DNA from: Escherichia coli | GTDB taxonomy: Bacteria; Pseudomonadota; Gammaproteobacteria; Enterobacterales; Enterobacteriaceae | Strand: one strand, 5' to 3' | Length of the DNA: 64,000 bases | Assembly (NCBI RefSeq): GCF_003334765.1 | Contig: NZ_QOWT01000014.1 | Shown here: piece by piece, positions 1 to 64,000 of the stretch | Numbering within the stretch: the first letter of the stretch is position 1 | Layout: each line of letters begins with the position of its first letter | The notes under the pieces: generated by a model | Seen by the model: the letters and a program-made list of their open reading frames with translations, nothing else | What the model was told of the DNA's origin: nothing | The model's database searches: none | Made by a program: the position numbers and the translations under genes

Positions 1-1306
1 GGTTTTGATGTTACCCAAGCTCGATTCACGCCAGATGACCGAGCTTCTGGATAGCGAACAGCGTCAGGGGCTGATGATTGAGCAGCATGTCGAAGCGGAG
101 CTGGCGAACGATCCGCCCAACGATTTAATGTGGTGGCGGCGTCTGTTCCGGGCGATTGATAAGTGGGCACCGCCAGGACAGCGTTTGTTATTGGTGACCA
201 CCGAAGGCCGCGTGATCGGCGCTGAACGCAGCGAAATGCAGATCATTCGTAACTTTATTGGTCAGGCCGATAACGCCGATCATCCGCAGAAGAAAAAGTA
301 TGGCCGCGTGGAACTGGTCGGTCCGTTCTCCGTGCGTGATGGCGAAGATAATTACCAACTTTATCTGATTCGTCCGGCCAGCAGTTCTCAATCCGATTTC
401 ATTAACTTACTGTTTGACCGCCCGCTATTACTGCTGATTGTCACCATGTTGGTCAGTACGCCGCTGCTGTTGTGGTTGGCCTGGAGTCTGGCAAAACCGG
501 CGCGTAAGCTGAAAAACGCTGCCGATGAAGTTGCCCAGGGAAACTTACGCCAGCACCCGGAACTGGAAGCGGGGCCACAGGAATTCCTTGCCGCAGGTGC
601 CAGTTTTAACCAGATGGTCACCGCGCTGGAGCGCATGATGACCTCTCAGCAGCGTCTGCTTTCTGATATCTCTCACGAGCTGCGCACCCCGCTGACGCGT
701 CTGCAACTGGGTACGGCGTTACTGCGCCGTCGTAGCGGTGAAAGCAAGGAACTGGAGCGTATTGAAACCGAAGCGCAACGTCTGGACAGCATGATCAACG
801 ATCTGTTGGTGATGTCACGTAATCAGCAAAAAAACGCGCTGGTTAGCGAAACCATCAAAGCCAACCAGTTGTGGAGTGAAGTGCTGGATAACGCGGCGTT
901 CGAAGCCGAGCAAATGGGCAAGTCGTTGACAGTTAACTTCCCGCCTGGGCCGTGGCCGCTGTACGGCAATCCGAACGCCCTGGAAAGTGCGCTGGAAAAC
1001 ATTGTTCGTAATGCTCTGCGTTATTCCCATACGAAGATTGAAGTGGGCTTTGCGGTAGATAAAGACGGTATCACCATTACGGTGGACGACGATGGTCCTG
1101 GCGTTAGCCCGGAAGATCGCGAACAGATTTTCCGTCCGTTCTATCGTACCGATGAAGCACGCGATCGTGAATCTGGCGGTACAGGTTTGGGGCTGGCGAT
1201 TGTTGAAACCGCCATTCAGCAGCATCGTGGCTGGGTGAAGGCAGAAGACAGCCCGCTGGGCGGTTTACGGCTGGTGATTTGGTTGCCGCTGTATAAGCGG
1301 AGTTAA
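1..1306 (+). CDS. cpxA: Sensor histidine kinase CpxA, 5'-truncated at window edge (about 24 N-terminal codons missing)
   Basis: ORF in frame from base 2 to stop at 1304-1306; translation has HisKA H-box (SHELRTPL) and HATPase G-boxes (DDDGPGV, GGTGLGLAIV); matches remembered CpxA C-terminal 433 aa. Confidence 0.95.
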   Translation, partial: VLMLPKLDSRQMTELLDSEQRQGLMIEQHVEAELANDPPNDLMWWRRLFRAIDKWAPPGQRLLLVTTEGRVIGAERSEMQIIRNFIGQADNADHPQKKKYGRVELVGPFSVRDGEDNYQLYLIRPASSSQSDFINLLFDRPLLLLIVTMLVSTPLLLWLAWSLAKPARKLKNAADEVAQGNLRQHPELEAGPQEFLAAGASFNQMVTALERMMTSQQRLLSDISHELRTPLTRLQLGTALLRRRSGESKELERIETEAQRLDSMINDLLVMSRNQQKNALVSETIKANQLWSEVLDNAAFEAEQMGKSLTVNFPPGPWPLYGNPNALESALENIVRNALRYSHTKIEVGFAVDKDGITITVDDDGPGVSPEDREQIFRPFYRTDEARDRESGGTGLGLAIVETAIQQHRGWVKAEDSPLGGLRLVIWLPLYKRS

Positions 1307-1321
1307 ACTTCGCATTTGCAG

Positions 1322-1402
1322 GCAGGATAAGGCGTTTACGCCGCATCCGGCATTTGAGCAGGATGCCTGATGCGACGCTGATAGCGTCTTATCAGGCCTA
1401 CA
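1322..1402. repeat. REP/BIME palindromic elements (two inverted REP copies)
   Basis: ggataaggcgtttacgccgcatccggca and tgcctgatgcgacgc...gtcttatcaggccta in the cpxA-yiiM convergent gap. Confidence 0.85.
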
Positions 1403-1411
1403 CTCCGGGGG

Positions 1412-2086
1412 TTATTTTCCCCACAACCGGCGGGAAAAATCTTCGATCTTGCCGCTCAGTCGGCGCTTTTGCATCGTCCGCGTCCAGCTTTTCGATAACC
1501 CGGCAGCGGAGAGTAAACGGTGATATTGATCGTCATCAAACGGCATATGCCATGCGATGGCGGCAGCCTCCTGCACGGTCACATCGCTGACACGGGAAAC
1601 CAACTCCAGCGGCGCGTCCGCAGACACTTTCCCTGGCGCTATCACGCTATACAACCACCCCACCTTACCTGTGTTTTGCATCAACTGCGCTATATCGCTG
1701 ATATCAAAATGGTAATTGAGTTTATAGCAAGGCGAGCGCGGCTGGCTGACCTGAATTAATGCCTCTCCCCAGCGGAAAATATCGCCCATATAAACATTAC
1801 TTTCCGTCAGGCCGTCGGTTGAGAGGTTTTCACCAAACGCAGGCGCAACAAACAACTCCGCCTGTTCCGGAAATTCCCGCGCCCAGTAGAGATAATGCTC
1901 ACGAGGATAATGACACAGCGCTCTGTCTGGCCCGCCGTGAACCTTTTTCTCCGCCTGCTCGTCACCTTCCAGCCCCAGCTCCGTCAGCATCAACTCACCA
2001 TCAACCTGGATTTTAGCAATTGCGCTGGGTTTGCCTTCGGGATAAGCCTGAATCTTGCCTGTGTATACATCAACCGGATATCGCAT
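1412..2086 (-). CDS. yiiM: MOSC-domain protein YiiM
   Basis: Track ORF 1412..2116; start chosen at internal Met (MRYPVDVYTGK...) with GGAGAGGGAA Shine-Dalgarno upstream; 224 aa. Confidence 0.88.
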   Translation of the reverse strand: MRYPVDVYTGKIQAYPEGKPSAIAKIQVDGELMLTELGLEGDEQAEKKVHGGPDRALCHYPREHYLYWAREFPEQAELFVAPAFGENLSTDGLTESNVYMGDIFRWGEALIQVSQPRSPCYKLNYHFDISDIAQLMQNTGKVGWLYSVIAPGKVSADAPLELVSRVSDVTVQEAAAIAWHMPFDDDQYHRLLSAAGLSKSWTRTMQKRRLSGKIEDFSRRLWGK

Positions 2087-2234
2087 CTGTTCCCTCTCCA
2101 CGAGAAATTTCCCCATTAGACCATATTTATTTTATGTCAGGCGTGCTGTTTTCGCGGTAAGTATCCAGGCAGGAACTCAATAGCAAACCGGACGAACGTT
2201 AGTTCATCCGGCTGTGGGGATTAAGGAAGCAGGT

Positions 2235-3218
2235 TTATTTCACCGTACCTAAAATTTCGATTTTCGCTGCTCTGGCTTTGACTTTACGTGACCAGATAGA
2301 GGTAAGAATTGGCACCAGAATCGAAGTCACAATGACCGCCGTCGCTACCAGCGAAGTTGCTGCCGGAGCCATCGGTTTAAACGCAGGCACCATTTCTGCA
2401 ATCAGCACAGGTGTCGCTACCGCGGCCCCTGCGGAACTGGAAGCGGCAATTCCGGCAGTGCCATCGCCACCGCCAATCAATTTATCGGCGATAATCAACG
2501 GAATACCGGTCACGATAATTACTGCCACACCCAACAGGATCCCCAGCAAACCAGTCTGGGCAATCACAGTCAAATCAATGGTATTGCCCAGCGCGAAGGC
2601 AAAGAATGGAATCAGCGTTTGCACCGCTTTGCTGAAAAATTCTCGCAATTCAGGGTCAAGGTTCCCCAGGGCAAAGCCCACCAGGAACGGTAATACTGCG
2701 CCGACGAAAACATGCGGTTCAAACGAGGCAATCCCGGCAGTGCCCAGAATAATCATCGTCATGAGCGGCCCGGACTCCAACGACATCAACACAAATGCCC
2801 CAGCTTCTTCTTTTGTGCCGTACTGCTGCATGATGGAAGCGTAAAGTCCGCCATTGGTCATATCCATCGCCGCCACCAGCGCCAGCGTTGAAAGTCCGGC
2901 AAAGAATCCAACTTCAACACCATGTTCCGGAATAATACGCGAGGCAATTGCCGCAACCACCCACGCGACGGCAATTTTAGTTACCACCAGCGTACCGGAT
3001 TTACGCAGTACCGTTCCCGTCGCGCTTAATTTTATTGACGCCCCCATGCAAAAAAACCACACCGCCAGAATGGGCACCGTACCGGTAATCATCCCGTTGG
3101 TGAATGATCCAAAATATTTCCCCGCCCCCGGCGAGAAGGTGTGGCACAGTGCGCCAAGGAATAGCGGGACGAGCATCATCCCCCCCGGGATTTTCTCAAT
3201 CGAGCGTTTTATCTGCAT
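2235..3218 (-). CDS. kdgT: 2-keto-3-deoxygluconate permease
   Basis: Track ORF 2235..3227; polytopic membrane protein starting [13 protein letters not shown]; 327 aa. Confidence 0.9.
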
Positions 3219-3393
3219 TTCCATCACCTGTCGGCATATTTTTAAGGGCTGATGCGTAATTCCTCAATGGAGCATCAGTGTTGATGGAAACGAAGATAGA
3301 CATTCATTTAATCAATAAAAGTGATCAAAACCACATCAATTGAAACGCTGTTTTATTTTTATCGGATCATTGTTTTTATTTTGAAATTGATCA

Positions 3394-3421
3394 CAAAAAA
3401 ACCACCGCCGTTGGCGATGGT
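3394..3421 (-). terminator. Intrinsic terminator downstream of sodA
   Basis: On minus strand CCATCGCC-aacg-GGCGGTGG hairpin followed by TTTTTTT, about 60 nt past the sodA stop. Confidence 0.7.
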
Positions 3422-3477
3422 TCATTTTTTAAGCTGATATGCGGCCTATACGCCTCATTGCAGCAGGCGGCAAATGA

Positions 3478-4098
3478 TTATTTTTTCGCCGCAAAACGTG
3501 CCGCTGCTTCGTCCCAGTTCACCACGTTCCAGAACTCTTTAATGTAGTCCGGACGGCGGTTCTGGAATTTCAGGTAGTAAGCATGTTCCCACACATCCAG
3601 GCCCATAATCGGGAAGCCGGAAGCGCCAGAAATAGCTTCACCCATCAGCGGAGAATCCTGGTTAGCAGTAGAAACCACCGCCAGTTTATCGCCTTTCAGC
3701 ACCAGCCATGCCCAGCCGGAACCAAAGCGGGAAGCTGCCGCTTTTTCAAATTCTGCTTTGAAGTTATCAACGGAGCCGAAGTCACGTTCGATAGCCGCTT
3801 TCAGGTCACCCTGCAGGGTGGTGCCTTTTTTCAGACCTTTCCAGAACAGGCTGTGGTTAGCGTGACCGCCAGCGTTGTTGCGCAGTACGGTTTTCTTGTC
3901 TGCTGGCAGCTGGTCCAGTTTGGTGATCAGCTCTTCAACCGGCAGGTTGGCAAATTCTGGCAGGCTTTCCAGCGCCGCGTTGGCGTTGTTTACGTAGGTC
4001 TGATGGTGTTTGGTGTGGTGGATTTCCATGGTCTGCTTATCGAAGTGCGGTTCCAGGGCATCGTAAGCATACGGCAGGGATGGCAGGGTATAGCTCAT
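3478..4098 (-). CDS. sodA: Manganese superoxide dismutase
   Basis: Translation [38 protein letters not shown]...; Fe/Mn-SOD family; 206 aa. Confidence 0.96.
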
Positions 4099-4170
4099 AT
4101 TCATCTCCAGTATTGTCGGGCGGCCGATTGTTAATGCCGCGTAAGCAGTTGGTTCATTATAGTTAATTAA

Positions 4171-4192
4171 ATGATATTGAAAATGATTATCA
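4171..4192 (-). promoter_or_regulatory. Fur box (iron box) in sodA promoter region
   Basis: Minus-strand sequence GATAATCATTTTCAATATCAT resembles the Fur consensus GATAATGATAATCATTATC; lies about 70-95 nt upstream of sodA ATG. Confidence 0.6.
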
Positions 4193-4382
4193 ATGCCGTA
4201 CTTTTCGTAAGGGTATGGTTTTGCAGGAAAATGCCCGAGATGTGAAGCAAATCACCCACTTAATGCCGTGATTGCCAGTAAATCGACAACGGCGGCAACA
4301 GGCGAAAGGTTAATCGACAGCACGATTTTTACACTCATCTCGTCGGAGATGTGACGCGACGAAAAATGATGAGGATAAGAAG

Positions 4383-5417
4383 ATGAGTAACGCGATTACG
4401 ATGGGGATATTTTGGCATTTGATCGGCGCGGCCAGTGCAGCCTGTTTTTACGCTCCGTTCAAAAAAGTAAAAAAATGGTCATGGGAAACCATGTGGTCAG
4501 TCGGTGGGATTGTTTCGTGGATTATTCTGCCGTGGGCCATCAGCGCCCTGTTACTACCGAATTTCTGGGCGTATTACAGCTCGTTTAGTCTCTCTACGCT
4601 ACTGCCTGTTTTTCTGTTCGGCGCTATGTGGGGGATCGGTAATATCAACTACGGCCTGACCATGCGTTATCTCGGCATGTCGATGGGAATTGGCATCGCC
4701 ATTGGCATTACGTTGATTGTCGGTACGCTGATGACGCCAATTATCAACGGCAATTTCGATGTGTTGATTAGCACCGAAGGCGGACGCATGACGTTGCTCG
4801 GCGTTCTGGTGGCGCTGATTGGCGTAGGGATTGTAACTCGCGCCGGGCAGTTGAAAGAGCGCAAGATGGGCATTAAAGCCGAAGAGTTCAATCTGAAAAA
4901 AGGGCTGGTGCTGGCGGTGATGTGCGGCATTTTCTCTGCCGGGATGTCCTTTGCGATGAACGCCGCAAAACCGATGCATGAAGCCGCTGCCGCACTTGGC
5001 GTCGATCCACTGTATGTCGCTCTGCCAAGCTATGTTGTCATCATGGGCGGCGGCGCGATCATTAACCTCGGTTTCTGTTTTATTCGTCTGGCAAAAGTGA
5101 AGGATTTGTCGCTAAAAGCCGACTTCTCGCTGGCAAAATCGCTGATCATTCACAATGTGTTACTCTCGACACTGGGCGGGTTGATGTGGTATCTGCAATT
5201 CTTTTTCTATGCCTGGGGCCACGCCCGCATTCCGGCGCAGTATGACTACATCAGTTGGATGCTGCATATGAGTTTCTATGTATTGTGCGGCGGTATCGTC
5301 GGGCTGGTGCTGAAAGAGTGGAACAATGCAGGACGCCGTCCGGTAACGGTGTTGAGCCTCGGTTGTGTGGTGATTATTGTCGCCGCTAACATCGTCGGCA
5401 TCGGCATGGCGAATTAA
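4383..5417 (+). CDS. rhaT: L-rhamnose-proton symporter
   Basis: 344 aa polytopic membrane protein [28 protein letters not shown]... Confidence 0.95.
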
Positions 5418-6262
5418 TCTTTCTGCAAATTGAGATGACGCCACTGGCTGGGCGTCATCCCGGTTTCCCGGGTAAACACCACCGAAAAATAGTTACTATC
5501 TTCAAAGCCACATTCGGTCGAAATATCACTGATTAACAGGCGGCTATGCTGGAGAAGATATTGCGCATGACACACTCTGACCTGTCGCAGATATTGATTG
5601 ATGGTCATTCCAGTCTGCTGGCGAAATTGCTGACGCAAAACGCGCTCACTGCACGATGCCTCATCACAAAATTTATCCAGCGCAAAGGGACTTTTCAGGC
5701 TAGCCGCCAGCCGGGTAATCAGCTTATCCAGCAACGTTTCGCTGGATGTTGGCGGCAACGAATCACTGGTGTAACGATGGCGATTCAGCAACATCACCAA
5801 CTGCCCGAACAGCAACTCAGCCATTTCGTTAGCAAACGGCACATGCTGACTACTTTCATGCTCAAGCTGACCGATAACCTGCCGCGCCTGCGCCATCCCC
5901 ATGCTACCTAAGCGCCAGTGTGGTTGCCCTGCGCTGGCGTTAAATCCCGGAATCGCCCCCTGCCAGTCAAGATTCAGCTTCAGACGCTCCGGGCAATAAA
6001 TAATATTCTGCAAAACCAGATCGTTAACGGAAGCGTAGGAGTGTTTATCGTCAGCATGAATGTAAAAGAGATCGCCACGGGTAATGCGATAAGGGCGATC
6101 GTTGAGTACATGCAGGCCATTACCGCGCCAGACAATCACCAGCTCACAAAAATCATGTGTATGTTCAGCAAAGACATCTTGCGGATAACGGTCAGCCACA
6201 GCGACTGCCTGCTGGTCGCTGGCAAAAAAATCATCTTTGAGAAGTTTTAACTGATGCGCCAC
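5414..6262 (-). CDS. rhaR: AraC-family activator RhaR (282-aa form; the in-frame Met at 6352 would give a 312-aa form)
   Basis: Track ORF 5414..6436 runs 100 nt into rhaS and is over-extended; C-terminal AraC HTH region recognised; start chosen at GTG 6260-6262 (…[13 protein letters not shown]) from memory of the corrected RhaR N-terminus. Confidence 0.82.
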
Positions 6263-6335
6263 CGTGGCTACCTCGGCCAGAGAACGAAGTTGATTATTCG
6301 CAATATGGCGTACAAATACGTTGAGAAGATTCGCG

Positions 6336-7172
6336 TTATTGCAGAAAGCCATCCCGTCCCTGGCGAATATCACGCGGTGACCAGTTAAACTCTCGGCGAA
6401 AAAGCGTCGAAAAGTGGTTACTGTCGCTGAATCCATAGCGATAGGCGATGTCAGTAACGCTGGCCTCGCTGTGGCGTAGCAGATGTCGGGCTTTCATCAG
6501 TCGCAGGCGGTTCAGGTATCGCTGAGGCGTCAGTCCCGTTTGCTGCTTAAGCTGCCGATGTAGCGTACGCAGTGAAAGAGAAAATTGATCCGCCACGGCA
6601 TCCCAATTCACCTCATCGGCAAAATGGTCCTCCAGCCAGGCCAGAAGCAAGTTGAGACGTGATGCGCTGTTTTCCAGGTTCTCCTGCAAACTGCTTTTAC
6701 ACAGCAAGAGCAGTAATTGCATAAACAAGATCTCGCGACTGGCGGTCGAGGGTAAATCATTTTCCCCTTCCTGCTGTTCCATCTGTGCAACCAGCTGTCG
6801 CACCTGCTGCAATACGCTGTGGTTAACGCGCCAGTGAGACGGATACTGCCCATCCAGCTCTTGTGGCAGCAACTGATTCAGCCCGGCGAGAAACTGAAAT
6901 CGATCCGGCGAGCGATACAGCACATTGGTCAGACACAGATTATCGGTATGTTCATACAGATGCCGATCATGATCGCGTACGAAACAGACCGTGCCACCGG
7001 TGATGGTATAGGGCTGCCCATTAAACACATGAATACCCGTGCCATGTTCGACAATCACAATTTCATGAAAATCATGATGATGTTCAGGAAAATCCGCCTG
7101 CGGGAGCCGGGGTTCTATCGCCACGGACGCGTTACCAGACGGAAAAAAATCCACACTATGTAATACGGTCAT
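6336..7172 (-). CDS. rhaS: AraC-family activator RhaS
   Basis: 278 aa [44 protein letters not shown]... Confidence 0.94.
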
Positions 7173-10185
<3,013 letters not shown>

Positions 10186-10430
10186 ACACTGCCGGATGCG
10201 GCGCGAGCGCCTTATCCGGCCTACGGGTCGGCAACAGTTGTAGGCCTGATAAGACGCGACAGCGTCGCATCAGGCATTGATTGCCGGATGCGGCACAAGT
10301 GCCTTATCCGGCCTACAGGTCGGCAATAGTTGTAGGCCTGATAAGACGCGACAGCGTCGCATCAGGCATTGATTGCCGGATGCGGCGCGAGCGCCTTATC
10401 CGGCCTACGGGTCGTGCATCCGACAACACC
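10186..10430. repeat. BIME: tandem array of about 2.5 units of a 92-bp REP-containing repeat
   Basis: ccggatgcggcgcgagcgccttatccggcctacgggtcggcaacagttgtaggcctgataagacgcgacagcgtcgcatcaggcattgattg repeats starting at 10192, 10284, 10376 with a few substitutions. Confidence 0.9.
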
Positions 10431-10451
10431 GAATTTACAGGAACACAGAAC

Positions 10452-11276
10452 ATGCAAAACATTACTCAGTCCTGGTTTGTCCAGGGAATGATCAAAGCCA
10501 CCACCGACGCCTGGCTGAAAGGCTGGGATGAGCGCAACGGCGGCAACCTGACGCTACGCCTGGATGACGCCGATATCGCACCATATCACGACAATTTCCA
10601 CCAACAACCGCGCTATATCCCGCTCAGCCAGCCCATGCCTTTACTGGCAAATACACCGTTTATTGTCACCGGCTCGGGCAAATTCTTCCGTAACGTCCAG
10701 CTTGATCCTGCGGCTAACTTAGGCATCGTAAAAGTCGACAGCGACGGCGCGGGCTACCACATTCTTTGGGGGTTAACCAACGAAGCCGTCCCCACTTCCG
10801 AACTTCCGGCTCACTTCCTTTCCCACTGCGAGCGCATTAAAGCCACCAACGGCAAAGATCGGGTGATCATGCACTGCCACGCCACCAACCTGATCGCCCT
10901 CACCTATGTACTTGAAAACGACACCGCGGTCTTCACTCGCCAACTGTGGGAAGGCAGCACCGAGTGTCTGGTGGTATTCCCGGATGGCGTTGGCATTTTG
11001 CCGTGGATGGTGCCCGGCACGGACGAAATCGGCCAGGCGACCGCACAAGAGATGCAAAAACATTCGCTGGTGTTGTGGCCCTTCCACGGCGTCTTCGGCA
11101 GCGGACCGACGCTGGATGAAACCTTCGGTTTAATCGACACCGCAGAAAAATCAGCACAAGTATTAGTGAAGGTTTATTCGATGGGCGGCATGAAACAGAC
11201 CATCAGCCGTGAAGAGTTGATAGCGCTCGGCAAGCGTTTCGGCGTTACGCCACTCGCCAGTGCGCTGGCGCTGTAA
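10452..11276 (+). CDS. rhaD: Rhamnulose-1-phosphate aldolase
   Basis: Track ORF 10281..11276 is over-extended into the BIME; start at ATG 10452 ([25 protein letters not shown]...); class II aldolase; 274 aa. Confidence 0.93.
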
Positions 11277-11285
11277 GGAGCAAAC

Positions 11286-11600
11286 ATGATCCGCAAAGCC
11301 TTTGTCATGCAGGTAAACCCCGACGCCCACGAAGAGTATCAGCGTCGGCATAATCCCATCTGGCCAGAACTGGAAGCAGTGCTGAAATCTCACGGTGCGC
11401 ATAACTACGCCATCTATCTCGACAAAGCGCGTAATCTGCTGTTTGCCATGGTAGAGATTGAATCTGAAGAACGCTGGAATGCGGTTGCCAGCACTGATGT
11501 TTGCCAACGTTGGTGGAAATATATGACCGATGTTATGCCCGCTAACCCGGATAACAGCCCGGTGAGTAGCGAGCTGCAAGAAGTGTTTTACCTGCCGTAA
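11286..11600 (+). CDS. rhaM: L-rhamnose mutarotase
   Basis: 104 aa [37 protein letters not shown]... Confidence 0.9.
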
Positions 11601-11900
11601 TTGCCCAATGTGCCAGAGATGCCTCCGGCACAATATTTTAAATTTCGATTTGAAAAATTAAACATATTACATCTCCCGGTAAGTTATATTTCCCTGATAC
11701 ATTGTGAGTAAATCACAAAAATAATGAATAACCCATTAATGATTCATGTGGTTTATTTAAATAACCATTATGTGCATTACTCCGCAAATCTGACCTTTCA
11801 CTCTGTCTCAAATTGTCATTGTTTACCGACATATCGCCTCTCATCACTTAATCGCTCCACCATTACAATTGATTAAAATATATTTTATGGAGTCCGATTA

Positions 11901-12347
11901 ATGGCAGCTCTTACTGCAAGCTGTATTGACCTGAATATTCAGGGCAATGGCGCTTATTCCGTTCTGAAGCAGTTGGCGACAATAGCGTTACAAAACGGTT
12001 TTATCACCGACTCACACCAGTTCCTGCAAACCCTGCTGCTGCGCGAAAAAATGCACTCTACTGGATTTGGTTCCGGTGTCGCCGTGCCGCACGGTAAAAG
12101 CGCCTGCGTTAAACAACCGTTCGTATTATTCGCCCGCAAAGCGCAGGCTATTGACTGGAAAGCCAGCGATGGCGAAGACGTCAATTGCTGGATCTGCCTC
12201 GGCGTGCCGCAAAGCGGCGAAGAGGATCAGGTCAAAATCATCGGCACACTGTGTCGCAAAATTATTCACAAGGAATTTATTCATCAACTGCAACAGGGCG
12301 ATACCGACCAGGTGCTTGCCTTGTTAAATCAAACCCTCAGCTCATAA
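11901..12347 (+). CDS. frvA: PTS fructose-like EIIA component
   Basis: 148 aa with the EIIA(Fru/Mtl/Ntr)-type phosphorylation region (GVAVPHGKS). Confidence 0.88.
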   Translation: MAALTASCIDLNIQGNGAYSVLKQLATIALQNGFITDSHQFLQTLLLREKMHSTGFGSGVAVPHGKSACVKQPFVLFARKAQAIDWKASDGEDVNCWICLGVPQSGEEDQVKIIGTLCRKIIHKEFIHQLQQGDTDQVLALLNQTLSS

Positions 12348-12357
12348 GGAAGTGGCG

Positions 12358-13809
12358 ATGGAGCCATCCTTACGTATTGTCGCGATCACCAACTGCCCCG
12401 CCGGGATCGCTCACACCTACATGGTGGCGGAAGCCCTGGAACAGAAAGCCCGTTCTCTCGGTCATACCATAAAAGTGGAAACTCAAGGGTCCAGTGGCGT
12501 TGAAAACCGCTTATCCAGCGAAGAGATTGCCGCTGCCGATTACGTCATTCTCGCTACCGGGCGTGGCCTGAGCGGTGATGATCGCGCGCGGTTTGCCGGG
12601 AAGAAAGTTTATGAGATTGCCATCTCCCAGGCGTTGAAAAATATCGACCAGATTTTCAGCGAATTACCGACAAACTCGCAGCTTTTTGCCGCAGATAGCG
12701 GCGTGAAGCTTGGCAAACAGGAAGTGCAAAGCGGTAGCGTGATGAGCCACCTGATGGCGGGCGTCTCTGCGGCGCTGCCGTTTGTCATCGGCGGTGGTAT
12801 CCTGGTGGCGCTTGCCAACATGCTGGTGCAGTTCGGTTTGCCGTATACCGATATGTCGAAAGGCGCGCCGTCGTTTACCTGGGTAGTTGAATCCATCGGT
12901 TACCTTGGCTTCACCTTTATGATCCCCATCATGGGCGCTTATATTGCCTCGTCGATTGCCGATAAACCGGCTTTCGCTCCGGCGTTTCTGGTTTGCTATC
13001 TGGCGAACGACAAAGCGCTGCTCGGCACCCAGTCGGGTGCGGGATTCCTCGGCGCGGTGGTGCTGGGGCTGGCGATTGGCTATTTCGTCTTCTGGTTCCG
13101 CAAAGTGCGCCTTGGCAAAGCATTACAACCGCTGCTCGGTTCAATGCTGATCCCGTTCGTTACTCTGCTGGTTTTCGGCGTGCTCACTTACTACGTTATC
13201 GGGCCGGTGATGTCCGACCTCATGGGCGGGCTGCTCCACTTCCTGAATACCATTCCTCCATCAATGAAGTTTGCGGCAGCGTTTCTGGTCGGTGCGATGC
13301 TGGCGTTCGATATGGGCGGCCCCATCAATAAAACCGCCTGGTTCTTCTGCTTCTCACTGCTGGAAAAACACATTTATGACTGGTACGCCATCGTCGGCGT
13401 TGTCGCGCTGATGCCGCCCGTCGCGGCGGGTCTTGCGACGTTCATTGCGCCCAAACTGTTTACCCGACAGGAAAAAGAGGCTGCCAGTAGTGCCATTGTG
13501 GTCGGTGCCACAGTCGCAACCGAACCGGCTATTCCTTACGCTCTGGCAGCTCCGTTGCCGATGATTACCGCCAATACGCTGGCGGGCGGCATTACCGGCG
13601 TGCTGGTGATCGCTTTCGGAATCAAACGTCTGGCACCTGGTTTGGGTATCTTTGACCCGCTGATCGGCCTGATGTCGCCGGTGGGTTCGTTTTATCTGGT
13701 GCTGGCGATTGGCCTCGCGCTGAACATTTCATTCATTATCGTCCTGAAAGGATTGTGGTTACGCCGCAAAGCGAAAGCCGCGCAACAGGAGCTTGTCCAT
13801 GAACATTGA
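12358..13809 (+). CDS. frvB: PTS fructose-like EIIBC component
   Basis: Track ORF 12352..13809 begins at GTG; ATG at 12358 has AAGGA 7 nt upstream; N-terminal IIB domain (ITNCPAGIAHTYM) then polytopic IIC domain; 483 aa. Confidence 0.88.
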   Translation: MEPSLRIVAITNCPAGIAHTYMVAEALEQKARSLGHTIKVETQGSSGVENRLSSEEIAAADYVILATGRGLSGDDRARFAGKKVYEIAISQALKNIDQIFSELPTNSQLFAADSGVKLGKQEVQSGSVMSHLMAGVSAALPFVIGGGILVALANMLVQFGLPYTDMSKGAPSFTWVVESIGYLGFTFMIPIMGAYIASSIADKPAFAPAFLVCYLANDKALLGTQSGAGFLGAVVLGLAIGYFVFWFRKVRLGKALQPLLGSMLIPFVTLLVFGVLTYYVIGPVMSDLMGGLLHFLNTIPPSMKFAAAFLVGAMLAFDMGGPINKTAWFFCFSLLEKHIYDWYAIVGVVALMPPVAAGLATFIAPKLFTRQEKEAASSAIVVGATVATEPAIPYALAAPLPMITANTLAGGITGVLVIAFGIKRLAPGLGIFDPLIGLMSPVGSFYLVLAIGLALNISFIIVLKGLWLRRKAKAAQQELVHEH

Positions 13810-44493: not shown

Positions 44494-46317
44494 TTAATCG
44501 TCTTTCGGTGCGCGGTTGGCGCGGCGACGATCGTTTTCCGTCAGGTGACGTTTACGAATACGGATAGAGGTCGGAGTCACTTCTACCAGTTCGTCATCAT
44601 CGATGAACTCCAGAGCTTGTTCCAGAGTCATGCGGATAGGCGGAACCAGAACAACGGCTTCGTCAGTACCGGAAGCACGCATGTTGGTCAGTTTCTTACC
44701 GGTCAGGCAGTTTACAGTCAGGTCGTTAGAGCGGCTATGAATACCGATAATCTGACCTTCGTAAACTTCTGCACCGTGACCGAGGAACAGCTTACCGCGA
44801 TCCTGCAGACCGAACAGCGCGAACGCGACCGCTTTACCCTGACCGTTAGAGATCAGTACGCCGTTCTGACGCTGACCCACTTCACCCGGACGTACGTCGT
44901 CGTAGTGGCTGAAGGTGGAGTACAGCAGACCAGTACCGGAAGTCATGGTCATGAACTCAGAACGGAAGCCAATCAGACCACGGCTTGGGATCACGTAGTC
45001 GAGACGTACGCGGCCTTTACCGTCTGGATTCATGTTTTTCAGGTCGCCTTTACGTTCGCCCAGCGCCTGCATTACAGAACCCTGATGCTGTTCTTCAACG
45101 TCCAGAGTCACGTTTTCATACGGCTCTTGTTTACGACCGTCGATTTCACGGAAGATAACTTTCGGACGGGATACCGCCAGTTCGAAACCTTCACGACGCA
45201 TGTTTTCGATCAGAACAGACAGGTGCAGTTCGCCACGACCAGAAACGCGGAACGCATCGGCGTCTTCGGTTTCTTCTACGCGCAGCGCAACGTTGTGTAC
45301 CAGTTCTTTGTTCAGACGATCCAGGATCTGACGAGACGTTACGAACTTACCTTCTTTACCGCAGAACGGCGAGGTGTTAACGCAGAAGAACATAGAAACG
45401 GTCGGCTCATCAACGGAGAGTGCCGGCAGCGCTTCAACGTTTTGCGTGTCGCAAACGGTGTCAGAAATGTTCAGTTCGCCAAGGCCCGTGATCGCAACGA
45501 TATCGCCAGCTTCCGCCAGATCGGTTTCGATACGTTCCAGACCGAGGTGGCCCAGCACTTTACCGACTTTCGCGTTGCGGGTTTTGCCTTCGCTATCGAT
45601 GATAGTGACCTGCTGGTTCGGCTTCACTTTACCGCGCTTGATGCGGCCAATGCCGATAACGCCAACATAGCTGTTGTAATCGAGCTGAGAAATCTGCATC
45701 TGGAACGGACCGTCAAGGTCAACGTCCGGCGCAGGAACGTGGTCAACAATCGCCTGGTACAGCGGGGTCATGTCTTCCGCCATATCTTCGTGGTCCAGAC
45801 CCGCGATACCGTTCAGCGCAGAAGCGTAAACGATCGGGAAGTCCAGCTGCTCGTCGGTCGCGTCGAGGTTAACGAACAGATCGAATACCTGATCCACAAC
45901 CCAATCAGGACGCGCGCCAGGGCGGTCAACTTTGTTGATAACAACAATCGGCTTCAGGCCGTAAGCAAACGCTTTTTTGGTTACGAAGCGCGTTTGCGGC
46001 ATCGGGCCGTCAAATGCGTCAACCACCAGCAGCACTGAGTCTACCATGGACATTACACGTTCAACTTCACCACCGAAGTCGGCGTGCCCCGGGGTATCAA
46101 CGATGTTGATACGGTAATCATTCCATTTGATAGCGGTGTTTTTCGCGAGGATGGTAATCCCACGCTCTTTCTCCAAATCGTTGGAGTCCATCACGCGCTC
46201 TTGGGTTTCGGCACGAGAGTCGAACGTACCGGATTGTTGGAGCAGCTTGTCTACCAGGGTGGTTTTACCATGGTCTACGTGCGCGATGATGGCGATATTA
46301 CGCAATTTTTCGATCAC
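44494..46317 (-). CDS. typA: Ribosome-associated translational GTPase TypA/BipA
   Basis: 607 aa; G1 motif [21 protein letters not shown]-like domain architecture. Confidence 0.96.
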
Positions 46318-46468
46318 AACTTTGCCTCAGGCATTAGAAATAGCGCGTTATTGTACACGGATTAATCGCACTACAAAACAGGATCACAAACATCCTCCGC
46401 AAACAAGTATTGCAGAGTCCCTTTGTGATCGCTTTCACGGAGCATAAAAAGGGTTATCCAAAGGTCAT

Positions 46469-46559
46469 TGCACCAACATGGTGCTTAATGTTTCCATTGA
46501 AGCACTATATTGGTGCAACATTCACATCGTGGTGCAGCCCTTTTGCACGATGGTGCGCA
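46469..46559 (+). promoter_or_regulatory. NtrC enhancer sites upstream of glnAp2
   Basis: TGCACCAacaTGGTGCT (46469-46485), aGCACtAtatTGGTGCA (46501-46517), TTGCACgatGGTGCGCA (46543-46559) match TGCACCA-N3-TGGTGCA; centred about -140 and -108 from the predicted start. Confidence 0.7.
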
Positions 46560-46590
46560 TGATAACGCCTTTTAGGGGCAATTTAAAAGT

Positions 46591-46606
46591 TGGCACAGAT
46601 TTCGCT
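46591..46606 (+). promoter_or_regulatory. Sigma-54 promoter glnAp2
   Basis: TGGCAC-agatt-TCGCT matches the -24 GG / -12 GC sigma-54 consensus. Confidence 0.8.
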
Positions 46607-46689
46607 TTATCTTTTTTACGGCGACACGGCCAAAATAATTGCAGATTTCGTTACCACGACGACCATGACCAATCCAGGAGAGTTAAAGT

Positions 46690-48099
46690 ATGTCCGCTGA
46701 ACACGTACTGACGATGCTGAACGAGCACGAAGTGAAGTTTGTTGATTTGCGCTTCACCGATACTAAAGGTAAAGAACAGCACGTCACTATCCCTGCTCAT
46801 CAGGTGAATGCTGAATTCTTCGAAGAAGGCAAAATGTTTGACGGCTCCTCGATTGGCGGCTGGAAAGGCATTAACGAGTCCGACATGGTGCTGATGCCAG
46901 ACGCATCCACCGCAGTGATTGACCCGTTCTTCGCCGACTCCACCCTGATTATCCGTTGCGACATCCTTGAACCTGGCACCCTGCAAGGCTATGACCGTGA
47001 CCCGCGCTCCATTGCGAAGCGCGCCGAAGATTACCTGCGTTCCACTGGCATTGCCGACACCGTACTGTTCGGGCCAGAACCTGAATTCTTCCTGTTCGAT
47101 GACATCCGTTTCGGATCATCTATCTCCGGTTCCCACGTTGCTATCGACGATATCGAAGGCGCATGGAACTCCTCCACCCAATACGAAGGTGGTAACAAAG
47201 GTCACCGTCCGGCAGTGAAAGGCGGTTACTTCCCGGTTCCACCGGTAGACTCGGCTCAGGATATTCGTTCTGAAATGTGTCTGGTGATGGAACAGATGGG
47301 TCTGGTGGTTGAAGCCCATCACCACGAAGTAGCGACTGCTGGTCAGAACGAAGTGGCTACCCGCTTCAATACCATGACCAAAAAAGCTGACGAAATTCAG
47401 ATCTACAAATATGTTGTGCACAACGTAGCGCACCGCTTCGGTAAAACCGCGACCTTTATGCCAAAACCGATGTTCGGTGATAACGGCTCCGGTATGCACT
47501 GCCACATGTCTCTGTCTAAAAACGGCGTTAACCTGTTCGCAGGCGACAAATACGCAGGTCTGTCTGAGCAGGCGCTGTACTACATTGGCGGCGTAATCAA
47601 ACACGCTAAAGCGATTAACGCCCTGGCAAACCCGACCACCAACTCTTATAAGCGTCTGGTCCCGGGCTATGAAGCACCGGTAATGCTGGCTTACTCTGCG
47701 CGTAACCGTTCTGCGTCTATCCGTATTCCGGTGGTTTCTTCTCCGAAAGCACGTCGTATCGAAGTACGTTTCCCGGATCCGGCAGCTAACCCGTACCTGT
47801 GCTTTGCTGCCCTGCTGATGGCCGGTCTTGATGGTATCAAGAACAAGATCCATCCGGGCGAAGCCATGGACAAAAACCTGTATGACCTGCCGCCAGAAGA
47901 AGCGAAAGAGATCCCACAGGTTGCAGGCTCTCTGGAAGAAGCACTGAACGAACTGGATCTGGACCGCGAGTTCCTGAAAGCCGGTGGCGTGTTCACTGAC
48001 GAAGCAATTGATGCGTACATCGCTCTGCGTCGCGAAGAAGATGACCGCGTGCGTATGACTCCGCATCCGGTAGAGTTTGAGCTGTACTACAGCGTCTAA
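46690..48099 (+). CDS. glnA: Glutamine synthetase (type I)
   Basis: 469 aa [40 protein letters not shown]...; adenylylation-site region NLYDLPPEE. Confidence 0.97.
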
Positions 48100-48167
48100 G
48101 TGTTTTAGTTGCCGTGGAAACTTTTCGCCTGTCTCTGGCAGGCCTGGGATCGGTGGCAAGCACATCA

Positions 48168-48228
48168 CGCCGGATGCGACGCAAATGCGTCTTATCCGGC
48201 CTACACGGTGATGATGTGGTAGGCCGGA
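48168..48228. repeat. REP element in glnA 3' UTR
   Basis: gccggatgcgacgcaaatgcgtcttatccggcctac followed by partial inverted copy gtaggccgg. Confidence 0.85.
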
Positions 48229-48272
48229 GCAGGTGAGTCGCTCTCCAACGTGAAGTTTGTCAGCTATCTGTA

Positions 48273-48296
48273 GCCCATCTCTGCATGGGCTTTTTT
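48273..48296 (+). terminator. Intrinsic terminator of glnA
   Basis: GCCCAT-ctctgc-ATGGGC hairpin followed by TTTTTT. Confidence 0.85.
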
Positions 48297-48342
48297 CTCC
48301 GTCAATTCTCTGATGCTTCGCGCTTTTTATCCGTAAAAAGCT

Positions 48343-48364
48343 ATAATGCACTAAAATGGTGCAA
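48343..48364 (+). promoter_or_regulatory. glnL promoter (-10 TATAAT) overlapped by an NtrC-type site
   Basis: tataat at 48343-48348; TGCACtaaaaTGGTGCA at 48348-48364. Confidence 0.6.
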
Positions 48365-48384
48365 CCTGTTCAGGAGACTGCTTT

Positions 48385-49434
48385 ATGGCAACAGGCACGC
48401 AGCCCGATGCTGGGCAGATCCTCAACTCGCTGATTAACAGTATTTTGTTAATCGATGACAACCTGGCGATCCATTACGCCAACCCTGCCGCGCAACAACT
48501 GCTCGCCCAAAGCTCCCGCAAATTGTTTGGTACACCGTTACCGGAACTGTTGAGCTACTTCTCATTAAATATCGAGCTGATGCAAGAAAGTCTGGAGGCG
48601 GGGCAAGGTTTTACCGATAACGAAGTGACGCTGGTCATCGACGGGCGCTCGCATATCCTTTCTGTGACGGCCCAGCGTATGCCGGACGGCATGATCCTGC
48701 TGGAGATGGCTCCGATGGATAACCAGCGCCGCTTAAGTCAGGAACAGCTACAGCACGCCCAGCAGGTTGCTGCCCGTGATTTAGTGCGCGGCCTGGCACA
48801 TGAGATTAAAAATCCGCTTGGCGGTTTACGTGGCGCGGCGCAGCTGCTCAGCAAAGCGTTACCTGACCCATCACTACTCGAATATACCAAAGTGATTATC
48901 GAACAGGCGGACCGGCTGCGAAATCTGGTCGACCGTCTGTTGGGGCCGCAGCTGCCCGGTACGCGCGTTACCGAAAGTATTCACAAAGTGGCTGAACGCG
49001 TGGTAACGCTGGTGTCGATGGAACTGCCGGACAACGTGCGGTTGATTCGTGATTACGATCCCAGCCTACCGGAACTGGCGCACGACCCGGATCAAATTGA
49101 ACAGGTCTTGCTGAATATTGTGCGCAATGCGCTACAGGCGCTGGGGCCGGAAGGCGGTGAAATCATTCTGCGTACCCGCACCGCGTTTCAACTGACCTTA
49201 CACGGCGAGCGCTACCGGCTGGCGGCGCGGATTGATGTGGAAGATAACGGGCCGGGCATTCCGCCTCATTTGCAGGATACGCTGTTTTACCCGATGGTCA
49301 GCGGCCGCGAAGGTGGCACCGGGCTTGGCTTATCCATCGCTCGTAATTTGATTGATCAGCATTCAGGCAAAATTGAATTTACCAGTTGGCCAGGGCATAC
49401 CGAGTTCTCGGTTTACCTGCCTATCAGGAAATAA
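48385..49434 (+). CDS. glnL: Nitrogen-regulation sensor kinase NtrB
   Basis: 349 aa; PAS-like N-terminus, H-box ([17 protein letters not shown]), HATPase motifs. Confidence 0.95.
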
Positions 49435-49445
49435 AGGTGACGTTT

Positions 49446-50855
49446 ATGCAACGAGGGATAGTCTGGGTAGTCGATGACGATAGTTCCATCCGTTGGGTGC
49501 TTGAACGTGCGCTCGCTGGGGCAGGTTTAACCTGTACGACGTTTGAGAACGGCGCAGAAGTGCTGGAGGCGCTGGCGAGCAAAACGCCGGATGTGCTGCT
49601 TTCAGATATCCGTATGCCGGGAATGGACGGGCTGGCGCTGCTCAAGCAGATTAAACAGCGCCATCCAATGCTTCCGGTCATCATTATGACCGCACATTCC
49701 GATCTGGATGCTGCCGTCAGCGCCTATCAACAAGGGGCGTTTGATTATCTGCCCAAACCGTTTGATATCGACGAAGCAGTGGCGCTGGTTGAGCGCGCTA
49801 TCAGTCATTACCAGGAACAGCAGCAGCCGCGTAATGTTCAGCTTAACGGCCCAACGACCGATATCATCGGCGAAGCGCCAGCCATGCAGGACGTGTTCCG
49901 TATTATCGGTCGGCTTTCGCGTTCTTCTATTAGCGTGCTGATTAACGGCGAATCCGGCACCGGTAAAGAACTGGTCGCTCATGCCCTGCATCGCCACAGT
50001 CCGCGCGCCAAAGCGCCGTTTATCGCGCTGAATATGGCAGCTATCCCAAAAGATTTGATCGAATCAGAACTGTTTGGCCACGAGAAAGGCGCGTTTACTG
50101 GCGCGAATACCATTCGTCAGGGGCGTTTTGAACAGGCCGATGGCGGTACATTATTCCTCGACGAAATTGGTGATATGCCGCTGGATGTGCAGACGCGTTT
50201 GCTGCGCGTGCTGGCAGACGGTCAGTTTTACCGCGTTGGCGGCTATGCGCCGGTGAAAGTGGATGTGCGGATTATCGCTGCCACTCACCAGAATCTCGAA
50301 CAGCGAGTGCAGGAAGGTAAGTTCCGTGAGGATCTGTTCCACCGCCTGAACGTTATCCGCGTTCATCTGCCGCCGCTGCGCGAACGTCGGGAAGATATTC
50401 CCCGTCTGGCGCGCCATTTTTTACAGGTTGCCGCGCGCGAACTGGGCGTAGAAGCGAAGTTACTGCATCCGGAAACCGAAGCTGCTCTGACGCGTCTGGC
50501 GTGGCCAGGCAACGTGCGCCAGCTGGAAAACACCTGCCGCTGGCTAACGGTGATGGCCGCCGGGCAGGAAGTGTTGATTCAGGATTTGCCCGGCGAACTG
50601 TTTGAATCAACGGTTGCGGAGAGTACTTCGCAAATGCAACCGGACAGCTGGGCGACGCTTCTTGCGCAGTGGGCAGACAGAGCGCTGCGTTCCGGTCATC
50701 AAAATCTGCTTTCCGAAGCGCAGCCAGAGCTGGAGCGGACGTTACTGACGACCGCGTTGCGACATACGCAGGGGCATAAACAGGAAGCGGCGCGGCTACT
50801 CGGCTGGGGCCGCAACACCCTGACGCGTAAGTTAAAAGAGCTGGGGATGGAGTGA
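49446..50855 (+). CDS. glnG: Sigma-54-dependent response regulator NtrC
   Basis: Track ORF 49386..50855 over-extended; start at ATG 49446 ([23 protein letters not shown]); receiver domain, AAA+ Walker A (GESGTGKE), GAFTGA motif, C-terminal HTH; 469 aa. Confidence 0.93.
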
Positions 50856-50966
50856 TTCACAGCTTGTGTGTAAAGATTGATTATTGAGCGCAAATTGCTG
50901 GTATTTTACGCTTTACTGTTCCGATAAGTTCAGTATGATCTTGCCCGGAAAACGGGGAGAGTCATT

Positions 50967-51077
50967 ATGCTGGAATCAATAATTAATCTGGTATCGAGTG
51001 GCGCAGTTGACAGCCACACACCGCAAACTGCCGTTGCTGCCGTGCTGTGTGCCGCAATGATTGGGCTGTTTAGCTGA
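50967..51077 (+). CDS. yshB: Small protein YshB (36 aa), below the ORF-track size cutoff
   Basis: ATG preceded by GGGGAGAG Shine-Dalgarno; translation MLESIINLVSSGAVDSHTPQTAVAAVLCAAMIGLFS with hydrophobic C-terminal half. Confidence 0.6.
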   Translation: MLESIINLVSSGAVDSHTPQTAVAAVLCAAMIGLFS

Positions 51078-51090
51078 AGCTCGTTGTTTA

Positions 51091-51194
51091 TGCCGGATGC
51101 GGAGAAAGTCGTAGGCCTGATAAGACGCGACCAGCGCCGCATCAGGCATCATGCTCAGATGCCTGATGCGGCGTAAACGCCTTATCCGGCCTAC
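51091..51194. repeat. BIME (three REP copies)
   Basis: tgccggatgcggagaaagtcgtaggcctgataagacgcgaccagcgccgcatcaggca ... gatgcctgatgcggcgtaaacgccttatccggcctac. Confidence 0.88.
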
Positions 51195-51305
51195 AAAAGC
51201 AATAATTTCAACAGGTTTTGTTGCCCAGCGCATCAGGCAATCTTGTTCTCAGCACATTGATGGCGCTTTCGTTTTCTACTTTGTAAACGAAGCGCCATTC
51301 ACTAT

Positions 51306-52679
51306 TTAAATCACCCGAGAGAACTGCTGCATCCGCGCTTTCTGGCGCAGATAGGTATCAAAGCACATGCAAATGTTGCGGATCAGCAAGCGACCTTTCG
51401 CCGTCACCTGTATTCCCTTCTCATCCACATCCACCAGCCCATCTTTTGCTAACGGGGCGAGCAGCTTGAGATCTTCCGCAAAGTAATCAGCGAAGTGCAA
51501 ATCCCACTGTTTCTCAATAGGGGCGTAATCCAGACGGAAGTTGCAGATGAGCGACTTAATCACATCGCGGCGAATACAGTCATCACGCGTTAGCGCAATA
51601 CCACGCCACAGCGCATTGCCTTGTTCATCCACTTGCTGATAGTACTGCTTCAACTCTTTCTGGTTCTGCGCGTAGCAGTCGCCAATCATGCTGATGGCGG
51701 AAACGCCCATCCCCAGCAGATCGGTATCGCCCTGAGTGGTGTAGCCCTGGAAGTTACGATGCAGCACGCCTTCACGCTGGGCCACCGCCAGCTCGTCATC
51801 CGGACGGGCAAAGTGATCCATACCGATAAACTGATAGCCCGATTGCGTCAGGAAGGCGATGGTTTCCTGCAGGATATCGAGTTTTTGCTGCGGACTCGGC
51901 AGGTCAGCATCTTTGATTTTGCGCTGAGCAGCAAAAATGGTCGGCAGATGCGCGTAGTTAAAGACACTCAGACGATCGGGGTTCAGCTCCGCCACACGTT
52001 TCAGGGTAAAGGCGAAACTCTCCGGCGTCTGTTTCGGCAGGCCGTAAATCAGGTCGATGTTGGTGGAGGTAAAACCAATCTCACGCGCATGGTTAAGCAG
52101 TGCAAAGATGAACTCTTCATCCTGCTCGCGGTTAACCAGACGTTGCACTTCTTTGTTGAAGTCCTGCACGCCCATGCTCAGGCGATTAAAGCCTTCGGCG
52201 CGTAAATGATCGAGTACATCCAGTTCGATTTCCCGCGGATCGACTTCGATCGAAATCTCCGCATCGGCATTGAACTGGAAGTTTTCGCGCAGCAGCTTCA
52301 TCAGGCGGCTGATTTGCGCTTTATTCAGATACGTCGGCGTTCCGCCGCCCCAGTGCAATTGGCTGACGTGACGCCCGGCGAACAGCGGTGCACGATGGAC
52401 GATTTCTTGCTCCAGCGCGTCCAGATACTGATCGGCCTTGTGCTGCTGGCGAGTAACAATCTTATTGCAACCGCAGAAGTAACAAAGCTTATGGCAGAAC
52501 GGGATATGTACGTAGAGAGATAATGGACGCTCAGGATAGCGCGCCACGGCTTGTAAAAACGCCTGTTCGCCGAAGTCTTCTGAAAACTCCAGCGCGGTCG
52601 GGTACGAGGTGTATCGTGGCCCGGAATAGTTATATTTCTGGATCAGGGCCAGATCCCAGTCGATTTGCTGTACAGACAT
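51306..52679 (-). CDS. hemN: Oxygen-independent coproporphyrinogen III oxidase (radical SAM)
   Basis: Start at MSVQQIDWDLALIQKYNYSGPRYTSYPTALEF; radical-SAM CxxxCxxC (CHKLCYFCGC); 457 aa. Confidence 0.93.
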   Translation of the reverse strand: MSVQQIDWDLALIQKYNYSGPRYTSYPTALEFSEDFGEQAFLQAVARYPERPLSLYVHIPFCHKLCYFCGCNKIVTRQQHKADQYLDALEQEIVHRAPLFAGRHVSQLHWGGGTPTYLNKAQISRLMKLLRENFQFNADAEISIEVDPREIELDVLDHLRAEGFNRLSMGVQDFNKEVQRLVNREQDEEFIFALLNHAREIGFTSTNIDLIYGLPKQTPESFAFTLKRVAELNPDRLSVFNYAHLPTIFAAQRKIKDADLPSPQQKLDILQETIAFLTQSGYQFIGMDHFARPDDELAVAQREGVLHRNFQGYTTQGDTDLLGMGVSAISMIGDCYAQNQKELKQYYQQVDEQGNALWRGIALTRDDCIRRDVIKSLICNFRLDYAPIEKQWDLHFADYFAEDLKLLAPLAKDGLVDVDEKGIQVTAKGRLLIRNICMCFDTYLRQKARMQQFSRVI

Positions 52680-52867
52680 GCTCACTCCTTCCGATGGCGT
52701 CTCTGGCGGCTACGGCGTACCGGCGGATGCCCGTTTCGGGTCATCAGCCGGTTGCGCAGCCACTTTTGTCGCCGCGACAACCGCTGTAGTTTAACGAATA
52801 ACCACACCAGATAACATATAACCGGAAGGGTTATCAGCAGAACGGGAAGGCCCACGGCGGCAATCCG

Positions 52868-53377
52868 TTAGTTGCCCCGCAGCAGACGCATCATGTCTTC
52901 TTGCTTCTCGTCTTCTTCCTCTTCTTCGTCATCGTCATAAGAGAGGCCGAGTTTCTGCATCAACTCATCAATACGATCCAGTTTAGCATCCACCCAGGAT
53001 TGCTCTTCGGCACTCAGGGTTTCGCCTGCTTCCAGACGTTCCAGCAGCGCATCCAGACGCTCATCCGTTTCCAGTAATTCCAACTCCGCCTGCGGTGAAA
53101 GCATAGGTTTCTCACTCTTCGGTTTGTGCTGTTTGGTGACTTTTTCAGTCACGCCCAATGGAATAGGGGTTTTACTGCCAATACGTGGATCTTTTGGTGC
53201 GTTCTGGCCTTTGCTGCCTGACGTGGTGTTTCCGCCCGCTGCGCGGCTGCCCGGCGCATGACCACGACGTTTTTTCTGACGCTTGCGATCACGAGCTTCC
53301 TGATCCAGCTCCTCGCGTGTTTTTCGACGCGCTTTTGCATGACCTTTGCTGCGTGAGTTTGAAGATGATGGTTTCAT
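52868..53377 (-). CDS. yihI: Der GTPase-activating protein YihI
   Basis: Track ORF 52868..53440; start at [24 protein letters not shown]...; very basic N-terminal half, polyacidic C-terminal tail ([14 protein letters not shown]); 169 aa. Confidence 0.88.
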
Positions 53378-53444
53378 AATGGTTCGTCTTTTAGCCGTTT
53401 TATTCAGTATAGATTTGCGGCGGAATCTAACAGAAAGCAAGCAA

Positions 53445-53480
53445 AGAAAAAAGGCGACAGATTACTCTGTCGCCTTTTTT
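53445..53480. terminator. Bidirectional intrinsic terminator (3' end of csrC)
   Basis: A-run, GGCGACAG-attact-CTGTCGCC hairpin, T-run. Confidence 0.8.
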
Positions 53481-53688
53481 CCTGACTCATAACCCTTAAC
53501 GGGTCTTACAATCCTTGCAGGCCGCCAACACACCCTGTTTTTCCTTTAGCCGGAACAATCCGTGTTGATTCCATTTCCGTTTAATTACGTCTCCGGACGT
53601 TTGTCTTCCTGACAATCCTCTGTCTTCGCCTCCTGGCGCTCCTGACCCTCATCCTGAGTCATTGTTCCTGTTAGCGTCCTCGCTCTAT
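53446..53688 (-). ncRNA. csrC: CsrC small RNA (CsrA-sequestering)
   Basis: Minus-strand sequence beginning ATAGAGCGAGGACGCTAACAGGAACAATGACTCAGGATGAGGGTCAGGAGCGCCAGGAGG... carries about 14 GGA motifs, mostly in (C)AGGA context, and ends at the terminator; lies in the yihI-engB gap. Confidence 0.8.
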
Positions 53689-53958
53689 GGGTGCTACTTT
53701 ACGCCTTTGCTTTAAACAAACAATCAACCGCCATCAGTATTTGCACATTTTCAGAGTTTTATATAAAAGCAATTCACTGATTTATATAGCTTATTTGACA
53801 TGCATCGCAGAATTTTCTCTGCTATTTCGCATAAAGACTATCGGCAATGTCTCACAAAGCGTATGGCTTTTACTTACAACGCTCACGCCGAAAAATCCGC
53901 CTTTTATTATGGTTCAGGTATAATCGCCACAAAGCTTTGACTGACGGAGACGACCGCT

Positions 53959-54591
53959 TTGACTAATTTGAATTATCAACAGACGCATTTTGTGATGAGT
54001 GCGCCTGATATTCGCCACCTACCTTCCGATACCGGAATTGAAGTGGCTTTTGCAGGCCGTTCCAACGCAGGTAAATCCAGCGCGCTGAACACGCTGACTA
54101 ACCAGAAAAGCCTGGCTCGTACCTCAAAAACCCCAGGGCGCACCCAGCTTATCAACCTGTTTGAAGTGGCTGACGGCAAGCGTCTGGTTGACTTGCCTGG
54201 GTACGGTTATGCGGAAGTCCCGGAAGAGATGAAGCGCAAATGGCAGCGTGCGCTCGGCGAATACCTCGAAAAACGTCAGAGCCTGCAAGGTCTGGTGGTG
54301 CTAATGGATATTCGCCATCCGCTGAAAGATTTGGATCAGCAGATGATTGAGTGGGCGGTAGACAGCAATATCGCCGTTCTGGTGCTGCTGACCAAAGCGG
54401 ACAAACTGGCAAGCGGCGCACGTAAAGCGCAATTGAATATGGTGCGTGAAGCTGTACTGGCGTTTAACGGTGATGTGCAGGTTGAAACGTTTTCTTCGTT
54501 GAAGAAACAAGGCGTGGACAAGCTGCGGCAGAAACTGGATACCTGGTTTAGCGAGATGCAGCCTGTAGAAGAAACGCAGGACGGCGAATAA
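53959..54591 (+). CDS. engB: Ribosome-biogenesis GTPase EngB (YihA)
   Basis: 210 aa with TTG start; G1 motif GRSNAGKSS. Confidence 0.9.
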
Positions 54592-54610
54592 TTTTCTTGC
54601 CTTAATGCTT

Positions 54611-54693
54611 GTGCCGGATGTGGCGTATCCGGCCCGTAAATTCAATAGATTACAATTCTACCGTTGGCCTGATAAACATAGCGCATCAGGCAT
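54611..54693. repeat. REP elements
   Basis: gccggatgtggcgtatccggc and ggcctgataaacatagcgcatcaggca between engB and spf. Confidence 0.8.
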
Positions 54694-54716
54694 TACGGAT
54701 CTTTTCTTTCGCCCAA

Positions 54717-54825
54717 TAAAAAACGCCCCAGTCATTACTGACTGGGGCGGCTAAAATATTCAGCCAAATCCGATTACGTGAAGTAAAAGGTCTGAAAGAT
54801 AGAACATCTTACCTCTGTACCCTAC
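54717..54825 (-). ncRNA. spf: Spot 42 small RNA
   Basis: Minus strand reads GTAGGGTACAGAGGTAAGATGTTCTATCTTTCAGACCTTTTACTTCACGTAATCGGATTTGGCTGAATATTTTAGCCGCCCCAGTCAGTAATGACTGGGGCGTTTTTTATT, ending in a terminator hairpin plus T-run. Confidence 0.9.
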
Positions 54826-54971
54826 GCGACTAACTTTACTCTTTTTTGTTCAGTTCAGAAAGCACTTTTTGTAATTTTTTTTCAGTTGTTGCATAGGAAT
54901 TTCTAATAGCCATCACAAAACGTGACAGCTTATGTTGCTTACTTACGAAAAAAGGCATGTTCAGGCGAATC

Positions 54972-64000: not shown

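Follow-up and report, generated by a model that had tools for sequence, protein, structure and literature searches.

We analyzed a 64-kb stretch of Escherichia coli DNA, referred to here as the window, and focused on the rha region within it. The stop codon of rhaA (10183–10185) and the start codon of rhaD (10452) are separated by a 266-bp spacer, most of which is occupied by an array of REP elements. Positions 9900–10700 of the window were 100% identical to E. coli H2 (NZ_CP010163.1), whose RefSeq annotation agrees on the genes, and the same segment found a match in all 5,426 complete E. coli genomes. The rhaBAD genes are co-transcribed from the rhaB promoter. Sequence prediction found no promoter-like or intrinsic-terminator-like site between rhaA and rhaD, so that an independent rhaD transcript or a hard stop at this position is unsupported. 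The genes of the region and the parts of the spacer were as follows:

4383–5417: rhaT (NCBIfam equivalog model)
minus strand: rhaR and rhaS (NCBIfam equivalog models)
7460–8929: rhaB (NCBIfam equivalog model)
8926–10185, plus strand: rhaA, L-rhamnose isomerase; stop codon TAA at 10183–10185 (NCBIfam TIGR01748, 829 bits; RefSeq annotation)
10190–10414, plus strand: tandem BIME-2 with 2.4 copies; the 92-bp unit consists of a Y REP, a 15-nt linker, an inverted Z2 REP and a 5-nt linker (TRF, repeat search, unit comparison)
10191–10224, plus strand: Y-type REP 1, GCCGGATG...TTATCCGGCCTAC (palindrome and REP pattern; RNA hairpin of −21.3 kcal/mol)
10225–10239, plus strand: 15-nt linker GGGTCGGCAACAGTT, from the CTAC of the Y REP to the GTAG of the next Z2 REP (read from the sequence)
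10240–10275, minus strand: Z2-type REP 1, inverted relative to the Y REPs; plus strand reads GTAGGCCTGATAAG... (palindrome and REP pattern; −21.9 kcal/mol)
10283–10316, plus strand: Y-type REP 2, an internal variant whose stem carries a compensatory G-C to A-T change (GGCGC/GCGCC to GGCAC/GTGCC)
10317–10331: second copy of the 15-nt linker, with two changes
10332–10367, minus strand: Z2-type REP 2, inverted (palindrome and REP pattern)
10375–10408, plus strand: Y-type REP 3, same sequence as REP 1; the sole REP remaining in the shortest (82-bp) allele
10409–10451, plus strand: unique 43-nt rhaD leader with the ribosome-binding site, mostly unpaired in the predicted fold
10452–11276, plus strand: rhaD, rhamnulose-1-phosphate aldolase; ATG at 10452, AGGA Shine-Dalgarno sequence at 10439–10442 (NCBIfam NF002963, residues 1–273 of 274; RefSeq annotation)
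11286–11600: rhaM (NCBIfam equivalog model)

The array was by far the strongest tandem repeat in the window. TRF placed it at 10190–10414 with a period of 92 bp, 2.4 copies, 93% matches, no indels and a score of 415, and a repeat search of the window recovered three in-register copies at spacings of 92 and 92 bp. Units 1 and 2 differed at 5 of 92 positions, giving 95% full-unit identity inside the window allele, and the partial third unit (41 nt) matched unit 1 exactly. Five hairpins follow one another in the order Y, inverted Z2, Y, inverted Z2, Y. The Y-type REPs read GCCGGATG...CTTATCCGGCCTAC, and the Z2-type REPs, which are longer and lie in inverse orientation, read GTAGGCCTGATAAGACGCG...CATCAGGC; the linkers between them are alternately 15 nt (CTAC to GTAG) and 5 nt (GGCA to TGCC). 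The hairpin of the middle Y REP is kept, because its difference from the outer Y REPs is compensatory. These results bear out the sequence-only reading, which had described about 2.5 copies of a nearly identical 92-bp REP unit between rhaA and rhaD, had noted that its REP palindromes are paired and alternate in orientation, and had expected the periodicity to be evident on self-comparison. Its repeat starts (10192, 10284, 10376) have the same period and differ from those of TRF by a register shift of 2 nt, and the palindromes proved to be five in number and imperfect.

The same reading had dismissed an N-terminal extension of rhaD in the list of open reading frames as an artifact of the repeat, and we agree. 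The frame at 10281–11276 is open from a TTG codon at 10281 into rhaD, which would add 57 codons translated from the repeat. That the array truly encodes such an extension of RhaD has next to no probability. The RhaD family model (NF002963) aligns from residue 1 of the protein that begins at ATG 10452, RefSeq places the start at the same codon, and the AGGA Shine-Dalgarno sequence lies 9 nt upstream of it. Furthermore, in other strains the extension changes in length or is gone, depending on copy number, while RhaD is unchanged. We rejected this frame as a spurious 57-codon extension; the rha BIME-2 accounts for the false N-terminus in naive ORF calls.

Knowledge of REPs and BIMEs goes back to the 1980s and 1990s. 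A REP is defined as an imperfect palindrome of 30–40 nt whose stem has GTAG/CTAC at its foot and contains a mismatch (Ton-Hoang et al. 2012, PMC3333891), and all five array elements have this form: they are 34–36 nt long, end in CTAC (or start with GTAG if inverted) and contain an internal mismatch. The same paper distinguishes the y and z classes by a TGCC|TGAT site that is found in z and is missing from y (Ton-Hoang et al. 2012, PMC3333891); matching this distinction, the Y REPs of the array have GCCGGATG and the Z REPs have GCCTGATG. In a BIME-2, y and z2 are inverted relative to each other, and tandem copies, joined by short linkers, differ in number among strains (Ton-Hoang et al. 2012, PMC3333891). 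In the array, GCCGGATG-type REPs alternate in inverse orientation with long GCCTGATG-type REPs, the 2.4 tandem copies are joined by linkers of 15 and 5 nt, and the copy number ranges from 0.4 to 4.4 across the sampled genomes. We take the Z REPs to be z2 in the Bachellier nomenclature, a call based on their length (36 nt, versus 29 nt for the Z REP at 24607) and on that nomenclature; the assignment is supported by the published BIME-2 listing of this locus. The array shares with BIME-1 (Y and Z1 with a long L linker that carries an IHF site) a construction from inverted REP pairs that include a Y. However, BIME-1 is single-copy, with a long conserved L linker and Z1 (PMC3333891), whereas the rha array has the long Z2 form, short linkers and tandem units. 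We concluded that the rhaA–rhaD array is a BIME-2 (a y + z2 tandem), which sharpens the earlier reading of it as a tandem BIME.

A BIME-2 is already catalogued at this very locus. The rhaA–rhaD array of K-12 is listed as ‘BIMEs2’, 401 bp, rhaA>-rhaD> (Sutormin et al. 2018, PMC6379681, table DS3). The main texts of the literature yielded nothing specific that links rhaA or rhaD to a BIME or REP, and the link was found only in supplementary table DS3; the RefSeq record of MG1655 has no REP repeat_region at the locus. Because REPs and BIMEs are long known and the locus stands in published BIME-2 tables, the array carries little weight as a discovery.

The same table reports in vivo cleavage by DNA gyrase in the K-12 array, with 4 sites under ciprofloxacin, 2 under rifampicin plus ciprofloxacin, 1 under microcin B17 and 0 under oxolinic acid (PMC6379681, DS3); these counts belong to the 4.4-copy allele of K-12, not to the 2.4-copy allele of the window. 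The interval between two of these sites, 3543204 and 3543296, is exactly 92 bp, which puts them at the same place in successive units. Cleavage in vivo at one position of successive units would fit a main role at the DNA level, in which the array is a strong, transcription-independent site for gyrase (and for further DNA-binding proteins) that would control supercoiling in the neighborhood of the inducible rha promoters, with any RNA effects being incidental. It would also fit this role that gyrase signals at BIME-2s in general go up, not down, when transcription is blocked by rifampicin. At the rha locus, however, the sites drop from 4 to 2 with rifampicin, and its count is small next to that of the strongest BIME-2s (35 sites at tldD-yhdP). 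Many BIME-2s in table DS3 have zero gyrase sites, and a gyrase-site role at the rha array comes without a linked phenotype. We therefore consider a primarily DNA-level role unlikely, if still credible.

To compare copy number among strains, as the sequence-only reading had proposed, we used a query in which 500 bp of rhaA adjoined 500 bp of rhaD without the spacer. Matches were found in 5,403 genomes, and spacer length was read in 59 of these, taken at even steps down the match ranking:

82 bp: 14 of 59 genomes
174 or 176 bp: 10 of 59 genomes
190 bp: 1 of 59 genomes
241 bp: 10 of 59 genomes
266 bp (window allele): 6 of 59 genomes
276 bp: 4 of 59 genomes
358 bp: 1 of 59 genomes
450 bp (K-12): 11 of 59 genomes
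460 bp: 2 of 59 genomes

The strains thus differ, with 0.4 to 4.4 copies in the 59 genomes. The main series of 82, 174, 266, 358 and 450 bp corresponds to 82 + 92n bp, and the representatives that we read have one Y REP in the shortest allele and then Y(-Z2-Y)n. All alleles begin with TAA-ACAC-TGCCGGATG and finish with the same rhaD leader. The off-series lengths of 276, 460 and 190 bp reflect a right flank of B2 type with 10 additional nt. The K-12 array shares with that of the window its flanks, the first and last Y REP, the Z2 REPs, the linkers and the 92-bp period; it differs in its 4.4 units and its spacer of 450 bp, and taking two internal units out of the K-12 allele gives that of the window (2.4 units, 266 bp). 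In 13 sampled genomes the 1-kb flanks were 100% identical to those of the window, yet four spacer lengths occurred among them (450, 266, 174 and 82 bp), which means that gain and loss of units outpaces point substitution in the flanks. Either unequal recombination or replication slippage between units is the probable source of the changes in copy number, perhaps with help from the REP-associated transposase TnpA-REP. The spacer therefore offers a length-polymorphic marker at a well-known locus.

Two of the alleles had unusual structures. In the 176-bp allele (GENOMIC22-004, L011:701-876) the last REP is chimeric, with the outer stem of a Y REP (GCCGGATG...TTATCCGGC) and the inner stem and loop of a Z2 REP (CGACGCTGTCGCGTC), which suggests template switching or gene conversion between neighboring inverted REPs. 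In the 241-bp allele (EA2, L006:701-941) only the first Y REP is left, and an unrelated, GC-rich inverted repeat ~160 bp long (CCCTCACCCCGGCCCTCTCCC ... GGGAGAGGGTTAGGGTGAGGGG), boxC-like in appearance, takes the place of all that follows it. This repeat was present whole in 942 of 5,426 genomes (~17%; 10 of the 59 sampled), with parts of it at 1–6 places per genome.

We examined the same slot in other species by means of a degenerate RhaD motif scan, whose listed matches were mostly Firmicutes and included no Shigella, Salmonella or non-E. coli Escherichia. Among the matches listed, the gap between rhaA and rhaD is ~10–25 nt, with no hairpin, in Yersinia, Serratia, Pectobacterium, Pantoea, Brenneria, Budvicia and Hafnia. 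In Enterobacteriaceae proper, again among the matches listed, the spacer is 35–466 nt and usually holds a palindromic repeat 4–10 nt past the rhaA stop. A Citrobacter has a single REP in this position and Pseudescherichia vulneris a REP pair; Enterobacter cloacae (L038) and Pseudocitrobacter (L096) have palindromes of the CCCTCACCCC...GGGGTGAGGG type, similar to the replacement repeat of the 241-bp E. coli allele. The 466-nt spacer of Superficieibacter electus (L030:3253-3721) contains one Y-like REP and about eight direct units of ~50 bp with a different REP (GGCCCGGTAAGCGCAGCGCCACCGGGC); this is an independent array, in which the copies share one orientation and do not alternate. The simplest reading of the recurrent filling is that an insertion would be tolerated only in the short stretch from the rhaA stop to the rhaD ribosome-binding site, and there may also be selection for a hairpin in this slot.

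A constraint on tolerated insertions would yield such a pattern even if the array were a neutral passenger, that is, selfish or junk DNA in the sole permissive slot (from the rhaA stop to the rhaD Shine-Dalgarno sequence) whose copy number drifts without meaningful effect on rha. This explanation gains from the 0.4 to 4.4 copies among strains with identical flanks, from the hairpin-free 10–25 nt spacers of the outgroups (Yersinia, Serratia, Pectobacterium, Pantoea, Hafnia), and from the unrelated palindromes that lie 4–10 nt past the stop in the same slot across Enterobacteriaceae; REP effects are, moreover, context-dependent and often absent. It loses from the presence of five hairpins of −20 kcal/mol in the mRNA, which are unlikely to leave its decay unaffected, and from the 35-fold effect on expression ratio of the analogous REP325 array (see below). 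On balance we view neutrality as a serious contender that is somewhat doubtful. It concerns selection rather than mechanism, since a neutral origin is compatible with a real regulatory side-effect.

We are highly confident in an overall explanation of the locus as a five-hairpin BIME-2 within rhaBAD, whose copy number changes by whole units among strains and whose presumed consequence is RNA-level regulation. Each REP is predicted to form an RNA hairpin of −20 to −22 kcal/mol, and adjacent Y and Z2 REPs are predicted to form, as alternatives, long joint hairpins of −44 to −54 kcal/mol. The predicted fold of the entire spacer has −143 kcal/mol (z = −7.9 versus dinucleotide shuffles). The first stem, at 10191, starts 5 nt past the rhaA stop in every E. 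coli allele examined; the last REP lies 43 nt upstream of the rhaD ATG, and the AGGA Shine-Dalgarno sequence is unpaired in the predicted fold. It is reasonable, as had been suggested from the sequence, that an array transcribed within rhaBAD could affect rhaD expression or mRNA stability. RNA-level effects, comprising mRNA protection and partial attenuation of read-through, appear to be its most likely function.

Under this explanation, induction of rhaBAD would place the array in the polycistronic mRNA, where its stable hairpins would regulate from the 3' side in two ways. By obstructing 3'-to-5' exonucleases they would let decay intermediates containing rhaBA outlast the rhaD part, and they would cause a partial and partly Rho-dependent attenuation of transcription into rhaD-rhaM. 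The expected outcome would be an expression ratio biased toward the upstream genes, the size of which would be set by the number of units. In addition, the closeness of the first stem to the rhaA stop (5 nt) may make RhaA translation terminate more slowly and reduce the yield of RhaA. Translation of an upstream gene is lowered by a REP at a distance of less than 16 nt from its stop codon, according to the summary in PMC12306157 of Liang, Rudd and Deutscher (2015), and the 5-nt gap between stop and stem at rhaA is inside this distance. The literature consulted yielded no RNA, protein or termination measurements of the rhaA–rhaD array. With about one quarter of the sampled E. coli carrying a single REP, and with the distant Enterobacterales hairpin-free, the array is unneeded for rhamnose use and may be near-neutral.

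Measured regulatory effects come from REP325, and those of the rha array are drawn by analogy with it. Like the rha array, REP325 (naRNA1-6) is a BIME-2 of Y and Z2 in tandem that lies between two genes of the same operon and direction, and the Rfam model built from it matches the rha units above threshold. REP325, a Y/Z2 array, separates the co-directional genes yjdM and yjdN, and its deletion brought the yjdM/yjdN RNA ratio from ~35 to ~1; the array produces a ladder of hairpin-ended transcripts, and bicyclomycin approximately doubles read-through, a partial sensitivity (Harris et al. 2026, bioRxiv). For fragments of 2 to 4 hairpins, Rho dependence was not detectable, and REP effects were context-dependent (Harris et al. 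2026, bioRxiv), so that an array of five hairpins may attenuate only weakly. In REP325 the hairpins number 12, the period is 100 bp and the linkers are 17 and 11 nt, whereas the rha array has 5 hairpins, a 92-bp period and linkers of 15 and 5 nt, and its orientation relative to transcription is the opposite of that of REP325. Given these differences in hairpin number, period, linkers and orientation, the size of any effect at rha is uncertain.

A second parallel is with REPs of the malE-malF type, which like the rha array lie between proximal and distal cistrons of an operon for sugar catabolism or transport. The malE-malF and other intercistronic REPs were reportedly found by Newbury and colleagues in 1987 to stabilize the upstream mRNA. 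These consist of one or two REPs, whereas the rha array is a variable tandem array.

The analogy can be carried further, to the idea that BIME-2 copy number (1 to 9 hairpins) is a heritable, fast-mutating dial of the ratio of RhaB/RhaA to RhaD/RhaM, which would give lineages their own fluxes of rhamnulose-1-phosphate and lactaldehyde, and that the recurrent filling of the slot reflects selection for a barrier between rhaA and rhaD. We consider this extension improbable. The natural allelic series (1, 3, 5, 7 and 9 hairpins) would be convenient for testing how REP number tunes expression ratios within an operon, and rhaBAD is a widely used expression system. The descriptive points that are mildly new are the allele spectrum in current genomes, the replacement allele, and the recurrent filling of the slot in other Enterobacteriaceae.

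Rfam returned only one family at the array, naRNA4 (RF02564, built on the REP325 unit). Both full units exceeded its gathering score on the minus strand (77.0 and 76.6 versus 59.5 bits), whereas on the plus strand, the sense of the mRNA, they scored 56.5 and 53.2 bits, below the 59.5 threshold. REP325 RNA has been proposed to be nucleoid-associated and to act with HU (Qian et al. 2015), and the minus-strand scores, together with this proposal, might be read as a sign that the rha array encodes a naRNA4-type small RNA that condenses the chromosome with HU. However, the matches above threshold are antisense to rhaBAD, and no promoter-like site was found on the minus strand near the array. The model also matches other Y/Z2 pairs in the window, which indicates that it recognizes a repeat family and not a gene. 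Lastly, no nucleoid compaction or REP-REP contacts attributable to REP325/naRNA4 were found in later work by the senior author of the naRNA4 proposal (Harris et al. 2026, bioRxiv). A nucleoid-associated RNA from the rha array is thus very improbable, and we rejected the naRNA4 gene call on the grounds that its matches are antisense to the operon and extend to other BIMEs.

REPs were also found elsewhere in the window. The REP tail motif CTTATCMGGCCTAC occurred 13 times, versus 0.02 expected by chance; all copies were outside large ORFs, as dispersed repeats. A query containing the repeat matched a median of 9 places per E. coli genome. A looser REP pattern recovered the five array REPs and exactly seven further REP/BIME sites in the 64-kb window:

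1318–1401
24607–24704
41131–41164
48169–48204
51111–51194
54663–54691
63825–63860

None of the seven lies in a large ORF and five are between convergent genes, in agreement with the earlier count of seven other intergenic sites, mostly between convergent genes. The site at 48169–48204 is a single REP flanked by glnA and glnL, which are co-directional; in K-12 its counterpart is listed as a BIME-2 interval with 2, 0, 1 and 2 gyrase cleavage sites (Sutormin et al. 2018, table DS3, PMC6379681). Two Y/Z2 pairs, at 1321–1398 (plus strand, 78.6 bits) and 51114–51191 (minus strand, 75.2 bits), scored above the gathering threshold of naRNA4 (RF02564). In practice, the Rfam naRNA4 family annotates BIME-2 units in general.

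Rfam gathering-score matches also marked four small RNAs, all expected in this part of the E. coli chromosome:

53435–53688, minus strand: CsrC
54717–54835, minus strand: Spot 42
46399–46506, minus strand: ES222
44441–44509, minus strand: STnc370

A SECIS_3 element (19484–19542, plus strand) lies at the junction of the ORFs at 18902–19489 and 19538–21952. It agrees with the in-frame UGA of fdoG, which encodes the large subunit of formate dehydrogenase-O, and the two ORFs are therefore one gene. Lastly, 24400–26300 is a 1.9-kb region without an ORF of at least 100 amino acids, holding the small genes yiiE and yiiF and the REP pair at 24607–24704. The six top-ranked genomes, which were 100% identical to the query, have in this region an extra ~777 bp annotated as IS1 that is missing from the window.

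Follow-up and report, generated by a model that had tools for sequence, protein, structure and literature searches.

Does the DNA between typA and glnA in the 64,000-nucleotide stretch of Escherichia coli sequence analysed here (hereafter, the window) carry a sigma-54 promoter with an NtrC enhancer, and do the motif matches that point to one amount to more than coincidence? Window positions 46100-46900 read as the spacer between typA and glnA together with the beginning of glnA. Enhancer-dependent architecture was first defined at the glnALG control region of E. coli K-12, and the locus in the window is almost certainly the glnALG control region of E. coli, comprising the sigma-54 promoter glnAp2, the NtrC enhancer and the NtrC-repressed promoter glnLp. 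This architecture is already known, is base for base that of K-12, and is ordinary.

The open reading frame map places typA on the minus strand (44494-46317), divergent from glnA, which encodes the 469-aa glutamine synthetase on the plus strand (46690-48099, in agreement with the K-12 annotation). The two plus-strand genes glnL (NtrB; 48385-49434) and glnG (NtrC; 49446-50855) are identical to those of K-12 and provide the kinase and the activator acting on sites within the glnALG control region. When window positions 43724-52724 were compared with the reverse complement of NC_000913.3 4052000-4061000, there were 0 mismatches in 9001 bases, and this identical block corresponds to the hemN-glnG-glnL-glnA-bipA segment of E. 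coli K-12 MG1655. The glnALG locus is therefore without any difference from K-12 at glnAp1, glnAp2 and glnLp; K-12 likewise has the -24/-12 element, the NtrC sites at -140 and -108, the CRP site, the operator at glnLp and the K-12-type GlnZ 3'UTR. The earlier note had read the region as the sigma-54/NtrC architecture of glnA, and both the identity with K-12 and the published coordinates support this reading; it had also called the regulatory logic intact, which holds for the cis elements, glnL and glnG, all identical to K-12, with rpoN, glnB and glnD located outside the window.

Within the range from about position 10419 onwards, to which the conversion applies, a window position is converted to its K-12 coordinate by subtracting it from 4104724; relative to NC_000913.3, the numbering of U00096.2 is lower by 1977, an offset verified with the published sigma-54 motif centre. 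The window as a whole is 99.98% identical to MG1655, and its identity with MG1655 was ruled out by approximately 21 SNPs, all outside the glnALG locus, and by a REP/BIME tandem array in the rhaD-rhaA spacer (10190-10414; 92-nt period, 2.4 copies) that is about 185 nt longer than its MG1655 counterpart. Because of these differences, we consider the strain to be a very close relative of K-12 but not MG1655, so that published experimental data are carried over via the sequence identity of the glnALG locus. A 601-base query from the region was found in all 5426 of 5426 complete E. coli genomes, in one copy each, and the lowest identity to it among the records listed was 96.8%.

The -24/-12 element of glnAp2, TTGGCACAGATTTCGCT, occupies 46590-46606 on the plus strand and was identified by consensus, by position weight matrix (PWM), by correspondence with the ChIP-seq site OS37 and by conservation. 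The consensus scan recovered TGGCAC-N5-TCGCT at exactly 46591-46606, where it had been placed originally. Compared with TGGCAC-N5-TTGCW, the element TTGGCACAGATTTCGCT contains a single mismatch, C for T at -14. With transcription starting at 46617, the GG doublet (46592-46593) falls at -25/-24 and the GC doublet (46604-46605) at -13/-12, the doublets being 10 bp apart. The predicted start, 46617 on the sense strand and 73 nt before the glnA ATG, follows from the NtrC positions at -140 and -108 together with the ChIP-seq table, in which the start lies 19 nt past the motif centre. The 73-nt 5'UTR of glnA accordingly spans 46617-46689 (plus strand) and includes the Shine-Dalgarno sequence AGGAG.

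A weight-matrix scan and a comparison with mapped start sites had been proposed in the earlier note as checks on this promoter, and both agree with it. The sigma-54 PWM was derived from the 133 ChIP-seq motifs of Bonocora et al. 2015 (PMC4591121), with the two sites that lie in the window left out. The glnAp2 element scored 15.84 bits, above the training median of 14.27 and at the 79th percentile of the 133 sites, and ranked second among the approximately 128,000 positions of the window. The top-ranking position (CTGGCGCGAATTCTGCA, 23017-23033, plus strand, 17.4 bits) lies inside fdoI and is the ChIP-seq site IS47; because it is a held-out intragenic site of the same study (PMC4591121), we conclude that the matrix works. 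A sigma-54 gSELEX peak has also been reported in the fdoG-fdhD spacer, at approximately window position 18775. As for the mapped start, the geometry agrees with the published -140/-108 positions and with the 73-nt distance to glnA.

Binding data from the literature converge on the same element. The OS37 site of the sigma-54 ChIP-seq set is the identical 17-mer, TTGGCACAGATTTCGCT, with its centre at 4056149 (U00096.2), equivalent to window position 46598; the start predicted for it is 73 nt ahead of glnA, and it carries a fold-above-threshold score of 21 and the EcoCyc status 'confirmed' (PMC4591121). Genomic SELEX detected a peak of the sigma-54 holoenzyme in the glnA-typA spacer at 4,056,244, and NtrC gave a gSELEX value of 97% with its peak at 4,056,244, which maps to window position 46503 if U00096.2 coordinates were used (PMC8743547). 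The glnAp2 promoter is IHF-independent, and a bend sequence, CCCTTTT, has been proposed and described as 'centred at -73' (PMC2709558); in the window, this heptamer spans 46538-46544 (-79 to -73), a small mismatch with that description.

Upstream of the promoter lie the two dyads that make up the enhancer. NtrC (NRI) site 1, TGCACCAacaTGGTGCT, at 46469-46485, is both one half of the enhancer and the operator of glnAp1; it is centred at 46477, that is, -140 from glnAp2 and -25 from glnAp1, and has 1 mismatch among the 14 positions of TGCACCA-N3-TGGTGCA. High-affinity site 2, AGCACTAtatTGGTGCA, which the dyad scan placed at 46501-46517, is centred at 46509 (-108 from glnAp2, +7 from glnAp1) and has 2 mismatches of 14. 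The two centres, 32 bp apart, share one face of the helix. Thus, the dyads first noted about 100-140 bp upstream of the promoter are present at that distance, but they are not perfect copies of TGCACCA-N3-TGGTGCA, given the 1 and 2 mismatches.

The window positions of both sites match those published for phosphorylated NtrC, centred at -108 and -140 (PMC1865078), and the two high-affinity sites, 1 and 2, are followed downstream by low-affinity governor sites, 3 and 4 (PMC3870243). In NtrC ChIP-seq, glnALG yields a 71-fold peak, accompanied by a gel shift (PMC4066584). The interval reported for this peak by Brown et al. 2014 (PMC4066584) maps to 46606-46686 and so misses sites 1 and 2, lying some 100 nt downstream; this offset is within ChIP resolution and probably stems from the limited precision of peak calling or from cross-links formed via the loop.

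The same DNA carries a second promoter. The sigma-70, CRP-dependent and NtrC-repressed glnAp1 is located 115 bp upstream of glnAp2 (PMC1865078), a distance from which its start was placed at approximately 46502-46503 on the plus strand. The consensus scan did not call glnAp1 and detected no good match to its -35 and -10 elements, consistent with a weak promoter; its share of glnA transcription is 0.8% or less (PMC3870243). A CRP site, TGTGAtcgcttTCACG, at 46424-46439 (plus strand), about -70.5 from glnAp1, has one mismatch to TGTGA-N6-TCACA. Matches of this type and stringency number 5 in the window compared to 1.9 expected, which makes the match weak on its own; activation of glnAp1 requires a classical CRP site located upstream of it (PMC1865078). 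NtrC represses both glnAp1 and glnLp (PMC3870243, PMC9731577).

The two low-affinity sites are far more degenerate. With 5-6 mismatches, sites 3 and 4 are indistinguishable from chance by sequence and were located from their surviving half-sites. Site 3, ATTCACATCGTGGTGCA, which by number and exact position we take to be 46520-46536, is centred at -89 and has 5 mismatches with the right half-site, TGGTGCA, intact and conserved in an alignment of 15 Enterobacteriaceae sequences. Site 4, TGCACgatggtgcGCA, at 46544-46559 (centre approximately -66), retains a left half, TTGCAC, that is conserved in the same alignment, and has a right half that varies among genera and is polymorphic in E. coli. The original list of control elements was therefore not the full set, since this DNA also holds glnAp1, the CRP site and low-affinity sites 3 and 4, none of which had been listed.

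Site 4 differs between E. coli strains. Its right half, GGTGCG, is replaced by GTTAAG in approximately 41% of the 5426 complete E. coli genomes, including O157:H7, through the substitutions 46553 G>T, 46555 G>A and 46556 C>A. When these genomes were binned by identity to the O157-type 71-mer, 2067 fell at 99% or above, 162 at 95-99% and 3190 at 90-95%. Positions 46529 and 46477 were noted as variable alongside this polymorphism. Among four divergent E. coli alleles, 96.8-98.4% identical, changes in the high-affinity and promoter elements were confined to 46477, the central spacer base of site 1, and 46599, in the spacer of the -24/-12 element; in these four alleles, there were no changes at the consensus positions of site 1, site 2 or the promoter.

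An RNA antisense to this region offers a different view of the two strong dyads. The Rfam family ES222 sRNA (RF02755) matches 46399-46506 on the minus strand over its full length, with 135 bits; the match is antisense to the glnAp1 leader, has its 5' end (46506) within site 2, and spans site 1 and the CRP site in the direction of typA. A deep-sequencing candidate, ECS224, has the same 5' end and was classed as cis-antisense to the glnALG 5'UTR (Shinhara et al. 2011, PMC3175480 supplement). The dyads at 46469-46517 might accordingly serve mainly to control minus-strand transcription towards typA (bipA), with a secondary role as the glnAp2 enhancer. We consider this very unlikely: ECS224 has very little read support (1.6), no function has been reported for it (PMC3175480 supplement), and the enhancer function of these sites at glnAp2 is established (PMC1865078, PMC3870243), although the two roles are not mutually exclusive.

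Even less probable, to the point of being barely credible, is the possibility that the motif matches are coincidental and that glnA expression depends solely on a conventional sigma-70 promoter. Such a promoter, glnAp1, does exist upstream of glnA (PMC1865078), and the -24/-12 motif taken alone is not significant in 64 kb and is only suggestive. The sigma-54 IUPAC consensus with at most one mismatch has 3 matches in the window compared to 3.45 expected, and a PWM score equal to or above that of glnAp2 is expected 0.64 times per 64 kb. In a window of this length, the -24/-12 match by itself is thus no evidence, and the weight comes from the composite, the position relative to the gene, and conservation. 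Because the motif alone was not significant by either the IUPAC or the PWM measure, we adopted a composite test, namely, a sigma-54 site of at least 12 bits with two NtrC dyads centred 60-200 nt upstream. The composite occurs once in the window, at the exact position and in the exact orientation relative to glnA, and in 0 of 300 Markov-simulated windows. The NtrC dyads themselves are far from expectation: 3 with at most 2 mismatches were observed, all in the glnALG operon, against 0.20 expected, and none of the 100 shuffles reached 3. Furthermore, TTGGCACAGATTTCGCT is occupied by the sigma-54 holoenzyme in vivo (PMC4591121), whereas the contribution of glnAp1 is within the 0.8% limit given above (PMC3870243). 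The composite statistics, conservation, and published binding and promoter genetics together rule out a reading based on chance only.

Conservation was assessed with at least 120 glnA loci, collected with a degenerate pattern for the GlnA N-terminus from contigs of Proteobacteria, one genome per species; the 112 loci tested are those with at least 300 nt upstream, among the matches listed. Among these listed matches, a sense-strand sigma-54 site of at least 10 bits is present 95-260 nt before the anchor in 94 of the 112 loci (1.9 in shuffles), at least one NtrC-like dyad centred between -180 and -75 in 87 of 112 (0.4 in shuffles), and both together in 84 of the 112 proteobacterial loci (0 in shuffles), a contrast with the shuffled sequences that argues against coincidence. 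The GG and GC doublets are invariant in all 94 of the 94 glnA sigma-54 sites among the matches listed. The dyad centres lie at -140 and -108 in Enterobacteriaceae (-139 and -107 in a Klebsiella locus), and cluster at -118 or -128, and at -97, in other lineages. Across the 15 aligned Enterobacteriaceae sequences, the -24/-12 element is invariant in 15 of its 17 columns; conservation extends to the half-sites of the CRP site and of NtrC sites 1 and 2, whereas the N3 spacer of the NtrC sites varies.

This pattern also disposes of the idea, to which we give hardly any credence, that the palindromes form hairpins in RNA or DNA, acting as a terminator or attenuator, or bind another regulator: a terminator scan does flag 46470-46484 (a 6-bp stem with a T-containing tail), and any perfect dyad can fold, but no upstream gene ends on the plus strand because typA is divergent, the half-sites TGCAC and GTGCA are kept across species without co-variation and the 3-bp spacer drifts, a hallmark of protein-binding sites, the only three dyads with at most 2 mismatches in 64 kb fall in the operon that encodes NtrC, and NtrC binds the region in ChIP-seq, gel shift (PMC4066584) and gSELEX (PMC8743547). 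The hairpin or terminator reading of the dyads was ruled out by the lack of an upstream plus-strand gene end and by the conserved, non-covarying arms.

Downstream of glnA, the glnALG control region continues with the 3'UTR and glnLp. The glnA 3'UTR, or GlnZ sRNA, is of the K-12 type (~197 nt, 48103-48296, plus strand; K-12 annotation, PMC9731577), one of three 3'UTR types known at glnA among E. coli strains (PMC9731577). It contains a REP-like palindrome and, according to the terminator scan, ends in an intrinsic terminator (48272-48291) with a T-run. The sigma-70 -10 hexamer of glnLp, TATAAT (48342-48347, plus strand), is a perfect match to the consensus, and the start site was inferred from it. 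At spacings of 16-18 bp, no acceptable -35 element was found, the best candidates agreeing with TTGACA at one or two of its six positions (or three, with a spacing of 19 bp), and glnLp was not called by the consensus scan, although it is documented in the literature (PMC3870243, PMC9731577).

The NtrC operator at glnLp, TGCACTAaaaTGGTGCA, was detected by the dyad scan with 1 mismatch at 48347-48363. A dyad overlapping the -10 element had been reported at 48348-48364; it is indeed present, but one base to the left, and only its first T is common with TATAAT, so that the overlap amounts to a single base and the dyad mainly covers the expected start site. The glnLG peak of NtrC ChIP-seq (9.4-fold, 4054381-4054461 in U00096.2) maps to window positions 48286-48366 and contains the dyad (PMC4066584). 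Among 22 Enterobacterales loci with enough sequence, a dyad with at most 2 mismatches is found at the same place in 16, and in more when 3 are allowed; Enterobacterales also preserve a hexamer (TATAAT, TATACT or TACAAT) immediately next to the dyad.

The present analysis yields the presence and coordinates of the elements, the statistics, the conservation, the identity with K-12 and the agreement with binding data from the literature. For phosphorylation, oligomerisation, looping, ATP dependence and repression, the following scheme draws on established knowledge. Under nitrogen limitation, NtrB would phosphorylate NtrC, and NtrC~P dimers would fill the dyads at -140 and -108, which are separated by three helical turns, and then oligomerise. 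Looping of the approximately 100 bp of intervening DNA would bring NtrC~P into contact with the sigma-54 holoenzyme in its closed complex at 46590-46606; ATP hydrolysis would then produce the open complex, with transcription from 46617 and no need for IHF. The two dyads also cover the -35 region and the start site of glnAp1, so that NtrC binding would simultaneously shut this promoter off. The degenerate sites at about -89 and -66 would cap glnA output at high NtrC~P. At the other end of the gene, the dyad on the glnLp start site, just past the glnA/GlnZ terminator, would let NtrC repress its own basal synthesis, and read-through from glnAp2 past the glnA terminator would be expected to raise NtrB and NtrC during nitrogen starvation.

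Besides the identical K-12 locus, close relatives of this region are the glnA promoters of other Enterobacteriaceae (Citrobacter, Enterobacter, Klebsiella, E. albertii and Superficieibacter), which have the same or nearly the same 17-mer, the dyads, the CRP site and the glnLp dyad abutting the -10 element; they diverge in the right half of site 4, around the start site and over the first half of the 5'UTR. The promoters glnK, glnHp2, nac and astC likewise combine a -24/-12 element with upstream NtrC sites, and all are sigma-54-bound in the same ChIP-seq set. Unlike these four, glnAp2 functions without IHF (PMC2709558), overlaps a tandem sigma-70 promoter, has the extra governor sites and carries C, not T, at -14.

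The non-consensus C at -14 (46603) is conserved in enteric glnAp2. Across the 94 glnA promoters among the matches listed, counted with kinship ignored, this position is occupied by T in 32 (34%), C in 39, A in 12 and G in 11. Non-T bases are thus found in 62 of these 94 listed promoters, compared to T in 94% of the genome-wide sigma-54 ChIP-seq sites of E. coli. It is conceivable, if rather doubtful, that the site 4 dimorphism in E. coli shifts the ceiling of glnA expression from one lineage to another and that the avoidance of T at -14 tunes the tightness of the closed complex.

For the glnALG control region as a whole, the result is valuable as a positive control only: the paradigm of enhancer-dependent promoters was recognised from raw sequence to within one base. 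The coordinates are trustworthy for annotation and add nothing new on nitrogen regulation.

Several additional features were observed in and around the locus. Two further segments are unusually well conserved. The 17-nt segment GCATGATAACGCCTTTT (46556-46572, -61 to -45) shows almost no variation among the 15 aligned Enterobacteriaceae sequences, surpassing low-affinity sites 3 and 4 in conservation, and coincides with the reported recruitment of CRP by the sigma-54 holoenzyme at -51.5 (PMC1865078). In the 5'UTR of glnA, the 16-nt block TCGTTACCACGACGAC (46649-46664) is shared without change by the window and 12 Enterobacteriaceae loci, whereas its flanks diverge; folding of the 5'UTR, performed to explain this block, gave no stable structure (z = +0.75). 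Apart from ES222, Rfam models matched two minus-strand segments in the vicinity: STnc370 at the 3' end of typA (44441-44509; 55.6 bits, just above the threshold) and naRNA4/CssrE between yshB and hemN (51114-51191; 75 bits).

Follow-up and report, generated by a model that had tools for sequence, protein, structure and literature searches.

Background

The closest described system is GlnZ, a small RNA (sRNA) from the 3' untranslated region (UTR) of glnA. GlnZ was reported to be induced by nitrogen starvation, regulated by NtrC, and extensively cut by RNase III (Walling et al., bioRxiv 10.1101/2022.04.01.486790). Both Hfq and RNase E were required for GlnZ, two RNase E sites were found to flank the glnA stop codon, and release from the glnA mRNA was needed for regulation by the sRNA (Miyakoshi et al., PMC9731577). 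Northern blots gave a major band of ~194 nt, minor bands of ~174 and ~150 nt, and a faint band of 213 nt, and the 3' end was reported by Term-seq (Walling et al., bioRxiv 10.1101/2022.04.01.486790). The seed was defined as 5'-UUGCCGUGGAAA-3' (Miyakoshi et al., PMC9731577). Repression by direct pairing was established with compensatory mutations for glnP and sucA (Walling et al.) and for sucA and aceE (Miyakoshi et al.), the published compensatory pairs being GlnZ-M1/glnP-M1 and G12C/aceE C-99G. Hfq RIL-seq of nitrogen-starved E. coli recovered the GlnZ regulon and added nac as a partner (PMC10954441). Hfq dependence, release by RNase E, nitrogen induction, and target repression are taken here from the published experiments of Walling et al. 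and Miyakoshi et al.

GlnZ is important because it couples carbon flux to the nitrogen supply. The mRNA of glutamine synthetase not only encodes the enzyme but is also the source of a regulator by which 2-oxoglutarate dehydrogenase, the import of glutamine, and pyruvate dehydrogenase are lowered, as was established in 2022. The present analysis adds a count of the UTR alleles in 5,426 E. coli genomes, a seed-plus-terminator module that is tied to glnA across the Enterobacterales, and the recognition of Rfam Ysr49 as the Yersinia version of GlnZ.

Locus and identity of the RNA

The window, i.e. the whole stretch of 64,000 nucleotides that was analysed, was compared with E. coli K-12 MG1655. Window positions 45224-50724 aligned with NC_000913.3 4054000-4059500 with 0 mismatches in 5,501 bp (100% identity). 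The main features of the locus, with typA/bipA lying divergently upstream of glnA, are the following.

46690-48099, + strand: glnA (glutamine synthetase, 469 aa), from the ORF list and named glnA in RefSeq annotations; parental mRNA of GlnZ
48103-48296, + strand: main 194-nt species of GlnZ (glnZ, b4836), an exact match to the annotated ncRNA
48385-49434: glnL, 3' of glnA and followed by glnG

In RefSeq NC_000913.3 the ncRNA glnZ (b4836, "small regulatory RNA GlnZ") is annotated at 4056428-4056621 on the minus strand. Its 194 nt are base-for-base those of window 48103-48296 (+), which start 4 nt after the glnA stop (48099), and the feature is therefore the annotated gene in K-12. GlnZ at this locus is thus already known, having been published in 2022 and annotated in the MG1655 RefSeq record; the glnZ feature is absent from PGAP-annotated genomes. 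It is almost certain that window 48103-48296 (+) is GlnZ of the K-12 type (class III), an Hfq-dependent, 3'-UTR-derived sRNA of the glnA mRNA, and no sequence feature contradicts this identity. The observations made here on the sequence itself are the identity with the annotated gene, the seed, the terminator, the REP pair, the fold, the target complementarity, the conservation, and the promoter elements.

A first-pass annotation had ended glnA at 48099, had proposed the following ~200 nt (48100-48296) as a likely sRNA, and had pointed to GlnZ, a nitrogen-responsive sRNA from the glnA 3' UTR. The end of glnA is borne out by the ORF list, and 197 nt separate the glnA stop from the end of the terminator. 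The link to GlnZ was correct, as judged from the exact match to annotated glnZ and from the published seed. The proposed 3' boundary stands, while the start had to be moved to 48103 for the main 194-nt species according to the annotated ncRNA. The checks suggested in that annotation, namely northern blots under nitrogen limitation, tests of RNase E dependence, and RIL-seq, are already in the literature, each with a positive outcome (Walling et al.; PMC9731577; PMC10954441).

Promoter elements of glnA and glnL

Elements of nitrogen control were searched for on both sides of the sRNA.

46469-46485 and 46501-46517, + strand: two NtrC-type palindromes 5' of glnA (pattern TGCACYNNNNTGGTGCA, 1-2 mismatches)
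46591-46606, + strand: sigma-54 -24/-12 element TGGCACAGATTTCGCT of glnAp2 (pattern TGGCAC-N5-TTGCW, 1 mismatch)
48343-48348, + strand: TATAAT, the -10 element of glnLp, read from the sequence
48347-48363, + strand: NtrC palindrome TGCACTAAAATGGTGCA, 0 mismatches, overlapping the TATAAT of glnLp

The -24/-12 element and the NtrC palindromes 5' of glnA are consistent with control by nitrogen, NtrC, and sigma-54. The palindromes are the established enhancer of the nitrogen-regulated promoter glnAp2 (quoted in Miyakoshi et al., PMC9731577). The count of the -24/-12 pattern alone was not above chance, and the assignment to glnAp2 was made from position together with published knowledge (PMC9731577). 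Since glnAp2 drives glnA under nitrogen limitation, it would also drive GlnZ. The combined glnLp/NtrC-palindrome site starts 47 nt 3' of the GlnZ terminator; glnLp is a separate, classical NtrC-repressed promoter of glnLG (literature quoted in Miyakoshi et al., PMC9731577), and it is missed by a generic sigma-70 scan because its -35 element is poor.

As a side observation, the Rfam sRNA ES222 gave a full-length match at window 46399-46506 (-), with 135.3 bits against a gathering score of 62. This match lies in the typA/bipA-glnA spacer on the typA strand, 82-189 nt 5' of the typA start (46317), where it overlaps the part of the glnA control region that binds NtrC; it resembles an RNA derived from the typA 5' leader.

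Seed and predicted target pairing

The published seed was located in the window as follows.

48109-48120, + strand: seed UUGCCGUGGAAA, a single exact copy in the window, pairing with the sucA, glnP, and aceE leaders

In K-12, 9 nt separate the glnA stop from the seed, and 151 nt separate the seed from the terminator stem. The seed is predicted to be mostly unpaired, with a mean unpaired probability of 0.68 vs 0.19-0.32 in the hairpins of the RNA. Pairing was predicted with RNAduplex between the first 24 nt of GlnZ and the MG1655 sdhB-sucA, glnH-glnP, and pdhR-aceE spacers, with 300 shuffled targets for each. Positions are relative to the start codon.

sucA duplex, -48 to -27: -20.5 kcal/mol, 4 of 300 shuffled targets as good
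glnP duplex, -22 to -11: -18.4 kcal/mol, 10 of 300 shuffled targets as good
aceE duplex, -136 to -91: -21.1 kcal/mol, 1 of 300 shuffled targets as good

The margin of the duplex energies over the shuffled controls is only moderate. The predicted sites agree with the published ones, the glnP site lying just 5' of the Shine-Dalgarno sequence and the aceE duplex spanning C-99.

Terminator, REP elements, and predicted fold

The part of the UTR that follows the seed is structured almost throughout, with the following elements.

48127-48143, + strand: short hairpin GCCUGUC-UCU-GGCAGGC, in both the MFE and the centroid structure, 3' of the U-rich RNase E site; unpaired probability 0.19
48147-48269, + strand: long imperfect hairpin of the REP pair, in both the MFE and the centroid structure
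48169-48204, + strand: canonical REP, GCCGGATGCGACGCAAATGCGTCTTATCCGGCCTAC, an inverted repeat with arms 48169-48183 and 48186-48200, aligning with other REPs of the window
~48219-48257, - strand: degenerate second REP, inverted, with tail CTGCTCCGGCCTAC, from a tail match with 2 mismatches and a local alignment to the first REP
48272-48296, + strand: Rho-independent terminator from the terminator scan, with a stem at 48272-48291 (7 pairs, of which 4 G-C), a 6-nt loop, and a U6 tail

The terminator was the only one found on the + strand by the terminator scan, in which terminator-like sites numbered 2 against 0.6 expected in a 600-nt region. The first-pass annotation had placed it at 48273-48296, right to within 1 nt (stem from 48272, T-run to 48296). 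Its hairpin alone has a predicted energy of -10.0 kcal/mol and its U tail an unpaired probability of 0.97. The terminator forms the 3' end of GlnZ and is its presumed Hfq-binding module, and the GlnZ of the window has both the U6-tailed terminator and a U-rich 5' flank.

The REP at 48169-48204 fits the ~35-nt imperfect-palindrome consensus GCCKGATGCGRCG...CGYCTTATCMGGCCTAC and carries the canonical tail CTTATCCGGCCTAC at 48191-48204. This tail (with at most 2 mismatches) occurs in 15 copies in the 64-kb window vs 0.17 expected by chance, so that the element is dispersed, multi-copy, and extragenic as a REP should be. An inverted repeat (48195-48204 / 48219-48228) joins the first REP to the second, which keeps the tail (2 mismatches) and a GGA..GCGAC head and has a 6-nt deletion and several substitutions. 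With this second, inverted REP the structured core appears to be a tail-to-tail REP pair, as in a BIME; the palindrome named in the first-pass annotation is real, but it would be one half of an inverted pair and not a single REP.

The 194-nt RNA folds with -81 kcal/mol (z = -3.81), and 0 of 200 dinucleotide shuffles were as good. In the model the REP-pair hairpin would bring the seed and the terminator close together. The internal REP was reported to form a long stem, and the long REP-pair hairpin to be an RNase III substrate, with structure probing (Walling et al., bioRxiv 10.1101/2022.04.01.486790). The minus strand of the same region folds even better than the plus strand (z = -5.16); palindromic REP DNA being expected to fold in this way, the value was not taken as evidence of an antisense RNA. 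Membership of Rfam RF02564 naRNA4 (REP-derived nucleoid-associated RNA) was also rejected: at 48141-48201 the scores of 30.4 bits (+) and 26.6 bits (-) are below the gathering score of 59.5 on both strands and reflect generic REP similarity only. Other REP/BIME clusters of the window were seen at 1318-1401, 10211-10408, 24622-24684, 41151-41164, 51111-51194, and 63825-63838; the cluster at 10211-10408 is an array of five REPs in which both the orientation and the tail type (CCGG/CAGG) alternate.

Processing and origin of the transcript

Motifs of the RNase E type (RN/WUU, the slash marking the cut) were scanned for around the glnA stop codon.

48074-48078, + strand: AG/UUU, just inside the glnA 3' end, with the cut between 48075 and 48076
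48120-48124, + strand: AC/UUU, directly 3' of the seed, matching the 5' end of the 174-nt species (48123)

The motifs predict cuts between 48103 and 48104 and between 48121 and 48122, each at most 1 nt from a published 5' end (48103 for the 194-nt species and 48123 for the 174-nt species). GlnZ174, which has no seed, fails to repress SucA (Walling et al., bioRxiv 10.1101/2022.04.01.486790), its inactivity being due to the position of the seed between the 5' ends of the 194-nt and 174-nt forms (Walling et al.). The AG/UUU motif at 48074-48078 may correspond to the upstream cleavage site of the literature, which would give a precursor of ~213-221 nt.

The 5' end of the 213-nt species has been read as that of a primary transcript from an internal promoter (Walling et al.), whereas production of the sRNA has been ascribed to processing (Miyakoshi et al., PMC9731577). 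If an internal promoter accounted for the sRNA as a whole, GlnZ would mainly be the primary transcript of a promoter inside the glnA end and not a processing product of the glnA mRNA. The TEX-enriched 5' end that gives 213 nt speaks for such a promoter (Walling et al.), but the 213-nt band is visible on long exposure only (Walling et al.), GlnZ fragments depend on arabinose when glnA is driven by pBAD, and none accumulate in an RNase E ts mutant (PMC9731577). On the side of the sequence, an RN/WUU motif lies 8 nt upstream of the 213-nt 5' end. No sigma-70-like site was found in 47900-48500 by the promoter scan; the same scan misses the known weak glnLp, so this is weak evidence against an internal promoter. 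An origin mainly from an internal promoter is judged improbable, and processing from the glnA mRNA is the preferred reading.

Allelic forms of the UTR in E. coli

The glnA-glnL junction was placed by megablast in all 5,426 of 5,426 complete E. coli genomes. The three published forms of the E. coli glnA UTR were reproduced in aligned examples, with lengths of 197 nt (K-12), 85 nt (O157-type), and 230 nt (O111-type), and in these examples the terminator and the downstream spacer are invariant. The seed abuts the terminator in the short forms; the K-12 form lacks the segment 5' of the seed and has ~150 nt, made up of the REP pair, between seed and terminator. The REP-containing K-12 form was found in 1,571 of the 5,426 genomes (29%), nearly all at 99% identity or more, and the O157/O111 backbone in the other 3,852 counted (71%). 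The O111-specific insertion was matched at 95% identity or more in 994 complete genomes. Subtraction leaves ~2,860 genomes of the O157 type, an approximate figure that assumes the glnA location of each of the 994 O111 matches.

The O111 insertion was matched at only 80-90% identity in 286 E. coli genomes. A fourth glnA UTR form was considered for these and rejected on one example (H60), in which the copy sits between nfi and hemE. This copy (L129 1201-1332) has ~86% identity to the O111-type extra sequence of E. coli EC45 (L007 438-584). The extra sequence occurs in up to 2 places per E. coli genome, which suggests a low-copy mobile or repeat element and not unique DNA, and it had no significant Rfam match. 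In a separate case, E. coli AMSHJX01 (NZ_CP030939.1 4846538-4849665), glnA and most of the UTR are absent upstream of glnL, a truncated clsB fragment adjoins the UTR remnant, and many neighbour genes are marked frameshifted; either a rearrangement or a low-quality assembly would account for the loss of glnA.

Conservation across genera

A pattern made up of the seed and, no more than 14 nt behind it, a GCCC...GGGCTTTT hairpin was scanned against one genome per species for ~100,000 species. At least 120 loci carried this seed-plus-terminator pattern. Among the 120 listed, 116 follow immediately after the C-terminal end of a GlnA on the same strand, 3 cannot be judged because their upstream DNA is too short, and 1 is unrelated; glnL follows on the same strand at 112, in most cases within 77-160 nt of the match. 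The distance from stop codon to seed varies from 8 to 320 nt in the loci listed. The conserved block extends beyond what the pattern forces and includes a U-rich run, a G at -1 (97%), and, 3' of the seed, CUUU (87-96%), all of which K-12 keeps. The genera among the matches listed include Citrobacter, Enterobacter, Klebsiella relatives, Pantoea, Erwinia, Serratia, Yersinia, Pectobacterium, Dickeya, Sodalis, Plesiomonas, and others of the Enterobacterales.

The constant module is therefore formed by the seed and the terminator, the remainder of the UTR being variable, and the same was concluded by Walling et al. and Miyakoshi et al. (PMC9731577). Separately, of the matches listed only that in a Rhodospirillaceae MAG (L048 4052-4098) has long flanks that contain no glnA; it probably arose by chance, giving a sense of about 1 false positive in 120 listed.

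The conservation bears on the view that the 3' UTR acts in cis alone, with the REP hairpin and the terminator protecting the glnA mRNA from 3' exonucleases and insulating glnA from glnLG, and that it has no trans function. REP hairpins are textbook mRNA stabilisers, the REP pair dominates the fold, and deletion of the terminator slightly lowers GlnA (Miyakoshi et al., PMC9731577). It is however the seed plus terminator that is conserved and not the REP: 3,852 of 5,426 E. coli genomes and the 116 listed loci of other genera are without the REP and keep the seed. Deletion of the UTR with the terminator kept leaves the levels of GlnA and NtrC unchanged (PMC9731577), and the compensatory mutations show pairing in trans (Walling et al.; Miyakoshi et al., PMC9731577). 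A cis role may exist alongside the trans role but cannot be the whole story, and a cis-only UTR is regarded as highly improbable next to a trans-acting GlnZ.

The possibility that the stretch encodes a small protein can be dismissed: the mechanical ORF list does hold three ORFs of 37-44 aa with TTG/GTG starts (48077-48211, 48109-48222, and 48114-48236), but none starts with ATG, all run through the REP palindromes, no Shine-Dalgarno sequence was seen upstream of them on reading the window sequence, REP-containing sequence yields such ORFs by chance, and neither the other genera nor the 71% of E. coli genomes that have the short UTR backbone contain them, so these REP-made, non-conserved frames within GlnZ were rejected. 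To our knowledge there is no ribosome-profiling or tagged-protein signal for any of the three.

Relation to the Rfam family Ysr49

Rfam 15 has no family named GlnZ, and none of its families recognises the K-12 form (window 46300-48700, E of at most 1). One family was nevertheless found to describe the same locus in another genus. In Y. pestis, RF02766 Ysr49 (Yersinia sRNA 49) reaches 159.7 bits (gathering score 95) and covers exactly the glnA 3' UTR, beginning at the base that follows the stop codon and ending in the terminator U-run; the 3' part of its consensus is the GlnZ seed plus terminator. From the Y. pestis match and the consensus, Ysr49 is therefore the Yersinia (class II-like) GlnZ under another name. 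Matches to Ysr49 were located at L127 3863-3986 (Y. pestis), L006 380-484, and L057 1916-2013.

The model gives 34.1 bits on the O157-type UTR, with O157-type and Y. artesiana scores in the range of 32-34 bits (gathering score 95). At window positions 46300-48700, which hold the K-12 form, no Ysr49 match was obtained at E of at most 1, nor was the gathering score of 95 bits reached, because the REP insertion separates the seed from the terminator. The gathering score was likewise not reached at the Y. thracica, Y. nurmii, Y. artesiana, Y. rohdei, Serratia, Pectobacterium, and Pantoea loci. With Y. pestis alone passing among the loci tested, the Ysr49 model is too narrow as a detector of GlnZ. 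From the shared locus, seed, and terminator we read the RNA of the window and Ysr49 as the same sRNA lineage, the former not being a member by the Rfam threshold. Ysr49, Yersinia, and Rfam are unmentioned in the main texts of Walling et al. and Miyakoshi et al. (PMC9731577).

Proposed mode of action

Under nitrogen limitation, phosphorylated NtrC would activate the sigma-54 promoter glnAp2, and transcription of glnA would mostly end at the intrinsic terminator at 48272-48296. U-rich sites of the glnA mRNA that surround the stop codon would be cut by RNase E, giving the 194-nt RNA, whose single-stranded 5' seed UUGCCGUGGAAA (48109-48120) would pair with the sucA, glnP, and aceE leaders and cause repression. 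Repression of these targets would steer 2-oxoglutarate towards the synthesis of glutamate and glutamine. A second RNase E-type cut after the seed (48122/48123) would convert the RNA into the seed-less, inactive 174-nt form. The ~150 nt between seed and terminator would be accounted for by the REP-pair insertion, which is predicted to form a long hairpin, to serve as an RNase III substrate, and to keep seed and terminator spatially close.

It is conceivable, although unlikely, that the REP-pair insertion is a control layer of its own in the K-12 allele (29% of complete E. coli genomes) and more than a neutral spacer. Such control would have two elements, the first being the long RNase III-sensitive hairpin and the second a seed that has been moved to the very 5' end beside an RNase E site, where one cut (194 to 174 nt) would switch the RNA off. 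The short O157-type allele would be without REP-based control. RNase III cleavage and the inactive 174-nt form have been published (Walling et al.), and turnover or dynamics were not compared between alleles in that work.

Comparison with known systems

The RNA of the window and GlnZ of E. coli K-12 (class III) are the same gene, with sequence, position, strand, seed, REP insertion, and terminator all identical. GlnZ of EHEC O157 (also EsrF; class I, 85-nt UTR) and the O111-type form (230 nt) share the locus and have an identical seed block and terminator, and both forms repress the same targets as K-12 GlnZ (Walling et al.; Miyakoshi et al., PMC9731577). They differ from the K-12 form in that a 38-nt stem-loop region precedes the seed and the REP pair is lacking; the O111 form has 145 extra nt upstream of the seed relative to the O157 type.

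Salmonella GlnZ1/GlnZ2 (class II, 185-nt UTR) likewise come from the glnA 3' UTR, are released by RNase E, depend on Hfq, carry the same seed, and repress sucA and glnP as K-12 GlnZ does (PMC9731577). In Salmonella, however, the seed adjoins the terminator and is preceded by a long non-REP segment, aceE is not regulated, owing to an extra G beside the seed, and deoD is a target specific to Salmonella (PMC9731577). More distantly, CpxQ, SdhX, and SroC resemble GlnZ in using the terminator of a highly regulated mRNA, in being cut out by RNase E, in binding Hfq, and in extending the regulon of the parental gene. These three sRNAs have other parental genes, seeds, and targets, and the REP-pair insertion within the sRNA body is an unusual feature of K-12 GlnZ.

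Follow-up and report, generated by a model that had tools for sequence, protein, structure and literature searches.

yshB of Escherichia coli, a conserved 36-codon gene between glnG and hemN for a small predicted inner-membrane protein

Introduction

The yshB gene of Escherichia coli was reportedly discovered by Hemm et al. in 2008. It is already a known gene, annotated in every RefSeq E. coli genome, represented by a curated family model and studied experimentally. The native protein has been seen by top-down mass spectrometry (PMC12529367) and its abundance is predicted to exceed 11,000 copies per stationary-phase cell (PMC7549839; PMC10502375). In one study, C-terminally His-tagged YshB was undetectable after expression from a plasmid (PMC7549839). 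Four assays, in vivo and in vitro, identify YshB as a class I RseP substrate; this protease cleaved it in vivo with either of two N-terminal tags, and also when the enzyme was chromosomally encoded or purified (PMC10470546). All of these assays used N-terminally tagged YshB, and the authors warn that tags may change the topology or orientation of a protein (PMC10470546). The Salmonella homologue (Bomjan 2019, J Bacteriol 201:e00314-19) is described, in the accounts given of that work by later papers, as promoting intracellular replication and virulence (PMC10470546, PMC9731577).

Here the yshB locus is analyzed in a 64,000-nucleotide stretch of E. coli DNA (contig NZ_QOWT01000014.1, RefSeq assembly GCF_003334765.1), referred to as the window, to whose first letter all positions are numbered. 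A reader working without tools had proposed, from the letters of the window, that the gap between glnG and hemN contains a translated 36-codon gene, yshB, with a strong Shine-Dalgarno sequence (SD), a hydrophobic C-terminal half that could form one membrane-associated helix, and a BIME directly after it. The analysis described below indicates that yshB is very probably a monocistronic gene with its own promoter, the product of which is a 36-residue inner-membrane protein processed by RseP.

Results

Locus and identity of the reading frame

The reading frame and its two neighbours are placed as follows.

49446–50855, plus strand: glnG (NR(I)), from the RefSeq annotation of the identical W3110 segment
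50967–51077, plus strand: yshB, a coding sequence of 36 codons and a TGA stop, for the small inner-membrane protein YshB
51306–52679, minus strand: hemN, from the RefSeq annotation of the identical W3110 segment; convergent to yshB

The ATG occupies positions 50967–50969 and the TGA positions 51075–51077, and the computed translation, MLESIINLVSSGAVDSHTPQTAVAAVLCAAMIGLFS, is the 36-residue peptide of the original prediction. The glnG–hemN gap is 450 nt long in the window, and the yshB ATG lies 111 nt past the glnG stop codon. The 551 bases surrounding yshB are 100% identical to those of E. coli K-12 W3110, i.e. the window is K-12-type DNA at this locus. Every one of 5426 complete E. coli genomes contains a match to this 551-base region, and in each of them yshB with its leader is single-copy at an identity of at least 95%. 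Among the matches listed in this population survey, every row carries the yshB annotation.

RefSeq names the ORF yshB, "YshB family small membrane protein" (WP_000893994.1). The NCBIfam equivalog model NF033841 (small_YshB) matches it with 72.1 bits, relative to a curated cut-off of 34 bits, and residues 1–36 align with profile positions 1–40 of 40. The coordinates, the peptide and the gene name that had been proposed all agree with RefSeq and with this model. Profile searches of Pfam, PHROGs and the PDB with YshB returned nothing meaningful, hence neither a remote family nor a solved structure. A search of 1.84 billion representative proteins yielded just 15 matches, most of them mis-called longer or shorter ORFs, a sign that this library under-calls small proteins. 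The ORF at 50967–51077 is a real, conserved, translated and already catalogued gene.

Beyond hemN, RefSeq annotates yihI (Der GTPase-activating protein) on the minus strand at window positions 52868–53440 (positions 5069–5578 of locus L001). The interval between yihI and yihA contains a short "hypothetical protein" pseudogene, frameshifted and with an internal stop, also on the minus strand at approximately 53496–53662 (positions 5697–5863 of L001).

Coding constraint across Enterobacterales

Orthologous loci were retrieved with the C-terminal 197 amino acids of GlnG, independently of yshB itself, which gave 80 loci with one genome per species; yshB was then located in these GlnG-anchored loci by tblastn and ORF extraction. 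An intact ATG-to-stop ORF of 35–41 amino acids is present ~ 110 nt past the glnG stop codon in 35 Enterobacterales species. The carriers belong to Escherichia, Phytobacter, Citrobacter, Enterobacter, Kluyvera, Siccibacter, Superficieibacter, Mangrovibacter, Shimwellia and Pluralibacter, and further to some Pantoea and Erwinia, Mixta, Serratia, Acerihabitans, Pectobacterium, Hafnia, Edwardsiella and Budvicia. Every difference in length between orthologues is a whole number of codons. The mean pairwise differences at codon positions 1, 2 and 3 are 0.33, 0.15 and 0.57, respectively, pN is smaller than pS in 630 of 630 pairs, and the median dN/dS is 0.21 over the 386 unsaturated pairs. The check proposed with the original prediction, conservation of the frame across enterobacteria, thus came out in its favor, with the frame intact and under purifying selection in 35 Enterobacterales loci and no disruption in relatives.

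Three residues of YshB are invariant (M1, A24 and C28) and six more are at least 90% conserved (S4, P19, Q20, A22, A25 and A29). The family core, H-(T/S)-P-Q-T-A-x-A-A-V-L-C-A, reads HTPQTAVAAVLCA in the window and spans residues 17–29. The 36-residue form of Escherichia, Citrobacter and Enterobacter is without 4–5 linker residues of the 40–41-residue form found in most genera, and YshB appears to be an ancient Enterobacterales protein with an ancestral length of ~ 40 residues.

The other reading frames of the locus are mostly interrupted, and the one antisense frame free of stops in many segments (26 of 36) lacks a conserved start. Two minus-strand ORFs of 70 and 85 amino acids (50930–51142 and 50976–51233) were considered and rejected, because both begin within the strain-variable BIME, and because the plus frame is the one that the codon-position pattern fits.

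Presence and absence of yshB

The gene is missing from 23 other Enterobacterales loci, and 21 of the 23 have a clean glnG–hemN gap of only 33–149 nt (L007, L008, L014, L020, L024, L026, L028, L032, L035, L037, L040–L042, L044, L045, L048, L050, L051, L053, L056 and L059). The median gap where yshB is present is 283 nt. The 21 loci come from Pseudocitrobacter, Pseudescherichia, Cedecea, Yersinia, Rahnella, Tatumella, Rosenbergiella and some Pantoea and Erwinia. In Erwinia psidii (L038, 3094–3511) the glnG–hemN gap measures 414 nt, and a YshB-like ORF was not found in it. The scatter of these absences across families suggests repeated clean deletions at the glnG–hemN locus. As judged from this distribution, yshB is probably dispensable on an evolutionary scale, with clean losses in many Enterobacterales lineages.

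In six loci (L016, L036, L046, L052, L057 and L058) hemN is either absent within 2.5 kb or lies 0.8–2.2 kb away, and in all six yshB is still found ~ 110 nt past glnG. Because this position is kept without an adjacent hemN, yshB is linked to the glnLG side of the gap.

Promoter and Shine-Dalgarno sequence

A consensus scan and the alignment of the orthologous loci place two expression signals ahead of the ATG.

50912–50939, plus strand: yshB promoter, with the −35 hexamer TTTACT at 50912–50917, a 16-nt spacer and the −10 hexamer TATGAT at 50934–50939
50954–50961, plus strand: Shine-Dalgarno sequence GGGGAGAG, best duplex with the 16S anti-SD −8.1 kcal/mol

From Escherichia to Budvicia, the 36-row alignment shows conservation of at least 90% for TTTAC and for GTATGAT, with a fixed spacing between them; the form shared by the orthologues is a −35 of TTTAC(T/A), 16-nt spacing and a −10 of (G)TATGAT. 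A dedicated putative promoter is therewith conserved across the whole order. From its position, transcription would start near 50946 and produce a leader of ~ 21 nt. The original prediction had placed the Shine-Dalgarno sequence 7 nt upstream of the ATG, a distance that holds for the GGAG core (50956–50959) and not for the full 8-mer, which ends 5 nt before the ATG. A GGAG, GGGAG or GGAGG sequence precedes the ATG by 5–9 nt in every orthologue.

The palindrome upstream of the promoter

One further element separates the end of glnALG from the promoter.

50888–50911, plus strand: palindromic block GCGCAAATTGCTGGTATTTTACGC, abutting the yshB −35 at 50912 and conserved in Enterobacteriaceae

The conserved alignment of the block reads GCGCAA-ATTGCT-GCTATTTTGCGC. 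The Phytobacter, Citrobacter and Enterobacter versions are predicted to form a hairpin with a 9-bp stem, after which comes TTTACTGTT; the energies are −11 to −14 kcal/mol and the z scores −2.1 to −3.1. In the window, an A at position 50908 breaks the stem, and the fold reaches merely −4.5 kcal/mol with a z score of 0.23. Of 5426 E. coli genomes, 2348 have exactly the allele of the window over 50870–50945. The hairpin is probably the intrinsic terminator of glnALG, overlapping the yshB −35 in other Enterobacteriaceae and degenerate in the window strain. For this hairpin, as for the one at 51260–51298, the structure comes from folding and the terminator role is an interpretation of it.

The BIME and the terminal hairpin

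The region between the yshB stop codon and hemN contains two structured elements.

51090–51198, unstranded: BIME of three REP units, two full and one degenerate, that alternate in orientation; inserted past the yshB stop and ahead of the terminal hairpin
51260–51298, unstranded: terminal hairpin ATGGCGCTTTCGTTT...AAACGAAGCGCCAT, strong, in the predicted fold of the putative transcript

Searched with the head consensus GCC(G/T)GATGCG(A/G)CG, the cluster shows REP heads at 51092–51104 (plus, one mismatch), 51135–51147 (minus) and 51161–51173 (plus), and a perfect 16-nt inverted repeat joins 51135–51150 with 51158–51173. At least two REP units, alternating orientation and inverted-repeat arms, the properties that define a BIME, are all present. 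The head motif occurs 16 times in the window, where 0.54 copies are expected. The REP-derived Rfam family naRNA4 (RF02564) matches 51114–51191 with 75.2 bits, relative to a gathering score of 59.5. The BIME begins 14 nt past the stop codon, in agreement with the original prediction of a BIME directly after yshB. Strains of E. coli differ in the length of the BIME, and many genomes align as two pieces with 85% coverage; E. coli ATCC 11303 (L082) has a yshB–hemN gap shorter by 39 nt and an identical YshB. The BIME is missing from most of the other yshB-carrying genera.

An isolated REP-head fragment, CGCATCAGGCA, is located at 51229–51239, between the BIME and the terminal hairpin. It is a perfect complement of 51160–51170 and probably what is left of an additional REP unit.

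Genera that lack REPs have an equivalent GC-rich hairpin, accompanied by an A-run and a T-run, 28–40 nt past the yshB stop codon and shared with convergent hemN; Escherichia has the BIME inserted ahead of its hairpin. The hairpin at 51260–51298 is the probable shared bidirectional terminator of the convergent yshB and hemN genes. A simple terminator scan of 50700–51400 returned no site; it passed over the 51260–51298 hairpin because this is without a run of five T.

The YshB protein and the membrane

YshB has a GRAVY of 1.12. Its only ionizable residues are E3, D15 and H17, with no basic residues and no charged residue after H17. The most hydrophobic stretch, residues 21–35, has a Kyte-Doolittle mean of 2.37, which bears out the hydrophobic C-terminal half of the original prediction. 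AlphaFold2, run with a 35-sequence alignment, predicts helices at residues 2–12 and 19–35, joined by a low-confidence linker, with a mean pLDDT of 72. The C-terminal hydrophobic helix is ~ 17 residues long, short for a span of the bilayer. A packing interface of the small-xxx-small type on a single face of the helix was considered and rejected, as conservation extends all around it (moment 0.087). Either the helix core is buried on every side or some other constraint acts on it.

RseP is an intramembrane S2P protease that generally cuts single-span proteins of N-in/C-out orientation, and this preference suggests the same orientation for YshB, the most likely topology of which is N-in/C-out. 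The original proposal, that the ORF is translated into a small protein and that a single C-terminal helix associates with the membrane, is in accord with RefSeq and NCBIfam, with the AlphaFold2 model, with the top-down mass spectrometry (PMC12529367) and with the RseP cleavage (PMC10470546).

Alternative explanations

Length by itself is no evidence for a gene at this locus, because 91% of dinucleotide shuffles of the 450-nt gap hold an ATG ORF of at least 36 amino acids. The real gap holds five such ORFs, and a Shine-Dalgarno sequence of −8 kcal/mol or better precedes yshB alone, a combination that arises in 1.8% of the shuffles. An explanation of yshB as a chance ORF in a non-coding spacer, with the conserved DNA being a regulatory or RNA element such as the glnALG 3′ UTR or terminator region, can draw on the frequency of such ORFs and on the antisense frame −2, which is likewise stop-free in 26 of 36 orthologous segments. 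However, the antisense ORFs of the window begin within the strain-variable BIME, the substitutions are protein-like in their distribution (codon position 3 above 1 above 2) and in the pN and pS of all pairs, indels comprise solely whole codons, the ATG, the stop and the Shine-Dalgarno sequence are all kept, and Rfam has no match over the ORF. The substitution pattern, together with the detection of the native peptide by mass spectrometry (PMC12529367), excludes a chance ORF, the probability of which we regard as negligible. It is also very improbable that yshB acts as a regulatory leader or uORF, or as the last cistron of the nitrogen-regulated glnALG operon, such that its translation matters and its product does not. 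The distance of only 111 nt from glnG, the weakened candidate glnALG terminator of the window strain, which makes read-through conceivable, and the retention of yshB beside glnG where hemN is not adjacent are all compatible with this explanation. Nonetheless, an attenuator acts on a co-oriented downstream structural gene, and hemN, which comes next, is read from the other strand, with a bidirectional terminator-like hairpin in between in relatives. As hemN is convergent, nothing downstream is available for attenuation and a leader peptide is excluded. In addition, the amino acids of YshB are constrained (dN/dS 0.21, invariant C28 and A24), a property that a pure sensor of translation does not need, yshB's own promoter is conserved, and yshB is not induced on nitrogen limitation (PMC9731577).

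The small size and hydrophobicity of YshB, and its cleavage by RseP in the same screen as HokB, HokC, HokD and HokE (PMC10470546), raise the question of whether it is the toxin of a type I toxin–antitoxin-like module, i.e. a membrane-damaging peptide like Hok, Ldr, Ibs and TisB. A type I toxin is accompanied by a cognate antisense or overlapping sRNA and by a leader that occludes the Shine-Dalgarno sequence. At yshB, Rfam detects no antitoxin sRNA or other RNA family over the gene on either strand, and the REP-derived family is the only sRNA family within 3 kb on both strands. Type I toxin mRNAs have long fold-back leaders, whereas the predicted yshB leader of ~ 21 nt is unstructured and exposes a strong Shine-Dalgarno sequence. 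As a strictly single-copy, syntenic gene, yshB is neither mobile nor duplicated; its product has no basic residues, and a high native abundance of >11,000 copies is predicted for it (PMC7549839). The RseP study discusses toxicity for the Hok proteins and not for YshB (PMC10470546). A toxin function is accordingly considered very unlikely.

Discussion

The favored explanation remains a monocistronic small-protein gene. In the corresponding model, a sigma-70-type promoter (TTTACT-16-TATGAT) that abuts the end of glnALG would drive transcription of yshB, and the strong Shine-Dalgarno sequence in the ~ 21-nt leader would direct the start of translation. Expression may be constitutive or linked to stationary phase. 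The REP/BIME and the terminal hairpin would form the 3′ end of the yshB mRNA and probably stabilize it. The product would comprise an N-terminal amphipathic helix (residues 2–12), a Gly/Ser/Ala linker and a C-terminal helix (P19–F35) that carries the family core. The latter helix is expected to anchor YshB in the cytoplasmic membrane, with N-in/C-out as the most likely orientation, and the protein would be turned over there by the S2P protease RseP. By analogy with MgrB, CydX and Blr, we hypothesize that YshB may use its invariant Ala/Cys-rich helix to bind, and modulate, a larger membrane protein. The existence of the gene, the coding constraint, the conservation of the signals and the prediction of the helices are observations of this analysis; the topology, the ends of the transcript and a modulator mode of action are what we infer from them.

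A variant of this model differs in two respects. The helix, with its invariant membrane-embedded Cys28 and a core conserved on all sides, would be fully buried in a homo-oligomer or specific membrane complex, or would ligate a cofactor, and would not serve as a generic lipid-facing anchor; in addition, with the yshB promoter overlapping the glnALG terminator and yshB traveling with glnG and not with hemN, expression of yshB would be coupled to read-through from the nitrogen operon in strains with a broken terminator stem, K-12 among them. We consider this combination rather unlikely.

The additions made here to a gene already known are modest. They consist of the conservation of the promoter, the repeated clean losses and the shorter linker of the 36-residue Escherichia form relative to the 40-residue form. 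The locus also serves as a positive control, in that a tool-less reader recovered a genuine 36-codon gene from its Shine-Dalgarno sequence, hydrophobic tail and context. The comparison provides targets for mutagenesis in the invariant C28 and A24, the HxPQ motif and the conserved promoter, and it brings out the repeated clean losses as well.

In comparison with described systems, the cluster at 51090–51198 is a REP/BIME element in that it fits the REP consensus three times and exceeds the Rfam gathering threshold; it differs in kind from the gene itself, being a strain-variable neighbor of yshB and not part of the protein. With MgrB–PhoQ, CydX–cytochrome bd and Blr–divisome, YshB shares the size class and a single predicted transmembrane helix, and MgrB, CydX and Blr all occur in the same RseP substrate screen as YshB (PMC10470546). 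YshB has no sequence relationship to these proteins in the Pfam, PHROGs and PDB searches, and it is without the basic flanking residues that many proteins of this type have. Salmonella enterica has an orthologous YshB, encoded at the matching locus past glnG (ntrC) (PMC9731577); the difference lies in the phenotype, which, as far as the accounts of the Salmonella work go, belongs to an intracellular pathogen and has no known equivalent in E. coli K-12. The closest described system is yshB of E. coli K-12 (NF033841, WP_000893994.1). The window agrees with the YshB family in its full-length score above the cut-off, its position directly downstream of glnG and the core motif within the C-terminal hydrophobic helix, and it carries the same gene, with the same sequence and the same glnG–hemN position, as the K-12 reference allele, from which it shows no difference.

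Follow-up and report, generated by a model that had tools for sequence, protein, structure and literature searches.

The 581-bp gap between yihI (-) and yihA/engB (+) in the 64,000-nucleotide stretch of Escherichia coli DNA analysed here (the window) contains a minus-strand transcription unit that is, with near certainty, csrC, the gene of the second CsrA-sequestering small RNA of E. coli, the same gene and not a lookalike. Indeed, a scan of the whole window with Rfam 15 returned a match to the CsrC model RF00084 at positions 53435-53688 (-), with a score of 278.7 bits (gathering score, 61; E = 6e-88), and in cmscan this match spans model positions 1-255 of 255, is untruncated and carries maximal posterior probabilities. 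Furthermore, the 3501 bp between positions 51724 and 55224 agree with E. coli K-12 MG1655 at every base (100% identity), the matching K-12 stretch (NC_000913.3 4049500-4053000) being the reverse complement of this part of the window. The K-12 ncRNA csrC, recorded as 'small regulatory RNA CsrC' (b4457, 4051036-4051281), maps to positions 53443-53688 (-) as an exact match of 246 nt. All 246 nt of the K-12 CsrC (b4457, RF00084) are thus identical here, with no difference, and the surroundings of the K-12 gene are shared as well, namely yihI, yihA/engB, spf, the upstream UvrY repeat and the terminator. The identity of csrC is already known, and the RNA itself holds nothing new.

On the basis of the K-12 annotation and the Rfam match, the csrC transcript (53443..53688, -) is 246 nt long, with its +1 at 53688 and its 3' end in a U-tract. 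Its length is reportedly often quoted as 245 nt. An earlier note, made from the letters of the window, had claimed that the gap holds CsrC, and this claim is borne out by the full-length RF00084 match, the K-12 identity and the position between yihI and yihA/engB. The note had drawn a minus-strand unit of about 245 nt at 53446-53688: the strand and the 5' end at 53688 are exact, but the 3' end, which is annotated at 53443, was placed 3 nt short, position 53446 being the C directly after the U6 tract. The reference for the K-12 CsrC is Weilbacher et al. 2003 (cited in PMC7652899).

When the interval 53435-53688 was used as a query, every one of the 5426 complete E. coli genomes in the collection gave a csrC match, with at least 95% identity in 5425 of these copies. 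The same search returned 64 further matching places beyond one copy per genome, two of them on plasmids, and a csrC copy that is only 87% identical in NZ_CP148581.1.

In most RefSeq E. coli genomes, PGAP treats this sequence as a degraded protein-coding gene. A 'hypothetical protein' label lies under the match in all 40 of the E. coli genomes listed, and NZ_AP018808.1, for example, carries a RefSeq pseudo-CDS ('hypothetical protein; frameshifted; internal stop', 53496-53662, -). However, this annotation itself requires a frameshift and an internal stop to read the interval as coding, and no ORF of at least 40 aa is present there. None lies wholly within 53493-53686, which agrees with the remark in the earlier note that csrC is invisible to the ORF track. 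In addition, the curated K-12 record is an ncRNA, and an RNA is indicated by the match to the covariance model over its full length, by hairpin conservation and by the steady number of GGA motifs (see below). A coding pseudogene was therefore rejected, on the absence of such an ORF, the K-12 ncRNA record and the RNA evidence, and is extremely unlikely. The curated K-12 record is the only one that names the ncRNA, the other RefSeq/PGAP records examined carrying the pseudogene label, and the PGAP pseudo-CDS over csrC is probably a propagated annotation artefact.

The question also arises whether the RNA, instead of CsrC, could be its paralogue CsrB or a different RNA of the CsrB/Rsm clan (CL00106), since the architecture (repeated GGA hairpins followed by a terminator) and the Rfam clan are shared. 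Where matches of one clan overlap, cmscan retains just the top-scoring family, and the best family on this interval is CsrC, matched over model positions 1-255. The locus is, moreover, exactly that of K-12 csrC, and a count of 14 GGA fits CsrC, whereas E. coli CsrB, which is encoded at a separate locus, has 22 (PMC7652899). The clan competition in cmscan and the locus led to the rejection of this alternative, whose probability is minute, and the assignment to csrC is retained. CsrC is also described, in one preprint, as having fewer GGA motifs than CsrB. In other respects the E. coli CsrB (RF00018, CL00106) resembles CsrC: both RNAs present many GGA in short hairpins, are transcribed in a UvrY-dependent manner from a far-upstream inverted repeat and undergo CsrD/RNase E-dependent decay. 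The features of CsrB/CsrC-type RNAs that are present here include (i) many exposed GGA, (ii) a noncoding unit with a Rho-independent terminator and (iii) an upstream UvrY/SirA inverted repeat.

The minus strand of 53446-53688 contains exactly 14 GGA motifs, as the earlier note had estimated (about 14), including 10 AGGA and 6 CAGGA; on the plus strand there are two GGA in this interval. Counted on the sequence, the 14 motifs extend from a first G at 53679 to 53480 (-). This number is the maximum over every 243-nt segment of the 64 kb on both strands, the runners-up having 12 and 11, and the minus-strand background is 3.08 GGA per 243-nt segment on average (sd 1.88). The runner-up with 12 GGA (36155-36397, +) lies within the coding sequence of yihQ (sulfoquinovosidase), where the density of GGA is probably an effect of codon or amino-acid composition. 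The RNA consists of 64% A+G. Mononucleotide shuffles of its sequence yielded 7.8 +/- 2.2 GGA, with 137 of 20000 (0.7%) reaching 14, and dinucleotide shuffles yielded 8.9 +/- 2.0 GGA, with 51 of 5000 (1.0%) reaching 14. The excess of GGA over shuffles of the RNA's own composition is thus smaller than the excess over the window, yet it is real.

According to the Rfam consensus structure, six of the 14 GGA motifs (first G at 53679, 53654, 53633, 53618, 53594 and 53514, -) are located in hairpin loops and five (first G at 53668, 53642, 53609, 53578 and 53572, -) in single-stranded linkers, one (first G at 53561, -) is partly paired and two (first G at 53544 and 53482, -) are within stems, that at 53482 being at the base of the extended terminator stem. 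The likely loop contexts put forward in the earlier note are therefore found for 11 of 14 motifs, which are unpaired in the family structure. The contrary picture, that of GGA motifs buried in stems, is not what the structure prediction gave, because most of them are unpaired in this structure, and just 2 of 14 lie in stems. When the single sequence is folded thermodynamically as an ensemble, the mean unpaired probability exceeds 0.7 for just 8 of the 14 motifs, some of the others being buried, and the mean exposure is 0.61 for GGA nucleotides versus 0.42 for the whole RNA. The single-sequence fold has an energy of -83.5 kcal/mol, versus -57.2 +/- 4.0 kcal/mol for dinucleotide shuffles (z = -6.55).

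Orthologues were collected by a scan of contigs with a conserved 16-mer, AGCGCCAGGAGGCGAA, which returned at least 120 loci, 15 of which, among the matches listed, are enterobacterial csrC. About 140 chance matches to this 16-mer are expected in 298 Gb (estimate), and most of the matches are chance occurrences in G+C-rich genomes. At each of the 15 enterobacterial loci among the matches listed, CsrC was matched over its full length, with scores of 140-275 bits. An alignment of 14 sequences, made of 13 orthologues and the window, was then analysed; ten genera are covered, including Escherichia, Citrobacter, Superficieibacter, Enterobacter, Pseudocitrobacter, Pluralibacter, Pseudescherichia and Kosakonia. 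All 14 aligned sequences contain 13-15 GGA in the sense direction and 0-2 in the antisense direction (TCC), and five GGA positions are invariant in 14/14 sequences, two more being kept in 13/14. The hairpins and the terminator are kept across the alignment: the pairs of the family structure are formed in 88.7% of cells, compared with 39-47% after a shift of the 3' partners by 1-3 columns. Changes on both sides are seen for six pairs, for example in the first hairpin (AU/GC at 7:6); the covariation support is modest because the CsrC family is highly conserved. When run without the Rfam structure, RNAalifold recovered the CGCC-AGGA-GGCG, ACGUC-CGGA-GACGU and CCC/GGG hairpins as well as the terminator.

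These data also bear on whether the interval could be a chance purine-rich intergenic stretch devoid of function. Composition does explain part of the GGA excess, as sequences shuffled from an RNA with 64% A+G already contain about 8 GGA. However, 14 GGA are reached in just 0.7-1% of these shuffles, a sense count of 13-15 is held across ten genera with an antisense count of 0-2, the fold has a z-score of -6.55 and the covariance-model match an E-value of 6e-88. A chance purine run was accordingly rejected on the cross-genus GGA count, the conservation of pairs and the covariance-model match, and its probability is practically nil; the interval is read as csrC.

Among the matches listed, the 16-mer AGCGCCAGGAGGCGAA also recurs in eight Pseudomonas species, more than chance would suggest. 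The idea that the Pseudomonas, Vibrio and Billgrantia loci encode Rsm-type RNAs was dropped, no match to an Rfam sRNA family being found there, and the recurrence in Pseudomonas probably corresponds to a conserved coding segment. The RsmX/RsmY/RsmZ RNAs of Pseudomonas and the CsrB/C/D RNAs of Vibrio are, like CsrC, sponge RNAs that titrate CsrA/RsmA homologues, carry GGA in their hairpin loops and are activated by GacA/UvrY-family regulators, but they are different, shorter RNAs and show no sequence match to csrC here.

The transcript ends in an intrinsic terminator (53443..53483, -), located by a terminator scan. From 5' to 3' it is composed of an A6 run (53480-53475), a stem strand GGCGACAGA (53474-53466), a GUAA loop (53465-53462), the opposite stem strand UCUGUCGCC (53461-53453) and a U6 run (53452-53447), followed by CUUU; the stem is 9 bp long and G+C-rich, and the loop has 4 nt. 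Pairing in the terminator reaches 98.6% over the 14 aligned sequences, with one compensatory change (AU to UA) at the top of the stem. The fold has an energy of -31.9 kcal/mol on the minus strand (z -7.6) and of -25.0 kcal/mol on the plus strand (z -6.6), the plus-strand fold being possible because the hairpin is flanked by A and T runs. The earlier note had described a strong bidirectional terminator. Strength and a symmetric fold are indeed found, but no annotated gene converges on it that would make bidirectional use of it: yihI and hemN, to the left of the terminator, are both on the minus strand, so that no convergent gene uses the plus-strand face. The word 'bidirectional' formally fits the shape of the hairpin and is not a demonstrated function.

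The terminator is also central to the possibility that the GGA-rich stretch is the 5' leader of yihI and, instead of being a separate sRNA, has its effect in cis, by read-through into yihI or by CsrA control of that gene. csrC and yihI (Der GTPase-activating protein; 52868..53377, -, according to the RefSeq annotation and its ORF) are on the same strand, with just 65 nt between the 3' end of csrC (53443) and the start codon of yihI (53377). However, a very stable U6 terminator, invariant in the 14 aligned sequences, lies between the two, and the K-12 annotation describes a discrete 246-nt RNA. A pure role as yihI leader is unlikely because this terminator intervenes, and any low-level read-through into yihI would supplement the sponge function, not replace it. 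The leader hypothesis is considered very improbable.

Upstream of the +1, the interval 53689-53800 has a G+C content of 33%, versus 50.6% for the window, which places it in the lowest 2.7% of 112-nt segments. The core promoter was placed by its spacing to the annotated +1 and by conservation. A TAAAGT hexamer (-13..-8; 53696..53701, -) would be the -10 element according to this spacing, and the GTAAAGT that contains it shows no variation among the 12 enterobacterial upstream regions aligned. It is preceded, with a 16-bp spacer, by a -35-like hexamer, TTGTTT (-35..-30; 53718..53723, -), which matches 3 of 6 consensus positions and whose TTGT core is invariant in 12 orthologues. A sigma-70 consensus scan of 53300-54000 detected no promoter at a threshold of 9 of 12. 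Such a weak match to sigma-70 would fit an activator-dependent promoter.

Zere et al. 2015 located phosphorylated UvrY (UvrY-P) on an imperfect inverted repeat of csrC by ChIP-exo and DNase I footprinting (PMC4682653). The published sequence of this binding repeat, TGTGAGACATTGCCGATA, was found in the window at -168..-151 (53839..53856, -), and a TGTAAG half-site from the same study is present 16 bp upstream of the repeat, at -190..-185 (53873..53878, -). The TGT..GA.AT core of the repeat is conserved in 12 orthologues, and of 14 upstream regions searched, 10 contain the half-site. Both published elements are hence present at the stated spacing and conserved, binding and activation themselves being taken from PMC4682653. 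The earlier note had seen in the AT-rich interval 53689-53800 a response-regulator-activated promoter: the AT-richness and a weak core promoter are found there, but the UvrY repeat and the half-site are located further upstream, outside this interval. As for CRP sites, no full TGTGA-N6-TCACA sequence is present in 53689-53958, where the sole TGTGA is inside the UvrY repeat. In comparison with csrC, whose repeat has a weaker symmetry, the UvrY repeat of CsrB is a nearly perfect palindrome (PMC4682653).

Sequence conservation revealed a further box, AATCAGTGAATTG (-94..-82; 53770..53782, -), that lies downstream of the UvrY repeat but upstream of the core promoter and resembles the IHF consensus. 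It fits the pattern WATCA[A/G/T]NNNNTTR, which is near the IHF consensus WATCAANNNNTTR, with position 6 relaxed post hoc to A/G/T. Of 12 csrC upstream regions from enterobacteria, 11 retain the ATCA....TT of the box, and its flanks drift. Zere et al. 2015 reported no apparent IHF site in csrC and found that ihf deletions do not lower CsrC; in their comparison, the CsrB promoter requires IHF and csrC expression does not (PMC4682653). The box is absent from the published accounts of csrC that were found. It may possibly be a real site for an architectural or regulatory protein, although this is rather unlikely, and it is offered as a lead, not a finding, because the relaxation of position 6 was chosen after seeing the data.

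On the other side of this upstream region, the divergent neighbour yihA/engB (53959..54591, +, according to annotation and ORF) is preceded by a TATAAT (53919-53924, +) that is likely its -10 element, and a GATTATACCTGAAC block at this putative yihA/engB promoter is conserved in orthologues. Beyond yihA, about 1 kb from csrC, lies the gene of Spot 42 (spf; 54717-54835, -), with an Rfam match of 122.8 bits. A Spot 42 match about 1 kb from CsrC was obtained in 13 of the 15 enterobacterial loci scanned, and Spot 42 was not found in the stretch fetched for the Citrobacter werkmanii, Citrobacter sp. Cu233 and Pseudocitrobacter loci. In Salmonella, this neighbouring sRNA increases CsrC levels (PMC7591399), and SirA/UvrY crosslinks near spf (PMC4682653). 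The linkage of the csrC and Spot 42 genes may not be accidental. Elsewhere in the window, the Rfam scan gave further matches above the gathering score, corresponding to an ES222 sRNA, STnc370, a SECIS_3 selenocysteine insertion element and four naRNA4 (REP-like) elements; the coordinates of these matches are 46399-46506 (-), 44441-44509 (-), 19484-19542 (+), 1321-1398 (+), 10243-10405 (-) and 51114-51191 (-).

In terms of mechanism, the locus is a discrete, structured, noncoding minus-strand transcription unit running from the +1 at 53688 to the terminator at 53443-53483, in which most of the 14 GGA are exposed in short hairpin loops and linkers. The sites to which CsrA dimers bind contain GGA, those in hairpin loops being preferred, and CsrB and CsrC sequester CsrA from its mRNA targets by means of multiple GGA sites (PMC7652899). 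That the RNA binds several CsrA dimers and antagonises CsrA in vivo is established in the literature for the same sequence (Weilbacher et al. 2003, cited in PMC7652899). Transcription of csrB and csrC is activated by the BarA-UvrY two-component system (PMC4682653), and phosphorylated UvrY, bound to the -168..-151 repeat, switches on the weak core promoter, which appears to be of the sigma-70 type. This activation is opposed by cAMP-CRP: according to Pannuri et al. 2016 (described in PMC7591399), competition with UvrY is the way in which it represses csrC in E. coli. Finally, decay of CsrC requires RNase E, PNPase and CsrD, the trigger being unphosphorylated EIIA-Glc (PMC5027483, PMC7652899); the published experiments on CsrD-dependent decay were made with this same sequence.

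In summary, the analysis of this locus can be regarded as a positive control, in which a regulatory ncRNA of a kind that ORF-based annotation misses was found and named from the raw sequence. CsrC is a textbook part of the Csr global regulatory system, and the picture of this system is unchanged by the present analysis.
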